Source: a virus
Reading direction: 5' to 3' (one strand)
DNA length: 64,000 nucleotides
Virus record (IMG/VR): IMGVR_UViG_3300033997_000035
Location: 1-64,000 of that record
In this document: one piece after another, positions 1 to 64,000 of the stretch
Layout: every line of letters begins with the position of its first letter
How positions within the stretch are numbered: the stretch's first letter is position 1
Position numbers and translations under genes: made by a program
Notes under the pieces: model-generated
Database searches by the model: none
Seen by the model: the letters and a program-made list of their open reading frames with translations, nothing else
What the model was told of the DNA's origin: nothing

Positions 1-1261
1 GTCTATTCTCTCATCTCACAAGGATAATCAGTTGCTACAAGAGTGTTTCCGTTTAGCATATTCACCAACTGTGCAATTCTACATTAAGAACATCCGTGAC
101 GGATGGCAGCACTTTGAGGAATACCCTTTTGTAACACATGACGTCTTGGATATGCTAACACACCTCAGCACTCGTCAATTCACTGGTAATGCTGCAATGG
201 AACTTCTGGTTGATACCCTATCGGCTATCGATTATCGTGCAGCGGAGGTTGTTTGTCGCATTATTAAGAAGGATTTAAGGTGCGGTGTTGGGCAATCTAC
301 CATCAATAAAGTGTGGAAGGATTTAATCGTAACCCCGCCTCGCAAGGGCGCTGTAAGTATGTCAGAGAAGGCTCTGTCTAAGATTAAATACCCCGCTGCT
401 ATCGAACTGAAGTCGGACGGTAGTTACTGTGCTTCTGTGTGTAGCAGTGATGGTGTGACAATGATGTCACGCAATGGAAATCCTATTACTGGATTAACCC
501 TACTGGAGAGTGAATTGTCTAATCCAGCATTTGAAGGGTTTGCACTAGAAGGTGAGCTTGTGTACGACCTGACTAAAGGGACTCGTGAGTTTGGTAACGG
601 TATTATCGGTAAGGTAATCAAAGGGACTGCCACACAAGAGGAATGTGATGGTGTCTATTACCAAGTCTGGGATTGTATTGACACTAACTATTATCAACCT
701 AAAGGAGAATATCCATTCACCAACACTGAAAGACGTAACCTACTTGAAATTATGATTCAAGAGAGTGGTTGTGAACGTATCAAACTAATTCCTCGCACCA
801 TCGTGAACTCATTTGACGAAGCTAATAGTGTGTTTGAGGGTTATGTTCGTGCTGGATTTGAAGGTGCTATCCTCAAACAACTTAATACTTATTGGGTAGA
901 TAATGGCAAGCCTGTGGATTGTGTCAAAATGAAAAGGAAGGACACTGCTGACTTGGAAATTGTTGGCATGTATGAAGGTGAAGGGAAGGCTGCTGGTAAA
1001 CTTGGTGGATTGCTGCTAGAATCTGATTGTGGTGATATCAAAGTGTCTTGTGGTAGCGGATTTTCCGATGAGCAACGAGAAATTTTTTGGAATGATAAAA
1101 ATATTGTTGGCAAAGTCGTAGAAGTAGAGTATGATTCTATCACACAGGATAAGAAAACTGGGCAACATAGTTTGTTCTTACCTATCTTCAAAGGTATTCG
1201 AGTGGATAAGATGGTTGCCGACACCAAGGTTGAGATTGAGAGTAAACAAAAACTAAAATAA
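1..1261 (+). CDS. ATP-dependent DNA ligase (frame open to the window edge, probably 5'-truncated by the window)
   Basis: ORF 32..1261 has no in-frame stop back to nt 2. Motif I AIELKSDGS (KxDG), motif III FALEGELV, motif IV EGAILK, motif V CVKMKRK. Confidence 0.85.
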   Translation, partial: SILSSHKDNQLLQECFRLAYSPTVQFYIKNIRDGWQHFEEYPFVTHDVLDMLTHLSTRQFTGNAAMELLVDTLSAIDYRAAEVVCRIIKKDLRCGVGQSTINKVWKDLIVTPPRKGAVSMSEKALSKIKYPAAIELKSDGSYCASVCSSDGVTMMSRNGNPITGLTLLESELSNPAFEGFALEGELVYDLTKGTREFGNGIIGKVIKGTATQEECDGVYYQVWDCIDTNYYQPKGEYPFTNTERRNLLEIMIQESGCERIKLIPRTIVNSFDEANSVFEGYVRAGFEGAILKQLNTYWVDNGKPVDCVKMKRKDTADLEIVGMYEGEGKAAGKLGGLLLESDCGDIKVSCGSGFSDEQREIFWNDKNIVGKVVEVEYDSITQDKKTGQHSLFLPIFKGIRVDKMVADTKVEIESKQKLK

Positions 1262-1270
1262 GGAGATGTA

Positions 1271-1420
1271 ATGGAAGTAGTAGATACGAATTTTGAATAC
1301 ACGGGTGCATTATCTGTTGGACTGGTAGACTTGTGTGATTATGAAACATGCCTTACGCACGAAGAATATGTATTAACTGAAGATGTGGATTTTGCAATCA
1401 TTATTAATAACCTAAACTAA
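1271..1420 (+). CDS. hypothetical small acidic protein (49 aa)
   Basis: ATG 5 nt after AGGAG, fills the gap between the ligase gene and the next gene; below the ORF-track cutoff. Confidence 0.4.
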   Translation: MEVVDTNFEYTGALSVGLVDLCDYETCLTHEEYVLTEDVDFAIIINNLN

Positions 1421-1430
1421 GGAGAATATT

Positions 1431-2213
1431 ATGGAGATGAATAATCTCAGAGTTAAACCATTTTACATTCAGCATGAAGATTGGATGACTGATCAAGAAG
1501 TGCAGCGAGTGTTGGATAATGCTGTCAGTGTCGGTGTGACACGTTGTCGTGGTGTGGCGGGTTTAGATAAGGAAGCTGATTACCCATTCACACCTTCAAT
1601 CTGGCGGTATTTCGTGGTAGACGGTGAAAATAATACCCGATGCTTTGACAATGTTGTATATTTCGGAAAAGACGCCGTCCTCCTCACACTAGACCAAGTT
1701 GACGAACACCTAGGGTTGACTAAACCTGAATCTGTTACCAACCTTGTTACCAATACACCAAAATCACTTGCTAATGTGAAATTAGATTGCCGCAAGCCAG
1801 ATGGTAGTATTGATGAGGAATTGTCTCGGGCATTCCAAGAAGCTTGCTTTGAACAAGGTATTGGTTGGGAGGATGAATTTGAAAATATTGAAATTCAGGA
1901 GGGGTGTTATTTCCTATACACTGGACACGAAATGTTGTTATATTCTGATGAGAATGATCGTACAGACTTTGAAGCTGAACCAGAGACGGAAATCAAATTC
2001 ACATATGAACGTAAGCTTGTATGGGATTATGAAATCGTTGCTAAGGAAGAACCCGTTGAACGTAAAGTAGTCACTATTGGTGGCGTTGAATATTACGAGG
2101 ACATGATTGCTCCGATGTTGGAAGATATGCAATCTGCCAAAGTTGTGTCAGGTGATAATGTGGTTTCGCCAATGGCAGGAAGCGGGAACCCGCCAGACAA
2201 AAAGGATAACTAG
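1431..2213 (+). CDS. hypothetical protein
   Basis: 260-aa ORF with AAGGAG RBS upstream, co-directional packing, TAG stop. Confidence 0.6.
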   Translation: MEMNNLRVKPFYIQHEDWMTDQEVQRVLDNAVSVGVTRCRGVAGLDKEADYPFTPSIWRYFVVDGENNTRCFDNVVYFGKDAVLLTLDQVDEHLGLTKPESVTNLVTNTPKSLANVKLDCRKPDGSIDEELSRAFQEACFEQGIGWEDEFENIEIQEGCYFLYTGHEMLLYSDENDRTDFEAEPETEIKFTYERKLVWDYEIVAKEEPVERKVVTIGGVEYYEDMIAPMLEDMQSAKVVSGDNVVSPMAGSGNPPDKKDN

Positions 2214-2215
2214 AA

Positions 2216-2710
2216 ATGTTTATGGTGTTGCCTATAGAAAATTGGGCAATCCTATATAAGTTGTTCATGGTGATGACCGCAGTGTTTCACCCGAATGTCC
2301 AGATACGTAAGTTTTGTATCTGGTTTTCTGCCAGTTGGGTGGTAACGGGATTTACCAAGGCATATTATCTTGATGGTGGTAGTTGGTTCATGATGCAAAC
2401 AGTTCATGAGTTGATTACCATCCTCTTGGTAATTTCCTTCCTAAGCACCATGAAATTAACAAAGGTTATTATCTTAACACAGGCAATATTCTTTGTTGGG
2501 TTGAATACCCTGCAATGGCAGACACTTACGGATTGGTTTATGCCGCCAGATAGATACATTTGGTGGAATATGGTAGGTTTTGAACTTATATTATTTAGTC
2601 TGTGGGGGAGGCATGAAGTGCTTCTGTCAATCAAGAAGCATTGGACATTTGAGAATGTTACTATGGTGTATATCATCACCTTAATTATCCTGCTTGCAGG
2701 GAACTACTAA
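2216..2710 (+). CDS. integral membrane protein (4-5 TM segments)
   Basis: Hydrophobic stretches throughout the 164-aa ORF; tightly packed after the upstream stop. Confidence 0.6.
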   Translation: MFMVLPIENWAILYKLFMVMTAVFHPNVQIRKFCIWFSASWVVTGFTKAYYLDGGSWFMMQTVHELITILLVISFLSTMKLTKVIILTQAIFFVGLNTLQWQTLTDWFMPPDRYIWWNMVGFELILFSLWGRHEVLLSIKKHWTFENVTMVYIITLIILLAGNY

Positions 2711-2721
2711 AAGGAAACAAT

Positions 2722-3240
2722 ATGAAATACTTGATTATAACAGCTCTCCTGTTATGTAGCTTTTCATCCTCAGCTAATTATGTGCTTGAGACTATAGATA
2801 TTGTATCTAAAGATGAAATCTGTGGTGACAGGGTTAAAGTTGGTGATACAATCACTGTTCTAAGTAATGGTGGTGAGTTAAAGGAGGCACACTTAGCTGA
2901 TAAATGTATTCGTGATAAGAAAATTAAGCTTGTTATAATGAAGGCATTATCAGCAGCCAGTTACCTATCCCTATTCAGTGATGACGTGTGTCTATTATCC
3001 AGTAGTGATATTGGAACGCATACACCATACTTAGACCCTAGGAATGTCAAGGTGGATGAAACTCGGGATATTCTTAGGGCGGTATTTATGACACTAGTAG
3101 ATGATGCTAAGATTGAAGCTAAACATTCGTTACAATACGTTGGGTTCATGTTCTTGATTCCATCTACAGAGATGGGCTCTATACCACATGAGATGTTTAT
3201 TGAGATACTTGGTAACAAATACAAAGGAGTGTGCAAATGA
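2722..3240 (+). CDS. secreted/periplasmic hypothetical protein
   Basis: N-terminal signal peptide MKYLIITALLLCSFSSSA; AGGAAA RBS. Confidence 0.6.
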   Translation: MKYLIITALLLCSFSSSANYVLETIDIVSKDEICGDRVKVGDTITVLSNGGELKEAHLADKCIRDKKIKLVIMKALSAASYLSLFSDDVCLLSSSDIGTHTPYLDPRNVKVDETRDILRAVFMTLVDDAKIEAKHSLQYVGFMFLIPSTEMGSIPHEMFIEILGNKYKGVCK

Positions 3241-3569
3241 GTTTATTAGTATACAACTCTCACACAGACTTATGTGCACGATATAAGGAGTTTGACATCA
3301 CAGAGTTGATTACAGACTCCACACCTCCTAAATTTGAAGGGGATGTATCGTTCATACTAGATACTTGTGTGAGATTGAAAGGGTTGAATAAGATTCACTC
3401 TGATAGGTATCGCAGCACTAAAGTGATTGACTTATCTTTAGGTAATGATATAGTGTTCTCACAGTATGACGCTGAGGGATATATTATTGTGACTAAATCT
3501 GTGCACTCGGATACAGTAGATGTTTTATTGAAGCGTTATAGTGTGCATGGTGTGTTGGTGGAGGTGTAA
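3237..3569 (+). CDS. hypothetical protein
   Basis: ATG 7 nt after AGGAG (3225-3229), overlaps the upstream stop (ATGA). Confidence 0.55.
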   Translation: MSLLVYNSHTDLCARYKEFDITELITDSTPPKFEGDVSFILDTCVRLKGLNKIHSDRYRSTKVIDLSLGNDIVFSQYDAEGYIIVTKSVHSDTVDVLLKRYSVHGVLVEV

Positions 3570-3571
3570 TC

Positions 3572-3775
3572 GTGGAAGAAAGAGTAATGATGATTAGCCA
3601 CAATAAAATTCTCAACGAGGAGAAGACATCTGGCCCACACGTTAAGCGTAAAATTGACAAGTGGGTTCAGAGACAAAGGTCTGAGTCTGCCCTCGGATAC
3701 ATAACGTGGAGCACACGTCCTCTCACACCAGAGGAAGAATTGTTACCAACCGCTAGTTATATTTTAGGAGATTGA
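3572..3775 (+). CDS. hypothetical protein
   Basis: GTG start 6 nt after GGAGG; 67-aa ORF. Confidence 0.45.
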   Translation: MEERVMMISHNKILNEEKTSGPHVKRKIDKWVQRQRSESALGYITWSTRPLTPEEELLPTASYILGD

Positions 3776-3776
3776 C

Positions 3777-4091
3777 ATGACACAAATACCAAAACCCCTT
3801 GCAGTGGACGAACTTAAAGTTGGTATGCAAGTATATAACCCTGTAACTCAATGTATGCAGAAGGTAACTGATGTTGTCTCCTATGGAGAGACTACGTTAT
3901 TCTCCTTGGATGGATTGCAACACGGGCTGTATAATGGTGTGTATCGCACAGAGGAAGACCATGCAATCGTCCGTCGATGTAATAAGATGGCTAGGGTTAT
4001 TGGTAATACATTCGAATTCGGCGACATTCCTGCTGGTATTGCAGTCGAGGAGTTGGAAACTATTTGCAATATCCTCGATAAATATACTTGA
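3777..4091 (+). CDS. hypothetical protein
   Basis: 104-aa ORF immediately after the upstream stop. Confidence 0.55.
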   Translation: MTQIPKPLAVDELKVGMQVYNPVTQCMQKVTDVVSYGETTLFSLDGLQHGLYNGVYRTEEDHAIVRRCNKMARVIGNTFEFGDIPAGIAVEELETICNILDKYT

Positions 4092-4116
4092 CATTACAAT
4101 TTAACCACACTAGAAT
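4088..4116 (+). promoter_or_regulatory. sigma70-type promoter TTGACA-N17-TAGAAT
   Basis: TTGACA at 4088-4093, TAGAAT at 4111-4116, about 37 nt upstream of the recombinase start. Confidence 0.6.
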
Positions 4117-4152
4117 ACCTCCATTGATTAAGTTCTTTGGAGGTATTATTTT

Positions 4153-4857
4153 ATGAAGGTTGTAATCTATCGTCGTTTATCTAAAGAAGATAAGGTTAAA
4201 ACCCAGCACGGGTTTGACTCCCAGATGGCAGACATAAATTATTATCTAGCCACGTTACCAAATCATGAAGTTGTGGGGGACTTCTACGAATTCATTTCTG
4301 GTGCTGCCGACAATAAACCAGAATTGCAGAAGGCAATGAAAATTTGCCGTGAACAAAAGGCTATATTAGTTGTTGCCAAACTTGACCGTCTATCTCGTAG
4401 GGTATCACAAATTGCCCAATATATGGAGAGTGATGTCAAGTTTAGAGTGGCTAGAATGCCAAATGCTGAGAACTTACAATTACACATATTTGCGAGTTTG
4501 GCAGAGGCTGAGAGGAAGGATCTTCGTGACAGGACTAAACGTGCATGTGCAGTAGCTAAAGCCAAAGGTATACGTAGTGGTCGTGCATCACCTAATTATG
4601 GAATGAACTCTGGTAATGGACAGAAGGCCGTAGAAAGTGTGCTAAAAGCTCGTAGGGAGCAAGCTAAGGCTAAAACTGAGTATGTTGTGCCACATATACA
4701 CACAGCATTAAAGTATCTTGGTAAGCGCCCTACGCAAGCTAAAGTGGCACAGTTTCTCAATGATGCTAATGTGCCTACGCCTAATGGTAAAAATGTGTGG
4801 ACACAATCTGCTGTGTGTCGTATACTGGATAAACATAACATTAATTTATTTGCGTAG
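4153..4857 (+). CDS. small serine recombinase (resolvase/invertase family)
   Basis: N-terminal VVIYRRLSKED (catalytic Ser context), LVVAKLDRLSRR motif, basic C-terminal DNA-binding region. Confidence 0.75.
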   Translation: MKVVIYRRLSKEDKVKTQHGFDSQMADINYYLATLPNHEVVGDFYEFISGAADNKPELQKAMKICREQKAILVVAKLDRLSRRVSQIAQYMESDVKFRVARMPNAENLQLHIFASLAEAERKDLRDRTKRACAVAKAKGIRSGRASPNYGMNSGNGQKAVESVLKARREQAKAKTEYVVPHIHTALKYLGKRPTQAKVAQFLNDANVPTPNGKNVWTQSAVCRILDKHNINLFA

Positions 4858-4867
4858 GAGAATAACT

Positions 4868-5038
4868 ATGTGGTATCAAATTAGAAAACTGATCGCCAAG
4901 TGGAAGTATCGTAAAGTTCCAGACGACTTATGTGGTTGTGGTGTGATGATGGGTGAACACGGTATAGATTACAGCCATACACCAATAGATATCAAACAAT
5001 ATTACATTGAACAATACGCTAAAGGAGAAAGTAAATGA
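4868..5038 (+). CDS. hypothetical small protein (56 aa)
   Basis: ATG after the AGGAGAATAAC spacer; the long 4718 start in the track overlaps the recombinase gene and is unlikely. Confidence 0.45.
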   Translation: MWYQIRKLIAKWKYRKVPDDLCGCGVMMGEHGIDYSHTPIDIKQYYIEQYAKGESK

Positions 5039-5406
5039 TGGCTAATACAAAATTTAATCGGCAAGCTGGAGTAGGTGCGTTGTTAGGTCTAGGTAGTATT
5101 GCACTATCTTGGTTATTCCCCGAATCTATCGCCCCTGTTGTATACCAGTGGCTTGCTTGGGGTGTTACAGGTATAACCTTAATTGTTGGTATATTTGCTC
5201 TCATTGGTGCACTATGCACCCCTCGTGGAGAATTACCTGTCATTAATATAAAGGAGTTATTGTTGGTGACGCTTTATATAGGATTGCACTACTTTACGAT
5301 GAATAACTTTGGGTATAATTACTTGTTAATTACCTACATAGTTTCAATGACAATTGTGGTGTTAGCACTACTTCTATCTATATTCAGGAAGGGAGGATTA
5401 AAATGA
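5035..5406 (+). CDS. integral membrane protein
   Basis: Four hydrophobic helices; ATGA overlap with the upstream gene. Confidence 0.6.
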   Translation: MMANTKFNRQAGVGALLGLGSIALSWLFPESIAPVVYQWLAWGVTGITLIVGIFALIGALCTPRGELPVINIKELLLVTLYIGLHYFTMNNFGYNYLLITYIVSMTIVVLALLLSIFRKGGLK

Positions 5407-5744
5407 AAACCTTACTCCTGCTAACACTCACAACATTCTCATCCCTAGCATCTGAAACTTGCTACACAGATACCTTCGGAAACACACGTTGTAAGAGTGA
5501 GGGTAAAGTTGTGACAGAATATAAATCCACATCGCGTAATGATGTAGTTGACAACTCACATATTCTTGGTGTAAAGTCTACTACAGAAGGCGATATTAAC
5601 AGAGTTGACACCACTGGGACTACCCGTGATGTGGAAGGTAACAAGTGGAAAACTAATACTATCGGCAATACACATGGTGTCACCAAAGATGGTGAGAAAA
5701 TAGTATGTCATCGTGACACAATTGGTGTGTTACGTTGTAAATAA
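5403..5744 (+). CDS. secreted hypothetical protein
   Basis: Signal peptide MKTLLLLTLTTFSSLAS; ATGA overlap with the upstream gene. Confidence 0.6.
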   Translation: MKTLLLLTLTTFSSLASETCYTDTFGNTRCKSEGKVVTEYKSTSRNDVVDNSHILGVKSTTEGDINRVDTTGTTRDVEGNKWKTNTIGNTHGVTKDGEKIVCHRDTIGVLRCK

Positions 5745-5759
5745 TTAGGAGGAAATAAC

Positions 5760-6245
5760 ATGAGCATAGAAGATAAATACCCCTTTAATATCAATCTAGA
5801 GGATTCTTGGCTCGCCTACGATATTCAGAAATTTAATGAAGTTAGAAATAACTATCAAGTCGCACTACGTGATTTAAACAGTATTGAATGGGAGAAGGAT
5901 AAGCCTGTTGCTGTTAAATCGTTTGTGGTACAGTATGATTGTGCTAACGACCCACATTACTTGGCAGGTTTCTGGAAGGAAATTGCTGATTATATTGACA
6001 GTAAAGAGTCTGACACTTGGGAGTTTTCCAGACTGGAAAACGAGGAGATTGACGTAAACGACGATCATTACGAAGACTACGAAATGTTGACTACCAAGTA
6101 CACAGTTTATGCTACACTGTCAGGGGATAAACCTAATCCAGAAGAAACTGAGGAGTATGGGGCGCAACTAAGTTCGGTAGACCACTACCACAAAGAGTTG
6201 ATGCAGATTAAGGCTCGTTTAGACCGCAAACTTAAAGGAGAATGA
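5760..6245 (+). CDS. hypothetical acidic protein
   Basis: 161-aa ORF with AGGAGG RBS. Confidence 0.6.
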   Translation: MSIEDKYPFNINLEDSWLAYDIQKFNEVRNNYQVALRDLNSIEWEKDKPVAVKSFVVQYDCANDPHYLAGFWKEIADYIDSKESDTWEFSRLENEEIDVNDDHYEDYEMLTTKYTVYATLSGDKPNPEETEEYGAQLSSVDHYHKELMQIKARLDRKLKGE

Positions 6246-6246
6246 T

Positions 6247-7305
6247 ATGAGTCCACAAACACAGAAATTAGAATTAGTGGCCTACCGTAGCAAGAAAGGG
6301 TTGTATTATGCAACCACCAAATGGAACTACCGTAGGGAACGTGAGAGCATCTATAATGTAGACACAGTGAACGGCAAACCTCTAACCAAGAGTGAACATC
6401 GCGATGACTGGTATTTCTTAGAAGGAGAGGACACAATCACGTCCATTAAGAAACGTGTCCACGGTGGCTATGGTGCAGCAGCTTGGGTGCTACGAGATGA
6501 CTCTACTTTCATCGAAGGTGTTATTCCTAAAGTAGTTACACCAGAAGATGCTGATGAAATTAAAGATAGCGACGGGGATTTCTACTTTGGTTCTGGTAGT
6601 AAGTATTACTCCTATCGTGGACTCTACAAACGTGTTCGCGAGGAACTACCTTACGTTTTTGTAGATGTGGAGTTTCAAGTAGACTACAAAGGGACTATTG
6701 AGCATAGCTTGATTGAAAACAATTACAAGGATGCTAAGATTACCTTAATCCAAGGTTCTGGTTGGACAGAGAAACCTACAGAGGCTAAACTATCCGATAT
6801 CACGCATTACTATGAACTAGAGGAGTTGTTGACACCAGATTTGGTTATCCACAATCGTCCTTGCTACATTGGTAGTGATACAACATTTGCTATCGTGCGT
6901 AACCATATCAAGAAGAATATCAACCCCAAGTATGCACGTGTGACTAGCGATTATAATTTCTGTTTCACTGTGAAGAAACGTGTGCAGATTAAGCCCTATG
7001 TTTACAAAACTGAAATTAAGAAAAGTAACGGGCGTAGTTACGCCAAACCACAATTCAAGTCTCAAACTATTGAAGCTAAGGAAGTGGAAATCTTCGAGAT
7101 GTGTCCTAGCAAGAAGTATCAAGACTACACACCAATTGCGGGATTCAAGGGTGAAAACTTGGCTGACTTGGTGGAGAACATTAAGCTATACTTAGACCAT
7201 CTTATGGATGTAATTAATGCACCTGTGCATGAGTGTGAGCATTGTGGTGGTTTGGGTTGCACAATTGAGAAGGTTGAATACATGAATGAACGTGGAGGTA
7301 AATAG
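6247..7305 (+). CDS. hypothetical protein with C-terminal CxxC cluster
   Basis: 352-aa ORF; C-terminal HECEHCGGLGC. Confidence 0.65.
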   Translation: MSPQTQKLELVAYRSKKGLYYATTKWNYRRERESIYNVDTVNGKPLTKSEHRDDWYFLEGEDTITSIKKRVHGGYGAAAWVLRDDSTFIEGVIPKVVTPEDADEIKDSDGDFYFGSGSKYYSYRGLYKRVREELPYVFVDVEFQVDYKGTIEHSLIENNYKDAKITLIQGSGWTEKPTEAKLSDITHYYELEELLTPDLVIHNRPCYIGSDTTFAIVRNHIKKNINPKYARVTSDYNFCFTVKKRVQIKPYVYKTEIKKSNGRSYAKPQFKSQTIEAKEVEIFEMCPSKKYQDYTPIAGFKGENLADLVENIKLYLDHLMDVINAPVHECEHCGGLGCTIEKVEYMNERGGK

Positions 7306-7306
7306 T

Positions 7307-7633
7307 ATGAAAACATTAGCACAATTGCTTATTGAATATAATATCAAACACGGGTATGATGTATCAATGGACGGGTTACGTGAAGCACTATTAGAATGCT
7401 TCCCTACCAAATGGCAAGGTGATTCTATAGAATATCGCTGGCGTGTAGATGAGTCTCGTGTTGTGGAGATTATGGATGGTAACGCACCCAGATACTTCAA
7501 GTTTACGGTGTGTTCCTATTCTGGCGAGAACAGTTGGGAAGATGCAGGGTTCTATTGGCAAACCTTCGATGAGATGGTTGAAGTGGAACCAAAGGAAGTG
7601 AGAAGTATTGTATGGGTAGCTAAAGGAGAATAA
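7307..7633 (+). CDS. hypothetical protein
   Basis: ATG at 7307 directly after the upstream TAG; the earlier in-frame start overlaps the upstream gene. Confidence 0.55.
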   Translation: MKTLAQLLIEYNIKHGYDVSMDGLREALLECFPTKWQGDSIEYRWRVDESRVVEIMDGNAPRYFKFTVCSYSGENSWEDAGFYWQTFDEMVEVEPKEVRSIVWVAKGE

Positions 7634-7634
7634 T

Positions 7635-8117
7635 ATGAAACACAAACATTATGATAAAATTGTTGCTAAAGCTGCCAACATGAATTTGGTAGTATTCTGT
7701 AGGGATGCATATCACGTAGAGGAGGGTTGGTTTGAAACTCATAACCTCCCAATTCAAGATGAGTTTGACTACTACCTCTGCCTCCCACAACATAAGGAAG
7801 CTTGTCTGGCGTGGTTGAATGGTGCCAATATTAATTTTACATCCGATGTTTGGTCTGATGTGGTTGCCGAGGTCAAAGCCCAGTCACTAAAAGAGGGTTT
7901 CCTCTTAGGGTATAAACAGTGTGGTATGGGTATCGACCAAGGTTCAGCACCACAATGCATTCTTAATTTAGGGGATAATTTAGGGGACGCTAGTATGACA
8001 CAAGCACAAAAAGCGGCTTTAAAGAAGTCGGAAGCGTTAAAACGTCTTGGTAAAGCTGGCAATGCAAAACAGTTAGCTGACAACTTGCAACGGACTCTTC
8101 AGACTCTCACAAGGTAA
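7635..8117 (+). CDS. hypothetical protein
   Basis: 160-aa ORF with AGGAG RBS. Confidence 0.55.
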   Translation: MKHKHYDKIVAKAANMNLVVFCRDAYHVEEGWFETHNLPIQDEFDYYLCLPQHKEACLAWLNGANINFTSDVWSDVVAEVKAQSLKEGFLLGYKQCGMGIDQGSAPQCILNLGDNLGDASMTQAQKAALKKSEALKRLGKAGNAKQLADNLQRTLQTLTR

Positions 8118-8241
8118 TTGGGCATAACAACCCATATACTAGGACAGATACTATTATTAGATCCGCAAAACAAGACGATGGTGAATGTTTGAACGAGTAT
8201 GTTGATGACATTATTTATTTACATTGTGGGCAGGAGGTATT

Positions 8242-8430
8242 ATGAAATTTGTAGCAACATACACATCATGTGTTCAGGTCGGGATTGACACCTTTAATGA
8301 TAAGAGTGTTAGTAAAGTTTTTGACTACTCAAAATCAATGCAGGATGTAATGGACTGGTTGGGAAGTATTGGTGTCAAGAACCCTACACTTTCAGATGTT
8401 AGACTATCAGAACTAATGGAGGATTTATGA
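8242..8430 (+). CDS. hypothetical protein
   Basis: ATG 6 nt after GGAGG (8231-8236). Confidence 0.5.
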   Translation: MKFVATYTSCVQVGIDTFNDKSVSKVFDYSKSMQDVMDWLGSIGVKNPTLSDVRLSELMEDL

Positions 8431-8603
8431 CACAATATGTAATGTTCCAATCAACACCAGAGGTGGAGAAGGCTATTATTTATGACCTTACACCAAACAA
8501 GGTGTATGAGGTTGTAGCTGATATTATTCTCGACGATGACGATTGTAGCATAGAAATAATTCCCCAGAATATGATTATCCATGCCCACATCTCGGAGGGG
8601 TAG
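8427..8603 (+). CDS. hypothetical small protein (58 aa)
   Basis: ATGA overlap with the upstream stop; below the ORF-track cutoff. Confidence 0.4.
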   Translation: MTQYVMFQSTPEVEKAIIYDLTPNKVYEVVADIILDDDDCSIEIIPQNMIIHAHISEG

Positions 8604-8659
8604 CACAATGACAATACTGTGATGTAGATGGGAATTTACTTTAATTAACAGGAGGAAAC

Positions 8660-8872
8660 ATGGATAAAATTAAATTAACACAAGAGCAATACAAATATCT
8701 TGGTATCGGTAATGCAGCTAGTATACTACTGAGCATGGAGGATTTCCTCAATGAGCTTGTATCAGCACTAGATGACGATGAGGCTTCAGGATTATGTGAT
8801 GCATTGTTGGATAGAGTGAATACAGTCTATGAGGAAGCGTCTGGTATTGTCCAATTTGATGTGGAAGGTTAA
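8660..8872 (+). CDS. hypothetical acidic protein
   Basis: AGGAGG RBS; 70 aa. Confidence 0.5.
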   Translation: MDKIKLTQEQYKYLGIGNAASILLSMEDFLNELVSALDDDEASGLCDALLDRVNTVYEEASGIVQFDVEG

Positions 8873-8883
8873 TAGGGGAACTT

Positions 8884-9078
8884 ATGGTATACACAACACC
8901 AGATGACTGTAAGAGTGCATTAGGTAAGAGGATGCAATATTGGCGTTCAGAAAGGCCAGATGAGTGGCTGATGGATGAGTTTATTGCTGAAGTGGAAGAT
9001 ATGTATGAGGAGATTAAGAAGCTAGAATTTATGGTTGAGAATGGGTTGGGGTATGAAGACCTCATACAAGATGTTTAA
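8884..9078 (+). CDS. hypothetical protein
   Basis: 64-aa ORF with a GGGGAA RBS-like sequence. Confidence 0.5.
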   Translation: MVYTTPDDCKSALGKRMQYWRSERPDEWLMDEFIAEVEDMYEEIKKLEFMVENGLGYEDLIQDV

Positions 9079-9098
9079 GGTAGATTAAGGAGCTAATT

Positions 9099-9515
9099 AT
9101 GAATTTCGTAGAGTATGTGGAAACAAAGTATAAAGACTACCCAGAGGAGACTTCAATCTCCCTGATTAAAGCTTATTGCAAGTATGCTGCCAGTAATGAC
9201 CACTTGTTATTCGAAGAACACATTAAAGAAAACTTCAACAATGCCTTCGGAGAGGATAAGTGGGATGATTATGTAGAGGCTAAGAAGATTGCAAAGGTAT
9301 TAAGTGGTGAAGCGAAGGAAGTGTTACGTCAAATCGTTAAAAAGCCTACATTCGATGGTGATGTTGTCAGTAAAGCAGGTAAGTCTGAGTTATTCAAACA
9401 CAAACTTATTCTACGCATATGCAACAATAATGAATTTGGGGATAATGCTGCCAATTACCTAGGTTGGTTGGTTTACGAGGAGATAATTAAAAATGAGTGT
9501 ACAATGTATGAATAA
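9099..9515 (+). CDS. hypothetical protein
   Basis: 138-aa ORF with AAGGAG RBS. Confidence 0.55.
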   Translation: MNFVEYVETKYKDYPEETSISLIKAYCKYAASNDHLLFEEHIKENFNNAFGEDKWDDYVEAKKIAKVLSGEAKEVLRQIVKKPTFDGDVVSKAGKSELFKHKLILRICNNNEFGDNAANYLGWLVYEEIIKNECTMYE

Positions 9516-9858
9516 AATAGACCAGTATGTAATCTTAGAGAAGGGTGGGACTTATCACTTTAGCCCTAATCATCCCTCCACTTATGTAGATATCGTAGGT
9601 GGCGTTAATTGTGTGAATGTTATTACCAAAAGTTCATCAGTAAGTACTGACGAAGTATTAAACACATTAGTAGCTGGCTTATGTGACGCTGCATACCGAG
9701 ATGAACAAGCAGATGGACTGGACTTATCTGCTGGGTTGTATGGATTGGCAACAACAGAATGGATTAAGAACATTGCTGCTAAGATACATCACAACAATGT
9801 TCAGATTAAGAAGCTACAAGAGGAATTGACAGCTTTGGGTTATCCTGTAACGATGTAA
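9493..9858 (+). CDS. hypothetical protein
   Basis: 121-aa ORF overlapping the upstream 3' end. Confidence 0.5.
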   Translation: MSVQCMNKIDQYVILEKGGTYHFSPNHPSTYVDIVGGVNCVNVITKSSSVSTDEVLNTLVAGLCDAAYRDEQADGLDLSAGLYGLATTEWIKNIAAKIHHNNVQIKKLQEELTALGYPVTM

Positions 9859-9897
9859 CATACTTAAATTTGTAGTGTCTATTCACACTGCTAACAC

Positions 9898-9929
9898 AAC
9901 CCCCATAGGGGCGATTCTGTGGGGTTTTA
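9898..9929 (+). terminator. candidate intrinsic terminator
   Basis: AACCCC...GGGGTT stem followed by TTTTA. Confidence 0.45.
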
Positions 9930-9948
9930 TCAACAACAAGGAGAAAAC

Positions 9949-10740
9949 ATGACAGATTTTAAGAATGATACTTTATGGCTAATGAAAGGCGATTGCTTAG
10001 AACGGATGAAAGAAATTCCTGACGGTAGTGTAGATATGATTCTTGCGGACGCTCCTTACGGCACGACTGCGTGTAAGTGGGATTCAATTATTCCACTTGA
10101 ACCTATGTGGGAACAGTTGAAGCGTATCATCAAGTATAATGGTGCTATTGTTATGACGGCGAGTCAGCCGTTTACAAGCGTTCTTTCATGTAGCAATTTA
10201 CCAATGCTTAAAGAATCTTTGGTATAGGAAAAGACCACTGCTACAGGTCATTTAAATGCAAAAAGTAAATTTATGAGGGCTCACGAAGATATTTTAGTTT
10301 TTTACTCAAAGCCACCGACTTATAACCCTCAAATGACGCACGGCCATGAAAGAAAAGTTGCGTTAAGAGTTGATAGAGCAGAAAAGCTTTCTGATTGCTA
10401 CGGAAATCAAAAAGGTGAAACTAGCTACGATTCAACATCTAGATATCCAAGAAGCGTTATCAAGACAAGCACTGATAAGCAAAAATCAAAACTACATCCT
10501 ACACAAAAGCCAGTCGCTCTAATGGAATACCTAATTAAGACCTACACTAACGAGGGTGAGACGGTTTTAGATTTTACGGCAGGAAGTTTTACGACAGGTG
10601 TAGCTTGTGTTAATCTTAATCGTAAGTTTATTGGAATAGAGATGGATAAAAGTTATTTCGATATTGGCGTGAACAGAATTAAGGAGCGCATTAAGTGCCT
10701 AGATTTAAAGATAGAACCAACGATAAGCATGGGAGACTAA
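9949..10740 (+). pseudogene. beta-class N6-adenine/N4-cytosine DNA methyltransferase interrupted by an in-frame TAG at 10225-10227
   Basis: Track ORFs 9919..10227 and 10273..10740 are in the same frame. Motif IV DMILADAPYG (DPPY-like) lies in the first half and motif I FTAGSFTTG in the second. The TAG sits where homologues have Trp (..LV*EKTTATG..). Confidence 0.8.
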
Positions 10741-10892
10741 CTGTTATATCTCACGCAGGCAAAGACCATAGGAATAAACATTTATGGCTTTGTTTGTGTG
10801 AGTGCGGAAATGAGAAGGTTGTTGTTTCTGATAATCTGTCCAGTGGAAAGACTAATAGTTGCGGATGCTTAAAGGCTGAGTTTTATAATTGA
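10695..10892 (+). CDS. small Cys-rich (zinc-ribbon-like) protein
   Basis: GRLTVI...WLCLCECG...SCGC pattern; overlaps the methyltransferase 3' end. Confidence 0.45.
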   Translation: MPRFKDRTNDKHGRLTVISHAGKDHRNKHLWLCLCECGNEKVVVSDNLSSGKTNSCGCLKAEFYN

Positions 10893-12650
10893 GTAAAGAG
10901 GGTTTATGAGTTCAATTTCTAAAGCTAGAATCCTCTCTAACACACCCTCCATTTAAACACCCTAGGAAGCTCTATAATGGGCTTCCACTCTACCCTATAC
11001 AAACACACTGCCAATCTATTATCCCCTCTCCTGATGCTTCCTATGAGCTTTAAACAACTATCTAACACATGGGTTAACCTCTAGTTTTATTTTAATTACC
11101 TCTCTAAACCAACATTTCTTATTATTACCCATATTTCACCTCAATTCCTTCCTTAGTGTTGTATAATAAAATACACTGTTCATAATATCAACAACGTGTT
11201 GTACTGTATCGTATCCACAATACAAACATCGCAATAGTGTATTATTGTATTGATACACTACCGTACATAATTGATATGTAAACCAATTCTTTTATATAAA
11301 CATTTTACTTTATATTATAGTTGCCCTAGCAACGCCCTTCTAAGTTTACTCCCAAAACTACCCCACCCCCGCCATAACGGGAAATAAAACATACCCCCTT
11401 TCCTGCAATTTAGCAGGAGAATAATATCATGTGGCATGGTTACATGCAGGATATCAATTTAAAGCTCCATAGAGCTATGCTAATAGACGTTTGCACCAGA
11501 TGTGGTGCGATGGTATTACATTGTCAGAAACATTCATCCTAGTGTGATATAGAGCGTTTGGTGAAGGGATATAAATTTTAGTGATGGTGTAATATTTATC
11601 CCTTCGGGATGGAATTAATATGTCGTCACTTTGTGACGAATTTATACATTTTCGATAGGAATAACACCCCCACCCCCAATTTTTGGGGTGAATATTGATA
11701 CCCCTGTTCCATAGGAACGAGATTGAATTAATGTGGGATATTACTGTCGCTACGTCTGAGGTATTAAGCAAGGCTGCTGCCAGCCTGTCTGATATTCTCT
11801 ATCTTGGTGTAATATCAAGGCCATCGGCCTAAGCCCTCCAATCCCTTGCTGTGCCTGAATTGGCACCAATAACCACACCTTTCATCTTAGATGAGAACCA
11901 TTATCATCTAACCGTTTTCTATACACTCGTATAACCTGATTTAAATAAGAATAATTCTTATTAGTGCCGTGTGCAGGCACAAACATATTACTATTCGATA
12001 ACGATAATCGTTATCACTTAGATTACTATTCAATACTGAATTTATGGTGTAATGATAATGATTATTATTAGTGTTATTATTTAATGTTGTGTCGAGTGAC
12101 GACACGTTAGGATATAAAATGGCTTGCATTGTGCAAGCAAGGCGAAGAGGGAAAAGATTGTTAAGCATTCCTTCGGCATACTTAACAATTCCCCACACTT
12201 ATCACTTCTCTCAACATTATCTAATCTATACGCAACATGCGTATGAAATTTAATCCTATATACCTACGGTATAACTAAGCATTCGTCCATCAGCTTACCA
12301 ACTTTACCCCACACTATTACTCTATGATGCTATGCATCAAACTATTCAATTCATACGCATGATGTGTATAACAATATAACCTTGCATACAATGTATGCCA
12401 TTACTCACTATCGTCTGACATTCTACTCATCACTGAACAATTACCTTATAAGATGCACTCGCATCTAAACAATAATCACTATCATTTGCATTTTGCAAAT
12501 AACATTAGAATTTTGTCATGTTATGACATAGATGGATATAATTTAAAGTTGGCATAGTGCTTGCTAGTGATTAGATTGTTGTGTGATGTGTATTATTTAA
12601 TAGTTGACAATAGTATAAAAGTGTGCCCTTGTTTTATTAGTTTATACAGC

Positions 12651-12728
12651 GACAAAATGTCGTATCGAGCATAATTAAGCAAATCAATAACTTAGTCATT
12701 TCTCGATATGACAAATTGTCGTATTGAG
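12651..12728. promoter_or_regulatory. iteron/operator pair GACAAAWTGTCGTATYGAG
   Basis: Two copies (12651-12669 and 12710-12728, 17/19 identical), 59 bp apart. The second overlaps the -35 of the RHH gene promoter. Confidence 0.5.
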
Positions 12729-12753
12729 TGAGATCAAGAGTTTATGGTAAAAT
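12724..12753 (+). promoter_or_regulatory. promoter TTGAGT-N18-TGgTAAAAT (extended -10)
   Basis: -35 at 12724-12729, -10 at 12748-12753 with TG at 12745-12746. Confidence 0.5.
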
Positions 12754-12800
12754 AGCATATAAACGATAATAGTTATCATTTACTTACAAAGGGCTTTAGG

Positions 12801-13007
12801 ATGCAATTAGACTTAAATTTGCCTAGGCATATGATAGACCAGCTCGATCAATTAAGCGGGGAGGCCCCTCTTAGGTCTTACATTAGGAAGATTTTACAAG
12901 ATCATATTTCTGGTAGCTGTGCTACTGTCCCCAATACTGACACAGGTATTAATACAAATGAAGATAAGAACCAAAGCACTGGACTTAGTAGAAGTTCACA
13001 AGGTTAA
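12801..13007 (+). CDS. ribbon-helix-helix (CopG/Arc-like) DNA-binding protein
   Basis: N-terminal MQLDLNLPRHMIDQLDQL...YIRKILQDH pattern typical of an RHH fold. Confidence 0.5.
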   Translation: MQLDLNLPRHMIDQLDQLSGEAPLRSYIRKILQDHISGSCATVPNTDTGINTNEDKNQSTGLSRSSQG

Positions 13008-13032
13008 CGCTGAAGAGGGGGCGCACTACTTT

Positions 13033-13488
13033 ATGATGCCTCAATACTTAACAAAGATTTCAACGGTAGAAAATAAAGATAATGGCTTGTGTGTTAAGCT
13101 AGATATAGAATGCTGGGCCATATACTCTTACTTATCTGCATATGGCTATGCCCACGGATATAATTCAATCTATCCAAATCAGGATCAGATAGGGATAGAC
13201 TTGGGTATGAATGTTCGTACTGTGCAACGCAAGATAGGGTTACTCAGTGAGGCTGGTTTTGTGTTAGTAACTAGGATGAAACTAGGCGGCAAGAAAGACA
13301 AGAATGTCTACCGCTTAAAAATCCCTAGGATGCTGCCACGGCTTAGGTATTTAGATATTATGGGGAATATTTTAGAAGGTAAACTCTATAAGTTTGATCC
13401 CAGCATATTCCACAAAGAGAAGTCTGCAAAAGGTAAAGATGTTACCTTTGAAATGATCCAAGCACTGAAGGGGCCAGAAACAAACTAG
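13033..13488 (+). CDS. winged-helix replication-initiator-like / HTH protein
   Basis: IYPNQDQIGIDLGMNVRTVQRKIGLLSEAGFVLV HTH motif. The start is chosen after the upstream stop, with GAAGAGGGG upstream. Confidence 0.5.
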   Translation: MMPQYLTKISTVENKDNGLCVKLDIECWAIYSYLSAYGYAHGYNSIYPNQDQIGIDLGMNVRTVQRKIGLLSEAGFVLVTRMKLGGKKDKNVYRLKIPRMLPRLRYLDIMGNILEGKLYKFDPSIFHKEKSAKGKDVTFEMIQALKGPETN

Positions 13489-13521
13489 CCGCCTCCACTA
13501 TCAATGAATTAGTGTAACAAT

Positions 13522-13554
13522 AAAGCCCTTAGAATCACTTCTAAGGGCTTTTTG
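13522..13554. terminator. bidirectional intrinsic terminator
   Basis: AAGCCCTTAGAA-TCAC-TTCTAAGGGCTT flanked by A-run and T-run, between convergent genes. Confidence 0.7.
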
Positions 13555-13568
13555 CTTCATGCTATCGT

Positions 13569-13811
13569 TTACAAACTGTATTCTATCGTTACGTTTGAAC
13601 CCTTGTATTCCATCATTAGTCTGGCCTTGGCTCTATCTGCAATTGCAGCCAGTCCTGTGATGTTTCTCTGTTTGTGGCTAGTGTAGTCTAGCACTTTACC
13701 ATTTTTATTTTTAGCTATCACTTTTAATATTACAAACTGATCGGCTATTAAGTGGCCTGATATTTTGTCAGTTTTAGTAGTGACGGCTTTTAAGATTTCT
13801 TGGAATTTCAT
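13569..13811 (-). CDS. hypothetical protein
   Basis: 80-aa ORF, last gene of a leftward unit. Confidence 0.55.
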   Translation of the reverse strand: MKFQEILKAVTTKTDKISGHLIADQFVILKVIAKNKNGKVLDYTSHKQRNITGLAAIADRAKARLMMEYKGSNVTIEYSL

Positions 13812-13857
13812 GGTCGTGTCCTTAGTTATCGGTGTTTTTAAAAATCTTTATGTGGTG

Positions 13858-13885
13858 AATATAACACGTCTATCACAGGATACAA
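13858..13885 (-). promoter_or_regulatory. leftward promoter TTGTAT-N16-TATATT
   Basis: Read on the minus strand; preceded by the 29-nt repeated upstream element at 13896-13924. Confidence 0.45.
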
Positions 13886-13951
13886 GCGTTATTTTAAATA
13901 AATTCCAATTATTTTCACCTAACAATAAAGCCCTCGAAAGAGGGCTTTATT

Positions 13952-14161
13952 CTATCTTCCACCTAAATTGTCGGGTTGGCTTTTATAGCAATTTGGCAAT
14001 TTTTGCCACTCAGCGTAGAGGTCTTTTAAAGCTAATTTTTTCAATCTTATTATATTGAGCATCCTATCTTCAGAAAGCCTTTCCGTATGATCTTTAATGT
14101 ACCTTATAATGTCTGCCATTTTGTTGTTGTAATCTACTACTAACCAATTGCATGTTTTCAT
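13952..14161 (-). CDS. hypothetical protein
   Basis: 69-aa ORF downstream of the promoter at 14211-14238. Confidence 0.5.
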   Translation of the reverse strand: MKTCNWLVVDYNNKMADIIRYIKDHTERLSEDRMLNIIRLKKLALKDLYAEWQKLPNCYKSQPDNLGGR

Positions 14162-14210
14162 TTTATTCTACCTTCTACCGTTCGCGGCACCATTGCCTTC
14201 CATGTGTTAA

Positions 14211-14238
14211 ATATTAACAGGTTTTCAGCTTGTGTCAA
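14211..14238 (-). promoter_or_regulatory. leftward promoter TTGACA-N16-TAATAT
   Basis: Minus strand -35 at 14238-14233 and -10 at 14216-14211; 29-nt upstream element at 14250-14278. Confidence 0.6.
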
Positions 14239-14467
14239 TACCCTATATAAAATAAATTCCAACTATTTTCACCTAACACAAGGCCGCTTACAATTCACTA
14301 TAAGCGGCTTTCATCCTTCCCTATGCAATCACATTACCTAGCTATAAAAGTCGCTTAGAATGTCTGCTATTGCGTTTAATCTGCTTTCTTTCCAATAGTT
14401 TCCCATGATAGCAGTATTTCTCCTTCACATTCACAAAAGTAGCAGTATACTATATATTCAGTTTGTG

Positions 14468-14569
14468 TCATTTGTCGCAATCTCCCACAGTGGCCACATA
14501 ATTAAACCGCACGGCAAATATCGCTAGCACTACCCAAGTTAAGCCGATGATGATCCAAGATGTTAACAT
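14468..14569 (-). CDS. small membrane protein (33 aa)
   Basis: MLTSWIIIGLTWVVLAIFAV...; AGAGGGGG RBS overlapping the upstream stop. Confidence 0.4.
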   Translation of the reverse strand: MLTSWIIIGLTWVVLAIFAVRFNYVATVGDCDK

Positions 14570-14582
14570 GATTTACCCCCTC

Positions 14583-14738
14583 TTAATCTAACAATTTAGC
14601 ACAATAGCCAGCGTTATAACCTTGAGCGATGCAATCTTTCTCAGCCTTGACACCTGTATGGTAGATAATGGCGGCTGTCAACATACAGATTAACACTAAT
14701 ACCGCTTTGTTACTTTTGAGAATGTTTGGCTTTTTCAT
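14583..14738 (-). CDS. small signal-peptide/membrane protein (51 aa)
   Basis: MKKPNILKSNKAVLVLICMLTAAII...; below the ORF-track cutoff. Confidence 0.4.
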   Translation of the reverse strand: MKKPNILKSNKAVLVLICMLTAAIIYHTGVKAEKDCIAQGYNAGYCAKLLD

Positions 14739-14837
14739 TGGGTATTCCTTCTTTAAACCTTGGCAACATTGCCGCTATTCATTGATTAAGATATTAGCTT
14801 AAGGGCCTGACTATTACAAGCCCTATTTTGAAATTAT

Positions 14838-15071
14838 TTAAATCAAGCTTACACCGCGATTAATACAAGATTGCGCCATATAAAAGCCCATCTCTTTTGG
14901 CATACGTTGGATCGCTGCAAGCATCACCTCTTTAACTTCAGCACGTTTACCATCGTCTAACATTGATTTGATAGTATTATCGCACTCAGTTACACAACGA
15001 CCAATAAAGTATTCGTCACCTTCTTTGATCCAACATGCCAGCTTTTGTAAGTTTGCGTATAATACACTCAT
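14838..15071 (-). CDS. hypothetical protein
   Basis: Internal ATG (MSVLYANL...) is preferred over the TTG start of the track ORF. Confidence 0.45.
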   Translation of the reverse strand: MSVLYANLQKLACWIKEGDEYFIGRCVTECDNTIKSMLDDGKRAEVKEVMLAAIQRMPKEMGFYMAQSCINRGVSLI

Positions 15072-15359
15072 TTCGTCTACCTTTGTTTGTGGTGTTTCGT
15101 TTCGATGTGTAAATAGTAGATCAACTAAATTTAGATTGCAATGGGTAGAATGCAAAATAATTGCAAATATTTTTAAATTATTTATCCCTCCACTAAAACG
15201 CCCTAGAATGCATTTTAAGCGACGATAATTTTAGGCTATACGATTGCATTAATAACTTAAGATAATCGATTGTGGCGTGATTGGCTGCGTTTAACAAGTG
15301 TTATATGCATATACAAGAAAGCCAGCTTGTTAGGCTGGCTTAATATTCACACTTGGTAG

Positions 15360-15782
15360 TCAATCCTCCAAATATTCTTTTTCGATATGCTCTGAAAACT
15401 CTTCTACTGTCATCCAATTAGTAATTTCTCCATACGAATCCACTTTAATTAGCGGCTTAGCTAGTGGATTTTCGAAGTTAATAGTATAACGGTAATCATT
15501 ATACTGGTTCGTATGTTCTGGATGATCTTGAATATATACATTTCCACATTCTACATCATTTTTAGTGATGTTCGACTTGTTCAGTACACAGACTAACATC
15601 GCACACAGATTTGTAGGCCCGTTAAACTGTGCCTTTGAATCAGAATAACCGTTAACATTTTCTTTGGTTATCTGGCTTAAAATTTCCCGCCCCATTGCAT
15701 CTAAGTAACCATCATATTGGCGGTAGATAGTTAATAAAGGGACTTCATTTACTTGGATTTGAACTGTTGCACGTGTGCCCAT
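15360..15782 (-). CDS. hypothetical protein
   Basis: 140-aa ORF with AGGAG RBS. Confidence 0.6.
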   Translation of the reverse strand: MGTRATVQIQVNEVPLLTIYRQYDGYLDAMGREILSQITKENVNGYSDSKAQFNGPTNLCAMLVCVLNKSNITKNDVECGNVYIQDHPEHTNQYNDYRYTINFENPLAKPLIKVDSYGEITNWMTVEEFSEHIEKEYLED

Positions 15783-15811
15783 GTTATCGACTCCTTAATT
15801 TGTAAATTTAA

Positions 15812-15973
15812 TTAACGTTTCAAACTCAATACTTGTCTTGACTTAGTTTCCACCCACCATAAGCCATAAGCTTTAAATGGTGCGGCTAATAGTGTCACCC
15901 CCTCAGCCTTTGCCTTGGCAATAAATTCCCTTGCGGCTTGGCGAGTTGGTTTAGCAGTGATGATCTTGTTCAT
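15812..15973 (-). CDS. hypothetical small basic protein (53 aa)
   Basis: MNKIITAKPTRQAAREFIAKAKAEG...; below the ORF-track cutoff. Confidence 0.4.
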   Translation of the reverse strand: MNKIITAKPTRQAAREFIAKAKAEGVTLLAAPFKAYGLWWVETKSRQVLSLKR

Positions 15974-16050
15974 GGTATATTCCCTTTGTTTAGTTGAATG
16001 TTTGCCTATCTACCACTTAATATAATCTAACTAATTTCACATTGCAAGCA

Positions 16051-16296
16051 TTATTTATTCTTTTTCTTCGGTTTCACTTCAGGCGCTTCAATTGTCCAAA
16101 TGTTAAAGTGATTAATCACCCATTGCCACGCCTCGAAAGCTGTTGCTCTGCTGATCCCCTTGCATGTTCCGTCCACCTTCACTGTGTAACTGGAGTGACC
16201 AGCTAGGCGGCATACTTCAACTTCACAAGTGACAGATTCACCGATTACTTGCCCGATACCTGATTTTTCTGTATTCTTAACTATTAACTTTGACAT
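16051..16296 (-). CDS. hypothetical protein
   Basis: 81-aa ORF. Confidence 0.55.
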   Translation of the reverse strand: MSKLIVKNTEKSGIGQVIGESVTCEVEVCRLAGHSSYTVKVDGTCKGISRATAFEAWQWVINHFNIWTIEAPEVKPKKKNK

Positions 16297-16382
16297 TGCG
16301 TGTCATCCTATTTGGTTTAATAACGTTTAACAATAGCGACTCAAGTTATCCATTAATTAAGTCGCTATAAGCTAAATGCTAT

Positions 16383-16535
16383 CTAGAAATCATAACCCTG
16401 GCTTAATTGCTTGCAAAGTTTGCCCTGTGCTTTGCGTTGTGTTAACTCCTTGCGCTTAAGTTTGCGTTCTAGTTTCAAATTATCCGAGTCTGAAAATTTA
16501 CGAGCTGGTTTGTTGATACGTTCTAAATTTTGCAT
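16383..16535 (-). CDS. hypothetical small basic protein (50 aa)
   Basis: MQNLERINKPARKF...; co-directional with its neighbours, unlike the opposing track ORF 16411..16635. Confidence 0.4.
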   Translation of the reverse strand: MQNLERINKPARKFSDSDNLKLERKLKRKELTQRKAQGKLCKQLSQGYDF

Positions 16536-16554
16536 AGGTTTAATTTCCTTCTTG

Positions 16555-16857
16555 TTAACATACTACAACTTTAACCATTTTGGCCTGTTTGCACCAGTAG
16601 ACCCTCACATTCTTAAAGTCATCGTTTACCATTGAGGCGCTACAGTGTGCCACTTGCAAGCTGTTAATATTTTGTCGCTGCAAGCCATTAACTAGGTTTG
16701 AGGTATGTGTTAACATTCTGGTAAACTCTTCAACGTTACCTTGTCCAGCCTGTTTCGCAAAGTATTCGTAAGCCGAATAGATATTATTGTGCTCACGCAA
16801 TTGGTTTTCGATATCCGCATCGATCTCTTTTTGTAGCCAGTTTGAGAAGAACCCCAT
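16555..16857 (-). CDS. hypothetical protein
   Basis: 100-aa ORF abutting the upstream gene. Confidence 0.55.
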   Translation of the reverse strand: MGFFSNWLQKEIDADIENQLREHNNIYSAYEYFAKQAGQGNVEEFTRMLTHTSNLVNGLQRQNINSLQVAHCSASMVNDDFKNVRVYWCKQAKMVKVVVC

Positions 16858-16858
16858 A

Positions 16859-17221
16859 TTAAGCCACCTTTACTTTTCTAATATTTTGGGCGATAACAGC
16901 CGCTAGGCGATCCCAGTAAAGATTTAATTCTTTGTATAACTTTGTTTCGCTTTCATTACCCGCCAGCAATCCCCAAGATTTTAAACGCTGTTCAATATCA
17001 AAATAAGTAAAATCGCAATTAATCGCCAGCCCTAACAGCCATTCTCGGATCGCATTTTGCGGCCCTGCACGCTTGATCATGTGGTCATATTCTAACTCAA
17101 TACGGCTCTTAACGTGTCCCCAAATTTGATCATTAGTTGGGTTATCTAAGCCGTGATCCTCCTCGGCTAAGCATTCTAAAACGTAGGCTGTAATTGCTGG
17201 CTTAAAGTTTTTACGTGTCAT
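16859..17221 (-). CDS. hypothetical protein
   Basis: 120-aa ORF. Confidence 0.6.
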   Translation of the reverse strand: MTRKNFKPAITAYVLECLAEEDHGLDNPTNDQIWGHVKSRIELEYDHMIKRAGPQNAIREWLLGLAINCDFTYFDIEQRLKSWGLLAGNESETKLYKELNLYWDRLAAVIAQNIRKVKVA

Positions 17222-17316
17222 GATATATTCCTTGGTTTGTGTTTGATTACATTACTAAGCATTGGCGCTTAAACATAGAGCCTACCCTAAAGCCCTATGA
17301 CTTAAAAGTCAACAAA

Positions 17317-17709
17317 TTACTCTTCGTCTTCCTCCTCCTCTTCTTCTAACTCTTCGATTTCCTCTTCTAGTGATTCAATTTCACTTTCCAAGTCTTCGAT
17401 CTCACCTTCTAGATCGGTGTAAGCGTCTAGCCCTGTTACATCAAAACCATCAGCATAATCATTGAGACCACAGCGGTAAAATGTATTATCTTTGTCTTCA
17501 CAGAGTCGGGCAGCACTGCCACAATACCACGGTAAAGCGTCCACCTGTTCGCCGTACATCTCATTCAAGAAATTATCCCAAGCTGAAGTAACTTCATCTT
17601 CAAAGTGAGCTAACGGATCTGCTTCCATGCTTGCCAGTGTGTCTTGCATTTGTTCCAGATCTTCACGCTTAGAAGTTAAAGCCGCTTGCAGTTCTGCTAA
17701 TTTAGTCAT
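17317..17709 (-). CDS. hypothetical coiled-coil protein with poly-acidic C-terminus
   Basis: C-terminal EIEELEEEEEEDEE; GGCATTATTGCC palindrome in the 5' UTR. Confidence 0.6.
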   Translation of the reverse strand: MTKLAELQAALTSKREDLEQMQDTLASMEADPLAHFEDEVTSAWDNFLNEMYGEQVDALPWYCGSAARLCEDKDNTFYRCGLNDYADGFDVTGLDAYTDLEGEIEDLESEIESLEEEIEELEEEEEEDEE

Positions 17710-17781
17710 AATTTATACCCTATTTAATTTGGCATTATTGCCGTTTGTGTGTCGTATTATTGTATAACTTTGGTTAGTGTG

Positions 17782-18030
17782 TCAAGCTTTTATTTTGATC
17801 TTATCGAACTTTTCTTTAAACCATGCCGTAACGTCACTATATCCAGTTTTAGAGTTGCCAAATCTCACCTTGATATTTTCCTTAATCATGCTGTCGGTCC
17901 CTTCCGTTAATTTTTCTCTTACTACCTCAGCGCAGTACTTATCCGCTTGTTTTTTGGTCTTAAAGTTTGCCGTACAGATACCGCCTTCAAAGAAACGAGA
18001 AGGAAAACTTACTAAATACCAGTTTGACAT
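17782..18030 (-). CDS. hypothetical protein
   Basis: ATG at 18030 preceded by AAGGTG. Confidence 0.5.
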   Translation of the reverse strand: MSNWYLVSFPSRFFEGGICTANFKTKKQADKYCAEVVREKLTEGTDSMIKENIKVRFGNSKTGYSDVTAWFKEKFDKIKIKA

Positions 18031-18328
18031 AATAATCACCTTTTAAATTAATATTGTTTAAGCGCTTAGCAATTACTAGCGGGTCTGCCCCTAAAGTCTC
18101 AAAGTCTACAGGTGACAACTCCCCATTATTGAATAGCTTCACGTGCTCTTTTCTGTAACCTGCCACAATAAACGGGCTATTAGTTACCACTATTTCTAAG
18201 TTAGACTTATAGGCAAGTTGATCAACCAAAGATAAACGGTTTTCAGGATATAAATCTTTCTTACCTTCAAGATGTTTGATTGTTAAAGGTAAGAAACCGT
18301 TTATCTTTTGTTTAGTGTATATAACCAT
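17987..18328 (-). CDS. hypothetical protein
   Basis: 113-aa ORF with GGAGG RBS. Confidence 0.5.
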   Translation of the reverse strand: MVIYTKQKINGFLPLTIKHLEGKKDLYPENRLSLVDQLAYKSNLEIVVTNSPFIVAGYRKEHVKLFNNGELSPVDFETLGADPLVIAKRLNNINLKGDYYVKLVFSKFSFSFL

Positions 18329-18340
18329 GCTGCCTCCTTC

Positions 18341-18550
18341 TTAAAACTCAAAATACTTTGATTCCAACACTCGCAGCACTAAGCTTTGCATATCCTCTGG
18401 CAGATAGTGCACCAGATAACCCACACATAACGGGTCTGATACAATGCCGACAGCGATGCGATCACTTAGTAATACTTTAATATTGGCACCGTTAACGATG
18501 GCTTGAGCGTCTTCTTTAGCGGCTGCAATGGCTAATGGTTTGTTTTCCAT
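18341..18550 (-). CDS. hypothetical protein
   Basis: 69-aa ORF; perfect palindrome GGCAATATTGCC 21 nt upstream. Confidence 0.5.
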   Translation of the reverse strand: MENKPLAIAAAKEDAQAIVNGANIKVLLSDRIAVGIVSDPLCVGYLVHYLPEDMQSLVLRVLESKYFEF

Positions 18551-18625
18551 GTTAAACCCTTTTAAGTTATGGCAATATTGCCCGATGTCTGAATGATGGC
18601 ACAGGGCGATCAGGATTGCAAGCCT

Positions 18626-19129
18626 TTATTTAACCTTATCTATGATTTCTAGGTAGCGTCTCACGTCCTTACCATTTGCTTGATGGACAAACTTAAATCT
18701 AGCGTCTTTGATACGGTCATTTGTGCGACTTGTGATCAGCCTTTTAACATTGGTAAGCGGCAAGAACCCGAAACGGACGAAAGATATATCTACACAAGCT
18801 AAGGTATCACCTCTGCCACAATCACTACAAGAAAAACGATCGTCATCTTCCACCCCAAAAGTGACAGACAATAAAGCATCGTTGCGTTGCATAAGGTTTT
18901 CTGTATATTGTCTTTGCTCTATAATTTGATCTAGATCTAGGTCGCCTGAGTCATTAAATACAATCATTTTACGGCTAGTAATAAAGAAATAATCCTTGTG
19001 GCGGTAACGTTTATCGTTTGCCATTGCTTCACCACCTTGGCGGTATAGTTTGCGCTCATCTCTTAAGATCTTTGCGTAAAGTTTTCTGTAATGTTTAACT
19101 AATTTCATTTCTTGGTCATGCGTTAACAT
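18626..19129 (-). CDS. hypothetical protein
   Basis: Start taken at MLTHDQEMK; contains a CSDCGRG motif. Confidence 0.5.
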   Translation of the reverse strand: MLTHDQEMKLVKHYRKLYAKILRDERKLYRQGGEAMANDKRYRHKDYFFITSRKMIVFNDSGDLDLDQIIEQRQYTENLMQRNDALLSVTFGVEDDDRFSCSDCGRGDTLACVDISFVRFGFLPLTNVKRLITSRTNDRIKDARFKFVHQANGKDVRRYLEIIDKVK

Positions 19130-19197
19130 AATCCTAAACCCTGTATTATTTGATAGGTGAAGCATTGCACACTTGCAAAGCGATTGCAAGCTTTAAG

Positions 19198-19677
19198 TTA
19201 AAAATATTTTTCAAGGTGATCGCGGCAATATTGGTTAAAGCTGTGTTCGCAGTCTATAACGTGTTTAACACCGTCAACAGTGATGTGATAGGCTTTCTTG
19301 CGTAGGTCGAACCGTTCGCACAGGCGATCAATTAAAACGCTGTGGTCAGCCTTTGACGGCTCCCAGTCATTATAAAAGTATAGCTTAGCTGTGACAGGTA
19401 ATGCTTCATAATCAAATCGATGATCTGTATTGATATTGATCCCACGTTTGAGGCATTCAGCGGCTAGGGAGTCGTGGCGATTGTGTAGCCATTGCAATTT
19501 ATCTAAAAAGAATAACTCATGACCTGTGCCCATGCGGAAGGTAGCAGGGATGCGTGATTTGTCCAGCTTTGTTTTACCTGAGATGATCTTGTTTGGGATG
19601 CGTAAAAGCTCACGTGTTTCAGCGATCAACCATTCATTAGTGAGGTCTAATGGGTCTATTGTATTGATACGTGTCAT
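19198..19677 (-). CDS. denV: pyrimidine-dimer DNA glycosylase / AP lyase (T4 endonuclease V family)
   Basis: MTRIN..L.NEWLIAETRELLRIP...FRMGTGHELFF.DKL.WL..R...LAAECLKRG.NI aligns along its length with T4 DenV as I recall it. Confidence 0.9.
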   Translation of the reverse strand: MTRINTIDPLDLTNEWLIAETRELLRIPNKIISGKTKLDKSRIPATFRMGTGHELFFLDKLQWLHNRHDSLAAECLKRGININTDHRFDYEALPVTAKLYFYNDWEPSKADHSVLIDRLCERFDLRKKAYHITVDGVKHVIDCEHSFNQYCRDHLEKYF

Positions 19678-19762
19678 AATGTAAAACCTGTATAGTTGAA
19701 TTGCAGCAAGCCTACATTGTGTAAGAGGAAAATGTCAACAAAATAATTTAGTTTAAAATAGA

Positions 19763-19791
19763 TTGACAATGCGAGGAAGGGGGACTATTAT
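19763..19791 (+). promoter_or_regulatory. promoter TTGACA-N17-TATTAT
   Basis: -35 at 19763-19768, -10 at 19786-19791; drives 19836..20036. Confidence 0.6.
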
Positions 19792-19835
19792 TTGTGGCAG
19801 ATAGGAAACATTGACAATTAGAAAAGGCGGAACAC

Positions 19836-20036
19836 ATGGAACAACACGAAGTTAGAGACGAAAACGGGAAGTTAATATTCAAGCTTGACCATACAGTATT
19901 ATTAAACATTGCCGAAAAGTTAGAAAAGAAGTGGCAAGGTAATAAACTTATTATGACTAGCGATCAGGTGTTAGATACTAATTTAGGTAGACTTTATTTG
20001 TGGGAAGGTTATACCATTAAAGTGAGCGTAAGATAA
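19836..20036 (+). CDS. hypothetical protein
   Basis: 66-aa ORF with AAGGCGG RBS; a rightward island inside the leftward early region. Confidence 0.5.
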   Translation: MEQHEVRDENGKLIFKLDHTVLLNIAEKLEKKWQGNKLIMTSDQVLDTNLGRLYLWEGYTIKVSVR

Positions 20037-20050
20037 TCCACAATCCCCGC

Positions 20051-20079
20051 TTGCATTCTATTGTGGGCGGGTTTATAAT
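20051..20079 (+). promoter_or_regulatory. near-consensus promoter TTGCAT-N17-TATAAT
   Basis: -35 at 20051-20056, -10 at 20074-20079; no ORF follows. Confidence 0.7.
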
Positions 20080-20085
20080 GCTTTT

Positions 20086-20222
20086 AAAGCGGTAGCCTGA
20101 GTTAATCGCGCCTCGAATGGCAAAGGGTTGGTAGCTATAAAGTGTGGGCGATTGTTAGCGGATGCTAATGAGAATTATTATCAATTGTAAGTAATAAAAA
20201 TCCCGCACGATTGCGGGATTTT
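20086..20222 (+). ncRNA. candidate sRNA A (about 135 nt), bounded by a promoter and a terminator
   Basis: Consensus promoter, only a 5-codon ORF, and a strong terminator. Nt 20167-20182 are perfectly complementary to candidate sRNA B. Confidence 0.5.
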
Positions 20223-20225
20223 GTT
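20198..20225. terminator. bidirectional intrinsic terminator
   Basis: AAATCCCGCA-CGAT-TGCGGGATTT with T-runs on both strands. Confidence 0.75.
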
Positions 20226-20233
20226 TGTGTTAG

Positions 20234-20497
20234 TTATTTAAGTAATACACCTTTTAACTTACTTTTGCCTTGAATCCCTACTGTATACGGCCACAAAGTG
20301 ATATAATGGCGATCCTTAAACATACTGCAAGTATATGCTATTTTATAGCAATATGATTCAGGCGCTAACGGGTTTTCACTATGATCAATTATGTGTACCG
20401 TTGTTCGCTTTTCGTCCCTTGGGAATCCTGACACCTTACGATCAAATATTTCTAAAACTTCCGACCTTGTTAATGGCTGTGTTTTCATTTTATACAC
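20234..20497 (-). CDS. hypothetical protein
   Basis: 87-aa ORF. Confidence 0.55.
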   Translation of the reverse strand: MYKMKTQPLTRSEVLEIFDRKVSGFPRDEKRTTVHIIDHSENPLAPESYCYKIAYTCSMFKDRHYITLWPYTVGIQGKSKLKGVLLK

Positions 20498-20779
20498 CTA
20501 CTTGAATTTTGAAGACTTGTAAAACTGTTTAGTTGTTGGATTAATCCGTTTTATACTGCGCCAATCCTCTAAATACTGGTCAGAGTTTAAATTATTACTA
20601 TGACAATATTCTTTGATAACATCGCTCAAATTGGCCTTGTTTATATTGTGGTATACTTGCTGATATTTATCGGAGTTTGGATCTGCTATACCCCAATTAT
20701 ATCTATCATAGCAATCGGGATCGTTGTGTGGAGCGTTTGGATATTTCAGTCTAAATTCTGACCACAACATTTTATACAC
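20498..20779 (-). CDS. hypothetical protein
   Basis: 93-aa ORF abutting its neighbours. Confidence 0.55.
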   Translation of the reverse strand: MYKMLWSEFRLKYPNAPHNDPDCYDRYNWGIADPNSDKYQQVYHNINKANLSDVIKEYCHSNNLNSDQYLEDWRSIKRINPTTKQFYKSSKFK

Positions 20780-20957
20780 CTTTAAAGTATTTAGTTAATT
20801 CAACCTTGCCAGCAATATGATCAGGTATATCCTGACACAAGTCAATAACTTTTTGCTGATCTGTTACATTCATTTGTTTATATTCTGCAATTGCTTGGTG
20901 AATAGTGCCACCTTGCCAGCCTTTAACCTTGCAGATAACTTCTAACACTGTTTTCAT
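20772..20957 (-). CDS. hypothetical protein
   Basis: 61-aa ORF with overlapping start and stop. Confidence 0.5.
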   Translation of the reverse strand: MKTVLEVICKVKGWQGGTIHQAIAEYKQMNVTDQQKVIDLCQDIPDHIAGKVELTKYFKGV

Positions 20958-21361
20958 CCCTTAACCTCATATAAGCTATTGATATTAAATAGAGCCGTTA
21001 CGCCTTGAGGCATTCCGTACGGTGTGAATGCATAGCAGAAATGATCGGCTTTAGCCTTGAGATATTTTCCAGCCTCTTTTTGCTCATAACCAAAAATGAT
21101 CCCTTTCGTTTCCTCCCAATAGTTTAATTGGTCACACTCACAAGGTGTTAGTTTGTGGATCACTTTGCCGACCATATGAGAAAACGATAAAATTTCAAGG
21201 TGATTGAATCCGTGCTTGTCTAGCGTCCAAACGGTACAAGGCGCAAGATTGAGGCGCAAATCCGCCACCATACGCAATAAATTTTTGTTGTCTTCACTTT
21301 GCCATTGGCGATCTTTAAACGTGCTGATATCACGGTTTAATGACTCTAAATTGATATTCAT
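20954..21361 (-). CDS. hypothetical protein
   Basis: 135-aa ORF. Confidence 0.55.
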   Translation of the reverse strand: MNINLESLNRDISTFKDRQWQSEDNKNLLRMVADLRLNLAPCTVWTLDKHGFNHLEILSFSHMVGKVIHKLTPCECDQLNYWEETKGIIFGYEQKEAGKYLKAKADHFCYAFTPYGMPQGVTALFNINSLYEVKG

Positions 21362-21363
21362 GT

Positions 21364-21540
21364 TTAAGCCTCTTCTACTGATAAAATTTTAAAGCTGATC
21401 AAGTTTTTATTACTTTCTAGATATTCGGTAAAACCTTCTAAAGCTTTGTATACTGTATCGGCCTTATATTCCCTTTGCAAGAAATTTTCCCCGTTATTAT
21501 AGATATTTTTAACAGCGACCTTGCATATAAAAGTTTTCAT
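21364..21540 (-). CDS. hypothetical small protein (58 aa)
   Basis: MKTFICKVAVKNIYNNGENF...; below the ORF-track cutoff; first gene of the leftward unit. Confidence 0.4.
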   Translation of the reverse strand: MKTFICKVAVKNIYNNGENFLQREYKADTVYKALEGFTEYLESNKNLISFKILSVEEA

Positions 21541-21633
21541 TTGTTGCGCCTCTTTCTATAAGATACAATAAATTCTACACGATAGCGGCCAATTGTCAAC
21601 AACAAAATATTTTAAATTATTTAAGATTATCGC

Positions 21634-21662
21634 TTGCAATTGGGAGGCGCTTTCCTTATACT
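21634..21662 (+). promoter_or_regulatory. promoter TTGCAA-N17-TATACT
   Basis: -35 at 21634-21639, -10 at 21657-21662; no credible ORF follows. Confidence 0.65.
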
Positions 21663-21668
21663 GTTATC

Positions 21669-21820
21669 AACAAATCAGGAAAGCTTCAGCGGTTAGCCAG
21701 TTATCGCGAGTCTTATGAGTTAAGACCAAGGTTTTGCAGGAACCATCCGATCCCGTCATTCAGCAAACGATAATAATTCTCATTCAGCTTTGTGAATCAT
21801 TATTATTTAGATTCACTTTT
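21669..21820 (+). ncRNA. candidate sRNA B (about 150 nt)
   Basis: Promoter plus GTGAATC-N11-GATTCAC-TTTT terminator (21792-21820). Its 5' motif GCGGTTAGCCAGTTATCGCG is shared with sRNA A, and 21769-21784 is complementary to sRNA A. Confidence 0.45.
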
Positions 21821-22062
21821 GCACAATATAATTTCGAGAGTGGAAGTACTTGAATTTCAAACACTTTTCGCTTATACGAAAAACGTAATAGGTACTCCTA
21901 GAATTTCAAATGAATTTGTGAATTATCAATTTTCAATCTATCCCTTTTTATTTTACATTTCAATTAGTTACAAATAATTTTAGCTTTAGTTCTTATTTGC
22001 TAAATTACTAGTGCACTGTTGTTAGTTTCTTAGTATACCACACATCCTTGTGTGCTTTAACC

Positions 22063-22920
22063 CTACATAACTACCCCGTCTTTACCTCGCTCCCCAATAT
22101 ATGGGAAGTTATAAACATTAAAATCTGACGGGTAGTTTTCCCGTAAATAAGTATCATAAGCCTGTGCAGCCAAGATTGCAGTAGGGTAGTATTCTGTAAA
22201 TCGAAAATGTCCATCCCTGAATACCCTAGTCCTGTACTGGTTATTGACGCAGTTTTTCCTGTAATCCACACCAACATACCCAGTAGTGTTGTCAATTGAC
22301 CTACGACAATTTCTAGAGTTTTCTATATGAGATGCCCGTCTCAGGTTGGATACTCTGTTATCTAGTTTATTACCATCGACATGGTCGCCTACGACATCAG
22401 AAGTTGGTAAGTCCTGTATTCCTAAAATCACCCTATGTAATAGGATATGATTATGTGTAGGGTAGTAACATAAATTATTTACATCTAGTCTACGCAAATT
22501 ATCCTTAGACATCGTCGCCTTTATATAATCGTTATGGTCTTTTATCCATAGTATTTTTGAAAGTTCTGGGTAAATGTCTATATCTACGAGCGTGCTATCG
22601 ACAACCTTATATCCTATTTTACTGGTTCCTGATAAAACAGGAATACGTTTAACCATTTTATCATCTGTCGAAGAATCCCATTCGAACATTATTTCATCAA
22701 AGGTCTTACCTATCATACCACCACTTTGCTGCATTAGTTTTACACACCCATAACACAGACCCGCCTTGGCGTATAGTAATCCTAATGTATCTCTGGCATA
22801 TTGGGCACCTTTGTTTGTAAATCTTGGTACGATGTGATCCCACTTACAAACCTTTCCAGTAAAGAAGTAATATAATCCTTTATTCTGAGCATCTTCTCTT
22901 TTTATTACTTTAAATCTCAT
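22063..22920 (-). CDS. free-standing HNH homing endonuclease with AP2 DNA-binding domain
   Basis: HRVILG...GDHVDGNKLDNRVSNLRRASHIENSRN (HNH) followed by TGYVGVDYRK...YRTRVFRDG...AAQAYD (AP2-like). Confidence 0.8.
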   Translation of the reverse strand: MRFKVIKREDAQNKGLYYFFTGKVCKWDHIVPRFTNKGAQYARDTLGLLYAKAGLCYGCVKLMQQSGGMIGKTFDEIMFEWDSSTDDKMVKRIPVLSGTSKIGYKVVDSTLVDIDIYPELSKILWIKDHNDYIKATMSKDNLRRLDVNNLCYYPTHNHILLHRVILGIQDLPTSDVVGDHVDGNKLDNRVSNLRRASHIENSRNCRRSIDNTTGYVGVDYRKNCVNNQYRTRVFRDGHFRFTEYYPTAILAAQAYDTYLRENYPSDFNVYNFPYIGERGKDGVVM

Positions 22921-23047
22921 CCCGCAACCTCTCCAACTCTTCTATGATATTTTCCAAATCTTCTTCTCTTACAAACACACCTACGTTCCCATCTTCATCT
23001 ATCACGATACGATAGATCATTTCTTGAAACATTTTAATTTCAATCAT
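22910..23047 (-). CDS. hypothetical small acidic protein (45 aa)
   Basis: ORF whose stop overlaps the HNH-AP2 start; below the ORF-track cutoff. Confidence 0.35.
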   Translation of the reverse strand: MIEIKMFQEMIYRIVIDEDGNVGVFVREEDLENIIEELERLRDEI

Positions 23048-23336
23048 CTTGCTTCTCCTTTTGTTAGGGTATAAGTAATGATAACATTAGTTACCAACTC
23101 ACTGAAATACTAAAAAGTTATAACATATATTAAAACATTATCAATCACTTCATAGGAAGCATTATAACGCACGATATCACCTTGTAGCTACCATCGTATT
23201 CCAAGTATGAGAAAGCCCCGCAGAATGCTTCCTATGCGTTTTAATGTGCATGTATGGAGGCTTGCGGGGCTGTGGTTTGGTTTACTTGAGGTGAAAATTA
23301 AAAAGTGAAATAGCATTATAATTTTAAGAACTTTTC

Positions 23337-23534
23337 TTAGTCTGAGTTCCTCACCCAAACAGCGTCTTTCTTGTGTGGACAATTACCATCATCTGGACAA
23401 TCAGCACCTACGTCACAATGGGTGTGTGCATTCAACCAACACAAGTATTCATAGTAGTTGCAATCAGGACAGCATCCGTCCTCACATGCGATGCTATTAC
23501 CATTGTCTCGACAATTGTTTACTGGCTTTGTCAT
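23337..23534 (-). CDS. small cysteine-rich protein (11 Cys in 65 aa)
   Basis: CRDNGNSIACEDGCCPDCNYYEYLCWLNAHTHCDVGADCPDDGNCPH. Confidence 0.5.
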   Translation of the reverse strand: MTKPVNNCRDNGNSIACEDGCCPDCNYYEYLCWLNAHTHCDVGADCPDDGNCPHKKDAVWVRNSD

Positions 23535-23542
23535 AAATCTCC

Positions 23543-24871
23543 TTAGAATTTCTTAGCTACTCTACAATTAAAATTACTTCCCAATACTTCAGCCCATGCA
23601 TCATACATAAATCCCTCTAATTGTTTCTCATAATCAAAGCATGTTACCACACTGTCATGGTAGGGTAAGAAAGGTGCATCAATTGCTTTCATCTTACGCA
23701 TTATTCTTAAGAGGATTTCAGAGTCTAAATACTGGAGTTCATCCCATACGCCTCCTGCAATCCTGAAATGACTCTTTGCATAATAGTTGTAACTTTCGAT
23801 AGCACGTATAATGGCTTTAGAATTTGACAGCCCTGTAACACCATAAAACAGGTTAGCCTTGGCAGAAGTCCAATCATCTTCCTTTACGAACTTATTAATA
23901 ATTGAAATATTCTTCTTCCAGAACTTCTTAAACGTGGCCTCTGGTGTCCCTGAGTTTAGCAAGAACATACAGCAAATTTTAATAATTGAACGGATCTTCT
24001 TAGGGTCATCACATTTTATAAGGTGTGATAAATCAACTCCATATGGATCAAAATCTTCTGGTAGTAGTATTTCCTTTTTCTCTGCAATAATAAGTAAGTG
24101 GTTAGACTTGTAATCTAATTCGATAACAGGTTTACCGTCTATGATATACAATGGCCGCTTGCTGCTCTCAAGACACTGTAATCCACCAAAATAAATCCTT
24201 CCGCCCCATCCTATTCTCTCGAAGAATATCCTTTGTAGGTCTACCTTCTTTGGATAGGTGACAAAACGAAAAGAGTGGGTATTTAACCAGTCACTCATCT
24301 CCTTAATCTCTTTGCGGTGCTTACCTATCCCCTGAACATTTTTTAGTTCAACTACAATTTCTTCACCGCCGTCTATCTTGACTGTTTCTCTCACAATAGC
24401 ATGGTCAATCACATAGGAGCTTCCAAACTTGTCCACATGTTCCTGTGGGAAAAGATTTATTAGCTTGTCAGTGAACACTACACAGCTAGACATATGCTCG
24501 CCTGTTTCTCTGTTATTGTAACCAGAGTAGTTTTCAATAAAGCCTTCCTGTTCAAGTTTATCTAACATCTTCATCAATTTATAGTGTGAGATTTTCTTTT
24601 GCTTAGGATGTTCTTTGTTGAATGTGAGATAGTGTTTACTATTTCTTACTAAGTAGAAACCTAGGTCTAATCTTTTCAGTGAATATGTTATACAACAAAG
24701 AAAGAGTTTAATCTCTTCGTTATACCCCTTACCAAAAAGTTTTAGCAGTATATCACATTGACTTTGGAAGATGTGGTGGTAGTTCCTTATCTCCAGATTA
24801 AGATATGTGTTGCCAACTTTTAATCGTAGATGGTCTCTTTCCTCCGCAGTTAGATTCTCTAATATTTTCAT
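23543..24871 (-). CDS. divergent family-A (Pol I / T7-like) nucleotidyltransferase-like protein, 442 aa
   Basis: GGRIYFGGLQCLESSKR resembles TGRLSS..NLQNIP. VIELDYKSNHLLIIAE resembles motif A DYSQIELRxxAH. KIRSIIKICCMFLLNSG is a degenerate motif B. QYLDSEILLRIM resembles QGTAADIIKxAM. LPYHDSVV resembles motif C VHDE/HDS. Confidence 0.45.
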   Translation of the reverse strand: MKILENLTAEERDHLRLKVGNTYLNLEIRNYHHIFQSQCDILLKLFGKGYNEEIKLFLCCITYSLKRLDLGFYLVRNSKHYLTFNKEHPKQKKISHYKLMKMLDKLEQEGFIENYSGYNNRETGEHMSSCVVFTDKLINLFPQEHVDKFGSSYVIDHAIVRETVKIDGGEEIVVELKNVQGIGKHRKEIKEMSDWLNTHSFRFVTYPKKVDLQRIFFERIGWGGRIYFGGLQCLESSKRPLYIIDGKPVIELDYKSNHLLIIAEKKEILLPEDFDPYGVDLSHLIKCDDPKKIRSIIKICCMFLLNSGTPEATFKKFWKKNISIINKFVKEDDWTSAKANLFYGVTGLSNSKAIIRAIESYNYYAKSHFRIAGGVWDELQYLDSEILLRIMRKMKAIDAPFLPYHDSVVTCFDYEKQLEGFMYDAWAEVLGSNFNCRVAKKF

Positions 24872-25039
24872 AACACCCCTGTATCGCTGAAACGTGAGAG
24901 TTTACTGGGATGTCCCAGATAATTTCCCACTATAATCATAAACTTATTTTAATATACTTCTTATTATTGACAGATATACATAAGAATTATGTATAGTTGG
25001 GAGAGTATACCCGTAAGAGAGGAAGGGAGGGAAAAAAAA

Positions 25040-25417
25040 CTACCCTCTATACACTACATCCTCTGGATGGATCAACATACCATTATACTCCTTAACCTTA
25101 CCTGTCATTCCCATAATCTCGATAGAGTATCTTACACAGTGGTAGTAAGTAAACATCAATGGTTCCTTCTTGTATAGGTCTACAAGTTCTAAGAGTGTTA
25201 AGCTATCTATAGCTTTATTGTAGTAACCGCAAACAAGAGGATTATCCTTCTTATCATACTTAGCAATAGCTGACGAGAACATCTTAGCAAAACCATCTTC
25301 ACCATTACTTTTAAATCTACGCTTAATAGCCATTGCTGATGAACGTTTCAACGAACCAGATAATAGCGCATCTAATACGTCTTGTTCTGTTTTATATTTC
25401 ACTTCAAGTCTCCTCAC
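25040..25417 (-). CDS. hypothetical protein
   Basis: 125-aa ORF. Confidence 0.55.
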   Translation of the reverse strand: MRRLEVKYKTEQDVLDALLSGSLKRSSAMAIKRRFKSNGEDGFAKMFSSAIAKYDKKDNPLVCGYYNKAIDSLTLLELVDLYKKEPLMFTYYHCVRYSIEIMGMTGKVKEYNGMLIHPEDVVYRG

Positions 25418-25488
25418 TGGTTACTATGTGTAATAGCGTAACAACCTGTAATAATCATAACATTTAGTAGCGACTTAATCAACGGACA

Positions 25489-25725
25489 TTAGTAATCCTC
25501 TGGATCAATGTACCCCACTTCCTTTAATCCTTCATTAATCTTATGTGTATGGTATTTGATAACCCCTTCTTCCACTTGTTTACTATACTCAGGATCAATA
25601 CCCCTATTCCTTCGAATGATCTCATTAATGTTCCTAATCACCTTACGGTAGCACCCTTCCTTGTCAGCTTTTAGTAAATCTAAAGCCACTTGTTCAGATG
25701 AGATATATTTGTTCTTACGTGCCAT
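25489..25725 (-). CDS. hypothetical protein
   Basis: 78-aa ORF. Confidence 0.55.
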   Translation of the reverse strand: MARKNKYISSEQVALDLLKADKEGCYRKVIRNINEIIRRNRGIDPEYSKQVEEGVIKYHTHKINEGLKEVGYIDPEDY

Positions 25726-25878
25726 TGTCAGCCCTCTAGATGTGAATGTGTAATAATATAGAATTTATATATCTCTTGGATGTATATTACCATACAATTA
25801 CACATAATGCGATATAATTTATTGAATTGTTCTTAATGGTTGGCTCAACACTACAACATGCCTTTGTGCCATCATCCC

Positions 25879-26247
25879 CTAATCCCACCAATCCAACAAT
25901 TGCTTCTTCATCACATCAAACGCATAGTCGATATCAGCTTGTCTGCGTTTGTTCTGATATTTCATGTCAAGTATATGATACTCTTTGTCGCCTGTCAATG
26001 CCTTAAACCGTTTATTTCTACAATCGAACACAGGATTTACATCATCATAATTATCATCACGAATACGTTTGAGGACATTAGCAACAATATTCATATCACG
26101 TCCAGTGGCTTCACTGCGGAGAAGATTCCCATGTTTAGTGTGCATCTTACTTGCATTCTCGATCCACAGGATCATAGCATCTAGAAGAAACCATTGGTCA
26201 TACCACTTGAATTGTTGATGAAACTGTTTGCGGAATTTCTTTTTCAT
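25879..26247 (-). CDS. hypothetical protein
   Basis: 122-aa ORF; the opposing track ORF 25840..26184 is a shadow. Confidence 0.55.
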   Translation of the reverse strand: MKKKFRKQFHQQFKWYDQWFLLDAMILWIENASKMHTKHGNLLRSEATGRDMNIVANVLKRIRDDNYDDVNPVFDCRNKRFKALTGDKEYHILDMKYQNKRRQADIDYAFDVMKKQLLDWWD

Positions 26248-26411
26248 AAACTCTCCTTAATCTTTTCCAATTCACATTCCCACATTTCCATGAACGCAGA
26301 CTGAATATCCTCCAGTGACATATCTGTATCCAAATACTCCTTAATCTTAGCAAGTTTATATCCCTTCCGCCAGCAGAATTTTAGATTGTTGTATAGTGTG
26401 GTGTCAAGCAT
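26244..26411 (-). CDS. hypothetical small protein (55 aa)
   Basis: ATGA overlap with the downstream gene; GGAGGAA RBS. Confidence 0.4.
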   Translation of the reverse strand: MLDTTLYNNLKFCWRKGYKLAKIKEYLDTDMSLEDIQSAFMEMWECELEKIKESL

Positions 26412-26423
26412 TATTGTTCCTCC

Positions 26424-26669
26424 TTAATCTAAATAAACCGTTAAAATTCTTTTATTACTCTCGAATCCATCAAAATATACCTCTCCATAGAAAGCTTCCT
26501 TCATGTGGCCGAATGTAACACCATATCCATTGGATGCCTCATAGTACTCAACTTTTATAGCATCATAACCGAACACACTTTTATTAAGTATATAGTAATT
26601 GTGGTTGTAGTAGCTAAGTAGATTATCGTGGATAGCATCTTTGTTTAGGTCAATTGTTAGTTCCACCAC
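26424..26669 (-). CDS. hypothetical protein
   Basis: GTG start 4 nt after AAAGGAG is preferred over the long overlapping start. Confidence 0.45.
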   Translation of the reverse strand: MVELTIDLNKDAIHDNLLSYYNHNYYILNKSVFGYDAIKVEYYEASNGYGVTFGHMKEAFYGEVYFDGFESNKRILTVYLD

Positions 26670-26934
26670 TAATCTCCTTTTCCACCTTATCAATTCTCTC
26701 CCACATGGTATCTTCACTTATGTCGTCAGACAGGAAGTAATCTACATGATTTAGAACCTTATGACAATAGTTTAGTTCCATAATCACATCCTCAACCGTA
26801 GTCTTCAACCTACCACAATTATTTACGTAGGGGATTAAATATCCATCATTTTCTAGTGCGGATACCAGAATATCCAATTGCTCGGACAAGCTCGCTAGTT
26901 GTCCATCATAGTATCCAAAATACCCACCTGACAT
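26650..26934 (-). CDS. hypothetical protein
   Basis: ATG at 26934 is 7 nt after GAGAGGGGG and directly after the upstream TGA. Confidence 0.5.
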   Translation of the reverse strand: MSGGYFGYYDGQLASLSEQLDILVSALENDGYLIPYVNNCGRLKTTVEDVIMELNYCHKVLNHVDYFLSDDISEDTMWERIDKVEKEISGGTNN

Positions 26935-26935
26935 A

Positions 26936-27574
26936 TCAATACCCCCTCTCAGCGCCCATAGAAACTTCTTCTGGAGGCACAAATTTACCTAATACATAAT
27001 CTGGCCGTCTCTGGTCTGGTTGGACACATACCGCAAGAATTCTCCAACCTTCATGTAGCTTAGACTGCAATACATCTGTGCAGATATCCTCGCACAACAT
27101 AGTCTGGTTGTATTGAGATAGTGCTGCACCACCTGCATGTAAATTACACTTAGTATTGAATGTATTCTCAGATAACCGTTCAAGTTGAGATTGATACTTT
27201 TCCATAATCTGCATCGTCTTAAGAAAATACATTTCCGCTTGGTCTGCACCTGTAGCAACATCTACCTCAATTTCAAAACTCTCTACCACCTTGAAGTGTT
27301 CCTGCCCTACCATTACAAATTTAACCAATTCACTATCCTGCACAGTGACATCACAGTCATCATATTTAGGATAGGTTAATTTGGTGGTTTCTTCATTCTC
27401 AGGGCTAACAAGAGTTAACCAATCTTCATTGGAAATGCATTTAGGTCTAGTCCACTTTGATAGGTAATCACTAAGCTTACCACTCTTCTCAAAGTAGGGT
27501 AATAGGTCTTTGTGCAACTCTTCTTTGAAACCTCCAAGTAGCCTTACTCTATGTAGTCTAGTTTTGGTTAGCAT
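26936..27574 (-). CDS. hypothetical protein
   Basis: 212-aa ORF with GAGGAGG RBS. Confidence 0.6.
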   Translation of the reverse strand: MLTKTRLHRVRLLGGFKEELHKDLLPYFEKSGKLSDYLSKWTRPKCISNEDWLTLVSPENEETTKLTYPKYDDCDVTVQDSELVKFVMVGQEHFKVVESFEIEVDVATGADQAEMYFLKTMQIMEKYQSQLERLSENTFNTKCNLHAGGAALSQYNQTMLCEDICTDVLQSKLHEGWRILAVCVQPDQRRPDYVLGKFVPPEEVSMGAERGY

Positions 27575-27727
27575 TTATACCTCCTCGCTACTAATACATT
27601 CCATTTTAATGAACATGTTGCTGAAAAATTCTAGTGCTTTATCCACATCTTTGCCGCAGTATTGCACATCAAAGAACTCACCACTCTTTAAATGAAACTG
27701 TGCTTCAAATGTGGGTTGTAAGTCAGA

Positions 27728-27910
27728 CTACAAGCTTCGTGGTATATTCTTAATACCTGCAAAATTATACAAGACACGGGTAACATAGTAAAGTTTCTGT
27801 CCGTGTTCGCCTCTTACGCAGGTTTGGTAAGAACACTCTGAACTAGGGTGATTGAAATCATCTTTGAATTTATTCCATCCAAGTTGTGACAGTTTAGTTT
27901 CTATTTTCAT
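27728..27910 (-). CDS. hypothetical protein
   Basis: 60-aa ORF with GGAGGG RBS. Confidence 0.45.
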   Translation of the reverse strand: MKIETKLSQLGWNKFKDDFNHPSSECSYQTCVRGEHGQKLYYVTRVLYNFAGIKNIPRSL

Positions 27911-27920
27911 ACTACCCTCC

Positions 27921-28430
27921 TCAAATCCACATCTGATTTACATCATAATCAGGATTGTTTAAATTGTCAAGCTCATGTAGTGCTCGCATGTGATCCTGTT
28001 GCGCAGAACAGATTTTGTATTCTGCTGCTTCAATTTTAGCTCGCACATGCCGCTTCATCTTCTCACGTGAACGCTCAGCGTCCTTCCTAATGTAGAGACA
28101 TTTGCCCCAATTCTTACTATGGTTGGAATGTAGGCGATTCAATATGTCGCAGTCATCATAATATTTGAGGTCATTTTCATAGCATTCACGATAGTCGTTA
28201 ATGTTACCCATAAGGGACAATAACACAGTATTTTCGTCTAATGTGTAAGAATTGGAACCTTCTCCCATGCTCCAAAATAAGTCCTTGAAGTGTTCTCCAT
28301 CCCATACACACATACAACTCTTACACCAATATGTAAATTCACATTTCTCTGTAGAATCGTCATACTGCCAACGAAAATGGTCACCCTCACGTAATGTATG
28401 TGTTTCAAGTAGCTGTTTTAATGGTTTCAT
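27921..28430 (-). CDS. hypothetical protein
   Basis: ATG at 28430 after GGAGGAG. Confidence 0.55.
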   Translation of the reverse strand: MKPLKQLLETHTLREGDHFRWQYDDSTEKCEFTYWCKSCMCVWDGEHFKDLFWSMGEGSNSYTLDENTVLLSLMGNINDYRECYENDLKYYDDCDILNRLHSNHSKNWGKCLYIRKDAERSREKMKRHVRAKIEAAEYKICSAQQDHMRALHELDNLNNPDYDVNQMWI

Positions 28431-28431
28431 A

Positions 28432-28683
28432 TTACTCCTCCTCTCCATGATAGTGGTTATAATCATAATCATCTTCATACCACCAATCTTCTACATCACT
28501 CCACGCACCACAGCAACACTCCGATGGTTCGTGTGCTGCACAATAACACCCATCTTCCACTTCACCTGTGCCATGACAAATATAGCAATCTTCCCATCCT
28601 ACAACATTCTCTGATGTGTCATCAGCAAGAGAATATATAGGTTCCTTTCCATCTACACAGTGTAAGTTGTAGCAAGGTCTCAT
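28432..28683 (-). CDS. small Cys-rich protein with DnaJ-type CxxCxGxG zinc-finger motif
   Basis: CYICHGTGEVEDGCYCAAHEPSECCCG. Confidence 0.5.
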   Translation of the reverse strand: MRPCYNLHCVDGKEPIYSLADDTSENVVGWEDCYICHGTGEVEDGCYCAAHEPSECCCGAWSDVEDWWYEDDYDYNHYHGEEE

Positions 28684-28726
28684 ATTACTTAACTCCTAAC
28701 ATTCGTTTAGCCATCTTCAACTTCAT

Positions 28727-28945
28727 CTATTCTTCCTCCTTGTTCAGCACTTTGTAGACCTCTTCGAACACTACACTAAGGATAGTTGTAATGATTATGA
28801 ACCCTAACATAGTTAATACACCAATTAAAGGGTTGTCAACTATCAATGCTACTAAAAACGGAAAACATACCAACTCCAGCACAGAGAACTTAGCCTCTGT
28901 AATCTTGTGCCCAATCCATATCAGGGCTTTAAATACTTTATTCAT
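28727..28945 (-). CDS. small membrane protein (2 TM)
   Basis: Hydrophobic segments LELVCFPFLVALIV and LTMLGFIIITTILSVVF. Confidence 0.5.
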   Translation of the reverse strand: MNKVFKALIWIGHKITEAKFSVLELVCFPFLVALIVDNPLIGVLTMLGFIIITTILSVVFEEVYKVLNKEEE

Positions 28946-29083
28946 TTACAAATCCTCCAAATCAAATTTACTCAAATATATCACATTACAGTCTTGATAC
29001 CAATACCACACATGTGTTGCAACAAGTTTTCTGTTATAACAAACCTTGGTATGGTAAGTTAATGTTATATCACCTATATGCAT
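28946..29083 (-). CDS. hypothetical small protein (45 aa)
   Basis: GAGGAAG RBS; the stop abuts the downstream ATG. First gene of the leftward early operon. Confidence 0.4.
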   Translation of the reverse strand: MHIGDITLTYHTKVCYNRKLVATHVWYWYQDCNVIYLSKFDLEDL

Positions 29084-29201
29084 CTCACATCTTCCTCATT
29101 TCCTAATGTCTGCACACATATTATGCAAACCAAACTACCTTGTCAACAAAATGATTCCAATATTGTGAAAATAATTCTTTGAACTTTTCTTATAAGATGT
29201 G

Positions 29202-29230
29202 TTGACATCCTCGTAGTGTGGGAGTACTAT
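29202..29230 (+). promoter_or_regulatory. promoter TTGACA-N17-TACTAT
   Basis: Opens the rightward 29.3-43.2 kb gene block, in the divergent region shared with the leftward operon. Confidence 0.6.
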
Positions 29231-29269
29231 AGGTGCAGATAGGTTGACATCAGACAAAGGAGGCACAAC

Positions 29270-29512
29270 ATGAAAGACTTAGAATATTTGAACACACGTA
29301 TTGACGAGATTTACCAACTCACCGATCCAGAATTTCACAAGGATGATGCGACGGTAGCTGAGAAGTTGTGGTGTATTGAATCTACTGTATCTGGGTTGGA
29401 AATGGCCTGTCAGGATTGGCAAGATATTTTTATGTTTATTAGTAAGAAGTTCAACATTGATTGGATGGAACTTGTCAATGAATACGAACAGAGTAAGAAG
29501 GAGAGAGTGTAA
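29270..29512 (+). CDS. hypothetical protein
   Basis: 80-aa ORF with AAGGAGG RBS. Confidence 0.55.
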   Translation: MKDLEYLNTRIDEIYQLTDPEFHKDDATVAEKLWCIESTVSGLEMACQDWQDIFMFISKKFNIDWMELVNEYEQSKKERV

Positions 29513-29514
29513 CT

Positions 29515-29838
29515 ATGATCATCAACATTAACACCACGCCAAACGCTCTAGAATGCATCCTAAGCCACGTTCTAGATGAGGCAATACGTTCATATACCCA
29601 ACACCATAAAACTCAACACGGAGGCTCCAGAGATGCTTACGCACATGCGTTCAACGTAGCTTACGGTGTGTTACACCATTTGAGTAAATGTGTGGTGAAG
29701 GATTACTTAAGTCGAGATATGCGTCTACAATGGGAGAAGGTGGATGTGTATTACAAACACATTAATAATGTGCAATGTGTTGACACATCGGAATGGGTGT
29801 GGTGTAATAGTCTCAATGACAACAAAGAGGAGAAATAG
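29515..29838 (+). CDS. hypothetical protein
   Basis: 107-aa ORF. Confidence 0.55.
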   Translation: MIININTTPNALECILSHVLDEAIRSYTQHHKTQHGGSRDAYAHAFNVAYGVLHHLSKCVVKDYLSRDMRLQWEKVDVYYKHINNVQCVDTSEWVWCNSLNDNKEEK

Positions 29839-29839
29839 T

Positions 29840-30403
29840 ATGAAGGAATTAACTAAACTTGAAGCAGGCAAGACATATGTGTTTAAGGATGAACTGGCAT
29901 GTATCCTTTGGTCTGACATAGATGAGAATGACTACATAAGAAGCGAGTTTTATGACGATGGTTTTGCCATAGATGAAGTGTATGATGGTGACGGCTATAT
30001 CTGGGATAATTGTATAATCATTGCGGATGAACTAAAATACTTCAAACTTAAAGAGGAGGAAACTATGCACCAGCCTAAACATATTCGCCCAGAGGATGAA
30101 GTGACGATTACAACTACATATGGTGAGTTGGCGGTAGCTCTATACTTCCTAGGGGAAGTGGCGCAGCCTTACGGTCAACAACTCTATAACCAACTTCTTG
30201 AGGTTTTTAACCTAGAGTATGCCGACTTCACCTCCTTAGTTGATGACGAACTCAACTTTTACAGAGTAAAAAGTGAAGTGTATGCAACATTATTCCCAGA
30301 ACCAACTCCTGTGGAATCACCAACACAACGTAAAGTGCGTGATTTACGTGAACAAGCAGAATTATTGTTGGCTAAGGCGAGAGAATTAGAGGAGAGTGTG
30401 TGA
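29840..30403 (+). CDS. hypothetical protein
   Basis: ATG after AAGAGGAG; the longer start in the track overlaps the upstream gene. Confidence 0.55.
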   Translation: MKELTKLEAGKTYVFKDELACILWSDIDENDYIRSEFYDDGFAIDEVYDGDGYIWDNCIIIADELKYFKLKEEETMHQPKHIRPEDEVTITTTYGELAVALYFLGEVAQPYGQQLYNQLLEVFNLEYADFTSLVDDELNFYRVKSEVYATLFPEPTPVESPTQRKVRDLREQAELLLAKARELEESV

Positions 30404-30702
30404 TGAATAAAGCATTAAAACAAAAGTTAAAGTTTTACAACAAGGTGTTACGTATTGCACGTGATAATGATATGTATATGAAAGATGTCATTACTTTATA
30501 CAATACGATCCACACAAGCAAACGCATGTCAAAACTTGAGAAGAAGTATGGGTTGGTGTTTGATTGGGAGAACAAGAGCCACTTTTTAGGTAGAATTTAC
30601 CTAGTTCCATTATGCACAGTCACCAAAGGTAAGAAGGTTAGTTTGAAGAAGTCTCGAAGTATTAATAAAGAACAATACGAAGCTGAAAGTTTAGAGGTTT
30701 AA
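30400..30702 (+). CDS. hypothetical basic protein
   Basis: 100-aa ORF with ATGA overlap. Confidence 0.55.
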   Translation: MMNKALKQKLKFYNKVLRIARDNDMYMKDVITLYNTIHTSKRMSKLEKKYGLVFDWENKSHFLGRIYLVPLCTVTKGKKVSLKKSRSINKEQYEAESLEV

Positions 30703-30705
30703 CCA

Positions 30706-30873
30706 ATGACAGAAACTTCTAAACGTAAACAAGAAATCAATATGCGCCTAGCGTTCCTCGGTGACTATATTCGGGAGTTGACACAGGAACTGGATGTGTC
30801 TAAGATGGAAGTGTTAAAGTTGGTTAGCGAACTTGAGAAATTAGAGAAGGGGGGTAACTATGTTTACAGCTAA
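30706..30873 (+). CDS. hypothetical small coiled-coil protein (55 aa)
   Basis: Below the ORF-track cutoff; fills the gap between neighbours. Confidence 0.4.
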   Translation: MTETSKRKQEINMRLAFLGDYIRELTQELDVSKMEVLKLVSELEKLEKGGNYVYS

Positions 30874-31117
30874 AGATATGTATAAAGCAATACATGATAA
30901 CTCAAACCTAAAGGGTGATATCGTGGATGTGTGGTTGCAGGAGGTTGTGCTGCCAAGTAAACTAAAGGGTGGTTATGAATCCGCCTTTGATTGCCCTGAA
31001 GGATTAACATTGAAAGAAATAGAGGTATTGTTAAAGGTGAGAGGCTTTGATGTGAAAACTTGGAGTGACCATCAGGGAAGTTTTGTTTCAGTAAAAATTC
31101 CACCACAAGGAGAGTAA
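30860..31117 (+). CDS. hypothetical protein
   Basis: 85-aa ORF. Confidence 0.55.
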   Translation: MFTAKDMYKAIHDNSNLKGDIVDVWLQEVVLPSKLKGGYESAFDCPEGLTLKEIEVLLKVRGFDVKTWSDHQGSFVSVKIPPQGE

Positions 31118-31119
31118 TT

Positions 31120-31839
31120 ATGTCAGATACAACTAGCTTAGGTGATCGTATGAAAGAGTACGAGAGGGTTACCACCTCTCAGAAATTAATGTCTCGCACG
31201 CCTATTATCATTCGATTAGACGGTAAAGCTTTTCATACATATACTAAAGGTTGCAAAAAGCCTTATGACAGAGACTTACATGAAGTTCGTCAACACACGT
31301 TGATGTATTTATGCGAGAATATTCAAGGTGTAGTTTTTGGTTACTCTCAGTCGGATGAGCTGTCTCTGGTTTTAAAAGATTGGGACACTTTCCAAACGCA
31401 AGGTTGGTTTGATAACAAACTACAGAAGCTTTGCAGTGTTAGTGCCAGCATGTGCACAGCTTATTGGAATGAGAGGGTATTGACGGTGACCTACGGTTTG
31501 CATAATAAAGTGTCTGACGTGGCTATTTTTGATTCAAGGGTGTTTAACTTACCAAAAGAAGAAGTTGTTAACTATCTAGTTTGGAGACAACAAGATTGGG
31601 AACGTAACAGTGTCCAAATGTTAGCACAGAGTTTATATTCACATAAGGAACTCCAAGGGTTGTCATGTAAGCAACTTGTCACAAAGGTTGAAGAGGAACA
31701 CGATATTGTATGGGGTAATTTACCTACTCACCAGAAACGTGGGGAGTTTTGGATTCGAGGGGAAGGCTTAGTCGATACACCTATCTTCAAGGACTCTAGA
31801 CAAGAGTTAGAACAATTACTATACAAGCAAGGAGAATAA
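31120..31839 (+). CDS. Thg1-like protein (tRNA-His guanylyltransferase family, 3'-5' nucleotidyltransferase)
   Basis: IIRLDGKAFHTY, KPYDRDL, GYSQSDELSLVL and FDSRVFNLP..EVVNYLVWRQQDWERNS match the Thg1 signature blocks (VVRLDGRNFHRF, KPND, YGQSDEYSFVF, FDGRV...YLSWRQ.D...NN). Confidence 0.88.
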   Translation: MSDTTSLGDRMKEYERVTTSQKLMSRTPIIIRLDGKAFHTYTKGCKKPYDRDLHEVRQHTLMYLCENIQGVVFGYSQSDELSLVLKDWDTFQTQGWFDNKLQKLCSVSASMCTAYWNERVLTVTYGLHNKVSDVAIFDSRVFNLPKEEVVNYLVWRQQDWERNSVQMLAQSLYSHKELQGLSCKQLVTKVEEEHDIVWGNLPTHQKRGEFWIRGEGLVDTPIFKDSRQELEQLLYKQGE

Positions 31840-31841
31840 CA

Positions 31842-32018
31842 ATGAATGAGTCAACATTAGTGAAAGTGACATTGGAGTTACCAGCAGAAGTGGTGGCGTA
31901 TTTTGATGATATGGGAGCTGCATGTATTCTGCTTGGCGCTGAGAAAGGTGGGGAAGAACTTATGCGTGGCTTGCTATGGGAACATTATATCAATGAGTGT
32001 GGTGAGGAATACCTATGA
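31842..32018 (+). CDS. hypothetical small protein (58 aa)
   Basis: Below the ORF-track cutoff; AAGGAG RBS. Confidence 0.4.
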   Translation: MNESTLVKVTLELPAEVVAYFDDMGAACILLGAEKGGEELMRGLLWEHYINECGEEYL

Positions 32019-32299
32019 CAACAAAAACAATATCCTTCGCCAAAGATACATTTGATGTAATTGCCACTGTGCAACACACTCGTCCGTATGCAAAATGGAT
32101 TGCTGATAGTGATAATGATTATTATGGAGAGTATGAAATTCTTGACATGATGGTGTTCAATGGCGGAATTCCTGTTGACAAACACAGTGTATCATGGGAA
32201 GATGTGATTCGAGAGTTTGAATTTGTTGTGGAGACACAGCAGGTGGGGTATCAAGAATACTTGGAAGATGACTATTGGGAGGATGAAGATTATGATTAG
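32015..32299 (+). CDS. hypothetical acidic protein
   Basis: 94-aa ORF with ATGA overlap. Confidence 0.55.
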   Translation: MTTKTISFAKDTFDVIATVQHTRPYAKWIADSDNDYYGEYEILDMMVFNGGIPVDKHSVSWEDVIREFEFVVETQQVGYQEYLEDDYWEDEDYD

Positions 32300-32531
32300 T
32301 ATACCAAAACTTCTTGGCTACATTGAGATCATTGATGCAGCAGATACATACTTAGTGGAAGGTAGTCAGCTTCCTGTCTATGTGACAGGTGAACTAGACA
32401 TGTATGTCGCGGATGGGTGTGCAACTGAGCACCCATGCGAACACTCGATTGCTGAGCTACACGAGGATGGCGTAGTGTTTAAGTTTATTACGGATGGTGA
32501 GATTTCCTTACGTAAAACATACCCAATCTAA
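32292..32531 (+). CDS. hypothetical protein
   Basis: ATG at 32292 after GAGGATGAAG. Confidence 0.5.
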   Translation: MISIPKLLGYIEIIDAADTYLVEGSQLPVYVTGELDMYVADGCATEHPCEHSIAELHEDGVVFKFITDGEISLRKTYPI

Positions 32532-32564
32532 CGCAATAGGACGCATACTAAGAGGAGAATTTAT

Positions 32565-32786
32565 ATGTCGGAGGGTTATATTGTCAAAGTGGATAAAGTG
32601 GCTCATTTTGGTGCTGAGGAGCTTATAGCATGGGTGGATACATACTGTCATGATTATAATGATGGGACTGATTTACATCAGCTATTTGCGGATAGATTGC
32701 ACATGTCTAGGATTAGCGCTAAGACTCTGGCACATCGGATTGCGTTTAGTGTAGGTGTAGGGTTGCGGAATTTGGGGCATTGTTGA
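32565..32786 (+). CDS. hypothetical protein
   Basis: 73-aa ORF with AGAGGAG RBS. Confidence 0.5.
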   Translation: MSEGYIVKVDKVAHFGAEELIAWVDTYCHDYNDGTDLHQLFADRLHMSRISAKTLAHRIAFSVGVGLRNLGHC

Positions 32787-32861
32787 GATAGTCACCTTCA
32801 CAAAGCTAATTTGTGAGAGTTGGCTTTATAAAGCATGATAATATAACAGGAGGTATATGTA

Positions 32862-34754
32862 GTGAGTGAAAGAGAAAAGGGTGATTTTATTGGACATTTT
32901 CATTGTGTGGCAAATGAATTTGATAACAAGGACAGTTGCTCTAGTAGTGACGGTTTAGCTATTTACATGAAACTTGACGACTCCGACAATAAATACTTTG
33001 ACGGGTATTGTTGGGTGTGTCATCAAGCATTCCATAGAAATGAGATTAACAACAGTTCATTGGCTACTGAATTAGGTTTAGACCCGAATGGTGTGAGCGT
33101 AAAAGAGTTCACTGTGAAACCTAAAGAACTACCGTTGACAACTGAACATATTCAGGAATTGAAACAGAGTGTTGGGTTCACTGACAAACCATATAGGTCA
33201 TTAAAACCTGAATGGTTGCGACATTTTGGTTTTATGGTAAAGCGCGATTCGAACGGTAATCCGTTGCAGGTATATTATCCAGAGACTGAATCAAACAAAG
33301 TTACTGGGTTTAAAATCAGGGTTATTCCCAAGAACTTCAATAAGATTGGTCGAACTGGTCTGAGTAGTCAACTAGGTGGTCAATTCAGATACAAGTCACC
33401 AACTCGACGATTGTTGATATTAGGTTCTGAAAATGACGGTGTTGCTGCTTGGGGTATGTTAAAAGAATATTATGATGGTAAGGGGTATGGTGATTATGAA
33501 AACGTGCATGTAGTGTGGGGGACTTGTGGTGAAGGTAGTTTGTTTAAACAATGTTCTGCACAATATGATTTCATTGATGGGTATGAAGAAGTTTATATTG
33601 GTATGGATACTGACCATGCTGGTGATGAAGCACTTGCAAAGTGTTTGAAAGTTTTACCTGCTAACAAAGTTAAGATTTGCAAATGGACACTGAAAGACCC
33701 ACATGAAATGCTTGAAAAGGGTAGAACTGGTCAATTTATACGTGACTTCTTCAATGCGAAGGATTTTATTGATAGTGGTATTAAATCTGCCGCTGATGCT
33801 ATTTCAGAAGTTGAAGAGTTTTTAACTGCACCTAAAATCACATTACCTCCATACTTACATAAGTTACAGGAGAATATGAGAGGGGGTATTAAGTCAACTG
33901 GTGCCATTATTAATATCATCGGCGATACATCGATAGGAAAGTCGTTCTTCAGCGATAACTTAGAAATGCATTGGTTCTTCAACAGCCCATTGGTTCCTAC
34001 AATTATCAGCTTAGAACGCACCGCTGGTGAACTACTAACGGACATGTATTCTTTGTATCTGAAAAAGAACTTGACTTGGTTCAAAGATGGACATGACGCT
34101 GTTGAATATTTACATAAGCCCGAAGTAAAGGATTTATGTGAATATCTTGTCTATAATGAGGACGGCAAGAGTCGTTTCTATATCATTGATGAACGCGATG
34201 GTAGTATTACTACACTTAAAAAACAAGTGGATAAGGCTATTAAAAAGTATGGTAGTAAATTGATAGTATTTGACCCACTCACCGATTTCCTTCGATCTTT
34301 AGGTAATGAAGCACAGGAGGAATTCATGATGTATCAGAAGATGATGAAAAAGGATGGTATTGTATTTGTCAACGTATTACATACCCGTAAGCCCCCATCA
34401 TCAAAAGATGGAGATTTTAGAAAAGTTTCCGAGTATGAGGTATTAGGTAGTGGATCATTCATTCAAAGTAGTGATATTAACATTGTACTGAATCGCAATA
34501 AAATGGCTGAAGACCCAATCGAACGTAATACCACTATAGTAGATATGCCTAAATGTCGTGGTGGGGTTACAGGGGAGGCATGTAAACTTTATTATGATCA
34601 AGAAACTCGACAGCAGTATGATTTGGATGATTATTTTTCATCACCTAGGCAACAAAACCCTAATGTTAAAGAAGACGTTGTTAAAAATCCACTTTCTTCA
34701 CCTAATAACATAGTAACAGAGGATGAAAACGGTGTTGTTGAATCAACATTTTAA
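32862..34754 (+). CDS. bifunctional DNA primase-helicase (T7 gp4-like)
   Basis: N-terminal Cys/His zinc motif (HCV...CWVCH), Toprim DTDHAGDEA, Walker A IIGDTSIGKS, Walker B LIVFDPLTD. Confidence 0.8.
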   Translation: MSEREKGDFIGHFHCVANEFDNKDSCSSSDGLAIYMKLDDSDNKYFDGYCWVCHQAFHRNEINNSSLATELGLDPNGVSVKEFTVKPKELPLTTEHIQELKQSVGFTDKPYRSLKPEWLRHFGFMVKRDSNGNPLQVYYPETESNKVTGFKIRVIPKNFNKIGRTGLSSQLGGQFRYKSPTRRLLILGSENDGVAAWGMLKEYYDGKGYGDYENVHVVWGTCGEGSLFKQCSAQYDFIDGYEEVYIGMDTDHAGDEALAKCLKVLPANKVKICKWTLKDPHEMLEKGRTGQFIRDFFNAKDFIDSGIKSAADAISEVEEFLTAPKITLPPYLHKLQENMRGGIKSTGAIINIIGDTSIGKSFFSDNLEMHWFFNSPLVPTIISLERTAGELLTDMYSLYLKKNLTWFKDGHDAVEYLHKPEVKDLCEYLVYNEDGKSRFYIIDERDGSITTLKKQVDKAIKKYGSKLIVFDPLTDFLRSLGNEAQEEFMMYQKMMKKDGIVFVNVLHTRKPPSSKDGDFRKVSEYEVLGSGSFIQSSDINIVLNRNKMAEDPIERNTTIVDMPKCRGGVTGEACKLYYDQETRQQYDLDDYFSSPRQQNPNVKEDVVKNPLSSPNNIVTEDENGVVESTF

Positions 34755-34766
34755 TTGGAGGATTTA

Positions 34767-36962
34767 ATGAAAGATTGGATTTGGGACATCGAGACTTACC
34801 CTAATGTGATAACATTTTGCTTTGCTGACGTTAGTGCTAGGAAGATGAAAGTATTTGAATTGTCTAACCGTAAAGACCAACGCAATGAGTTATTTGAATA
34901 TCTCAGAAATATATACAGGGTTAAAGGAAGGCTAATCGGCTTCAATAGTGTCGGTTTCGATTACCCTGTATTACATAAACTTCTGAATGACCAGACAATG
35001 AGTGCTAACCAAATTTATAAGTATGCCATGAAGGTTATCAGTGCTGAAAATAAATGGGAGCACGTAGTTAGAACCAAAGATGAATTTATCACGCAGGTGG
35101 ATCTATTTAAGATTCACCACTTTGATAATAAAGCAAAAGCTACGTCATTGAAAATGATTGAGTATAATTCTCGTTCAGCTAATATTGAAGATCTACCGTT
35201 CCCAGTAGGTAAAATGTTGTCCGATGTAGAAATTGATGTATTAATCAAATATAATATGCATGACGTTAAAGAAACCTTTAAGTTTTACGAACAAAGTATG
35301 GAACAAATTGAATTCCGTGAGAAGTTGCAGAAAGATTATGGCATGAATGCACTCAATTGGAATGACCCGAAGATCGGTTCTGAATATTTTATCATGGAGC
35401 TTGAAAAATCTGGTATTAAATGTTATGACCAAGCTGGTAAGGTTCGACAAACTAAACGACCTTATATTGATTTGGCGAACTGTATTTTCCCATATATCGA
35501 GTTTGAGCGACCCGAGTTCAAGGCCGTCTTGGAGTGGTTCAAGCAGCAGCGTATTACTGAGACAAAAGGTGTATTCAGTGATATCCTAGAACATGAGTTA
35601 GGTGATGTAGCCAAATATGCTCTCATGGTAACCAAGCAGGAGAAGTTGAAGGATAAACCCACCGAACAACAAATCGCTGAGTTGAAGAAAGTCAAACCTT
35701 TGTGTTGGATTGAAGAACGTGAACTGAAGGCTAAGTTACCTAAGAAAGATGGAGGTGGCTTCAAAAAAGCTTATTATGTGTGTTGGCGAATCGCAGAAAG
35801 TCTAAACGTTGTAATCAATGGTATGTGTTATGTGTTCGGGGTTGGCGGCTTGCATTCGAGTATGGATAAACATGTTGTCGTCTCAGATGATGAATATATC
35901 ATAGAAGACGAGGACGTGAGTTCATATTACCCTAACTTGGCAATCAAAAATCGAGTATTCCCTCAGCATTTAGGTGTGGAATTCTGTGATATTTATGAGT
36001 ATTTGTATAACCTACGTAAGACTTACGATAAAAAGTCAGCAGAAAATGCAATGCTCAAGTTGGCCTTAAACGGGACATATGGTAAGTCTAACGACAAGTT
36101 TAGTTCATTCTATGACCCTAAGTTTACAATGAGCATTACGATTAACGGTCAGTTATCACTGTGCATGTTGGTGGAGAAACTATTAAAGCTTGATGGGTTA
36201 CAAATTATTCAGTGCAACACGGATGGGGTAACATTTAGACGTAAGCGTGAACATGAACAACGTACTTTAGATATTGTAAAGTGGTGGCAAGATACTACTA
36301 AGTTAGAACTTGAGAGATGTGACTACTCTAAGATGGTAATACGTGATGTGAACTCATACATTGCTGTGAAATTGGATGGTAGTTTGAAAAACAAAGGTGC
36401 GTATGAGTGGAAGGATTTACCTCACCATAAAAATCAATCCGCACTTGTTGTAAAAATGGCGGCAGAAGCTTATTTGGTGAACTCCGTAGACCCTGAAGAT
36501 TTCATCCGTAATCACCAGAACTCGTATGATTTCATGTTAAGGGTTAAGGTTCCACGTAGTAGTAAACTTGTGTTAGTTGATGAAAACGGTAACGACCATC
36601 AAATACAGAATATTTCCAGATATTATGTATCTACAAAAGGTGGCGACATGGTGAAAGTTATGCCACCAATTGAACCAACTAAAACAGAACAATTATGGGA
36701 AAATGTTGATGAGATGGATGAGGTCGTGATATCATCAAAATCTGACATTGCTAAGTATGAAAAGAAAGGTTACAAATTCGTTAAGGAGGTTGAAACTGAA
36801 TGCCCAGAACGAAGATTTAATATTGAAGCTGGTTGGAAAACTAAAGTAACCAACGACATTAAACAATTTGACTGGGATATAGATTATGACTATTATATCG
36901 AACGGACTTGGAAACTGATTGATTTTGCTGACGGTGATGACGTTGTAGAATCAGAAGATTAA
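34767..36962 (+). CDS. family-B DNA polymerase with 3'-5' exonuclease domain
   Basis: Exo I WDIETYP, Exo II NSVGFDYPVL, Exo III YNMHDVKE. Pol motif A DVSSYYPNLAI (DxxSLYPS), motif B KLALNGTYGKS (KxxxNSxYG), motif C QCNTDGV (DTD-like). Confidence 0.8.
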   Translation: MKDWIWDIETYPNVITFCFADVSARKMKVFELSNRKDQRNELFEYLRNIYRVKGRLIGFNSVGFDYPVLHKLLNDQTMSANQIYKYAMKVISAENKWEHVVRTKDEFITQVDLFKIHHFDNKAKATSLKMIEYNSRSANIEDLPFPVGKMLSDVEIDVLIKYNMHDVKETFKFYEQSMEQIEFREKLQKDYGMNALNWNDPKIGSEYFIMELEKSGIKCYDQAGKVRQTKRPYIDLANCIFPYIEFERPEFKAVLEWFKQQRITETKGVFSDILEHELGDVAKYALMVTKQEKLKDKPTEQQIAELKKVKPLCWIEERELKAKLPKKDGGGFKKAYYVCWRIAESLNVVINGMCYVFGVGGLHSSMDKHVVVSDDEYIIEDEDVSSYYPNLAIKNRVFPQHLGVEFCDIYEYLYNLRKTYDKKSAENAMLKLALNGTYGKSNDKFSSFYDPKFTMSITINGQLSLCMLVEKLLKLDGLQIIQCNTDGVTFRRKREHEQRTLDIVKWWQDTTKLELERCDYSKMVIRDVNSYIAVKLDGSLKNKGAYEWKDLPHHKNQSALVVKMAAEAYLVNSVDPEDFIRNHQNSYDFMLRVKVPRSSKLVLVDENGNDHQIQNISRYYVSTKGGDMVKVMPPIEPTKTEQLWENVDEMDEVVISSKSDIAKYEKKGYKFVKEVETECPERRFNIEAGWKTKVTNDIKQFDWDIDYDYYIERTWKLIDFADGDDVVESED

Positions 36963-36964
36963 CT

Positions 36965-36994
36965 TTAAACCCTCTTCGGAGGGTTTAATATTTT
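36965..36994 (+). terminator. intrinsic terminator
   Basis: TTAAACCCTC-TTCG-GAGGGTTTAA followed by TATTTT. Confidence 0.7.
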
Positions 36995-37035
36995 ATCTTA
37001 TTATGATATAATATTATATACACAGGAGATATTTT

Positions 37036-37212
37036 ATGTATAGAACTTACGAAGAAATCTTGCAATCTATGATAGATGGTAAAACTACGTCTAGGAATGC
37101 AACACGTTATATTTACAATTACAAGAAACAGAAGAAATACGATCTTGCTGTTATGTGGTTTAGAGCTAAAATTGAATATGAGGAAGATTATGGAAGCGAA
37201 AAAGATACTTAA
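37036..37212 (+). CDS. hypothetical small protein (58 aa)
   Basis: AGGAG RBS; overlaps the start of the endonuclease gene. Confidence 0.4.
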   Translation: MYRTYEEILQSMIDGKTTSRNATRYIYNYKKQKKYDLAVMWFRAKIEYEEDYGSEKDT

Positions 37213-38458
37213 TAAAAGTGCAAAACAGTTACAGTTTATAGGCAGTTCATTTCATAAAGAAGGGTTAGGTGTGTTAACTGTTACAGACTCATACAATAAA
37301 GGTAATAATACTTTATTTTCTGTACACTGCTCTGTTTGTTCAAATGATTGTGAATTATTTCCTGAAAAAGAAATGCTAATAAGTAAGAATAATCTAAATC
37401 AAGGTAAGTACCCATGCAGGTGTTCTTCTGGTTGGAAACCTTCTAATTATCAGTATAAGGTGATGGTGCTGAGGTTCGCAAAACAAAATAAAGATGAGAT
37501 TTTAGATTTTGATGAAAATTCAAATATTAAGGTTCGCACTAAAGGGTTTAAGGATTGGCGTGTGTCCGCAAATGAATATCTGAATGGTAAACGCTCTCTA
37601 GGTGAAGCAATGTCTAATAAGATTACTAATCTAAGAAAACCAGATAACGTATACATAGATAGGTTTATGGGTGGCGGATCTTTCTTGGAAGGTACTAGGT
37701 TTTGGAGGTCTGATAAAAGAGATTCAAGGGGTTATTATTCTTACTGGAACTATATTTGTCCGTTATGCTCGCAAGATGAGTATGTTGAAAATAATCTATG
37801 TAGTGGTATTTTTACAGGAGCACTAAGTACGTTATCTGCTGGAAGTTTAGCCTGTAGGTGCTCTCAGAATTTTAAATGGTCACAGCAGCAAAGAGAGTAT
37901 CAACTTAAGAAGATACTTACTAGCGAGTCCTGCCAATTCACAGGCTGGTGTGGCAAATATTCTGGGGCGTTTTCGAAGTTTAATTGGATATGTAGTAAAG
38001 GTCACGAATGTTCCACTGAAGTTTCCAACTTTATACACCTTATGCACAGATGTAAAACTTGTTCTGAAAGTGTGTTCGGATTTTATCATGAGCGCTCCAA
38101 CGATAATGATTTTCTATACTTATTAAAGTTTTGTAACACTGATGAACTTTTCTATAAAATAGGTAGAACATTTAAACCAAAAGAGAGATTCAAATATTTC
38201 AGTGAATTCTATAACATAGATGTAGTATCTGTAGTAGAAGATTTGCATATCAATGTTTACCAAAAAGAAAAATATTTCAAGAAAGAACTCTCTCTTAGAG
38301 GTTATCATTATACTCCAAAAGAATCATTTGATGGTAGTGCTCAGGAATGTTTCACACAAAATATTCTTAATCATTCTGAAGTGGTTCATATTTTTGGTCT
38401 AAAGGAGTTTGAAAATGATCCAATCAGCCACACTACTAACCTATCTACCTCGCGGTAG
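37190..38458 (+). CDS. free-standing T5orf172/GIY-YIG-like homing endonuclease with repeated Cys-rich N-terminal modules
   Basis: C-terminal FLYLLKFCNTDELFYKIGRTFKPKERFKYF (T5orf172-type motif). The N-terminus has repeated C..C..C[RS]C modules. Located directly downstream of the polymerase terminator. Confidence 0.6.
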   Translation: MEAKKILNKSAKQLQFIGSSFHKEGLGVLTVTDSYNKGNNTLFSVHCSVCSNDCELFPEKEMLISKNNLNQGKYPCRCSSGWKPSNYQYKVMVLRFAKQNKDEILDFDENSNIKVRTKGFKDWRVSANEYLNGKRSLGEAMSNKITNLRKPDNVYIDRFMGGGSFLEGTRFWRSDKRDSRGYYSYWNYICPLCSQDEYVENNLCSGIFTGALSTLSAGSLACRCSQNFKWSQQQREYQLKKILTSESCQFTGWCGKYSGAFSKFNWICSKGHECSTEVSNFIHLMHRCKTCSESVFGFYHERSNDNDFLYLLKFCNTDELFYKIGRTFKPKERFKYFSEFYNIDVVSVVEDLHINVYQKEKYFKKELSLRGYHYTPKESFDGSAQECFTQNILNHSEVVHIFGLKEFENDPISHTTNLSTSR

Positions 38459-38606
38459 CACCTATTTTGTGCTTCATCACGATGTGGATATCAAGTCAGA
38501 CGATGATACTTGGGTGAAAGGTTGTGTATACCAGTGTTTGTCTACCAAACAAGTGTATGTTCGTTCGTATCATTTGTTTTGCGTGGATAATTGGAAATGT
38601 AGTTGA
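38415..38606 (+). CDS. hypothetical protein
   Basis: ATG 7 nt after AAGGAG. Confidence 0.45.
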   Translation: MIQSATLLTYLPRGSTYFVLHHDVDIKSDDDTWVKGCVYQCLSTKQVYVRSYHLFCVDNWKCS

Positions 38607-38632
38607 CACCATCCACTCTCCCACACTATAAT
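38603..38632 (+). promoter_or_regulatory. promoter TTGACA-N18-TATAAT
   Basis: -35 at 38603-38608, -10 at 38627-38632. Confidence 0.55.
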
Positions 38633-38737
38633 CCCTTCAGACATTAACGTTTGAGGGGATTATATTTATCTACCGAATGCCCTTGACAACCCAATTAACG
38701 CTTGATATCTTATAACACACATTAAATTATTGGAGAC

Positions 38738-38941
38738 ATGAATATGACTGAACCTTTATTCAACAAAGGTGATATTGTAAAACATAAACATTTTGATATT
38801 CGAAAACAAATCATCAAGGTGTATGAAGATGATGGTGGTTTCTCATATAGTGTCGGTACTGAAGCTATGCACCATTTTTATACAGAAGATGAACTGGTTT
38901 CAGAGTTTGACAAAGTTGAATTTATTAAACAATCTACTTGA
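38738..38941 (+). CDS. hypothetical protein
   Basis: 67-aa ORF with GGAGA RBS. Confidence 0.5.
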   Translation: MNMTEPLFNKGDIVKHKHFDIRKQIIKVYEDDGGFSYSVGTEAMHHFYTEDELVSEFDKVEFIKQST

Positions 38942-38965
38942 CACCCACACAACCCTTGCTATAAT
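38938..38965 (+). promoter_or_regulatory. promoter TTGACA-N16-TATAAT
   Basis: -35 at 38938-38943, -10 at 38960-38965. Confidence 0.55.
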
Positions 38966-38993
38966 GTGTGTCATAAATTGATTAATTGGAGGA

Positions 38994-39536
38994 ATGAATA
39001 TGTGGATTAAAGAAAGTGATTTGCAACTGAAGATACATGACGCTGAACGGTTGTCGGCCTTTAGGGAGAATATGGGTAAGGATTTTATATTCCCTGAAAT
39101 TTATCGTGGTATGGTTACAGTTCTTACTTGTGGTGCTTGGTTGTTAGACATCTGCTACTCCAATGTAAAGGATTGTGTCTGTGATAATTTATTTTTAGAT
39201 GATAACAACAGCATTGTGATCCCAAAAGGTTTGGATGCTTTGGTTGATTGTTATCATAAAGACTTTACAAGTATCCCGTCATATGGATGTTGTGATTGGT
39301 TCGATGACACAGAGAAGATGATTGATAACTTGTTGAAGTTTTACCCAGAGTTAAATCTCCTCGGTGAAGCCAGTAACATGAAATTCGGGCTACGTTTCAA
39401 TCGTGCAATTGAAGACTTCCGTTTCCATAAGAATGGTGATTATCGTGGTGTGGATGAGGGATTGATCGGAGAACATGTACATGAATCTCCAAAAGATCAA
39501 TACTTACTATTTTCTGTTGTTAAATTGGTAGATTAA
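38994..39536 (+). CDS. hypothetical protein
   Basis: 180-aa ORF with GGAGG RBS. Confidence 0.6.
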   Translation: MNMWIKESDLQLKIHDAERLSAFRENMGKDFIFPEIYRGMVTVLTCGAWLLDICYSNVKDCVCDNLFLDDNNSIVIPKGLDALVDCYHKDFTSIPSYGCCDWFDDTEKMIDNLLKFYPELNLLGEASNMKFGLRFNRAIEDFRFHKNGDYRGVDEGLIGEHVHESPKDQYLLFSVVKLVD

Positions 39537-39548
39537 GGAGGAATGTGA

Positions 39549-39776
39549 ATGTCATTAACACAACTACTTTCATCTTATGATGAAATTAAACTTGCTGTCC
39601 CTAGTTATCGCTTGGGGCAACATATAGTCAACACTATGAATTTAAACACCTCAGTGATTGACATGCCAGTGGACTTGTTTTATATTAAGGATGACAAACG
39701 TGCTTACGAAGTGTTTCTGGTAATGTGTGAGCAATATTGTTGGGATGTGTCAGATTTACCCGTGTTTAATAAATAA
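39549..39776 (+). CDS. hypothetical protein
   Basis: 75-aa ORF with AAGGAGG RBS. Confidence 0.55.
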   Translation: MSLTQLLSSYDEIKLAVPSYRLGQHIVNTMNLNTSVIDMPVDLFYIKDDKRAYEVFLVMCEQYCWDVSDLPVFNK

Positions 39777-39786
39777 GGAGAAATAA

Positions 39787-40074
39787 ATGTATATAGTTTT
39801 CAAACGTTCGGATGTACCTAGAGCACTCATTATCGCTTCCCAGAGCGACCCTGTTGCATGCGGACGATGTTATGCATGTAACACTAACAACCTGTGCGTT
39901 TCGCCATCACAGAGCGTCTCAGTGCTTCTGAAACAGGAGGATGATACGTTCTGGTTACAGGAAGAAGCTAATGGAACATTGTCGATGTTAGTGGGCATGT
40001 TTGGTAAGAGTAAGAACAGGTTGACGCAGCTACTTGAGCGAAACGCAATCCCTTACCGTATCGTTAAGAGTTGA
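39787..40074 (+). CDS. hypothetical protein
   Basis: 95-aa ORF with AAGGAG RBS. Confidence 0.55.
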   Translation: MYIVFKRSDVPRALIIASQSDPVACGRCYACNTNNLCVSPSQSVSVLLKQEDDTFWLQEEANGTLSMLVGMFGKSKNRLTQLLERNAIPYRIVKS

Positions 40075-40078
40075 CGTT

Positions 40079-40414
40079 ATGATAGCTTACAAACTATTCA
40101 GACTAACAAAGGATGGTCAACTAGCACCATTATTTATCAATAGGAAATTACGTGTGCCTGTTGGTGAGTGGCTGGATGCAGAGTGTCATCCAACTAAAGG
40201 ATTTGCCGTCCGACAAGGCTGGCACCTTACTCTACTACCACGTGCACCACACTTGAAGGATGAATTAAAGTCTGGAGAGAAACGTGTATGGTGTGAAGTT
40301 GAATGTGATAACTTTGAATATTTCACTAGACCAGAATCTCAGGGCGGTATGTGGGTGTTAGCCCAACGAATGAAAGTAAACCGTGTATTAACTAAGGAGG
40401 TTAAAAACAGTTAA
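40079..40414 (+). CDS. hypothetical protein
   Basis: ATG at 40079 (MIAYKLFRL...). Confidence 0.5.
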   Translation: MIAYKLFRLTKDGQLAPLFINRKLRVPVGEWLDAECHPTKGFAVRQGWHLTLLPRAPHLKDELKSGEKRVWCEVECDNFEYFTRPESQGGMWVLAQRMKVNRVLTKEVKNS

Positions 40415-40421
40415 TTAAATA

Positions 40422-40451
40422 TTGACAAACATTAACCGTTTAGTTTAAAAT
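40422..40451 (+). promoter_or_regulatory. promoter TTGACA-N18-TAAAAT
   Basis: Immediately upstream of the first tnpB. Confidence 0.55.
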
Positions 40452-40486
40452 GTAGTAACATTGGTTAAATACTATAGGAGGTCGTA

Positions 40487-41587
40487 ATGTTATTATCACA
40501 TAAGGTCGAATTACGACCTTCTAAAGAACAAGAACAATATCTATTACAACTGTGTGGAACCACAAGGCACTTGTGGAATCAACTACTTCACTACTTTAGT
40601 AGTGGTGATGTTAAATGGAATAAGAAGACCGCTAGGGAAAAGATGTACTCTTTAAGGGAAGAATTCCCTTGGTACAATGACTACTCCGCTAACATCGTTA
40701 GATGTTCTATAGATAATCTTGATAATGCTTATAAGAGGTTCTTTAAAACTAAGAAAGGTTACCCTAAGTTTAAGAGTAAACATCAGAAGCGAAGCTTCAA
40801 TATCTATGAATCTCGGAAGTTTTCTGTAGTAGGTAGGGATTTTAGAATAGAGAAATTCAATAATTCTAAGAAATCTAAACCTATTAAGATGAGGGAGAAG
40901 CTACGCTTTGATGGCAAGGTAAAACAAGCTAATGTCTCTTTCCAGAATGGAAAGTGGTTTTGCTCTTTCTTAGTAGAGGTGGAAAACTACAAAAATATCT
41001 CTGGACAACACGGAAGTGTTGGTATTGATTTAGGTATCAAAGATTTAGCTACACTATCTGATGGAACTACGTTCCAAAAGAGTAACAAACTAACTCTAAG
41101 TCTGTATAAATTAGTTAAACTTCAAAAGAAGTTATCTAAGAAAAAGAAAGGTTCTAATCGTTATGCGAAAGCCAAGCTTTCGATTAGTAAGCTTCATTTT
41201 AGAATACGTAAACAACGTGAAGCGTTGCTTCACAATGTAAGCCATACAATTACATCTAAGTATAAAACTATCTGCTTAGAGGATCTGTCTGTTTCGTCTA
41301 TGACGAAGGGTAAGAATAAGAATTTGAATAGAATGATCTTAGATGTAGGTATGTATGGGTTTCGTAGGCAACTGGAGTATAAATCTTTCTTAAGAGGTGT
41401 TGACATCTACTTCGTGGATAGATATTATCCATCAAGTAAGATTCACAACGAATGTGGATTTAAGAACGATAACCTTAAACTAGGAGAATCTTCTTGGAAG
41501 TGTAATAACTGCGGTCAACTTGTTGACCGAGATTTAAATGCCTCTAAGAATATCCTTAAAGAAGGTTTGCGTTTAGCAAACAAGTAA
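40487..41587 (+). CDS. tnpB: TnpB (IS200/IS605-IS607 family OrfB, RNA-guided RuvC nuclease)
   Basis: N-terminal HKVELRPSKEQEQ. RuvC residues VGIDLGIKD, ICLEDLS and VDRDLNASKNI. C-terminal zinc-finger region. Confidence 0.9.
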   Translation: MLLSHKVELRPSKEQEQYLLQLCGTTRHLWNQLLHYFSSGDVKWNKKTAREKMYSLREEFPWYNDYSANIVRCSIDNLDNAYKRFFKTKKGYPKFKSKHQKRSFNIYESRKFSVVGRDFRIEKFNNSKKSKPIKMREKLRFDGKVKQANVSFQNGKWFCSFLVEVENYKNISGQHGSVGIDLGIKDLATLSDGTTFQKSNKLTLSLYKLVKLQKKLSKKKKGSNRYAKAKLSISKLHFRIRKQREALLHNVSHTITSKYKTICLEDLSVSSMTKGKNKNLNRMILDVGMYGFRRQLEYKSFLRGVDIYFVDRYYPSSKIHNECGFKNDNLKLGESSWKCNNCGQLVDRDLNASKNILKEGLRLANK

Positions 41588-41700
41588 AGAATAAAGATGA
41601 GACAGATTTCAGCTCATCTATAAACCCTACGTAGTAGGAGTGTAAGGCTTTGCTTGCAAAGCATCTCTGTTAATAACGTAGATTTGTTAACATTAGTTAA
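41480..41700 (+). ncRNA. candidate omega (right-end) RNA of TnpB copy 1
   Basis: Inferred from TnpB biology. Hairpins in the 3' flank: AGATGAG-N11-CTCATCT, CCTAC-GTA-GTAGG, GCTTTGC-TT-GCAAAGC. Boundaries not determined. Confidence 0.3.
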
Positions 41701-41718
41701 GGATTAGGAGTCGGAAAC

Positions 41719-41901
41719 ATGCAATTTAACTTCTCATTGTTAGATTTAGATATCGATGCACGAACACACACTTATGCGGCTTATTTGTGTAATGTATGGA
41801 GTGTCGATAAGGAAAGTGATACTTCGTTGCTACATGTAGCTTATGATGGTATTGCTAAACGAGTTTATTTGTCTGTGCTAGGATACACACTTCTAGGCTA
41901 G
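41719..41901 (+). CDS. hypothetical protein
   Basis: 60-aa ORF. Its 5' UTR (TAACATTAGTTAA..TAGGAGTCG) is duplicated upstream of tnpB. Confidence 0.45.
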   Translation: MQFNFSLLDLDIDARTHTYAAYLCNVWSVDKESDTSLLHVAYDGIAKRVYLSVLGYTLLG

Positions 41902-41941
41902 ATAATTAAAGAATTCAATTATCTACCTTGATAAATACTCA

Positions 41942-41970
41942 TTGAATTGGTGTAGGATGGGTGGTATAAT
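41942..41970 (+). promoter_or_regulatory. promoter TTGAAT-N17-TATAAT
   Basis: -35 at 41942-41947, -10 at 41965-41970; about 100-nt leader before the SSB-like gene. Confidence 0.55.
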
Positions 41971-42073
41971 TGTCTATCAGGAGAATTATTCCTGAGTGCA
42001 CTACGAGTAACTAGGTAGTGTTTATACATGGTAGCGGAAACGCTGATTTTTAAATAAAGATGAGGTAATATTA

Positions 42074-43219
42074 ATGCAATTTACATTTAACCCAGAAGTT
42101 CCAAAACAATCTCCACGTCCTCAGCAACAACGTGAAAGTAATGTTGATTGGGACAAGGTAAATGAATATCAAGCTAGTGTGCTTGGTATTGGTAAGCACA
42201 GCCTGATTGGTCGGATTGTGCAACTGTATGATTTGGGACTACAAGAACGTCAGGAAAAGTCTATCCCTTGGGATGCTACAAGTGAAAAAGACCACGGGTG
42301 GCGATTAGAGATTAACCCAGAAACTGGACTACAGAAAGATCCTTCTGCTAAAATCGAGATGGGTAAGTATAAGGGTAAAGAACAGGAGATCCTTACTTAC
42401 AAACCAACCGATGTTAGTCAGATGGCAATCGCTGTAGACTTCCCTGAGAAGATGATGAACTTATCCCAGTTCTTCAATCCCGAAGGTGAGCAAGTAGAAA
42501 AACCATTCCGTGATATTATTGGTCAAAATGGTTTTGGTGGTTTCCGAATTGTAGATGGTAATCGTGTGAACGTTATTGCACGTCCATTCAACTTGGCAGA
42601 GACCAACGTCAACCGTAATAAAAAGGATGCACCGTATCATTCTGCATTTGCTAAGAATGGTATGTTGTATGAACTTGCAGATTATTGTGGTGCGTTGGCA
42701 CCAGATGGTAACTTCCATATTGCAGATCTTACCAACCTGATTGGTAAAGTGTGTATGTTCGAAGTGGAAGTGAAGTGGAATGAGTGGAAGGATAAAAAAT
42801 CTGGGGAGACTAAGCGTAAGCTTGAAACTGATATTAAACCATCGGCACGTATGAGTCCTCGTGATGAAGCTTATTACAACTCAGACCTCAAACCCAAACT
42901 TGACGATGATGTATTAGGTGGCCTGTTGTTCCAAGGCGGTAACCGTGAACGAGATTTGAAGGAAGCTCGTGCTATTGTTATCAACACCATGTCATTGGCT
43001 AAGAACTGGAATGAGTCTAAGTTGAAGGCAGAATTAGAAGCTGTTCGTGCAGGTGGACAACAATCACCTTCGCAAACCCCTGTAGAAGCTCCTGAGAAGC
43101 ACGTAGCCGCGAGTTCTCAACCAGCCAATACGATGGTAGCACCGCAGCCTGTTAACTCAGTAGCGAGTGTTTCAGGTGGGTTGGACGAAGGTTGGGATGA
43201 CGATAAATACCCATTCTAA
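42074..43219 (+). CDS. ssDNA-binding-like protein with SSB-type acidic C-terminal tip
   Basis: C-terminus ...GWDDDKYPF resembles the DDDIPF tail of bacterial SSB and the acidic aromatic tail of T7 gp2.5. A Pro/Gln/Ala-rich linker precedes it. Lies in the replication block. Confidence 0.45.
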   Translation: MQFTFNPEVPKQSPRPQQQRESNVDWDKVNEYQASVLGIGKHSLIGRIVQLYDLGLQERQEKSIPWDATSEKDHGWRLEINPETGLQKDPSAKIEMGKYKGKEQEILTYKPTDVSQMAIAVDFPEKMMNLSQFFNPEGEQVEKPFRDIIGQNGFGGFRIVDGNRVNVIARPFNLAETNVNRNKKDAPYHSAFAKNGMLYELADYCGALAPDGNFHIADLTNLIGKVCMFEVEVKWNEWKDKKSGETKRKLETDIKPSARMSPRDEAYYNSDLKPKLDDDVLGGLLFQGGNRERDLKEARAIVINTMSLAKNWNESKLKAELEAVRAGGQQSPSQTPVEAPEKHVAASSQPANTMVAPQPVNSVASVSGGLDEGWDDDKYPF

Positions 43220-43480
43220 GGATGTCGTCAATAAACTTTGTGAATTGCTGGGAAATTAGACGATAAATTCATCGTATTGTCTGACAATCAGCAGGGAAGG
43301 TTACACTATGTAGTGTAACACCCTCCAGAGACTAACCTGATAAGGTGTAGGGGAGATTTCCTCGAAGCGCAAAAGTTGACTTCTGTCAGCCATGATATAG
43401 TCCACCACACGTTAGTGTGATCCCGTTTTAAGATGATATTCACTACTATCAATTACTAAATTGTATATGGTGTAATATGA

Positions 43481-43510
43481 AAAACCCGCCTGAGAAGGCG
43501 GGTTTTGTTT
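43481..43510. terminator. bidirectional intrinsic terminator
   Basis: AACCCGCC-TGAGAA-GGCGGGTT with flanking A-run and T-run, between convergent blocks. Confidence 0.75.
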
Positions 43511-45130
43511 TTAGATAATAGAGTAATCTACTCCACTGAGAATAACCGTATCAGTAGCGGAAGACTTTTCAAGAATCACGTTACCACCAGTTTGTATTAG
43601 CAGACTTTCAGTGCTAAATGTGCCGCCAGTTATGCATACTACTGGAATTCGACACTCTACAACAGGTCTATATCTAACATCTAAGGTTAATATTTTTACT
43701 GGGGTTACTGGAGGGCTTCCTATTTGCCCTGCAAACGCTACTCTAGTTAACGAATGACATCTTATTGATGTGTCATATGCCACCCCTGAATCTGGTGTTA
43801 AAGGTGCTAGGATGGTTTCATCCGAGGTTCGAGGCATTGTTCCACCGAAAACACCGCTGCCATTTCCGGCAAACTTTTTCAGTTTTTGCAATTCGTAGTC
43901 AACGGAAGAATAGATCGCAAACTGACCGTTATTCTCGGCGTTTACATACCCTAACCTCGCAAAACCGTCTAAAGAATATCCATTGCCTGAGCAGTTATCG
44001 CAAAAACCATCGCCAAGATTTACGCCATTGTTATCACCAGCCGCTGCTGTAACCTTAACCCCAGTATATGATCCGCCACCAGCATGCCCTGCGCCGCGGA
44101 TCATATGTGAATCACATTTGAAGCTCAATACACCCGCACCGTCTATAGTAACAGCGTCTTGTTTTGTAAGATAGGAGCTAAAACTACCTACAGAAGCCCT
44201 TAGCGTACTAGCACCAGCCGTGCTAGTACGAAACAGCCAATCACATCCCGGGTCTGCGCAAACTTGAGCAATATGTACGCCATTGACATCAGCGTCATCC
44301 GCCTCAATTAGCGTGCCTGCCCCGTACCCGCCTAGCGCTTGTGCAAGCGTCTGAGATACTTGAGTACCAGTCACAGCGTCATACGAATTAGATTTAAGCA
44401 ATACCCCCGCGAAAAAAGCACCCACACCACGTAATTTACCTACCTGAATTGGGCCACACTTAAGAACTACAGGAGTGTTAGAATATACTCCGCTGATGTT
44501 ATCGACTATACATGGAGGATCCAAACCTTCTAAAAGTACCGCATGGCCTGCCGTGGTTGGCGTTTTGCACATGCCGATGACGTTTAAAAGTGTCCAACCA
44601 GTTAATCTACTCCCAAGTGCTACAGTCCCGTCGGATTTTGCATAGTTACTAACTACAATTGCATCGCTTTCAACAGCTTTACCTTCTGATATAGTGTACG
44701 CACCACAGTCAACACCCAAGTCTACTAGAGCCCCACGCTTAATGTTGTAAGAGTGATACCTTCCTTCTAATATTGTCCCACCAATTAGCCTATCAGCGGT
44801 ATTATCAGGGCACCCAGAGCCAAATATATAAACCCCTTCACGCAAATTAACAGGATCTGGGGATTTGAATCTACCTACGGGTAATTCAATAGCAATGTCC
44901 CCTGTTGTAGATGTTAAAATTTCATCAATTCCAGCATAGGTTGAGACAATCTTTTTGGGGATATTGTCAATAAAATCCTGTACACTTCCACCGTTTGCAT
45001 CCAGCACATTATCTGCATCAACTTTAAAATTCCCTTTCTTTAACTTCTTCCCCTCCCCACCTTGGTCTATCAGGAGTAAATCATTATCCCCGACTATTGT
45101 AGCTTCTACCAAACTATCTATTGTAGCCAT
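43511..45130 (-). CDS. tail spike / receptor-binding protein (beta-helix, pectate-lyase-like)
   Basis: 539 aa, Gly/Ser/Thr-rich repetitive beta-strand composition, N-terminal adaptor-like segment, located beside tail genes. Confidence 0.5.
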   Translation of the reverse strand: MATIDSLVEATIVGDNDLLLIDQGGEGKKLKKGNFKVDADNVLDANGGSVQDFIDNIPKKIVSTYAGIDEILTSTTGDIAIELPVGRFKSPDPVNLREGVYIFGSGCPDNTADRLIGGTILEGRYHSYNIKRGALVDLGVDCGAYTISEGKAVESDAIVVSNYAKSDGTVALGSRLTGWTLLNVIGMCKTPTTAGHAVLLEGLDPPCIVDNISGVYSNTPVVLKCGPIQVGKLRGVGAFFAGVLLKSNSYDAVTGTQVSQTLAQALGGYGAGTLIEADDADVNGVHIAQVCADPGCDWLFRTSTAGASTLRASVGSFSSYLTKQDAVTIDGAGVLSFKCDSHMIRGAGHAGGGSYTGVKVTAAAGDNNGVNLGDGFCDNCSGNGYSLDGFARLGYVNAENNGQFAIYSSVDYELQKLKKFAGNGSGVFGGTMPRTSDETILAPLTPDSGVAYDTSIRCHSLTRVAFAGQIGSPPVTPVKILTLDVRYRPVVECRIPVVCITGGTFSTESLLIQTGGNVILEKSSATDTVILSGVDYSII

Positions 45131-45141
45131 TACTTTTCCTT

Positions 45142-45615
45142 CTAAAAGTGTTTTTCAACTATCCACATAAGTAGTGCAGATAACCCTAATAAATTCTCGC
45201 GTGTATTATGTCTTTCATTAGTTGTTGAGACATAGGAACATAACCCTACTGCTAATATAGTTAGTTCTCTGTAGAAGTAGTTGCTATAACTCAACAATGA
45301 ATATCCGAATACCTTAATGTCGTATTGCAAAGTGCCAAGGATTATACCCATATCTATCCACCATACACCCAGCATCAATAAGAAGAATGCTACCTTACCT
45401 GTAAGCTTTTGACACAATGTGATACATGCTAGATAACATGCAGTGTGTATTAAAAGTAGTGACAGGTTGGCGGCATCTTGTGAATATAAATAGGTTGTGG
45501 TAATGAATGTCAGTAGATATGAGTATAATATGACCCTTGCAACTTTACGTGTAACCGCACAATGACTCCCATCTGCATATAATATTAATACCACTGGGAA
45601 TAATAGTGGGTTCAT
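45142..45615 (-). CDS. integral membrane protein (4-5 TM)
   Basis: Hydrophobic throughout. Confidence 0.55.
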   Translation of the reverse strand: MNPLLFPVVLILYADGSHCAVTRKVARVILYSYLLTFITTTYLYSQDAANLSLLLIHTACYLACITLCQKLTGKVAFFLLMLGVWWIDMGIILGTLQYDIKVFGYSLLSYSNYFYRELTILAVGLCSYVSTTNERHNTRENLLGLSALLMWIVEKHF

Positions 45616-45617
45616 AT

Positions 45618-45875
45618 TTATTTCTTACCTTCTTTTTCAAGTATTAACTTCATGAGAAGATCTTTAATCTCTTTAACGTCTTCTTTGATATTATCTGTAC
45701 TTGCTGCAAGAACCTTAATATCAGCAGACATATCTGACACACGTTTATCTATCTCGACCACACGGTCTTCTGTTTTAACGAAACGTTCATCGATCATACT
45801 CCAACCTTTAATCAACACTGGCACCAATGCTGCCCACAGGTATTTAAACAGTGCCAACACATCTATATTACCCAT
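45618..45875 (-). CDS. membrane-anchored coiled-coil protein (holin/antiholin-like candidate)
   Basis: Start at MGNIDVLALFKYLWAALVPVLIKGW (TM segment), followed by a charged coiled coil. Confidence 0.4.
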   Translation of the reverse strand: MGNIDVLALFKYLWAALVPVLIKGWSMIDERFVKTEDRVVEIDKRVSDMSADIKVLAASTDNIKEDVKEIKDLLMKLILEKEGKK

Positions 45876-45894
45876 GAGGCAGTCCTTATTCTTA

Positions 45895-46113
45895 TTATTG
45901 TTTTTGTTGTTTACACAACCTTTCGTATGTGCTGTCATGGGTCTCAATCTTCTTGGCTAATTCTGAGCTTATTACATCAATATCTTTGTCTGATGGAATG
46001 ATAGGTGTTGCTACTAAACAGTAATCATTTGTTACGCTGACGCAACCTGTCACGAATGTCAATATCAGAAAGAGTATCAATGTGCTCACGGATTTCTTTA
46101 GCTTGCTTTGCAT
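45895..46113 (-). CDS. o-spanin (outer-membrane lipoprotein) candidate
   Basis: MQSKLKKSVSTLILFLILTFVTGC lipobox; GAGGTG RBS 7 nt upstream. The start lies inside the i-spanin gene in another frame. Confidence 0.55.
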   Translation of the reverse strand: MQSKLKKSVSTLILFLILTFVTGCVSVTNDYCLVATPIIPSDKDIDVISSELAKKIETHDSTYERLCKQQKQ

Positions 46114-46231
46114 TATCCAGCACCTCATTTTGAGCTTTAGAAGTTGTGGAGTCCTTTCCACTCTGCTTTCCTTGGAAAAAGGCTGCAATAATAGCAAGGA
46201 TAAATAACCCTAACGCTATTAGGTATTCCAT
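46025..46231 (-). CDS. i-spanin candidate
   Basis: N-terminal TM segment (LIALGLFILAIIAAFF) plus a charged periplasmic domain; overlaps the o-spanin gene. Confidence 0.5.
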   Translation of the reverse strand: MEYLIALGLFILAIIAAFFQGKQSGKDSTTSKAQNEVLDNAKQAKEIREHIDTLSDIDIRDRLRQRNK

Positions 46232-46237
46232 AAAAGT

Positions 46238-46453
46238 TTACTGACCCTTCTTCACATTCCAGACAGATAATTTGTCGAGGATGGCTGACACAACACCTAA
46301 ATATTGTTTAGCTTTAGCGACAAACTCATCGTCTTTGGTAGTGGGAGTAACTGCTGCAAATTTCTCTAGTGCACCGACAACTGTAGTTGCGAAAATTACT
46401 AATGCACCGAAATACATTAATCCATCTTGAAAGTATTGAATCCACATTTCCAT
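46238..46453 (-). CDS. holin-like small membrane protein
   Basis: 71 aa with a TM segment (LMYFGALVIFATTVVGAL); adjacent to the spanins. Confidence 0.4.
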   Translation of the reverse strand: MEMWIQYFQDGLMYFGALVIFATTVVGALEKFAAVTPTTKDDEFVAKAKQYLGVVSAILDKLSVWNVKKGQ

Positions 46454-46484
46454 TTTAATTTACCTTTTGTTGTTTATAAAATTA

Positions 46485-47249
46485 TTAAGCTGTGCGCTTC
46501 CAGAAGTATACACCCAATGATGGTTGACACACGTTGAAGGGTGTACTCGTCCCAGTTGCATCCGTTGAGCGTTGTCCAGACTGACCTGTGATTGGTGTAC
46601 CAGCAATGTCATTGCCTGCAACACCAGTTTCTTGGTCATCATAAGTGGTTAGTGTATGACTGTGGCTTACTAACTCAGCTTGAGTCATTGTGTGCTGATA
46701 CTCACCGAACGTCTGGCCGTCTGTGATTACTTTATTGAAACCATTTGAGTCAGTACCAGTACCTACACCAACAAGTGTTCTACCTTGACCAACTGCTACC
46801 CATGTACCACGCCCTAACAAAGTAGAGGGGTTTGTAGCAACACCTGTCACTGTGTAGATTGTTCCTACTGGGTGCATCCTATCAAAGAAGTCGTTATATA
46901 GTGTATCAATGTCCAGACCTAGGTTAGTCCTTGCAGTAGCTTTGTTAGGAACATCCGCTAGGTTCTGATCTTTACGTAAGTAATCAGTTAATATGATGCC
47001 AAGGTTGGTTCTAGCTACCGCTGCATCATCCACATCACTGAGATTTAATGCTGGAGATAATGTATCATTCTTAGCAACATCAGTTAATAAATTTAACAAT
47101 GTATTGATGTGCTGTGCGTTCACTGGGTTGAGTCTTAACCAACCATTCAACCATAAGTCATCGCCTATTGACAGTTTGTTTGGCGTTAACTCTATTGGGT
47201 CTATTACTGTCTGACTAGCCCAAATCTTCAAATCTTCTCTTGCTGTCAT
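46485..47249 (-). CDS. tail fibre protein with phage tail-collar domain
   Basis: GEYQHTMTQAELVSHSHTL matches the tail-collar signature (..H.LT..E.P.H.H). Confidence 0.65.
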   Translation of the reverse strand: MTAREDLKIWASQTVIDPIELTPNKLSIGDDLWLNGWLRLNPVNAQHINTLLNLLTDVAKNDTLSPALNLSDVDDAAVARTNLGIILTDYLRKDQNLADVPNKATARTNLGLDIDTLYNDFFDRMHPVGTIYTVTGVATNPSTLLGRGTWVAVGQGRTLVGVGTGTDSNGFNKVITDGQTFGEYQHTMTQAELVSHSHTLTTYDDQETGVAGNDIAGTPITGQSGQRSTDATGTSTPFNVCQPSLGVYFWKRTA

Positions 47250-47257
47250 AAGACCCT

Positions 47258-47950
47258 CTAATTTACAATAACCTGTGCTAACAAACCTTCACTTATTCCA
47301 ACTGAAGTTCCAGTAGTTGTAGCCACTTGTAATTGTTCACCATTGACAATCAATGGTTGTAAGATACCACCAGATACTACTTCTATTCCTACCAACCCAG
47401 CCCAATCAAAATAGGCATGTTGTGTATTAGTTTCGTCTCCTGCTAAATTCTGCCAAGAGGGTACAAACCTGTCACCATTAATATTATTTATTAGTGTTAC
47501 ACTAACACCTGCTGGTTTAATCTGGTCAATTAGTTTTGAAAACCCTTCGGTGCTTACACCTTCAGGTATTTCCAACACATTGAAAAACGATGCAGGGAAG
47601 TAGTCGATAATTCTAGAACTAACAGCTCCCGTAAATTGTTTAGTAATATCTATGATTGTATTTGGAGTACCATCTGAACTGTTTGCAGCAATTTTAAGTA
47701 GGAGTGCCGATCGGTATTCTGCGTCAATTCTGCCTTCTCTTGGTTGCCCAACAATCTTCCCTATATAGTCTAACCATTCACCTACAGCTGTCTGGATATT
47801 CTTCTGGTCGGCTATAGATAATGTTGCAACTTCTAACTCTTGTATTTCTTCTAAGAACAACTTGAGTAGTTTATTAAAGTTCTCTTTATCTAAGAAATCA
47901 ATATTCCTACTCAACCCCAATTCTACTTGGTCGATTAATGTAGGTATCAT
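47258..47950 (-). CDS. baseplate wedge protein (gpI/DUF2612-like)
   Basis: Position directly downstream of the J-like gene; 230 aa. Confidence 0.4.
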   Translation of the reverse strand: MIPTLIDQVELGLSRNIDFLDKENFNKLLKLFLEEIQELEVATLSIADQKNIQTAVGEWLDYIGKIVGQPREGRIDAEYRSALLLKIAANSSDGTPNTIIDITKQFTGAVSSRIIDYFPASFFNVLEIPEGVSTEGFSKLIDQIKPAGVSVTLINNINGDRFVPSWQNLAGDETNTQHAYFDWAGLVGIEVVSGGILQPLIVNGEQLQVATTTGTSVGISEGLLAQVIVN

Positions 47951-49395
47951 GTTAGTAAAGGCACCCTGTCAGCTGAGAAGATGAGGTTAGTGACGTTGTT
48001 AACGGGTAGCCGTGTTGTTGACCACACAGGTACATCAGTTGGGTTATTTGTAATTGAAACTTCAATCTTACTAATATACACACCACTTACTTTAGAGTAT
48101 ATATTACCGTAGAATTTAGTAGGTTCAAAATCTTCGCCACGGTAGAATTTATTACCTGTCTCCACAACAGCGGCTTTGATATTGGCCTCGCCATCAGGGA
48201 GAAATTCCTCTTCAGAGTTAATTTGATACGTAACTCTAACCCAAGCATACTTGTTGTCAAACCTAGAGAATTTGACCAACTGTGTGTCACCATTGCGGTC
48301 AATAACTTCAACCGAAACATTACCCCAAGTCTCTATACCAGCAGGCTTAGTCTCCCATACAACACTGGCTATTTGACTATCTAACCCGCCAGCTACATAA
48401 ACCTCGTAACTCTTTGGTGGACGACCATCTAAGTCTGTGGATAATGTTGTATTTTCTACTACATATGCAAATGACACACCCTCTAAATCACTAACAGTAG
48501 TTTCTATGGAAGGTTTAGTGGCAGTACCAGAGGCTTGTTCGTAATCTTCCATACGTTGACGTAATTCTGCGTCAGTTTCTTCTTCTCTACCCACACTCCA
48601 GTCAGTTAGGTTAGTGACTGAGATTATCCCTATGACAGGCTGTATGATTGTAGTAAGTGTCCCTGCGAAGAATTGAATTGCACCTGTCGTTGTGGCACTT
48701 GCCTCTACTAAAGAACTCGCAGATATAAAATTAATACCAACACTGTGGCTAGTTGACAAATTGTTGCTTGACGCCAAGCTGTATACCAGTATCTGCCCTG
48801 TAGCAATAGACCACTCTGCTGTGTATTCAGTTCCTCCACCAACTGCAATAGCATTTGCCAACGACGATGCTACTGTAGCGGCACTTTGACCTATTGCTGC
48901 TGTTCTAGAGTAAGGTGTTCCATTAACTGTAATAGTGTAAGTATTTCCAACCACCACGGACGGCAATGTAAATCTGGATTGGTTACAAGCATTACGGTTT
49001 ATAGTTAGCGCATTATTGGTTAAGACAATTTCTTGGTTAGATGTTGATCTTACTGGTGTAAACTGTGGGACAGTAATATTATTAGCACCAGTAAATAATA
49101 AAGTTCCAGTACTTCCTGATGCCGATAAACGAGTTAATCTAATTAGTCCAGCCAAGTCATCGAGGTACTTACCCTCAGCCTTATCCCTGTTACCTTGGTT
49201 AGCCACGGCAGCAGATAGATCCCATTGGTCTTTTAATCCAGCACCTAGTACACCAAACAATATCCCAATTTTACTATCAGGGGTTACTGGTATTTCAGTA
49301 CCAAAATACTCTGGACTCTTGGCTCTAGTTTGCAAATCACTTATAATTTCTGTGTATAATTTCGGCTCAAAGCCATTTGCTGTAATACCAGCCAT
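47947..49395 (-). CDS. baseplate J-like protein
   Basis: 482 aa; position between the gp25/W-like and wedge genes. Confidence 0.55.
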   Translation of the reverse strand: MAGITANGFEPKLYTEIISDLQTRAKSPEYFGTEIPVTPDSKIGILFGVLGAGLKDQWDLSAAVANQGNRDKAEGKYLDDLAGLIRLTRLSASGSTGTLLFTGANNITVPQFTPVRSTSNQEIVLTNNALTINRNACNQSRFTLPSVVVGNTYTITVNGTPYSRTAAIGQSAATVASSLANAIAVGGGTEYTAEWSIATGQILVYSLASSNNLSTSHSVGINFISASSLVEASATTTGAIQFFAGTLTTIIQPVIGIISVTNLTDWSVGREEETDAELRQRMEDYEQASGTATKPSIETTVSDLEGVSFAYVVENTTLSTDLDGRPPKSYEVYVAGGLDSQIASVVWETKPAGIETWGNVSVEVIDRNGDTQLVKFSRFDNKYAWVRVTYQINSEEEFLPDGEANIKAAVVETGNKFYRGEDFEPTKFYGNIYSKVSGVYISKIEVSITNNPTDVPVWSTTRLPVNNVTNLIFSADRVPLLT

Positions 49396-49407
49396 AAATG
49401 TCCTCTC

Positions 49408-49818
49408 TTAAATATTGAAGGTTACAGAGGGGAACACAATCTCCTCACCATTAGCCACGGCTGAATAGTTATACACAAAGACTCTTGCAACTTCGTCAAA
49501 AGTGTAAGACGATGTTAGTCTCGAAATGAATGGTAGGTCTAATATATACTTATCCAAAGTAGCCTTAACATATTGAGGTGCATTAGGAGACTTATCACCT
49601 AAAAAATACCTCAAGTTTTCAGCCAGTGTTTCATTTGGATTCTTGATATAGGGTAATCCTGCTGTAATATCAGCAAACCATTCAGTTATATTTAAACTCA
49701 GTGCCTGTGCCAATCTCTGTTCCGCTTCGGTGCGGGAATCTGGGGTTAGTTGTAACCCTTTTGAATTGTTCTCACCAAAGTCTAAATCACCAGTCAAAGG
49801 TGACAATAAAAAATCCAT
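49408..49818 (-). CDS. baseplate wedge initiator (gp25/W-like)
   Basis: 136 aa; canonical position after the spike gene. Confidence 0.45.
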   Translation of the reverse strand: MDFLLSPLTGDLDFGENNSKGLQLTPDSRTEAEQRLAQALSLNITEWFADITAGLPYIKNPNETLAENLRYFLGDKSPNAPQYVKATLDKYILDLPFISRLTSSYTFDEVARVFVYNYSAVANGEEIVFPSVTFNI

Positions 49819-49829
49819 AAATTATCACC

Positions 49830-50633
49830 TTATGCAAATGGAGGGACTTGGTTATTATGTGTATGGCCTTCAACTGCAACACCGTTAATGGTCACGGAAC
49901 TCTCTACAACCACATTACCAATTGTCATCGTACCACCAGAACCTGTAAGCGAACTGTATGTGGGTGACTTAGTTCCACCTTTTAACGAAGACATACCTTC
50001 AACTTCAAGTGTTCCACCAACTTTAACATTACCTGTAAACTCACTCTCTGGTGCGTCAATGTATGCCTTAGCACACTTAATGTTCACTTGAGCAGGGGTT
50101 ATAACATCTACGTCTGCATCTGTTTCAAGAGTGTATTTACCTTCTGGGGTAACAGTTAGTGTGGTATTCTTATGCCTGAATATGTAATTCAATTTACTTG
50201 GGCGTTGATTACTAGAACGAGTCCCGAAGCCATGTTCAACCCAGCAGTCACGGATATCGGCAACCATATCAATCGGTTCGTCTACAGCCTGCCCAGAGTT
50301 ATCTAGGAATGTGCTGAGGTTGCGATGTGCCCAGTGTAATGTAACTAAATCCCCGACCTTGATTGGTAGACATATACTTACATCCCCGCCTGCTGGAAGC
50401 TTAACAAACACCTTCTTAATAAGGACGGCCTCAATGATCGCTTCATCCTCGTAAACATCGTTTATAAGCCCCCTAACATCCACGCATTGGAGAGTTTCGT
50501 AGTCGTCAATACCAACTACTACCGCTGGTAATGCGATGTATAGGTCTTCTCTGGTGAAGTCTGTGAGGGACTTCTGGATAAGTTCTCTTGTTGAGAGGAC
50601 GCCAATATCTATCGGTCTTCTTTGTGCTGCCAT
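49830..50633 (-). CDS. baseplate central spike / gpV-like protein
   Basis: Start at MAAQRRPIDIG (TAATG overlap). C-terminal Gly-rich needle repeats GGTLEVEG..SLKGG..SLTGSGG. Confidence 0.5.
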   Translation of the reverse strand: MAAQRRPIDIGVLSTRELIQKSLTDFTREDLYIALPAVVVGIDDYETLQCVDVRGLINDVYEDEAIIEAVLIKKVFVKLPAGGDVSICLPIKVGDLVTLHWAHRNLSTFLDNSGQAVDEPIDMVADIRDCWVEHGFGTRSSNQRPSKLNYIFRHKNTTLTVTPEGKYTLETDADVDVITPAQVNIKCAKAYIDAPESEFTGNVKVGGTLEVEGMSSLKGGTKSPTYSSLTGSGGTMTIGNVVVESSVTINGVAVEGHTHNNQVPPFA

Positions 50634-51676
50634 TACATTGGTTCCCCGCGAACAGTGACACTCCAAGCGTTACCTAGGAAGTCTGCCTCAACTTTAATTG
50701 TAGTGGCCTTATATGTACCAGCAAGTTCCTTGGAGGTTTCAGGAAGTATCGTGAAGAACTGCCCTAACTCAATAGGGATTAAATAGGTGGTAAGTTGAAC
50801 ACCACGTTTAATGTTCTTCTGATTGAAATACTTTTCACCATTCTGTATGATAGGGTCTAATGCTAACACACCTTTGTCTGGAATAGTGAATGTATTTCTA
50901 CCTACTAGAAGATATTCAGGGGTTCCGTTCACAAGTTGGTATGGTTGCAGGTTGTATTTACCATTATAGCGGAAATAAGACACACCATATGACTTACACA
51001 ATCTATCAAACTCTTTTGATAATACACCTTGGAAACTTTTACCCCCATTGATCCTAACTCCGTCTAGATAATCAATAGCCATAGTTCCAATGCTACCAGA
51101 AGGGAACTTAGTGATAAGGTCTTTCATGATCTCACTAACTGGCATACTCTCGTCATACTGCAAGCTGACCTTGGTGTTCTTATGATCAACAAACCCATCT
51201 TTAGCAGTGATGGTGTAAATCATATCCTCACCAACACGTTTAGGTTGAATGTCGTATATATCTCCAGAGTAGTAAAGGTCTAGTGAATTATCAGGTTCAT
51301 ACCCAAGCCACACTTGGATCATGGAGTTTTCTGTATGCAGAATACCAAGTGTATCTTCATTTAGATTGGCTAGTTCAATGGTTGATTTCTCATTCGCTGT
51401 CCCACCAGATGGTGCACCCCTCGTAGTTTCCAGTTTGAAGTAGAACCCACGTTTAGGGTTAGGAGGCAGGTTAGATAGATTAATAATCTTACCAGCAGGA
51501 ATAGTAGTAGCATCCACCTTTACTGTAGTGTCAATTAAAGTCTCAGATTGCTTACCATCGATCCCGAGGACAGGTTTACCTGTTATCACACCAGATTTAT
51601 ACGTGTAACTTTCTATATTTCTCTGTGGAGCACCGATGACAATTTTCATACGGCGTCCGAATGCTGTAACTGCCAT
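50633..51676 (-). CDS. baseplate hub / tail protein (gpD/Mu gp44-like position)
   Basis: 347 aa, between the tape measure-distal genes and the spike gene. Confidence 0.4.
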   Translation of the reverse strand: MAVTAFGRRMKIVIGAPQRNIESYTYKSGVITGKPVLGIDGKQSETLIDTTVKVDATTIPAGKIINLSNLPPNPKRGFYFKLETTRGAPSGGTANEKSTIELANLNEDTLGILHTENSMIQVWLGYEPDNSLDLYYSGDIYDIQPKRVGEDMIYTITAKDGFVDHKNTKVSLQYDESMPVSEIMKDLITKFPSGSIGTMAIDYLDGVRINGGKSFQGVLSKEFDRLCKSYGVSYFRYNGKYNLQPYQLVNGTPEYLLVGRNTFTIPDKGVLALDPIIQNGEKYFNQKNIKRGVQLTTYLIPIELGQFFTILPETSKELAGTYKATTIKVEADFLGNAWSVTVRGEPM

Positions 51677-51760
51677 TTAGCACAATCTCATCGTTACGTC
51701 CATCAATGATTAAGTGTAGCATGATTAGTCTTTTGAATCAATTTACGTAATTGACAGCCA

Positions 51761-51786
51761 ACAAAAAGCCCACAATTAAGTGGGCT
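51761..51786 (-). terminator. intrinsic terminator (minus strand)
   Basis: AGCCCAC-TTAATT-GTGGGCT followed by TTTTTGT on the minus strand. Confidence 0.55.
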
Positions 51787-51790
51787 AATT

Positions 51791-52159
51791 CTAACGCTTA
51801 TTTATACCAAGCTCATCCATTTCAGATTGGGTCAAGTAGAACAAACCCCAGTCCTTACCTTCACCAAAGTTGTCCTTCGTGAGTGTGTTGGACGGGTCGC
51901 CTGTTTTATTAAACACCCAAAAGTCTCCATCTGGTAATCCAAAAGTATTTCTACTGTATCGCCATGTCAGGTTCTGACCATTTTCGCTGATAATACCTAA
52001 GCTTCCAAGGATCAATTCATCATCTGGGGTATATAAGGACACATACCATCCATTACGATTGTTGTAACCTGTGTGCATACGGTAGTTACCAGATTCAATT
52101 TGATAGTCCCTAACTTCGACTACTTGGTAATCCCCAGTACAGTTAAACTCAATAGCCAT
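51791..52159 (-). CDS. tail-associated hypothetical protein
   Basis: 122-aa ORF with ATGA overlap. Confidence 0.5.
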   Translation of the reverse strand: MAIEFNCTGDYQVVEVRDYQIESGNYRMHTGYNNRNGWYVSLYTPDDELILGSLGIISENGQNLTWRYSRNTFGLPDGDFWVFNKTGDPSNTLTKDNFGEGKDWGLFYLTQSEMDELGINKR

Positions 52160-52752
52160 TATCCACCTCCTGTTGGTGTAGTTGTTTCACCAATCTTATT
52201 AGTCTCAATATATTTCTGAGTGAGGTTGTAGCCATCAATCTGAGTCTTAGTTCCAGTTTTAGGGTCAGTAGTTGAAGCCAGAGAACTGCCTGTAGCTGCA
52301 TTAGGCTTCACTGTCACCGCAGTAAGTGTATCCAACTGAGCTTTCATTCCGAAATCTAGTTGCTGAACACCTAGGTTAACTGCAAGAGAGTCCTTTCCCT
52401 CTTTAACGTAATTGAATGATGTTATTACACAGTTTGCGAAGGATGGTACTAATCCATCAGCAGTTCCGTACAGTGTGAACACAACCGCTTCGTCCATACA
52501 CTGGTTTATTAGCTGGACATATTTCTCAGGGGTTTGAGTTTCATTGCGTATCTTAGTGGAGTTGATGGTGCCAACAATGTTGATGTTAGGTAAGTCGGGG
52601 TGATAATGATCACTCACTTTCACCCCACTCTGTAGTGTGTTCATAGTAGTGGAGGCAGAACGCATCACCTCCATACTGCTTGTCACATCTAACATTAACA
52701 ACGTATTACCATCAGCAGCTAAAAAGAATACCACATCTTTTAAAGTTGCCAT
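52159..52752 (-). CDS. tail-associated protein (DNA-circulation/distal tail position)
   Basis: 197 aa, immediately downstream of the tape measure gene. Confidence 0.45.
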   Translation of the reverse strand: MATLKDVVFFLAADGNTLLMLDVTSSMEVMRSASTTMNTLQSGVKVSDHYHPDLPNINIVGTINSTKIRNETQTPEKYVQLINQCMDEAVVFTLYGTADGLVPSFANCVITSFNYVKEGKDSLAVNLGVQQLDFGMKAQLDTLTAVTVKPNAATGSSLASTTDPKTGTKTQIDGYNLTQKYIETNKIGETTTPTGGG

Positions 52753-55700
52753 TAGTTTTGCACCATTTTAATCTCTGATTGAATTGCGTCTTTGATTGAT
52801 GGATTCTGTGCAACAATCTCACCAACTTTCTGACCATCAATATTGACTGTCCCAGTAATGGATAGTTTGTTACCCATGAATTGACCAGCGTTAATAGCAC
52901 TACCCATACCACTTGCAACAAACCCACCAAGGTTACCTTTGCTGAACATATTCATCAATGACATCATCATACTGTCACCAACACTCATGTTTGAAGTATT
53001 GGCAGCACCAAGCATGTGTTGTGCTACGTTGGCACCAGTGTTATTGGCCGCACCTTTACGTGGATCATATAGCAAGCCAATCTTATTCTTACTGAATAGC
53101 AAGTTATCCAATTCCTCAGCCCAGAAAGCCACTTCCTTGATTAAGTCTAGAAGTATTACGAACTGACCTACCAGAGGGAGAGCCTTTAGTGCCTTGCTGC
53201 CGAACAGTTTATAGATGTAGAGTGCAGGGCCAGCCATTGCAACTAAGAAAGCGTAACTGTCTCCTAACCCCTTAGAGATACTATTCAATACCTCGCCTAC
53301 AGATACTAGCATAGGTGTTACCCATTTAACACCATCAGCAATTAAGCTGAACACTGACCCAATTATCTTACCAAGTGCTTCCCACAGTGGCTTGAGCTTA
53401 ACCACTGACTCAGCCATAGCATTGAATAACTCTGTCAAACCCTCACCGAAACCAGACTTGAATATAATATTACCAGCTTCTTGGAATGAGAACATCAATC
53501 TGTTCATTGCAACACGGTTAGATAACATGGCCTTATCCAGACCTCCGTTAGCACGTGCAGCCGCAGACATGTTACGAGCAAAGTGTGGTAATACCTTTTC
53601 AGATATTAGACCACCTTTCATCTGCAAGTCCATCATAGACTTTACAGTGCCGTCTACCGTAAGACCAGCATCCTGAGCAGACTTCGCCATGATTTGTCAT
53701 GTAGTTTAATGTGTTCGTTAAACACACCCATTTAATAGCTATATATTTTCATATATAGGTCGGACTATATCATCACCATTTAAGGTGCTAAACTTTTCGA
53801 TGCCACTTGGTCACCTACACCCTACGGGTTAGTCTCTGGACGAGGGTTGTACCTCGCTGCTGATCACCATATTAAAGGCTTCCAGCAATTAATTCAGTTA
53901 TTCGATATACATTTCTGTATAAAGCCACACAAATTTATGGCATTTGGCAAAACTTCCATTATTGTTTTATACAACCATCGTTAGTGGCTGTCCACCCTTT
54001 CAGGTGGTATCGGACTATATCTTCACATTTAGTATGTGATTACCTTTTCGACACACTTGTGCCTACACTATAAATAGCTAGTCTCTGGAGGATTCCCACC
54101 TGTTAGATGGAGTCATTTTATAATCCTTAGAAATCCATGTCCAAGTTGCACCACATCTTAAGTGTAGCAGTGCATCCTTAGTTATGTTGGTGTGCTTCCT
54201 AATATATTCATTATTCTTCCCATCTTGAATCATTTCACAAACTTTACGAATAAACTGCTCATCATAATCTGAGCCTCGTAGGTGTTTATGAGGTTGACCT
54301 TCAATGGAGTGCAAATTATTTTCGAGACTTGTAACCCATTCTAAATTAGAAACGTGGTCATTTGTCCTATCGAAATCTTTGTGGTTAATTACTAAGCCTT
54401 CTTCGTACGTATCTTGAAGATATGCTAGTCCAACCATTCTTGCACAACGTCGGTGGTAATATTTTCTATTTTTATAAAGATTAACCACCCTGTAACCATC
54501 TATGTTAAGTTGGCTTTTTATTGGATGACCTTTACTGTTAAAAATATTACCGCTCTCGTCTATAGTATAATTTGGAAACTCTTCTATGACTCTCATGTTA
54601 CCTCCTGTTAAGAAGGCAGTGGATATTCCCTGCGAATTACCATCATGCCTTGATATAAGTTTACCATCTTACATCATTTTGAACAAGCATTAAGGCTTCT
54701 CGCAATTAGATAATTTTATAATGGGCAAAGTTTACCCATTTGGAGCTTTAATTCCTCTAGTTAAATCAATGACTTACGTTACCAAGTCACTACATCAAAG
54801 TCTTTAGATGTAACCTACATTACTGTAGGGCTAGACCATATCATAACCTCTCAAGAGGTTTTCACTGTTTCGGCTCTACTTAGAACCTACACCTTATCAG
54901 GTTGGTCTTTGAAGGTTGCCACAAAGTGACCTTCCCTGCTGATTGTCCGTTTAAGGATGTCCCAGCAATTAAATGAATTATTGATAACTGTCACCAGTTA
55001 AAAGGCCAAGGGTTTAGCCGATACGACTCCTTTTGACATCCAATTTGTTAAGTAAATCAATGACTTACTCCGTGTTAAACACGCTCTATGTTACCATAGA
55101 AGTTCAGACTATATCTTAACCTTCAACTGAATGGTCAGGTCATTTACGCTTCGAGGTATAAACCTCTACATCCTTACGGATTAGTCTTTACACGTTCCTC
55201 TTTAGAGGCTTCGCTAGGTATTATCCTGCTAGGACGTCCACCTAATTCATAAATTTAATTATTCGTTATATTTCTATAACGCCAAACAATGATTTATTTG
55301 TTGTAAAGCGTTTACCTGTGGACTATATCTTAATCCCGAAGGATTCCTTATTTTCGAGGAGATTCCCCTACATTCTTACGAATTAGTCTCTGAAGGTGGT
55401 TACCTAGTAACCGTCCATGCTGATTGTCTAATTAGATTTCCCAGCAATTAACAAGGTTTTTCATTAATATTACTATTAAAGGAGCCATAAACGTTTAGCT
55501 CTAGTACTCTCCGCACTACTCAACCCCAGCAAAGTACTCATTTCTGAAACGGCACTGAAGGCTGCCTTCGTATCTTCCAGACTCATCTTCCCTCTGGCCG
55601 ATAACATCTTGGCAAAGTTCTTACCACTGTCTGCCAAACTCAACCCTAGTCGATACGACTCATCCCTGACAAATTGAAAGTTACTACCTGCTTCCTGAGC

Positions 55701-56366
55701 ACTAGAACTTACAGCAAGTAATGTGTTGTTCACACTTTCAAAGTCCTGACCTACACGTGTAATACCCGCTGTCAATCCAGCGACAGCAAACGCACTCACC
55801 ATATTGCCAGCAAATTGCTTACTGGATGCTGTCATACGCTGCATGAGGAAGTTCTGCTTGTTGAGACTACGTTCCTGTTCCTTCATCACACGTAATCGTT
55901 CGCGTTCCTTAGCCACCAATAACCGTACTTCATCTGCTGTTTTAGCTGCTGCTACAGCACGTCTCAACTCCTGTTGTGCAGTGGCATTTACTGACCCAGC
56001 TTGATATGTCCTTAAGTTTAACGAAGACCGACCAAACGTAGTTTGTGCCTGAGATAATCCTGTCTGCCGTCTTGCTTCCATTCGTGCTAGGCGATCCATT
56101 TCCTTCTCACGGGCTTTGACGTGGGCATTTGCTGGTCTTTGTGCTATCCTTTGGAGTTCCTTTTCCTTTTTTATCTGCAAATTATATTCACGATTTAAAT
56201 GGCGCTCTCTTTCCATAGCATGAGCGTTCATCAGTTTCTGCTTTGCTACACTTTGCCTAGCTTCTTTCTGCTCAAAATTGGTCATCATCTTCTGAAACTT
56301 TTCCATCTTCTTGATGGCAGTATCAAAGTCTATACCAATCGTATACTGTACAAGGTTTTCAGCCAT
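52752..56366 (-). CDS. tail tape measure protein, six exons; proposed mature CDS join(56366..55497,55315..55296,55040..55016,54754..54734,53956..53937,53697..52752), 633 aa
   Basis: Track ORFs 55476..56366 (coiled-coil N-terminal half) and 52752..53690 (Gly/Ala/Met-rich C-terminal half) are TMP halves. Predicted splicing adds VNALQQM-MSKGVVSA-ELKLQMG-EVLPNAI-QI in frame. Position is between the frameshifted chaperones and the baseplate genes. Confidence 0.8.
53698..53936 (-). mobile_element. group I intron 5 (239 nt, ORF-less)
   Basis: P1 GCCAU/GUGGC, P10 ACAAAU/AUUUGU contiguous with P1, P2 UAUACA-GAAA-UGUAUA, P3 CUGA/UUAG, P4 UGCUG/CAGCA, P7 CCAGAGACUAA ... AUGAUAUAGUCC, P9 CUAUAUAU-GAAA-AUAUAUAG, omega-G at 53698. 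Confidence 0.8.
53957..54733 (-). mobile_element. group I intron 4 (777 nt) carrying an HNH homing endonuclease ORF
   Basis: P1 AAUGGGU/GCCCAUU (7 bp, U.G at the splice site), P10 GAAGUUU/AAACUUU, P3 AUUAUC/GGUAAU, P4 UGCGA/UCGCA (compensatory). The ORF is inserted before P7 and its stop codon lies inside CCAGAGACUAG. P9 CCACCU-GAAA-GGGUGG. Confidence 0.8.
54078..54596 (-). CDS. intron-encoded HNH homing endonuclease (NUMOD4 + HNH_3 type)
   Basis: FPNYTIDESGNIFN...GYRVVNL (NUMOD4-like) and INHKDFDRTNDHVSNLEWVTSLENNLHS (HNH). AGGAGG RBS 4 nt upstream. Confidence 0.85.
   Translation of the reverse strand: MRVIEEFPNYTIDESGNIFNSKGHPIKSQLNIDGYRVVNLYKNRKYYHRRCARMVGLAYLQDTYEEGLVINHKDFDRTNDHVSNLEWVTSLENNLHSIEGQPHKHLRGSDYDEQFIRKVCEMIQDGKNNEYIRKHTNITKDALLHLRCGATWTWISKDYKMTPSNRWESSRD
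54755..55015 (-). mobile_element. group I intron 3 (261 nt, ORF-less)
   Basis: P1 GGCU/GGCC, P2 UAACUG-GUGA-CAGUUA, P3 UUCA/UGAA, P4 UGCUG/CAGCA, P7 AAAGACCAA ... AUGAUAUGGUCU (compensatory U->C / A->G), P9 CCUACA-GUAA-UGUAGG. The 3' splice site is tentative within a few nt. Confidence 0.7.
55041..55295 (-). mobile_element. group I intron 2 (255 nt, ORF-less)
   Basis: P1 CAAAU/GUUUG, P10 GAUG/CAUU contiguous with P1, P2 GUUAUA-GAAA-UAUAAC, P3 UUUAUG/CGUAAA, P4 UAGGU/ACCUA (compensatory), P7 AAAGACUAA ... AAGAUAUAGUCU, P9 UCUAUG-GUAA-CAUAGA. Confidence 0.75.
55316..55496 (-). mobile_element. group I intron 1 (181 nt, ORF-less, no P9)
   Basis: Follows exon GAGCU. P1 GAGCU/GGCUC with U.G, P10 GUAAACG/CGUUUAU, P2 UUAAUA-GUAA-UAUUAA, P3 CCUU/AAGG, J3/4-P4 UUAAUUGCUGGG, P4' CAGCA, P7 CAGAGACUAA ... 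AAGAUAUAGUCC, omega-G at 55316. Confidence 0.8.
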
Positions 56367-56381
56367 TGTAATACCTCGTTG

Positions 56382-57175
56382 TTATGCTGAATTCTTACCA
56401 TAAGTATTTAAAGCTTTATTTTTTGCTTCTAAGCTCTTATAATCTAATTCGGCAGCTTGTTTTAAGTCATTGTAATAATCTATCAATGACGATAATTCTA
56501 AAAACTCCTCTACACTGTATTCCCATTTGAGTGTGCTTAATGTCTCTGAACAATACTCAGAGTTTGCCACCATAAAAAACCATGAATCTACTTCAAAGTT
56601 CTCCCTCTGTTTGCTGGCATACTCTACTACTTCGTATTGGTGTCGTCTTTCAAATCGTTTACGGAGTTCAGCATTGTGTCTAGCACTTCTTTCATTTTCG
56701 GAGTGAGCAACACCATCAGCTTCTCGATCAAAGTACGAAGTGTAGCGTTGCCCCACAAAAAATCCTTGAAGTTCTCCACGAACAACCAACACAATACTGT
56801 TAAGTAATCACCTTGGTTATCGTCAAAGTAATCTTCAACCTCCTCCATTGTCATTTCTTTATCTTTAACCATCAAGCTACCTAACATCTTACGGCTGATG
56901 TCATCGAAATGATCTTCTGAAATGTGCACTGTTAGCATGTTCAGCATTTTACCAAACATATTAGAATGTGGTTCCAGTAATTGCTCCTCACGATACTGGT
57001 GCTCCATCATAGCATCCATACCACTCCCTAACGCTGGTGTTAACGCTGTGAGCAATTTAAATCCTTCCTTAATACTATCGTAGGTGGCTAGCTTTCTAGC
57101 CTTGTACATGCGTTCTACGCCGTCTGAGCCTATGATTAGCTTACTAATAACTTTCTTGTTATATCTTACTGACAT
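56382..57175 (-). CDS. tail assembly chaperone, -1 frameshift fusion product (GT-like)
   Basis: The zero frame GAT-TTT-TTG contains slippery U UUU UUG. The -1 frame continues as ORF 56382..56792. Canonical position between the tube and tape measure genes. Confidence 0.6.
56627..57175 (-). CDS. tail assembly chaperone (G-like, zero-frame product)
   Basis: Start at MSVRYNKK after AGGAGAAAG. The longer start in the track runs through the tube-gene terminator. Confidence 0.65.
   Translation of the reverse strand: MSVRYNKKVISKLIIGSDGVERMYKARKLATYDSIKEGFKLLTALTPALGSGMDAMMEHQYREEQLLEPHSNMFGKMLNMLTVHISEDHFDDISRKMLGSLMVKDKEMTMEEVEDYFDDNQGDYLTVLCWLFVENFKDFLWGNATLRTLIEKLMVLLTPKMKEVLDTMLNSVNDLKDDTNTK
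56756..56762 (-). promoter_or_regulatory. -1 programmed ribosomal frameshift slippery heptamer TTTTTTG
   Basis: X XXY YYZ in the zero frame of the chaperone ORF, inside the 166-nt overlap of the two ORFs. Confidence 0.6.
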
Positions 57176-57186
57176 ACTTTCTCCTA

Positions 57187-57225
57187 AAATAAAAAGGGAG
57201 GCTCTGACCACAAGCCACGCCTCCC
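57187..57225 (-). terminator. intrinsic terminator / attenuator after the tube gene
   Basis: GGGAGGC-N16-GCCTCCC followed by TTTTTATTTT on the minus strand. Confidence 0.6.
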
Positions 57226-57245
57226 TATCGAACATTAAATTGTAA

Positions 57246-57710
57246 TTACAACCACAAGTTGATTGTTGCTAATACTTTGTTAACATCGCTTGTAGAAATG
57301 AATGATTCACAAGTCCAAGTCCAAGTTAATTCACTCATAGTTCCAGCGAATGTATGGGTTGGCTGTCCAGTGAGGGTAGCATTACGTGCCACGAAGTTTG
57401 CTGAGTTACCAAACAAATCGATACAGTAGAATGTACCTATCTTTGGTCGCACACCACGCTTAGTCTGCTCTGCTGCAATTTCTGCCAGTTTAGCGTTCAA
57501 TGGTGCAGGTTGCTTGAGTGTTAGGGTGATTACAGCACCTTGTGGCGATAGTTTACTAATACCCATCTCACCGTCAGATGACCAGCCAATCTCAGATAAA
57601 TCACCTACTGGTGTAAATTCCAAAAATGCGCCATCACCTACACGACCATGATTGAGGACAATACCCTCCCATGCTGCGTCGATGGATTTTGCTTCGTATA
57701 ATAACGACAT
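57246..57710 (-). CDS. tail tube protein
   Basis: 154 aa, between the sheath and chaperone genes. Confidence 0.6.
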   Translation of the reverse strand: MSLLYEAKSIDAAWEGIVLNHGRVGDGAFLEFTPVGDLSEIGWSSDGEMGISKLSPQGAVITLTLKQPAPLNAKLAEIAAEQTKRGVRPKIGTFYCIDLFGNSANFVARNATLTGQPTHTFAGTMSELTWTWTCESFISTSDVNKVLATINLWL

Positions 57711-57728
57711 TTATTATTGTCCTTCTAA

Positions 57729-59093
57729 TTAAACCAGTTCGGCAGATTCGTAAGTTAAGTTGCCGTTGATGATGATTGTGTTGATTGCGCCAGATAAATA
57801 CCCAGTCCATTTCACATTATCAAGGATACGGTCTACTTTCTCGCTGAATGGAATTTGTGTTAAATAATCTGGTGCTGATGCTGGGATATACCCACTGAGG
57901 AATCCTACGTCTACTGCACGATCTAACACACTATTGATTACACTCAACACTGCTGAAATCTCAGTGAATGCAATCTTGTCACCACGTTGATTTAGTAACA
58001 GGTTGAGAACTGCAACTTCAATTTGGTCATTGAGCCAGTCACTTCCAACTACAATATCAATGTACTCACCACCAACTACCTTACCTTCACGGTAGAATGG
58101 AATCTTACGTTCCTCACCCATCCAGTTACCGTTGCGGTCTTTGATATATCCTTGGAGTTGAGTAGTCAGCTTCTTACCAGTAACTAAGTTTGCTGCAACT
58201 GGTACACCTGCAAGCTGTAAGAACTTATAGTTTACTGCACCAGCTTGGTATACTGAGTTAGCACTAAATGGTGCCATTTCTGGGAACACTGTATCAGCTA
58301 CATGACTCCAATCACACACTGTGCGTAGGTATTTGAGTGCTTTGAGTTCACCAATTAAATCCGTTGCTGGATCGGCGACAGGGGTTAACGTGTCTGCATC
58401 TTTAGTTGAAGTCCAGTAAATCTTGGGCGAATTTCCACCACCAGTAGCTTCAATCTCAGCAGCCATTGCTTTAACGAAGGTATCAGTGTGGTCATTACAC
58501 ATGAAGCAATACCAATCATTATCTTCTTCTTGGATTGCTGCTAGAAGCTCCGCTGCTGTTTCAGTAGTGACATAACTGTCGTCTGAGTTAACAAAGTTTT
58601 TAACTACAACACTATATGTAGCATCAGCAGTAATTTCTAATGTATCACTTACTACAGTCATTGTAGTGTTGGCAGGTTCTAAGAGTTGCCATGCTGTTAC
58701 GATAGATGCTTTTGTTGCTACAGCGGCAGTAAATGTGATTGGAGTTGTTGAAACAACAGCACCTGTTGCATCGTAAACTACGACATTGAAGCTGTAAGTC
58801 TTTCCGATTACTGCATCAGTTGGTGTAACAATAACTTTGTCTGTTTCACGGCGACCAACATACACACGCGATGGTGCTGGGTTTTGACTGAATGCTAGAC
58901 GTAATGCTTTATATGTGTCAGAATCTGACGGGATTGCATCATCATCACGAACTTCATCCCATGAACCATATGAACGAGTGCGTGTGTTAAAATAATTATG
59001 TGCTGCTGCAAACAGTGAGAAATCAAATGAAATCCCAGCAGCAGATGTGGTATTACGAGTAATGCTACTCGATACTGAATCTTGGTATGGCAT
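57729..59093 (-). CDS. contractile tail sheath protein
   Basis: 454 aa, immediately upstream of the tube gene; gene order sheath-tube-chaperones-TMP. Confidence 0.6.
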   Translation of the reverse strand: MPYQDSVSSSITRNTTSAAGISFDFSLFAAAHNYFNTRTRSYGSWDEVRDDDAIPSDSDTYKALRLAFSQNPAPSRVYVGRRETDKVIVTPTDAVIGKTYSFNVVVYDATGAVVSTTPITFTAAVATKASIVTAWQLLEPANTTMTVVSDTLEITADATYSVVVKNFVNSDDSYVTTETAAELLAAIQEEDNDWYCFMCNDHTDTFVKAMAAEIEATGGGNSPKIYWTSTKDADTLTPVADPATDLIGELKALKYLRTVCDWSHVADTVFPEMAPFSANSVYQAGAVNYKFLQLAGVPVAANLVTGKKLTTQLQGYIKDRNGNWMGEERKIPFYREGKVVGGEYIDIVVGSDWLNDQIEVAVLNLLLNQRGDKIAFTEISAVLSVINSVLDRAVDVGFLSGYIPASAPDYLTQIPFSEKVDRILDNVKWTGYLSGAINTIIINGNLTYESAELV

Positions 59094-59113
59094 ATGGCCT
59101 CTTTATAATGGTG

Positions 59114-59773
59114 TTAAGGGACGGAGCTAGTAGTAGAACCTTGGATGATTAATGGATTTGGATCTTGTGCATCCAACTTGATTTCAGCATCCCACTTCAC
59201 TGTATCGAAGCTCAATGCATCGTAATCAATCAGTCTATCAATAGATGAAAGTTTTAGTTGCATTGTGCAGATATCGTGGTAATCTGTAGCTATCAGATCA
59301 GGGGTAGACCTTATAGTATTGATAAACTCTATTGCCGTAAACACTTCTTCGTGTAGACGTTTACGATACTTAGGTAACATTAACCCTTTACGTATCTCAC
59401 GTAGCAAACGATTAGCATTACCCTTATCATCAATTGTTTGAGCAGGTAGGCTCTCAGCACGTAATGAGATATTAAAGTTTGTCACTTTATCTTCATATGG
59501 TGTGGTTACTGTAATCAACGCTGAAGGATTATCAGGGTCTTCAATCTGAACATCCACCAATCCACTGTCGATAGTATACCCGTCATTATCATTACTACCA
59601 TTATAGGTTAGTGTGATAAACGGAAGTGGTGGCTGTATATTCCCATAGTGAGATAGGAACACACTTTTCATCCCACCGCCTTCTGGCATATCTGACAGGT
59701 GTTCTCCAACCATATCTTCAATAATCTCAGCCAACACTATCATCACTTTATGATGGTCAAATTCCCAACTCAT
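59114..59773 (-). CDS. tail completion / neck-proximal structural protein
   Basis: 219 aa, upstream of the sheath gene. Confidence 0.4.
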   Translation of the reverse strand: MSWEFDHHKVMIVLAEIIEDMVGEHLSDMPEGGGMKSVFLSHYGNIQPPLPFITLTYNGSNDNDGYTIDSGLVDVQIEDPDNPSALITVTTPYEDKVTNFNISLRAESLPAQTIDDKGNANRLLREIRKGLMLPKYRKRLHEEVFTAIEFINTIRSTPDLIATDYHDICTMQLKLSSIDRLIDYDALSFDTVKWDAEIKLDAQDPNPLIIQGSTTSSVP

Positions 59774-60162
59774 TTCTGTGCCTCCCTTACTGCAAGGTAT
59801 ACAAATGATGGAAGGATTAGTGTGAATGATGAATTAGCATCCCAATCTTCCTTTGCCATCACCTTAAACCTTGGTGTGTTTGGAAACAGCGTTGGATTTT
59901 GGAATGTGATAAAGTCTGCTTTAGTTTCCGTGCCAGTGAGATTGTTATCTGAGACAAATTCCTTCTCTGTGTAGATAAGAATTGCTTTATCTGATGACAC
60001 ACCAGATGGTAGTATCAAAGAAGTCTCATCCATCTGATATGGTTCAACTAATCCGTTACTTGGTATCACAGTTCGGGGATTTTCCACTGGAACACGGTTG
60101 ACTATTGTGCTACCTGCGTATCGCAACACCCACAGAGGATCGTCTTGTATTAATGTAAACAT
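59770..60162 (-). CDS. tail terminator/completion-like protein
   Basis: 130 aa with ATGA overlap. Confidence 0.4.
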   Translation of the reverse strand: MFTLIQDDPLWVLRYAGSTIVNRVPVENPRTVIPSNGLVEPYQMDETSLILPSGVSSDKAILIYTEKEFVSDNNLTGTETKADFITFQNPTLFPNTPRFKVMAKEDWDANSSFTLILPSFVYLAVREAQK

Positions 60163-60259
60163 AAGTATCCTAGTTGCGTGTCATAGGTAATAATAACATA
60201 ATTCTCATTCACACTCAATGCTTAAGACTAGACTAAGGCAGCAATCTATGTTATGTAGA

Positions 60260-60769
60260 TTATGGTGTGACTAGATGCTGGCCGTTGATTTTGTAGGAGA
60301 GGTTATTTTTTAATGAGGATGTCCACACTAAAGGGTTATTGGGTGGGTTAACACCTGCACGTTCCTTCAACCATTGAGTGAATGCACTGTTAGACTCTAG
60401 CTTACCAGTGTCACCAAATACACCCCTGACTTTAACCACATACCTACCCATCAAGTTCTCCATAATCTGCTGTGCCTTTATCCTAGGTGTCTTAGATTTA
60501 ATGTTTGAGAAGTAAGTCTTCAAGTCCATCTTTAGTTTAATATCCTTATTCAGAGGCTCCCAAATTTCAAAGGTGTCCCCTAACGGGTCTCGTCTAGGTA
60601 TGTTAACTGATGGAGCCGAAAATGAATGTATCGCATACAAATTTGCAAACGATAAACCTGATGGGTGAATACCATTCTCGGCGAAATAGCCGATTTGTGC
60701 AGACTGTTTCTCCAACTGTCTCAATCTTTCTACAAGGTGTGGTATGAAATTTTTCTTTATACGTATCAC
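60260..60769 (-). CDS. head-tail joining / structural hypothetical protein
   Basis: 169 aa, first gene of the leftward structural block within the window. Confidence 0.4.
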   Translation of the reverse strand: MIRIKKNFIPHLVERLRQLEKQSAQIGYFAENGIHPSGLSFANLYAIHSFSAPSVNIPRRDPLGDTFEIWEPLNKDIKLKMDLKTYFSNIKSKTPRIKAQQIMENLMGRYVVKVRGVFGDTGKLESNSAFTQWLKERAGVNPPNNPLVWTSSLKNNLSYKINGQHLVTP

Positions 60770-60836
60770 ATTATTTCTCCTTCTCTCTGTGTTACCAACA
60801 TTTTACCACTTATGCTATTTTAACTCAAAATAGTTG

Positions 60837-60866
60837 TTGACATGCTCACAGATGTTGGATTACTAT
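60837..60866 (+). promoter_or_regulatory. promoter TTGACA-N18-TACTAT
   Basis: Upstream of the Rha-like gene. Confidence 0.55.
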
Positions 60867-60907
60867 TGCCGATAACCAATGTTGGTTATAATTTAAAGGA
60901 GAAATTT

Positions 60908-61546
60908 ATGCAAAATGAAATCACAGTCTTCGGTCTTTTGGATTCTGAGACACAAACGACTACCACATTACTAATGGCTGAAAAGTTCGGCAAGCGTCAT
61001 GCTGATATTTTACGCTCTATTAATAAGCAGGTATTACCTAATATTAGCTCTGATTTTGCTCAGCGCAATTTTGCGTTTACCAAGAAATTCAACGATTTGG
61101 CAAACCGAGATACTGAATACTATAATTTAACAAAGGACGGTTTTTCTATGGTCGCAATGTCGATGACAGGTAAAGAGGCTTATGCTTGGAAGGAAGCTTT
61201 CATTAAGGAGTTCAACCGTCTCGAAGAAGAAAACCGAGTCTTGCAGGGTATCGTTTGGCAGGTCATTAATGGTAAGAACTACCTACCGCAAGAACTCGGT
61301 GCACAGTCTGCTGGTATCGAACGTCCACGCCTATTCATGAAATATTTGAAAGGTCGGGAGCATGTGCTCAAAGCTTTCATGGATAAAAATTACCTTGAAC
61401 ATAAACGTGTTGGCAAGACGCAACAGGATATGGCTTGGAGATGGACTCAGAAAGGCTTTCAATATCTACTACGTAATAGGGATACTTTGAATCAACGTGT
61501 GGTGGAGTTACACCAGCAGGAAAGGTCTGGAGTGATTTCTTTCTAA
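60908..61546 (+). CDS. Rha-family phage regulatory protein / antirepressor-like
   Basis: TTLLMAEKFGKRHADILRSI matches the Rha domain signature. ATG 7 nt after AAGGAG. Confidence 0.7.
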   Translation: MQNEITVFGLLDSETQTTTTLLMAEKFGKRHADILRSINKQVLPNISSDFAQRNFAFTKKFNDLANRDTEYYNLTKDGFSMVAMSMTGKEAYAWKEAFIKEFNRLEEENRVLQGIVWQVINGKNYLPQELGAQSAGIERPRLFMKYLKGREHVLKAFMDKNYLEHKRVGKTQQDMAWRWTQKGFQYLLRNRDTLNQRVVELHQQERSGVISF

Positions 61547-61550
61547 CAAC

Positions 61551-61590
61551 AACCCTCTGGCTCATGTCACGAGGGTTTTATTTTATTTTA
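61551..61590 (+). terminator. intrinsic terminator
   Basis: AACCCTC-N13-GAGGGTT followed by TTATTTTATTTT. Confidence 0.6.
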
Positions 61591-61599
61591 AAATAATAG

Positions 61600-61628
61600 T
61601 TGACACAGTTACCCTTGTGTTCTATGAT
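61600..61628 (+). promoter_or_regulatory. promoter TTGACA-N17-TATGAT
   Basis: -35 at 61600-61605, -10 at 61623-61628. Confidence 0.6.
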
Positions 61629-61804
61629 TAGCTTACTTAATTGATGAAGGAGATAGTTACTATTATTGATTAGAATCCCTCTAAATCTCACCACAATTAA
61701 AGTTCTCACCAAGGTGATACCATCGTAGCCTGTAGTGAAAATAATTAAATGTGGTGCGTTACAGGAGGTTTGGTGATAGTGGTAAATTTGTAGAAATAAA
61801 ATGC

Positions 61805-61833
61805 TTGACACCCTGTGTGTCGTGATATATGAT
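61805..61833 (+). promoter_or_regulatory. promoter TTGACA-N17-TATGAT
   Basis: -35 at 61805-61810, -10 at 61828-61833. Confidence 0.6.
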
Positions 61834-61975
61834 GCACATACTTAATTAACTAGGAGACCAACAATGACTAACACTAAACTACTAAAACTAGAACCTATGG
61901 TTCAAATGATGATCCGACAACGTGTAGATGCTGCTAAGAAATAAATCAACATCTGCAACACTTTATACCAAAGTA

Positions 61976-62004
61976 TTGACACAACTTGATATACGTGGTA
62001 ATAT
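61976..62004 (+). promoter_or_regulatory. promoter TTGACA-N17-TAATAT
   Basis: -35 at 61976-61981, -10 at 61999-62004; drives the tnpA remnant and tnpB. Confidence 0.6.
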
Positions 62005-62032
62005 GTAGTATAACATAGACAAAGGAGGATAT

Positions 62033-62230
62033 ATGTATTCACCAAAGCAATTCGCAGAGAAGATAGGAAAGAGTGTAAAAACCCTTCAACGTTGGGATAA
62101 TGAAGGTATTTTTAAGGCACATCGCACACCGACAAATCGAAGGTATTATACAGAAGAAGACTTGCAGATATATTTAAGCGGGGAGTTTAACAGTGTTATT
62201 AGCACACAAAATAGAGATAAGACCAACTAA
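62033..62230 (+). pseudogene. tnpA: IS607-type TnpA remnant (MerR-like HTH only; serine-recombinase catalytic domain missing)
   Basis: MYSPKQFAEKIGKSVKTLQRWDNEGIFKAHRTPTNRRYYTEEDL is the N-terminal HTH typical of IS607 TnpA. The ORF ends after 65 aa, overlapping the tnpB start. Confidence 0.6.
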
Positions 62231-63287
62231 GGAACAAGAACAATTCTTTGAACAAGCATGTGGGAGTTCTCGCCACCTGTGGAATAACTTAGTTGGACAT
62301 TTTTCCAATAAAGAAAACAAATTTTCTAAGAAGGCTGCAAGAAATTTATATTACAAGAGTCGTGAAGATTTTGAATGGTATAATGGCATCAGTGCTGAAA
62401 TTTTCCAGTCTACTATAGATAATTTAGAATCAGCTTTTAAGGGCTTCTTTAAATCGGGAAAGGGATTTCCTAAGTTTAAAAAGAAAGGGATTAAAGACTC
62501 CTTCCGTATTACACAATCCCTTAAATTTTCTATTATTGGAAGGGAACTTCGTCTTGAGAAGTTTAACAAGACTAAGAACACGAGACCTATCCTATTAAGA
62601 GAAAAGTTGAGATTTACAGGAAAAACTAAACAAGTAACTGTCAGTAAAACAGGCGGGAAGTGGTTTGCTTCGGTATTAGTGGAAGTTGAATCTGGATATA
62701 AACTTAAGCAACCTACATGTAAAAGTGTTGGTGTGGACTTAGGTATTAAAACACTGGTAACTACCTCTGAGGGAGAATCTATAGGTAAATCCAACAAATT
62801 ATCTATACAATTAGGTAAACTAGCTAAATTACAACAAAGACTTGCCAAACAAAAGAAAGGTAGTAATCGTAGAGCGAAAACCAAGCGTAAGATCAGTAAA
62901 CTACATTTCTATGTTGGGCAACAAAGAAAAGCATTGCTACACTGTGTAAGTGATAAACTTACTTCAGCATACAATGTAATATGTATGGAAGACTTAGATG
63001 TCAAAGGTATGATTGAGAAAGGGACTACTTCACTATCTCGGATGGTTTCTGATGTAGGTATGTATGAACTAAAACGACAGTGTATCTACAAGTCTTTCTT
63101 GCGTGGAGGAAGAGTATTATTTGTTGACCAATACTTCCCTTCAAGTAAAATGTGTTCATGTTGCGGTAATATCAAACAAGATTTAAAACTTTCAGATAGA
63201 GTATATACTTGCGATTGTGGTTTATCCATGAACAGGGATTTGAACGCTGCAAGAAATATCTTGATAGAAGGCTTGAAACAATTATAG
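62193..63287 (+). CDS. tnpB: TnpB (second copy, paralogue of 40487..41587)
   Basis: HKIEIRPTKEQEQ. RuvC residues VGVDLGIKT, ICMEDLD and MNRDLNAARNI. Zinc finger CSCCG...CDCG. GTG start. Confidence 0.9.
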   Translation: MLLAHKIEIRPTKEQEQFFEQACGSSRHLWNNLVGHFSNKENKFSKKAARNLYYKSREDFEWYNGISAEIFQSTIDNLESAFKGFFKSGKGFPKFKKKGIKDSFRITQSLKFSIIGRELRLEKFNKTKNTRPILLREKLRFTGKTKQVTVSKTGGKWFASVLVEVESGYKLKQPTCKSVGVDLGIKTLVTTSEGESIGKSNKLSIQLGKLAKLQQRLAKQKKGSNRRAKTKRKISKLHFYVGQQRKALLHCVSDKLTSAYNVICMEDLDVKGMIEKGTTSLSRMVSDVGMYELKRQCIYKSFLRGGRVLFVDQYFPSSKMCSCCGNIKQDLKLSDRVYTCDCGLSMNRDLNAARNILIEGLKQL

Positions 63288-63552
63288 TTGTTTCACAGTG
63301 GCGACAGATAACAGCGTCACTATAAAATGCACACTTAGGTGTGAATATGTTGCACTTGTTGCACATTTAGTTATCTGAGGAAGCTATGGTGAATGAATAT
63401 TTGGTGGCTAATGGGATGATGGAAGCTCCAAGTGTGCAACCGAAGGTTGAGAGTTATACGGTTGATGGGAAGTATGATGATGGGATTTGGAGTGGGAAGT
63501 AGTCTTTACTATAAGATATAATAGTGCTATAATATTCTTAAGGAGGTATAAT

Positions 63553-63777
63553 ATGTTAAAGCAAGAATTAATTTTAGCCTACAAAACTATGATGCAGGAG
63601 AATGGGTGGACATACAAAGAGGTTTGCGATTGGTCCCTCCTCACCCAGACACAACTGAACAATATCCTCAATCATAATGCTCGTAAGGTATCTATTGAGA
63701 AGATGGAGGAAGGTATGAGGAATTTAGGGTTTGTAGTAACCGATGTGTTGTGGGGTGATATTGATGATAAAGCTTAA
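63553..63777 (+). CDS. hypothetical protein (HTH-like)
   Basis: ATG after AAGGAGG; 74 aa. Confidence 0.5.
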   Translation: MLKQELILAYKTMMQENGWTYKEVCDWSLLTQTQLNNILNHNARKVSIEKMEEGMRNLGFVVTDVLWGDIDDKA

Positions 63778-63937
63778 TCACCTACCTGAAAGCGTGATGG
63801 ATTTAGTGATGCAAACTGCAAGGGAGTTTGATATGAAACCTGACCAAGTCATAATTTCCATACTGTCTAATACAACAAAAGAAGAAGCTAAGAGGGCTAT
63901 CGATGAACACAAAAACAGAGCACCAAAAATCCTTTGA
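63764..63937 (+). CDS. hypothetical protein
   Basis: Overlapping start; 57 aa. Confidence 0.4.
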   Translation: MIKLNHLPESVMDLVMQTAREFDMKPDQVIISILSNTTKEEAKRAIDEHKNRAPKIL

Positions 63938-64000
63938 AATTCATACATTTCCAGCTAAAAACTTTCTACAGTGGTATAAATTGGAAACCTGTGAATTATT

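Follow-up and report, generated by a model that had tools for sequence, protein, structure and literature searches.

The closest described relatives of the element reported here are the IS607-family TnpB/reRNA elements, such as ISFba1 (PMC11061315, PMC6188088). IS607 elements end in GG, insert at GG without a target site duplication (TSD) and carry short direct subterminal motifs that extend to more than 60 bp from the end (PMC6188088). For their TnpB proteins, AGGAG or GAGGG have been published as TAMs (PMC11061315). A second point of comparison is ISDra2 TnpB with its omega RNA, encoded at the 3' end of tnpB and the right end; the IS200/IS605 family to which it belongs is recognized by a Y1 TnpA and by insertion 3' of an AT-rich tetra- or pentanucleotide, TTGAT for ISDra2. 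TnpB without TnpA occurs in IStrons, and T4-like phages harbor promoter-bearing nuclease genes between conserved genes, free-standing HEGs such as SegF and Mob, with which we also compare the category called 'transposon non-restorative homing' (PMC13565253). We analysed a stretch of 64,000 nucleotides (the window) from a phage genome of about 128 kb with direct terminal repeats, a host that differs from that of IS607 elements. All positions given are those of the window and all features lie on its plus strand.

Positions 40401 to 41714 are a non-autonomous element of 1314 bp, composed of a left end with promoter, tnpB, a predicted omega RNA/reRNA scaffold and a GG terminus. Its boundaries, 40400/40401 and 41714/41715, follow from comparison with an empty site (...ACTAAGGAGG/AACTATGCAATTT, the slash marking the insertion point) in two related contigs, L074 and L075, which contain the same locus without the element, so that presence is polymorphic at this locus as it is for T4-like HEGs among related phages. 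These contigs were found by a search for homologous proteins and subsequent retrieval of the contigs encoding them; a related-locus search with the upstream protein was negative, as was a distant BLAST that queried phage records with the left flank. Segments 39548 to 40400 and 41713 to 41972 align to contiguous L074 sequence with an overlap of 2 nt, since the terminal GG of the right end and the GG at 40399-40400 align to one and the same GG of the empty site. No target sequence was duplicated at this insertion. With its GG target, its GG right end and no TSD, the insertion in the window is like those of IS607 elements. An 11-bp 'TSD' that included AGGAG was considered at first and dropped in favor of the GG boundary after more junctions had been compared. 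The megablast similarity and the loose end of a contig have a common start at 40406.

The insertion point lies 4 nt upstream of the ATG of a phage ORF of 60 aa, directly after the GG of its native Shine-Dalgarno (SD) sequence AGGAGG (40395 to 40400); the empty-site alignment stops exactly at 40400. L074 and L075 have a conserved version of the displaced ORF (41719 to 41901), differing at 5 of 60 aa as counted by eye, and there it directly follows the upstream gene with no element between. The AGGAGG now forms the left flank, with the target GG at its end. The left end (LE, 40401 to 40486) was read directly from the sequence and comprises stop codons, a conserved core, the promoter and the tnpB leader. 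TAA stops are found in three frames (40402-40404, 40412-40414 and 40416-40418), so the truncated upstream gene (40079 to 40414) terminates. Its last four codons and its stop come from the LE, and its protein ends in ...VLTKEVKNS; the homologue at the empty site (L074, 116 aa) ends in ...KILTKEELCNLTSHC and its gene overlaps the next ORF. The core AACAGTTAATT occupies 40406-40416. It is followed by a sigma-70-like promoter at 40422 to 40451 that matches the consensus at 11 of 12 positions (TTGACA at 40422-40427, an 18-nt spacer, TAAAAT at 40446-40451) and is conserved in the relatives V1193, V501, L063, L070 and L071, the nearest ones included. A strong promoter of its own and stops in three frames set the element apart from IS607 elements.

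The right end terminates in the 11-mer TTAGGAGTCGG (41704 to 41714), and 12 of 13 right ends in the family likewise finish in GG, as TTAnnnAT[C/A]GG. It brings its own AGGAG (41706-41710, 8 nt before the downstream ATG), which is predicted to replace the displaced SD, so that the displaced gene would retain a ribosome-binding site. Just upstream lies a terminal hairpin, P5 (TTAAC-ATTA-GTTAA, 41687 to 41700). A hairpin is found at this position in every relative, with stems unrelated in sequence: ACGAATG/CATTCGT, ACAAATG/CATTTGT, AACAAA/TTTGTT, AAAGAAC/GGTTCTTT and ACAAAC/GTTTGT.

In the window, P5 is also the right copy of a 13-mer that belongs to a repeat. A reading of this DNA from its letters alone (the sequence-only reading) had noticed the repeat and taken it as the mark of the insertion boundaries, on the view that the element had inserted into the leader (5' UTR) of the downstream gene or had copied it. 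The repeat is real. Its left copy (40456 to 40484, TAACATTGGTTAA-N6-TAGGAGGTCG) is tnpB's own leader of about 30 nt, its right copy (41688-41713) reads TAACATTAGTTAA-N4-TAGGAGTCG, and TAACATTRGTTAA...TAGGAG(G)TCG occurs only twice in 64 kb, before and after tnpB, the exact matches of TAACATTRGTTAA being these two. Local alignment of the copies gave a score of 23 against 15.2 ± 2.9 for shuffled sequences, a value reached by 10 of 500 shuffles. The copies are collinear, each running from a hairpin through an SD (AGGAG in both) to an ATG, and unique in the window, as one would expect of a target leader duplicated at the boundaries. That tnpB and the displaced gene each have an AGGAG ribosome-binding site agrees with the sequence-only reading. 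The empty site, however, has neither copy: L074 and L075 lack TAACATTAGTTAA, and the native leader they show instead is ...ACTAAGGAGGAACTATG. Both copies therefore belong to the element, the left one 56-84 nt inside the left end and the right one made up of the terminal hairpin and the GG terminus. Furthermore, the left copy is conserved inside the elements of relatives at unrelated loci, the right copy corresponds to the P5 hairpin and GG terminus that are carried to every locus, and the insertion in the window duplicated no target. An origin of the repeat in the downstream leader is thus highly improbable.

The 'duplicated leader' is, rather, a motif of the family that stands twice within the element: a tandem pair of (T)WGTTAA(C), spaced by about 10 bp and followed in the left copy by the SD AGGAGG. 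In the canonical subgroup, leader and right end both contain such pairs, and WGTTAA reaches a density of 23.6 per kb in the right end versus 1.2 per kb across the window. In six of eight cases, leaders of the subgroup with a canonical LE resemble right ends of the family with p <= 0.003. The best match of a leader is usually the right end of another element and not its own, which makes the similarity one at family level. Co-evolution of each leader with its own right end was considered and dropped, since no own-pair score except those of the window, V355 and G001 reached significance; in V355 the similarity is a target-derived direct repeat. TAAC-N4-GTTA as a general regulatory motif of the phage was rejected as well, near-matches being scattered in coding sequence. 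In nine of 17 relatives the left end is rearranged and lacks the leader motif while tnpB is intact, so the left copy is dispensable. Most simply, the motif pair would be the kind of short direct subterminal repeat that serves the serine transposase of IS607-family elements and likewise lies in both of their ends, kept after loss of tnpA; a role in transposase binding is putative. In ISDra2 the subterminal hairpins are arranged differently from the window, where the motif of the left end is 56 nt in from the terminus.

The position of the left copy lends itself to another interpretation. It begins about 5 nt after the -10 box and covers essentially the whole 5' UTR, so that the tnpB leader might mimic the 3' module of the omega RNA (P5 and AGGAG) and allow TnpB or another binder to autoregulate tnpB. 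Leaders resembling right ends do recur within the canonical subgroup, and G001 has a separate similarity of 46 nt between its leader and its right end or flank that 0 of 500 shuffles reach. Against autoregulation by mimicry speak the nine of 17 elements that manage with an intact tnpB and no such leader, the best matches to right ends of other elements, which argue against element-specific co-variation, and the window hairpins of only 4-5 AT-rich base pairs. We regard this interpretation as quite unlikely and retain that of a subterminal family motif.

The tnpB gene (40487 to 41587) encodes 366 aa with Pfam domains HTH_OrfB_IS605, OrfB_IS605 and Cas12f1-like TNB (PF12323, PF01385, PF07282). 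Its RuvC residues D181, E265 and D349 are intact and align to D191, E278 and D361 of ISDra2 TnpB, and a zinc site is formed by H320, C323, C339 and C342. Among solved structures, ISDra2 TnpB (PDB 8exa, 8h1j) is the best match (E 4.5e-46); the 384-aa chain 8iaz, deposited only as 'Transposase', is weaker (1.2e-35). The protein scores 268 bits with the NCBIfam model guided_TnpB (cut-off 100). With IS607_TnpB it reaches 181.5 bits, under the cut-off of 350, so that by sequence it is not an IS607-type TnpB. The score with IS200_TnpB is higher (252.9 bits), yet under its cut-off of 425. The better score with IS200/IS605-type models is thus a difference from IS607 elements. The IS200/IS605 family itself does not accommodate the element: no Y1 transposase was found in the 128-kb genome (no match to PF01797), and the target is GG and not TTGAT.

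No transposase adjoins tnpB, in agreement with the sequence-only reading, which had described a TnpB element with intact RuvC triad, its own promoter and no TnpA. The serine-recombinase TnpA with N-terminal MerR-like HTH that IS607 elements carry is absent from the element. The sole resolvase-domain gene of the genome, at 4153-4857, was ruled out as a TnpA acting in trans, since its domain order, with the catalytic domain in front, is not that of IS607 TnpA. The tnpB gene is not strictly alone in the genome: a second tnpB, 54.5% identical, lies at 62033-63287. This paralogue of a sister clade keeps a 65-aa ORF (62033-62230) overlapping its tnpB, whose best NCBIfam match is to positions 1-46 of the IS607 transposase; it is a relic of the N-terminal HTH of IS607 TnpA and a further link to that family. 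A full IS607 TnpA was not found beside any of about 20 relatives, and none adjoins a bacterial homologue from Vibrio agarivorans (48% identical) either. A scan of genome contigs with the TnpB protein returned only relatives of 31-34% identity.

In marine phages, relatives with 82-90% aa identity are found at 12 or more unrelated gene junctions, next to genes that include those for RNR, RdgC, the portal, a Dit-like and a tail-chaperone-like protein. An exact scan of viral contigs for the right-end 20-mer gave no match; a looser right-end pattern recovered few true members, L019 and L022 among viral contigs and L039 and L049 in metagenomes, besides chance matches. All ten left flanks end in GG (AAAGG four times, GGAGG twice, AGAGG, CAAGG, GAAGG and GTTGG once each), another departure from the AT-rich targets of IS200/IS605, and all eight canonical left junctions, in which the LE core is kept, read GG/N2-6/AA[CT]AGTTA. 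The flanks point to a purine-rich, GG-ending TAM, AGGAGG here, at the position expected from the AGGAG-like TAMs of IS607 elements. Independent empty sites were available for three relatives (V1193 and V355, each against Vibrio phage 1.187.O, and V501 against 424E50-1). In half of the family the left ends are strongly rearranged or truncated, and in 4 of 11 relatives the left junction shows direct repeats of 6-11 nt of target sequence.

These junctions bear on whether the element still moves as an IS607-type transposon, the WGTTAA pairs being live sites for a serine transposase provided in trans by the host or a co-infecting element, or for the 65-aa HTH protein. The window shows the signature of IS607 TnpA (GG target, GG terminus, no TSD), direct motifs lie in both ends, and the same genome encodes the HTH relic. 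But neither this genome nor the surroundings of about 20 relatives yielded an intact IS607 TnpA, half of the family has highly rearranged or truncated left ends, and left-junction repeats of 6-11 nt, present at several insertions, are not made by IS607. Spread driven by a transposase therefore appears unlikely to us.

Between tnpB and P5 the right end has the potential to form a structured RNA, as had been suspected from its hairpin-rich sequence. RNAalifold gave a scaffold of four helices at 41593 to 41684: P1 (41595-41601 with 41613-41619), P2 (41627-41632 with 41676-41681), P3 (41637-41641 with 41664-41668) and P4 (41648-41652 with 41657-41661). In 19 sequences 95.3% of the cells are paired, versus 40-50% with slid partners, and 28 cells show double changes against 9.6 expected, a number that 0 of 500 shuffles reach. 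It is on this covariation that the structure rests, and not on the fold of the single sequence, which is not significant alone (z = -1.15). Rfam over 40300-42100 at E <= 1 returned a chance miRNA match only and no known omega RNA, reRNA or RAGATH family, unlike what holds for IS607 elements. The location at the 3' end of tnpB is that of the ISDra2 omega RNA. The omega RNA of this element, its ends and its guide are predictions from sequence; among sequencing runs recorded as RNA, none was found to contain the stretch.

The guide would be taken from the right flank, as in IS607 elements. It had been placed just past the scaffold, which holds, at or beyond about 41690, which does not: the empty-site comparison sets the start of the predicted guide-encoding flank at 41715 (AAACATGCAATTTAACTTCT, 41715 to 41734). 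This flank takes in the ATG of the downstream ORF, has no second match in the 128-kb genome and would equal the target in an empty allele, predicted as GGAGG followed by AAACATGCAATTTAAC; at the occupied right junction the same sequence follows GTCGG. An allele in run X4 reads GGAGG/AAACATGCAATTT. The closest empty allele, L074, mismatches the window guide at positions 3 and 4. For V501, the 20 nt past the right end match the empty site of Vibrio phage 424E50-1 at 20 of 20 positions, adjoining AAGG, and the guide of V1193 matches 1.187.O save at position 3.

From these features we infer the following sequence of events. TnpB would load an RNA consisting of the scaffold and about 16-20 nt of flank from 41715. 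The complex would recognize a GG-ending, purine-rich TAM beside the same sequence in co-infecting relatives without the element and cut there, and recombinational repair would then copy the element into the cut site. Such homing is also implied by the intact state of TnpB despite loss of the transposase, which calls for mobility or retention by this route. One might instead suppose that TnpB has been domesticated, in the manner of TldR or Cas12, with a fixed guide against the host or rival phages. A promoter of its own and the missing transposase would suit such a role. However, each locus has its own sequence past the right end, identical to the local flank, presence varies between loci that are otherwise nearly the same, the phage genome contains no further match to the guide and the RuvC site is intact, unlike that of TldR; domestication is hence scarcely credible. 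Taking all parts together, we consider it probable that the locus is a TnpA-less TnpB element inserted after the GG of an SD, with element-internal repeats, IS607-like ends and RNA-guided homing.

Less likely than this, but worth mentioning as a speculation, the family may reach new gene junctions without any transposase, by a TnpB cut followed by repair from the element-bearing genome through left-side microhomology. A left-junction repeat would then be what is kept of the cut target, its first 6-11 nt, and the left end would be trimmed. This would explain why right ends are precise and left ends ragged, why unrelated targets resemble each other, and why the direct repeats always start at GG and are shorter than the TnpB cut distance of 16-22 nt. 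As a corollary, a tnpB leader resembling the right end could be a functional mimic of the 3' module of the omega RNA.

Compared with the free-standing HEGs of T4-like phages, the element likewise places a nuclease gene with its promoter between conserved genes, and its predicted target is likewise the empty allele of a co-infecting relative. It differs by recognition that is predicted to be guided by RNA and reprogrammed from the flank, and by its discrete boundaries, GG on either side. With IStrons it shares a TnpB that stayed intact after loss of the transposase. It contains no group I intron, and polarity is avoided by left-end stops and a right-end SD rather than by splicing.

In conclusion, with exact boundaries, a known empty allele and a predicted TAM and guide, the locus offers a clean natural test case for RNA-guided homing between phages. 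Vibrio phages 501E54-1 and 424E50-1, the latter with the empty site matched in full, are a sister pair that has been isolated. For annotation, the many phage genes of this family now listed under 'transposase' or 'coil containing protein' belong to TnpB elements whose ends can be defined. For the phage, targeting of GG/AGGAG, which is the Shine-Dalgarno sequence, lets the element sit in packed operons without polarity, through the stops of its left end and the replacement SD of its right end.

The gene upstream of the element (40079..40414) has many homologues, the closest of which (93% identity) lie on the ENA contigs L074 and L075. There, the 60-aa ORF (41719..41901 in the window) directly follows the upstream-gene homologue, with nothing between. 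Window positions 39548-40400 align to L074 1969-2822 and positions 41713-41972 to L074 2821-3080. The empty-site junction reads ...ACTAAGGAGG|AACTATGCAATTT, the left junction of the window ...ACTAAGGAGG|TTAAAAACAGTTAATT and the right one ...GGATTAGGAGTCGG|AAACATGCAATTT. Judged from these alignments and junction sequences, the insertion comprises 40401-41714 (1314 bp), placed behind the GG of the Shine-Dalgarno sequence that serves the downstream gene and 4 nt ahead of the ATG of this gene. Apart from the shared GG, the window and L074 junctions revealed no target duplication. A second empty-type allele, on a contig in the public sequencing run X4, reads ...CATAGGA|GGAAACATGCAATTT. The sequence-only reading had taken a leader-like repeat, present before tnpB and again after the element, to mark the insertion boundaries. 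The repeat indeed exists: its copies were located at 40456-40484 and 41688-41713, TAACATTRGTTAA has exactly two exact matches in 64 kb, both in these copies, and the alignment of the pair outscores 490 of 500 shuffles. It does not delimit the insertion, however. Since TAACATTAGTTAA is absent from both empty alleles (L074/L075 type and X4), both copies are assigned to the element itself, and the central inference drawn from the repeat is wrong. Run X4 ('organism A') also contained many variants of element 40401-41714 and its flanks at 85-99% identity, one further insertion context identical to that of the sister element L070, and one contig that skips 40531-41018.

At the empty site, the upstream protein ends in ...KILTKEELCNLTSHC, with a 25-nt overlap with the next ORF. 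In the window it ends in ...VLTKEVKNS at a TAA that the left end supplies; within the initial 18 nt of this end, TAA occurs in all three frames (40402, 40412 and 40416). The native AGGAGG is left stranded at the left junction, and with the right terminus TTAGGAGTCGG an AGGAG comes to stand 8 nt ahead of the ATG at 41719. That tnpB and the displaced gene both keep a ribosome-binding site, as had been claimed, was correct as to the effect, which is brought about by the ends of the element itself and not by duplication of a 5' UTR. ATGCAATTTA (MQF...; 41719-41728 and 42074-42083) opens the 60-aa ORF as well as the 381-aa gene that follows, a 10-nt identity at two neighbouring gene starts.

The single long ORF in the region (40487-41587, + strand) encodes a 366-aa protein with the Pfam domains HTH_OrfB_IS605, OrfB_IS605 and Cas12f1-like TNB, assigned by NCBIfam to an RNA-guided TnpB subfamily. 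Alignment to ISDra2 TnpB identified the RuvC residues D181, E265 and D349 and the zinc site H320/C323/C339/C342. The gene is complete with an intact triad, as first read, and its own promoter was likewise found (TTGACA at 40422-27, 18-nt spacer, TAAAAT at 40446-51; 11/12 positions matched). A further promoter-like sequence, TTGACA-N17-TATTAT (11/12), lies at 41400-41428, within tnpB and about 190 nt ahead of the stop, and recurs in the related IMG/VR contig G001. Transcription of the omega RNA could be driven by it, although as coding sequence it is constrained in any case.

The absence of a TnpA could be extended to the entire genome. The phage record to which the window contributes the first half is 128,076 bp long and bears direct terminal repeats; a Y1 transposase is missing from all of it. 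Its sole resolvase-domain gene (4153-4857) encodes a 234-aa serine recombinase with an N-terminal resolvase catalytic domain and a partial 'Recombinase' domain; since the catalytic domain comes first, it was ruled out as an IS607-type TnpA. Contigs L064 and L065 have a similar gene some 700 nt downstream of their tnpB elements. The genome carries a second tnpB at about 62193-63287 (region 62033-63287; GTG start at 62193), 54.5% identical. Its start is overlapped by a 65-aa ORF with a MerR-type HTH, the best NCBIfam match of which is to positions 1-46, the N-terminus, of the IS607 transposase model. Vibrio phage 1.187.O shows the same layout of HTH ORF and tnpB (L024 1338-2595).

The 3' flank proved to be structured as predicted for an omega-RNA scaffold. 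Positions 41593-41684, from just past the stop codon to CGTAGAT, show 83% identity across 19 relatives. RNAalifold and manual structure yielded four helices: P1 (41595-41601 with 41613-41619), the long-range P2 (41627-41632 with 41676-41681), P3 (41637-41641 with 41664-41668) and P4 (41648-41652 with 41657-41661). Over the 19 relatives, 95.3% of P1-P4 cells are paired, against 40-50% with partners slid, and 28 compensatory cells were observed versus 9.6 expected, a count reached in 0/500 shuffles. No Rfam family matches the region. A fifth hairpin, P5, follows CGTAGAT in every relative with unrelated stem sequences; in the window it reads TTAAC-ATTA-GTTAA (41687-41700) and is the right copy of the 13-mer repeat. 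After P5 comes an 11-nt terminal block ending in GG. This arrangement fits a predicted omega/reRNA with its guide starting at 41715. The guide had been expected at or beyond about 41690; it does lie beyond the scaffold, with the predicted start set by the boundary at 41714.

What, then, is the repeat? Members of the canonical subgroup have a pair of (T)WGTTAA(C) units, spaced by about 10 bp, in the tnpB leader and again in the right end; in each place, A/T-rich sequence and AGG come next. Leaders resemble family right ends in 6/8 canonical elements (p <= 0.003), with 501E54-1 marginal (p = 0.047), and they mostly score best against the right end of a different element; the window leader scores 26 with the L064 right end versus 21 with its own. 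The 12/13 identity of the window repeat, also found in sister L070, looks like a lineage-specific detail atop this family-level architecture. The motif is missing from nine relatives whose left ends are rearranged or truncated and whose tnpB is intact. The simplest reading is that these are IS607-style subterminal repeats left from a transposase-bearing ancestor, the right copy now being kept because it forms P5. The leader copy might conceivably act in regulation, either by mimicking the 3' module of the RNA or by offering a binding site to the 65-aa HTH protein. In G001 (L028 590-640, 1880-1935), the 46 nt before tnpB resemble the right terminus plus the downstream-gene leader, up to AAAGGAGGTT, with a score reached in 0/500 shuffles; no empty site turned up for this contig.

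By DNA and protein searches, relatives were detected in Vibrio phages 1.193.O, 501E54-1, IBT_VpB-34 and 355E48.1, in IMG/VR contigs and in many metagenome contigs at 82-90% amino acid identity, and the contexts of ten relatives' proteins revealed at least 12 unrelated insertion loci. Empty sites were available for three (1.193.O versus 1.187.O, 501E54-1 versus 424E50-1, 355E48.1 versus 1.187.O). Canonical left junctions read GG|N2-6|AA[CT]AGTTA in 8/8, and 12/13 relatives end in TTAnnnAT[C/A]GG. In ten left flanks, the last five bases before the insertion are rich in purines and end in GG (AAAGG x4, GGAGG x2, and AGAGG, CAAGG, GAAGG and GTTGG once each). Position -4 of the right end is always T, whereas 9/10 left flanks have a purine there, which could spare the occupied site from self-cleavage. 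IS607 likewise has a GG terminus, a GG target without target duplication and short direct, TnpA-bound subterminal motifs located as far as about 60-78 bp inward from the end (PMC6188088), and IS607 TnpB TAMs are AGGAG or GAGGG (PMC11061315). By sequence, however, the window TnpB fits IS200/IS605-type models better, and the contexts examined contain no intact TnpA close to a relative. We therefore call the element IS607-like in architecture and probable ancestry, rather than a demonstrated member.

Immediately after the left GG, 4/11 relatives, all of which have lost the canonical left-end start, carry a direct repeat of the initial 6-11 nt of their right flank: ATTTATA in L070, AGAAGTAA in 1.193.O (L001), ATGAATACTAA in L069 and TTATAA or CTGTTATAA in 355E48.1 (L004). 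IS607 transposition does not make such repeats. All are shorter than the TnpB cut distance of 16-22 nt (PMC11061315), and one may speculate that they fit break repair keeping part of the cut target's 3' tail. Some unrelated targets are alike, three flanks (L001, L002, L069) sharing ATGACTA around positions 10-18 counted from the insertion point and two (L063, L064) sharing TTTGTAACAG just after the right end; target choice may be sequence-directed beyond GG. The portal-gene leader, just after its -10 box, was independently hit by the 355E48.1 and L066/L067 elements (L004 2020-2075, 3280-3310; L066 ~1085-1200, 2420-2440; empty site L032 770-800), with breakpoints a few nt apart and tnpB using the portal promoter in both. 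L066 also carries two head-to-head tnpB genes (1-949, - strand; 1201-2301, + strand). In Shewanella phage 1/4 (L019 6536-6701), a complete solo right end with omega-like scaffold stands without tnpB, of which only the last ~20 nt persist, joined to a 36-codon ORF, so that a guide-RNA remnant is left on its own.

From locus to locus the guide region changes, always being identical to the local flank, and element presence varies at otherwise near-identical loci. In 501E54-1, the 20 nt past the right end match the 424E50-1 empty site 20/20, next to AAGG. For the predicted guide of the window, no further match occurs elsewhere in the phage genome. Its identity to the X4 allele is complete as far as that allele could be read, and L074 differs from it at positions 3 and 4. 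Together with the intact nuclease site, the local-flank guides, the variable presence and the 20/20 match suggest that the element most likely directs RNA-guided cutting of empty alleles carried by co-infecting relatives, with recombinational copying as the next step. This would fall in the 'non-restorative homing' category (PMC13565253).

In conclusion, the window carries a solo TnpB/omega element of a phage, which is well defined but of an ordinary type. The anatomy of the element is clearer than usual, and its predicted homing can be tested.

Follow-up and report, generated by a model that had tools for sequence, protein, structure and literature searches.

The tape measure protein (TMP) gene of an uncultured marine myovirus related to Shewanella phages 1/4 and 1/40 is interrupted by five group I introns, all within 89 nt (about 90) of coding sequence. 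Very probably these are independent, site-specific, self-splicing introns of the IA type (with P7.1/P7.2) that act in the TMP mRNA, splicing itself being read from the anatomy of the elements. The gene lies on the minus strand of the window, the 64,000-nt stretch of viral DNA analysed here; features are collected in Table 1, and related loci carry L numbers.

The reading frame that begins at 56366 runs six codons into intron 1 and stops at 55476, and the TMP frame picks up again at 53697. The break at 55497 and the restart at 53697, both proposed in an earlier note on this DNA, are thereby confirmed. The five introns occupy 55496-53698 and interrupt the mature message at nucleotides 870, 890, 915, 939 and 959. 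Their removal would leave a six-exon, in-frame ORF of 1905 nt, encoding 634 residues (633 with an alternative intron 3 junction).

Table 1. Features of the interrupted TMP gene, in window positions
Feature	Position	Strand	Length	Remarks
TMP exon 1	55497..56366	-	870 nt	290 aa, ends ...STRA, last base T; from ORF list and spliced-alignment DP, site 96
Intron 1	55316..55496	-	181 nt	Site 96; no ORF; RF00028 51.3 bits, E = 1.5e-12, searched alone
Micro-exon 2	55296..55315	-	20 nt	VNALQQ + AT
Intron 2	55041..55295	-	255 nt	Site 116; no ORF; RF00028 71.4 bits (match 55301-55084)
Micro-exon 3	55016..55040	-	25 nt	G + MSKGVVSA
Intron 3	54758..55015	-	258 (or 261) nt	Site 141; no ORF; RF00028 68.5 bits (match 55025-54813)
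Micro-exon 4	54734..54757	-	24 nt	EELKLQMG; 21 nt, ELKLQMG, with the 3' splice site of the earlier note
Intron 4	53957..54733	-	777 nt	Site 165; carries HNH ORF; partial RF00028 matches
HNH homing endonuclease gene (predicted)	54078..54596	-	172 aa	Intron 4 positions 138-656
Micro-exon 5	53937..53956	-	20 nt	EVLPNA + AT
Intron 5	53698..53936	-	239 nt	Site 185; no ORF; RF00028 67.9 bits (match 53946-53740)
TMP exon 6	52752..53697	-	946 nt	Includes stop codon; A + QIMAKSAQDAG...

The predicted spliced protein reads as one TMP. TMP_3 (PF20155) gives a single unbroken match over residues 201-391 (56.2 bits; cut-off 41), and TIGR02675 spans all of the junctions at residues 278-326 (29.7 bits; cut-off 21.35). 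Given a 24-nt exon 4, no gap is needed to align the spliced peptide with TMPs from intron-less genes, those of locus L020 and of Vibrio phages RYC, 1.063.O and 501E54-1; such homologues are single proteins of 650-697 aa. The expectation that excision would restore a conserved TMP motif in frame, as in uninterrupted homologues, is thus borne out. Gene order is shared by L024, L025 and phage 1/4: sheath, tube, chaperone, TMP, Dit-like. Peptides predicted to cross splice junctions include AVNALQQMMSK and LQMGEVLPNAIQIMAK; a protein from a spliced transcript was not found among the 5.8 billion proteins searched. One candidate intron-less reference (P0015, locus L029) proved to be a stand-alone 151-aa ORF rather than a full TMP, and the Vibrio phage proteins were used instead. 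MAFFT misaligned N-terminal protein fragments, and was replaced by inspection of their tails and spliced-alignment DP.

Covariance-model scores, covariation and P1/P10 geometry together support all five elements as bona fide group I introns. Introns 1, 2, 3 and 5 reach or exceed the RF00028 gathering score of 50 bits; introns 2, 3 and 5 were found by scanning the whole window. Intron 1 was not picked up in that scan at the gathering score and was recovered, barely above it, only when searched alone. It is a minimal group I intron that has no internal P9 and whose 3' splice site lies 4 nt past P7'; its homologues in five related loci (L001, L002, L010, L017, and L018) score 57-59 bits. Minimum free energy folding of intron 1 alone was no better than shuffles (z = -1.25), a common outcome for ribozymes with pseudoknots. 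Intron 4 gives two partial matches that flank its ORF, at 54714-54546 and 54025-53993 (17.7 and 22.3 bits). Over its first 41 and its last 135 nt it shares 93-94% identity with an ORF-less intron in L024, and that homologue scores 73.1 bits.

These scores agree with the five cores, in canonical order, that the earlier note had described, and the helices it listed are present: P4 as UGCUG/CAGCA in introns 1, 3, and 5, UAGGU/ACCUA in intron 2, and UGCGA/UCGCA in intron 4; P7 as AGACU/AGUC in four introns and AGACC/GGUC in intron 3; and P3, from intron 1 to intron 5, as CCUU/AAGG, UUUAUG/CGUAAA, UUCA/UGAA, AUUAUC/GGUAAU and CUGA/UUAG. GNRA loops also occur in the P2, P7.1, and P9 hairpins. GATATAGTC has five exact occurrences in the 64 kb, and the 1.8-kb array contains four of them; intron 3 has GATATGGTC.

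The compensatory changes claimed as a sign of RNA structure withstand a quantitative comparison. In an alignment of 18 ORF-less introns, double-sided changes occur in 24 of the 34 pairs, and 93.1% of cells are paired, against 74.2 +/- 1.2% in shuffled alignments (0/500) and 36-41% with slid partners. P3 was found in all 18 (4-7 bp; 6-7 bp in the four from the window), and within the site-141 class it shows covariation. The stretch from the P7 5' strand to P3' holds two covarying hairpins (alignment columns 153-171 and 175-203). Extra P7.1/P7.2 hairpins at this position reportedly define subgroup IA, and by them the introns are of the IA type.

Splice-site geometry is consistent throughout. Each intron begins with AAA after an exon U, as had been proposed, and forms a P1 of 4-7 bp with U.G at its end. 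Intron 1 pairs GAGCU with GGCUC, intron 2 CAAAU with GUUUG, intron 3 GGCU with GGCC, and intron 5 GCCAU with GUGGC; P1 of intron 4 has 7 bp. Introns 1, 2, 4, and 5 end in G (omega G), and the in-register P10 helices of introns 1 to 5 have 7, 4, 4, 7 and 6 bp. The predicted junctions other than the third are 55497/55315, 55296/55040, 54734/53956, and 53937/53697. This suggests a scheme: P1, ending in U.G, would let each intron pick its own 5' splice site, and P10, starting at exon base +1, would align its own 3' exon. In each micro-exon the 5' part would therefore belong to P10 of the intron before it, and the 3' part to P1 of the intron after it. Once transcribed, the five ribozymes would excise themselves with a guanosine cofactor, joining the six exons into one ORF.

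The third junction calls for separate discussion. At the junction orthologous to that in relatives, 54758|54757, the last base of intron 3 is A rather than the canonical G. An in-frame G lies 3 nt downstream, and the earlier note had ended the intron there, at 54755 (261 nt). Group I exon ligation needs a 3'-terminal G in the G-site of P7, and intron 3 has kept the guanosine-binding G-C pair of that helix; the second step of this intron may therefore be inefficient or shifted. Use of this first in-frame G within the same overall architecture would yield a TMP short of one Glu (SAELKLQ), and this we rate at only a little under an even chance. It would keep the frame; moreover, omega A at site 141 is common to the window and cultured phage 1/4, which have introns 1-4 in common, so some workable solution exists. 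Restricting omega to G in the spliced-alignment DP produced artefacts at site 141 in these same two genomes, which exposed the omega A.

Comparison with relatives argues for the upstream position. SAEEL is present in all 16 other sequences compared, with no length variation, whereas splicing at 54755|54754 loses the conserved Glu. P10 (GAGG/CCUU) has 4 bp in register at 54758|54757 (5 bp in phage 1/4, counted by hand) and only 2 bp at 54755|54754. The orthologous introns of L017, L022, and L031, where omega is G, end ...G|GAGGAATT or ...G|GAAGAATT, and so stop ahead of GAGGAA or GAAGAA. Thus 55016/54757 is probably the third junction, and not 55016/54754; at the least, the junction is ambiguous. 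Three of the micro-exon lengths given before (20, 25, and 20 nt) stand; the remaining one, exon 4, becomes 24 (or 21) nt rather than simply 21, since SAEELKLQ occurs in every homologue.

Intron 4 also carries a gene of its own. Its ORF has AGGAGG 5 nt upstream of the ATG and a TAG stop inside the P7 5' strand; it matches Pfam HNH_3 (PF13392; E = 6e-7, 29.4 bits, cut-off 24.8) and, over residues 9-93, the I-HmuI structure (PDB 1U3E; E = 4.4e-11). The product is predicted to act as an I-HmuI-like HNH homing endonuclease. Site-165 introns occur both with and without the ORF, a presence/absence polymorphism. A nicking endonuclease of this type would make intron 4 mobile. The four ORF-less introns all lie within 70 nt of it, and were probably co-converted alongside it during homing, a suggestion drawn from spacing only. 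Every examined array of at least two introns includes either an HNH-bearing intron (site 149 or 165) or a long site-123 intron (L019).

Related loci place the array in a family. Fourteen of them use seven insertion sites within 90 nt, occupied in differing subsets, and each yields the same spliced peptide; L017 has five introns separated by micro-exons of 20, 7, 18, and 8 nt. Site numbers come from the spliced-alignment DP; at a low intron penalty it placed false introns outside the range nt 90-190 and chose wrongly for the 7-nt exon of L010, L017, and L018, and these calls were put right by eye. Scans of viral and metagenome contigs gave 10 and 5 loci, most relatives came from exact-protein look-ups, and L030, cut at a contig end, was left out. 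Codon differences in the micro-exons of intron-bearing genomes are 864 synonymous versus 248 non-synonymous, including TCA/TCG<->AGT serine switches. The micro-exons are thus under purifying selection at the protein level, and are in frame in every combination of occupied sites. Nowhere is the gene as strongly conserved as at the intron cluster, where 57-70% of columns are invariant (3-47% in the rest). A gene's best-conserved nucleotide sequence, which this stretch is, is the classic target of homing elements. Seven sites in 90 nt, variably filled, suggest that introns invaded a homing hot spot again and again, each time independently, and that the array grew in this way.

Core identity is 69-95% among introns at the same site and 50-66% among those of one genome. 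Recent local duplication as the source of the five introns is ruled out, since identity follows site rather than genome. Nor is it credible that the array is a tandemly repeated piece of DNA or a product of misassembly: the shared core motifs and similar lengths of the five units would fit, but the units resemble one another less than each resembles its counterpart in independent genomes from other samples, and the same arrays are present in two cultured, fully sequenced phages. Slightly less remote, and still very improbable, is that one or more elements are decayed relics that do not splice, and that two polypeptides, each translated on its own, do the work of the TMP. The helices of the catalytic core are all intact and show covariation, purifying selection on the always in-frame micro-exons points the same way, and intron-less homologues are single proteins. 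For phages 1/4 and 1/40 GenBank does give each half its own CDS, and intron 3 departs from the canonical omega G; there is also an in-frame ATG at 53690, but the sequence upstream of it (...AACTACATGACAAATCATG) contains no purine-rich Shine-Dalgarno element.

A broader reading, possible though rather unlikely, adds a selective cause to the five self-splicing introns: the motif would be a battleground for rival homing endonucleases of co-infecting marine myoviruses, with introns serving as immunity. ORF-less introns would be kept because every one of them, by inserting, breaks up the sequence that a rival endonuclease recognises, so that stacking would go on to saturation of the target (seven sites, micro-exons as short as 7 nt); it would be tolerated because TMP is needed in few copies per virion. 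As a by-product, intron 3 of the window and of phage 1/4 would ligate exons with a non-G (A) 3' end.

How new is such an array? No description of this intron cluster was found in the literature, and it is the densest intron packing that we could find reported for a phage gene. The claim that no other example is known was too broad: close relatives have the same or tighter arrays (L017), and published work already covers both tape measure genes with group I introns and phage genes with as many as three introns (PMC2504315, PMC11878797). The array is therefore an extreme new form, but its kind is known and its mechanism is not new. The nearest parallel is orf142, the tail tube gene of Staphylococcus phage Twort, with three group I introns (Landthaler & Shub 1999, cited in PMC11878797). 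Both cases place several group IA introns in one late structural myovirus gene, with short internal exons and a potential for exon skipping. The present phage group, unlike Twort, is Gram-negative and marine, and has five introns in 89 nt (seven sites family-wide) rather than three; its internal exons measure 20-25 nt here and 7-8 nt in L017.

Comparable introns are TMP-IVS1/2/3 in the TMP genes of Bacillus cereus-group prophages and the TMP intron of Lactobacillus phage JCL1032 (Tourasse & Kolsto 2008, PMC2504315). They too are IA-type introns in conserved TMP parts, with ORF-less and HEG-bearing forms, and related introns are fitted to nearby sites by P1/P10 changes; at most two introns per gene and three sites are reported there, and micro-exon stacking is not described (PMC2504315). 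These TMPs differ from that of the window in family and motif. The JCL1032 intron was excluded as an occupant of the same motif: it splits the gene at ...ELANRGI|, not at the QQMMSKGVVSAEELKLQMGEVLPNAI motif. The DNA polymerase intron of SPO1/SP82 (I-HmuI / I-HmuII) likewise contains an HNH nicking endonuclease gene inside a phage group I intron, but as one intron in a DNA polymerase gene; the window's putative endonuclease is known from sequence.

Fungal mitochondrial cox1 and other organellar genes also contain many group I introns with very short exons between them. Those introns are organellar, dependent on maturases or host factors, and spread gene-wide, in contrast to five compact phage-type introns within 89 nt of a viral gene.

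Automatic annotation has cut the gene into a truncated TMP and a hypothetical protein in each of the relatives examined; the gene therefore needs re-annotation, as do other split genes in these phages that are likewise mis-annotated. The omega A of intron 3 poses a small, sharp biochemical question. Seven sites, forms with and without HEGs, and module-like intron swaps offer a system for the study of homing-element competition, target saturation, and protection. If the array splices as predicted, one mRNA folds five adjacent ribozymes whose guide helices share exons of 20-25 nt (7-8 nt in relatives), and would be a natural setting in which to study exon skipping, the order of splicing, and how ribozymes fold during transcription.

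The 1.8 kb between the two halves of the tape measure protein (TMP) gene contains five group I intron cores. The earlier note placed a break in the TMP frame at 55497 and its resumption at 53697, as the minus-strand ORFs bear out. Removing the introns leaves one in-frame ORF of 634 aa (633 with the alternative intron 3 junction), in which Pfam TMP_3 covers residues 201-391 in a single stretch and TIGR02675 covers residues 278-326, both extending over all junctions. Uninterrupted full-length TMPs are encoded by Vibrio phages RYC, 1.063.O, and 501E54-1, and by one metagenomic contig (L020). Alignment to such intron-less homologs, a check proposed in the earlier note, supports its interpretation: phage 501E54-1 has LLGLSAEESNRAINALQQMMSKGVVSAEELKLQMGEVLPNAIQIMAKSAGDAG, the spliced product LLGLSSAESTRAVNALQQMMSKGVVSAEELKLQMGEVLPNAIQIMAKSAQ. 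Two overlapping ORFs immediately upstream (202 and 136 aa) correspond to the pair of tail assembly chaperones, for which the annotations of the cultured Shewanella phages 1/4 and 1/40 give one joined, frameshifted CDS.

The Rfam group I model (RF00028), likewise proposed as a check, matches introns 1, 2, 3, and 5 at 51.3-71.4 bits and intron 4 in part. The five introns of the earlier note are confirmed as an observation and supported in interpretation, with one junction amended. Five rounds of conventional group I self-splicing would restore a single TMP mRNA; judged from sequence, this best supported reading is very probably correct.

Positions of features in the window and related loci (L001, phage 1/4; L002, phage 1/40; L024, closest relative)
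Feature	Locus	Position	Strand	Remarks
TMP N-terminal ORF	window	from 56366	-	290 aa of TMP; stop six codons beyond 55497
TMP resumed frame	window	53697-52752	-	
Tail assembly chaperone ORFs	window	56382-57235	-	
Intron 1	window	55496-55316	-	RF00028 51.3 bits, E = 1.5e-12, searched alone (gathering score 50)
Intron 2 core	window	55301-55084	-	RF00028 71.4 bits, whole-window Rfam scan at gathering threshold
Intron 3 core	window	55025-54813	-	RF00028 68.5 bits, same scan
Intron 5 core	window	53946-53740	-	RF00028 67.9 bits, same scan
Intron 4	window	54733-53957	-	172-aa ORF
Intron 4 partial matches	window	54714-54546, 54025-53993	-	permissive RF00028 scan; either side of the ORF
ORF-less intron at intron 4's site	L024	6553-6771		RF00028 73.1 bits
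Recurrent motif	window	55041-55075, 54758-54790	-	
Recurrent motif	L001	5905-5936		
Recurrent motif	L002	4877-4897		
Five-intron array	L017 (JGI Ga0210043_1000053)	2459-4457		
TMP motif ORF	L029	878-1333		151 aa
Sixth intron-like element	window	43204-43412	+	RF00028 43.1 bits, E = 3e-9, below gathering score
ORF of unknown function	window	42074-43219		381 aa
Bidirectional terminator hairpin	window	~43484-43512		3' of the sixth element

The earlier note's case for RNA structure, rather than simple DNA repeats, is upheld by aligning 18 introns without ORFs, taken from the window and six relatives. RNAalifold independently finds P4, P5, P6, P6a, P7, P7.1, P7.2, and P8. In that structure, standard pairs occupy 93.1% of cells, versus 74.2 ± 1.2% after column shuffling (0 of 500 shuffles); shifting partners by 1-3 columns lowers the share to 36-41% and the covariation score from 0.535 to 0.06-0.14. 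Double-sided changes occur in 24 of the 34 pairs. P3, checked separately because it is pseudoknotted with P7, forms 4-7 bp in all 18 introns, with compensatory changes in the site-141 class (UUCAUU/AGUGAA, UUUCUU/AGGAAA, and UCUCUU/AGGAGA).

Splice-site geometry is regular. As the earlier note described, all five introns begin with AAA after an exon U that pairs with the internal guide G in P1 (4-7 bp). The last base of introns 1, 2, 4, and 5 is G. P10 (7, 4, 4, 7, and 6 bp for introns 1-5) has exon base +1 as its first position, so that each micro-exon is split in two: one part pairs in the P10 of the intron upstream of it, the other in the P1 of the intron downstream.

The exception concerns the intron 3/exon 4 junction. 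The earlier note's position (54755/54754) yields SAELKLQ, whereas SAEELKLQ, invariant in length, is present in each of the 16 other sequences in the comparison; a 3-nt correction, or an ambiguity, results. Orthologous introns end ...AATTCG, ...AACACGG, and ...AACATGG before GAGGAATT, GAAGAATT, and GAGGAATT (loci L017, L022, and L031, respectively), and so with omega (the 3'-terminal base) G. Those of the window and phage 1/4 end ...AACTA before GAGGAATT: omega is A (window 54758, minus strand; L001 5124), and the following exon sequence is conserved. A 3'-terminal G is universally conserved in group I introns. The orthologous junction is supported by P10 pairing (GAGG/CCUU in the window; GAGGA/UCCUU in phage 1/4, read by hand) and by covariation with L022 (GAAG/CUUU, also by hand); only 2 bp form at the earlier junction. 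Counting against it, the guanosine-binding G-C pair in intron 3 P7 is unchanged, and the canonical Tetrahymena and T4 chemistry predicts poor ligation when an intact pair meets a terminal A. The two junctions are about equally likely: either intron 3 has a natural non-G omega, or its splice site is shifted by 3 nt.

The intron 4 ORF encodes an HNH_3 protein homologous to I-HmuI (PDB 1U3E, E = 4.4e-11), the nicking endonuclease encoded by an intron of Bacillus phage SPO1. AGGAGG lies 5 bases 5' of its ATG, and its stop codon falls within the P7 5' strand. Compared with the ORF-less intron of L024, intron 4 is a mosaic: identity is 93-94% over its first 41 nt and its last 135 nt, and P4-P6 together with the HNH gene forms a single differing block, P4 being UGCGA/UCGCA in place of UGCUG/CAGCA. 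This suggests that P4-P6 and the homing endonuclease gene (HEG) were exchanged as a module.

A search with the junction region yielded 78 protein clusters, among which no gene product of a close relative spans that region, and relatives' TMP fragments end and start at differing points. An intron-less profile was threaded through 14 related loci by a spliced-alignment dynamic programme (introns following T, ending in G or, at a cost, A, and at least 120 nt long). All 14 loci yield the same peptide, with introns at seven sites: reference nt 96, 116, 123, 141, 149, 165, and 185. Tandem RF00028 matches in the relatives agree.

Occupied sites by locus (H, intron carries an HNH ORF; window introns 1-5 occupy its sites in order)
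Locus	Sites
window	96, 116, 141, 165H, 185
L001	96, 116, 141, 165H
L002	96, 116, 149H
L024	96, 123, 149H, 165, 185
L017	96, 116, 123, 141, 149H
L010, L018	96, 116, 123, 149H
L025	116, 149H, 165
L022	141, 165H
L031	116, 141, 165H
L019	123, 149, 165
L026	165
L027	149H
L006	149

Micro-exons in L017 measure, by eye, 20, 7 (GATGAGT), 18, and 8 (GAGGAATT) nt. At the 7-nt exon the upstream P10 partner overlaps the downstream P1 partner, so these helices cannot coexist. Between sites 96 and 185, intron-bearing genomes differ by 864 synonymous and 248 non-synonymous codon changes, an excess to be expected only with translation of the micro-exons in the TMP frame.

Local duplication can be ruled out as the array's origin: core identity is 69-95% between same-site introns versus 50-66% between different-site introns (the nearest site pairs being 96 with 141, and 165 with 185), so introns cluster according to insertion site rather than genome. 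Within the sample, HNH genes are confined to sites 149 and 165, and every array of at least two introns includes an ORF-bearing intron; in L019 this would be the long intron at site 123, which may contain an ORF.

Relatives of intron 5 (window 53698-53940, minus strand), ~70-76% identical, lie in or beside DNA polymerase genes of Vibrio phages qdvp001 and IBT_VpB-34 and Escherichia phages A73 and W70; one intron family thus occupies different genes in different phages. The motif GTAAGT(C/T)ATTGA(T/A)TT(A)AC recurs close to the 3' ends of site-116, -141, and -165 introns and at the 5' start of relatives' site-149 introns; common descent, a P9.x element, and an endonuclease-related sequence are candidate explanations. 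The sixth intron-like element, at the far 3' end of the 381-aa ORF, shows by eye P1 (GACGAU/GUCGUC, U.G at 43203/43204), an intact P4/P7 core, omega G near 43412, and P10 (AUCC/GGAU). If spliced as predicted, the ORF product would end in ...DDDIPF* instead of ...DDDKYPF*, with a last exon of three codons.

Group I introns interrupt TMP genes of Bacillus cereus-group prophages (three sites, at most two per gene), Lactobacillus phage JCL1032, and phage phiSH1 (PMC2504315). The JCL1032 TMP is annotated as a split CDS, its intron interrupting a different motif from the window's. Twort orf142 (tail tube) appears, where PMC11878797 cites it, as a three-intron case with exon skipping. TerL introns were noted in phages 1/4 and 1/40 (PMC8541194); literature searches turned up no account of the TMP arrays in these phages, and GenBank annotates their TMP halves as separate genes. 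The earlier note's assertion that no other example was known is thus tempered by the known TMP introns and Twort orf142. Taken singly, the introns are unremarkable representatives of known families. Their packing is an extreme and apparently undescribed variant, with five introns inside 89 nt, seven insertion sites across the family, and micro-exons 7-25 nt long.

The intron cluster coincides with the gene's most conserved nucleotide stretch. HNH-driven homing into this stretch would account for its invasion, with ORF-less neighbors carried along by co-conversion, proposed because all sites lie within ~90 nt. The usual cycle of invasion, HEG loss, and re-invasion would be visible at sites 149 and 165, where introns occur both with and without a HEG, and in the P4-P6-plus-HEG module that appears swapped in intron 4 relative to L024. 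In L029, a 1.6-kb metagenomic contig, a stand-alone ORF comprises just the conserved TMP motif region, uninterrupted (no intron was detected in it), among unrelated small genes with no tail module; recombination may have left it there as a remnant, or it may be a decoy copy of the homing target. More speculatively, ORF-less introns might persist by destroying the targets of rival endonucleases, and, because each virion contains few TMP copies, five splicing events in sequence may be affordable.

Follow-up and report, generated by a model that had tools for sequence, protein, structure and literature searches.

A tape-measure gene interrupted by five group I introns in an ICP1-like marine phage: an intact HNH endonuclease gene ending in the catalytic core, and probable hitchhiking of its ORF-less neighbours

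The locus described here has its closest described counterparts in the tail tape-measure protein (TMP) gene of phage ICP1, in the T4 td/I-TevI system (with which Gibb and Edgell's work of 2010 is reportedly connected), in I-HmuI and I-HmuII of Bacillus phages, in orf142 of Staphylococcus phage Twort, and in collaborative homing. The ICP1 TMP gene is divided into four exons by three introns and carries an HNH-3 homing endonuclease gene (HEG), and its splicing was demonstrated by RNA-seq and RT-PCR (Barth, Dunham & Seed 2023, PMC10448857). The ICP1 introns at the positions termed sites 3, X and 4 below splice in vivo, and in ICP1 M4 the HEG positions differ, being sites 3 and 4 (PMC10448857). 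With its final 20 nt the I-TevI ORF supplies P6a, P6 and P7, its ribosome-binding site (RBS) is included in a hairpin, and ribosome occupancy impairs splicing (PMC3073962). Invasion of the ribozyme core by such ORFs is the subject of the "core creep" model proposed by Edgell, Chalamcharla & Belfort 2011 (PMC3073962). For Twort orf142, three IA2 introns, a 23-nt exon and exon skipping are reported (Landthaler & Shub 1999, as cited in PMC10136302), and collaborative homing and marker co-conversion are taken here from the discussion of Bonocora & Shub 2009 and Zeng et al. 2009 in PMC10448857.

We analysed a window of 64,000 nt (positions 1 to 64,000 of IMG/VR virus record IMGVR_UViG_3300033997_000035), which belongs to an ICP1-like marine myophage. 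Its TMP gene was found to be interrupted by five introns with micro-exons between them (Table 1), and intron 4 is located in the most conserved stretch of TMP. Removal of all five introns gave a 1902-nt ORF with a single stop, and the spliced TMP was colinear in alignment with TMPs that two Vibrio phages encode without interruption. Omission of exon 4, of exons 2+3, of exons 2-4 or of exons 3-5 would leave the reading frame intact. Introns 1, 2 and 5 are predicted to be spliced in the window phage. A scan of the whole window at the Rfam RF00028 gathering score (50 bits) missed introns 1 and 4. The cores of introns 1, 3 and 5 were identical over 65-66% of alignment length, which agrees with the 60-70% that a sequence-only reading of this DNA had given for the sibling cores; at full length the five introns were 47-60% identical, and unlinked introns elsewhere in the window genome were equally similar to them. 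The same reading had assigned an ORF to intron 4 alone, and the only ATG-initiated ORF longer than 18 aa in the five introns was indeed 54596..54078. The 3' splice site of intron 3 was placed at the in-frame G 54755, joining GCU to GAA and giving AELK; a non-G site, which would restore the conserved AEELK and a 4-bp P10, was rejected because P7 keeps its G-C guanosine-binding pair. The Rfam alignment suggests exon 2 as P9 of intron 1, which was also rejected, because the VNALQQ that exon 2 encodes aligns to intronless homologues. Public annotations of related phages are wrong in splitting TMP into two separate ORFs and listing an HNH gene besides.

Table 1 Features of the TMP locus, in positions of the window
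Feature	Position	Strand	Description
Tail assembly chaperone	56627-57235		TMP neighbour; Pfam on neighbours
TMP gene	52752..56366	minus	633 aa after splicing; homologues annotated as TMP
Intron 1, site 1	55316..55496	minus	181 nt, without ORF; RF00028 51.3 bits in narrow search
Micro-exon 2	55296-55315	minus	20 nt
Intron 2, site 2	55041..55295	minus	255 nt, without ORF; RF00028 71.4 bits
Micro-exon 3	55016-55040	minus	25 nt
Intron 3, site 3	54755..55015	minus	261 nt, without ORF; RF00028 68.5 bits
Micro-exon 4	54734-54754	minus	21 nt
Intron 4, site 4	53957..54733	minus	777 nt, ORF-bearing; group I (IA2-like)
Shine-Dalgarno hairpin	54601..54617	minus	AGGAGG paired with upstream GCCUUCU
HNH_3 / I-HmuI-like homing endonuclease ORF	54078..54596	minus	172 aa + stop, in P6a loop
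ORF 3' end / ribozyme core overlap	54078..54099	minus	last 22 nt of ORF
P6a' GUGG	54099-54096	minus	read from sequence
P6' UCC	54092-54090	minus	read from sequence
J6/7	54089-54084	minus	read from sequence
P7 5' strand GACUA	54083-54079	minus	pairs with UAGUC 54017..54013
Stop TAG (UAG)	54080-54078	minus	U and A are the last two P7 pairs
P7 3' strand UAGUC	54013..54017	minus	within conserved AAGAUAUAGUC (J8/7-P7')
Micro-exon 5	53937..53956	minus	20 nt
Intron 5, site 5	53698..53936	minus	239 nt, without ORF; RF00028 67.9 bits
Dit-like protein	52159-52752		TMP neighbour; Pfam on neighbours

The limits of intron 4 coincide exactly with those of the sequence-only reading and were supported by the U.G pair of P1, the omega-G and the reading frame. 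The intron is inserted after the Gly codon GGU of ..KLQMG^EVLPNA.. (^ marks the junction), the 5' splice site AUGGGU^AAAC forms P1 with a U.G pair (AUGGGU^AA pairs with UUGCCCAU), and the 3' end is the omega-G in ..AAUAAUG^GAAG. P7 (GACUA/UAGUC) contains the guanosine-binding G-C and a flanking G-C. Intron 4 matched RF00028 as fragments only (31.1 bits at 53991-54170, 22.3 at 53993-54025 and 17.7 at 54546-54714, each below the gathering score), because the 519-nt ORF splits it; with the ORF deleted, the fold recovered P4, P5/P5a, P6/P6a, P8, P9 and P9.1. Covariation was observed in P3, which is AUUAUCU/AGGUAAU in window intron 4 and CCUAUU/..GGUAGG in Vibrio phage 11895-B1, and at the U position of P7, which reads GACCA/UGGUC throughout the site-3 introns and GAUCA/UGAUC in intron 4 of ICP1. 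Intron 4 thus combines a P1 U.G, a terminal G, a P7 G-C, the core helices and frame restoration, as group I introns do.

The ORF of intron 4 matched Pfam HNH_3 (29.4 bits, cut-off 24.8) and was homologous to I-HmuI (1U3E; E=4.4e-11), with its N-terminus aligned to the I-HmuI N-terminal strands and its catalytic motif NHKD...NLEWVT..EN to DHKD...NLRWVT..N. It had earlier been labelled HNH/NUMOD4, of which the HNH part is supported by the HNH_3 match and the NUMOD4 part is not, with no match in the ORF at E<=10; the orthologue in phage 1/4 gave 13.3 bits for NUMOD4, below the cut-off of 23.4. It had also been placed between P6 and P7, the more exact location being the P6a loop. Judged by homology, its product probably nicks one specific strand of intron-less DNA close to the site-4 junction. 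Compared with the 1/4 orthologue, the ORF was 81% identical in amino acids and 73% in nucleotides, with dN of 0.144 and saturated dS; the higher amino acid identity and the dN far below dS indicate that it is under purifying selection. Identity to the site-4 intron ORF of 11895-B1 was 41.6%. The C-terminus is unlike all orthologues and the ORF has Asn (INHKD) where I-HmuI has its metal-binding Asp (VDHKD), as might be expected if the ORF were non-functional and its run into P7 a step of decay. However, NHKD is common to the 1/4 and 11895-B1 orthologues and to the intron-X HNH of phage 1/40, the frame is intact over 172 codons, dN is low as noted, and a strong Shine-Dalgarno sequence with optimal spacing (AGGAGG, 54606-54601, minus, 4 nt 5' of the ATG) precedes the ORF, so that we consider decay of the gene quite unlikely and treat the HEG as intact. 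The Shine-Dalgarno hairpin has a folding energy of -8.9 kcal/mol with a z of only -1.4 (17 of 200 shuffles fold as well), and phage 1/4 has an analogous CCUC/GAGG hairpin; that the hairpin may limit translation is suggestive only. A scan for sigma-70 promoters upstream of the ORF, inside intron 4, gave nothing convincing.

The claim that the ORF stops inside P7 was borne out, with UAG overlapping the GACUA strand. A competition between translation and folding had been proposed on this ground; the sharing of 22 nt with P6a', P6', J6/7 and P7 stands, and the competition itself is a prediction. Since the ORF shares core nucleotides, a ribosome finishing it would unfold P6a, P6, J6/7 and P7, and by analogy with T4 td/I-TevI one RNA molecule would be either translated or spliced, not both together. 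In phage 1/4, the orthologous ORF ends at a TGA 17 nt 5' of P7 that is in frame with the UAA of P7, and the stop is likewise upstream in four more distant orthologues (before J6/7 in 11895-B1, HNL01 and L023). The stop in P7 is therefore not supported as a conserved design, and because 1/4 and the more distant orthologues stop upstream it appears to be a derived state: an upstream stop would have been lost in the window genome, and the ORF would then run to the next in-frame stop, the UAG in P7. The upstream stops fit the published "core creep" model, and the locus has an ORF in a peripheral loop, a 3' end that enters core helices, and relatives with an earlier stop.

To place the array among relatives, TMP alleles were compared, 17 in number and phylogenetically non-independent; a viral-contig search with a single-protein query yielded only 3 loci, and an alignment-based search was needed. 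This TMP family occurs in 331 phage records. A stretch of about 90 nt in the TMP gene was found to hold seven insertion sites, whose occupancy varies over the 17 alleles. Presence/absence polymorphism is extensive, and related genomes do not carry all five introns or none, the pattern that the sequence-only reading had named as speaking against mobility. Site-4 orthology between Shewanella-type and Vibrio-type introns was judged by insertion codon, P3'/P7 signatures and HNH protein homology, MAFFT full-length identities being set aside because they were too noisy. Orthologues of intron 1 were found in 1/4, 1/40 and L018 (80% identity), those of intron 2 in 1/4, 1/40, L018, 11895-B1 and HNL01, and same-site orthologues of intron 4 in 1/4, 11895-B1, HNL01, L023 and ICP1, while intron 3 has the P7 signature GACCA/UGGUC in common with the site-3 introns of 1/4, L023 and ICP1. 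In the intron tree, the window TMP introns grouped with same-site orthologues and never with another window TMP intron (support 98/99 for intron 3 and 99/99 for intron 4; site labels required 13 changes versus 20.5 when shuffled). As each intron pairs with its same-site orthologue in other phages, the five introns appear to be old site-specific lineages, not recent copies of one another. Serial spread, proposed earlier, is not supported by this grouping by site across phages if it is meant as a recent event within the cluster. The locus also corresponds to the hot spot of ICP1, with homologous TMP codons, sites 3 and 4 shared and an HNH-3 HEG in at least one intron; L025, one of the alleles, is 100% identical to ICP1.

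Intron 5 stands apart, occurring in the window genome only among the 17 alleles, with site 5 empty in all relatives examined. Phage 1/4, with the same intron 4, lacks it, indicating that a single intron can come or go without the rest of the block. The introns closest to it in sequence (73% over 193 nt) are found in Vibrio phages, within the DNA polymerase gene or next to it, as annotated for one of the eight top matches, and its identity to the TMP siblings is lower (54-60%). Intron 5 and the polymerase-gene introns also have the same pairing of 5' exon CCAU with guide UGUGG. Together with the empty site 5 in every other allele, these similarities raise the alternative that intron 5 reached TMP by ectopic transposition, its source being an intron of the DNA polymerase gene or its immediate surroundings and not one of the TMP neighbours; reverse splicing at a site matching the 4-5-nt guide would be one route. 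Similarity is silent on the direction of transfer, however, and the comparison covers one DNA-polymerase context and, for the exons, the identical 5' side (..CCAU^); we regard this origin as plausible, if short of probable. Of the ectopic spread suggested by the sequence-only reading, the part that is plausible thus concerns intron 5, and recent copying within the cluster is not supported.

The spread had further been attributed to trans-mobilisation by a single endonuclease acting on a cluster of related target sites. When the five junctions (+-15 nt) were compared in register, 9.2 of 30 positions were shared versus 8.5+-0.8 for random sites (P=0.21), so the sites were not found to be a related cluster. 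Because they are no more alike than chance, it seems unlikely that one enzyme cuts five related sites. At each of the five 5' splice sites a final exon U precedes AAA(C/U) of the intron, and three of the five 3' exons begin with GA, a resemblance that could be read as the mark of a single HNH enzyme cutting every junction and mobilising each intron separately. But U^AAA is a ribozyme (P1) feature that is missing from the intron-less DNA target, and enzymes of the I-HmuI type read long asymmetric recognition sites (PDB 1U3E); with the chance-level similarity, this leaves separate cutting of all five junctions very improbable. What stands of trans-mobilisation is that the ORF-less introns appear to move with the HEG-bearing neighbour.

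Several observations bear on that movement. All eight alleles with ORF-less introns also have an HNH ORF (six intact, L018 frameshifted, HNL01 decayed), the seven alleles without an HNH ORF have no intron at all, and an allele with ORF-less introns only was not seen among the 17; because these alleles are non-independent, the association is indicative only. Phages 1/4 and 1/40 match at 97-100% identity, apart from a clean exchange of [intron 3 + exon 4 + intron 4-HEG] for [intron X-HEG']; site 4 of 1/40 is naturally intron-less. Identity of the window to 1/4 peaks at 80-92% over introns 1-3 and decays into both exons, and flanking genes are 55-65% identical. The peak could partly reflect ribozyme and protein constraint and not recent exchange. 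Hitchhiking by co-conversion is the best reading of the ORF-less introns. Between them and site 4 there are 20 to 66 nt of exon, and they would not be expected to be cut individually by the intron-4 enzyme. Instead, repair of a break at the hot spot would start from the long exons 1 and 6 and take in the complete array, because the micro-exons are not long enough to provide homology for recombination, and the ORF-less introns would co-convert with whichever intron currently holds the HEG.

Among relatives the HEG is located at site 4 or at site X (1/40, L018, L022 and ICP1), and this location in different introns indicates a probable turnover of HEGs inside a shared hot spot. The same distribution, together with HEGs in the first and third introns of ICP1 M4 (PMC10448857) and the decayed HNH gene, split by a stop, in HNL01 intron 4, would be compatible with ORF-less introns as immobile relics that lost HEGs of their own (the Goddard-Burt cycle), are inherited vertically and co-occur by coincidence. 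Yet among the alleles examined a HEG was found in none of introns 1, 2, Y and 5, introns 1-3 are 80-89% identical to 1/4 when flanking genes are not, ORF-less introns are always accompanied by an HNH-ORF intron in the same allele, and intron 3 was swapped jointly with intron 4 between near-identical phages. We therefore judge the relic explanation unlikely. Our preferred reading, which we hold to be moderately well supported, is a mobile IA2-type intron 4 with an intact HEG and core creep, whose ORF-less neighbours hitchhike by co-conversion. More tentatively, the hot spot may be one composite mobile cassette, in which any resident HEG drives the array, ORF-less ribozymes are indefinite passengers, and cassettes (intron 3 + intron 4-HEG versus intron X-HEG') compete as alleles in co-infecting phages; this is possible but doubtful. 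The inter-intron exons, being 7-33 nt long (20-25 nt in the window genome), would have no role as recombination homology. If such a cassette exists, intron 5 would, from its place 20 nt downstream of site 4, interrupt the 3'-exon recognition of the enzyme and confer self-immunity.

The locus is a natural experiment on the coexistence of selfish introns, with seven sites in about 90 nt of an essential gene, of which up to five are filled with a single endonuclease present. Phages 1/4 and 1/40 are cultured, near-identical and differ only by alternative intron cassettes, and with culturable hosts the co-conversion or hitchhiking of ORF-less introns can be measured and HEG turnover traced. Phage 1/4, which has introns 1-4, grows on Shewanella glacialimarina. 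For core creep, the before state (1/4) and the after state (the window phage) are found side by side.

A HEG-bearing intron whose ORF ends in the catalytic core is thus real here, but it is a further example of the T4 and ICP1 cases. ICP1 is alike in the gene and its conserved stretch, in sites 3 and 4 at identical codons, in the site-3 P7 signature, and in an HNH-3 HEG in one intron with ORF-less neighbours; it differs in having three introns (3, X and 4) with the HEG usually in X, whereas the window phage has five (1-5) with the HEG in 4, and sites 1, 2, 5 and Y are empty in the ICP1-identical allele examined (L025). The T4 td/I-TevI system likewise has an ORF in the P6 loop whose last ~20 nt give P6a, P6 and P7, and extension to the next in-frame stop after an earlier stop was lost, and its RBS lies in a hairpin such as is predicted for the window. 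In contrast to the HNH enzyme of the window phage, however, I-TevI is a GIY-YIG enzyme, the effect on splicing is experimental in T4 and inferred in the window phage, and the RBS hairpin is proven in T4, where that of the window is statistically weak. I-HmuI and I-HmuII (phages SPO1 and SP82; 1U3E) share the N-terminal DNA-binding strands and the HNH motif, and are also intron-encoded within an essential phage gene; the I-HmuI ORF, however, is placed in P8 of an intron in a DNA polymerase gene, and its overlap is 9 nt (PMC3073962, Table 1). As far as Twort orf142 is described in PMC10136302, it too is a single phage gene with more than one IA2 intron, these being related and set apart by a micro-exon of ~20 nt, whereas the window array has five predicted introns, four micro-exons and one HEG. 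In collaborative homing, as discussed in PMC10448857, an ORF-less intron is also spread by an endonuclease encoded elsewhere, but the helper there is a free-standing HEG that cuts the insertion site of the ORF-less intron itself, while the helper proposed here would be part of a neighbouring intron, at a distance of 20-66 exon-nt, and its passengers would travel in the repair tract.

The viral genome is 128,076 bp long with direct terminal repeats, and the window covers its first half, in which the tape-measure (TMP) gene lies beside genes for a tail assembly chaperone and a Dit-like protein. Besides the group I intron matches in this gene, an ORF was flanked on both sides by fragments of a fifth group I intron. 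Intron boundaries were set from P1 U.G pairs, the terminal G, the reading frame and the sequences of relatives, and those that the sequence-only reading had given for intron 4 were exact. The micro-exons between introns 1-5 measure, in order, 20, 25, 21 and 20 nt. After splicing, the TMP coding sequence has 1902 nt with a single stop and is colinear in alignment with the TMPs of Vibrio phages 1.170.O and helene 12B3, which have no interruption (..STRA/VNALQQM/MSKGVVSA/ELKLQMG/EVLPNAI/QIMAKSAQDAG..). An in-frame stop lies 6-15 codons past the 5' splice site in all five introns, a known feature of group I introns (PMC3073962).

Positions of introns, core elements and neighboring genes (window coordinates unless marked genome)
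Feature	Position	Strand	Remark
Tail assembly chaperone	56627-57235	-	beside TMP gene
Dit-like protein	52159-52752	-	beside TMP gene
Group I intron match	55507-55301	-	51.3 bits, narrow search only
Rfam group I intron	55301-55084	-	71.4 bits
Rfam group I intron	55025-54813	-	68.5 bits
Rfam group I intron	53946-53740	-	67.9 bits
Intron 1	55496-55316	-	boundary criteria
Intron 2	55295-55041	-	boundary criteria
Intron 3	55015-54755	-	boundary criteria
Intron 4	54733-53957	-	boundary criteria
Intron 5	53936-53698	-	boundary criteria
ORF of intron 4	54596-54078	-
P6a'	54099-54096	-	within last eight ORF codons
P6'	54092-54090	-	within last eight ORF codons
J6/7	54089-54084	-	within last eight ORF codons
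P7 5' strand GACUA	54083-54079	-	within last eight ORF codons
ORF stop UAG	54080-54078	-
P7' UAGUC	54017-54013	-
Further group I intron	genome 43152-43421	+	43.1 bits
Further group I intron	genome 79343-79671	-
Further group I intron	genome 121138-121348	+

The 3' splice site of intron 3 (54755-54760, minus strand) is unusual. The DNA retains GAGGAAUUAAAG, the EELK of all homologues, preceded by A and not G, and the only in-frame G would give AELK, one Glu short, as in Shewanella phage 1/4; the terminal G may have mutated and the splice site shifted by 3 nt. TMP exon 1 (55497-56366, minus strand) encodes 290 aa versus 629 aa annotated in phages 1/4 and 1/40 (L001 1498-3384), and the spliced TMP would have 633 aa versus roughly 970 aa, which implies either that the tail is much shorter here or that the Baltic phages have a large insertion at the N terminus. 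GenBank records of 1/4, 1/40, Vibrio phage 11895-B1 and HNL01 (L001, L002, L010, L012) split the TMP into a truncated 'tape measure protein' and a 'hypothetical protein', without intron features and with the micro-exons unannotated. Elsewhere, the 43-kb intron interrupts a 381-aa gene three codons from its end, whose product ends in a similar motif whether spliced (..GWDDD/IPF-stop, an SSB-like acidic tail) or unspliced (..GWDDDKYPF-stop).

The TMP hot spot was read in 17 alleles, and presence/absence polymorphism, which had been proposed as a check, was extensive, with varying occupancy of seven insertion sites (1, 2, Y, 3, X, 4, 5) that span about 90 nt of the coding sequence. L025 was 100% identical to ICP1 isolates. 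The hot spot and the turnover of its homing endonuclease genes (HEGs) are already published; the allele with five introns, together with sites 1, 2, Y and 5, adds to that record.

Occupied sites in the TMP alleles (HNH, intron with HNH ORF)
Allele	Sites	Remark
This phage	1, 2, 3, 4 (HNH), 5
1/4	1, 2, 3, 4 (HNH)
1/40	1, 2, X (HNH)
L018	1, 2, Y, X (HNH)	HNH frameshifted; 7-nt exon separates 2 and Y
11895-B1	2, 4 (HNH)
HNL01	2, X, 4	decayed HNH in 4
L023	3, 4 (HNH)
ICP1	3, X (HNH), 4
L022	X (HNH)
L017	X (HNH)	read from X onward (contig 5' end cut)
Intronless		n=7

The five introns share 47-60% identity over their full length, and the cores of introns 1, 3 and 5 share 65-66% of alignment length. 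The three group I introns elsewhere in the genome are as similar to the TMP introns as those are to one another. In a tree built from the J6/7-to-P7' block, every TMP intron of the window clustered with same-site orthologues of other phages (98/99 for intron 3, 99/99 for intron 4) and none paired with another TMP intron of the window; site labels required 13 changes versus 20.5 when shuffled. The five junctions (+-15 nt) were no more alike than random U-preceded TMP sites (9.2 versus 8.5+-0.8 of 30; P=0.21). Therefore, neither the previously suggested single enzyme acting on related target sites nor recent serial copying within the cluster is supported.

Patches shared between introns were also observed. 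Introns 2 and 3 each carry a 16-nt element, GUAAGUCAUUGAUUUA, in the 3' tail (55053-55068 and 54762-54777, minus strand), with no further copy in the genome. In 1/40, L018, HNL01 and ICP1, intron X begins with a close copy (AAGUUAUUGAUUU..), and intron 3 of L023 and intron 4 of 1/4 have one in their tails. Past recombination between intron cassettes may have left this element behind. Intron 1 (55316-55400, minus strand) and the unlinked 79-kb intron, its sister in the tree (97/95), have an identical 24-nt P7-P7.1 stretch, in which the 1/4 orthologue differs, and intron 3 and the 43-kb intron share a similar patch; these suggest gene conversion between introns of one genome. In L018, introns Y (1987-2220) and X (2247-3296) have an identical 22-nt P7-P7.1 segment, and the P5 extension of X matches the site-4 introns of 11895-B1 and HNL01, which points to modular exchange between introns of different sites.

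Trans-mobilisation by one endonuclease, as proposed, is tenable only as co-conversion and not as multi-site cleavage, given the unlike junctions. The sequences on either side of a swap region are 97-100% identical between 1/4 and 1/40, but exactly between the end of exon 3 and the start of exon 5 the two phages are unrelated (about 50%): 1/4 has intron 3, exon 4 and HEG-bearing intron 4 there, and 1/40 carries intron X, whose 235-aa HNH is a different one. Because the two differ by that block, ORF-less intron 3 appears to travel with intron 4. Compared with 1/4, this phage shows its highest identity over introns 1-3 (80-92%), falling over about 300-400 nt of both long exons to 55-65% in adjacent genes. 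An HNH ORF was present in 8/8 alleles with ORF-less introns (frameshifted in L018, decayed in HNL01), and none of the 17 alleles had ORF-less introns alone, an association that is indicative only, since the alleles are not phylogenetically independent. Hitchhiking by co-conversion would be the most economical mechanism: because the micro-exons are too short for homology, break repair at the hot spot would use exons 1 and 6, copying the whole array. The closest matches of intron 5 are Vibrio phage introns located in or next to the DNA polymerase gene (73% over 193 nt; context annotated for one of the eight top matches), and since these share the 5' exon ..CCAU/ and the guide UGUGG, an ectopic move between genes is supported.

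The ORF of intron 4, located in the P6a loop, is the sole ATG-ORF >18 aa in the five introns, as first noted. Its reported HNH identity held (Pfam HNH_3, 29.4 bits versus a cut-off of 24.8; residues 9-93 align to I-HmuI, 1U3E, E=4.4e-11, including NHKD...NLEWVT..EN), but NUMOD4 was not detected in it. With 81% protein but 73% DNA identity to its 1/4 orthologue (dN 0.144, dS saturated), the ORF is under purifying selection. An AGGAGG 4 nt upstream of the ATG could pair with the upstream GCCUUCU, a predicted fold equalled by 17/200 shuffles.

The observation that the ORF stops inside P7 was confirmed, the UAG overlapping the P7 5' strand. The pair holding the stop-codon U covaries within the intron family (GACCA/UGGUC in all site-3 introns, GAUCA/UGAUC in ICP1 intron 4). 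In 1/4, a TGA located 17 nt before P7, in frame with P7's UAA, terminates the ORF, which stops before J6/7 in 11895-B1, HNL01 and L023 too; because of these earlier stops, the state seen here is derived. With the upstream stop lost, the ORF reads to the next in-frame stop, in P7. Such extension is what Edgell, Chalamcharla and Belfort proposed as 'core creep' (PMC3073962), for which 1/4 provides a clear 'before' state, and the value of the locus lies in its comparative allele series and the culturable pair 1/4 and 1/40. The proposed competition between translation and folding is sound but not new: in T4 td, the I-TevI ORF contributes its final 20 nt to P6a/P6/P7, a hairpin holds the ribosome-binding site, and occupancy by ribosomes impairs splicing (PMC3073962). 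The overlap in intron 4 mirrors this arrangement, and the conflict that it would create between translation and folding adds another instance of the T4 td type.
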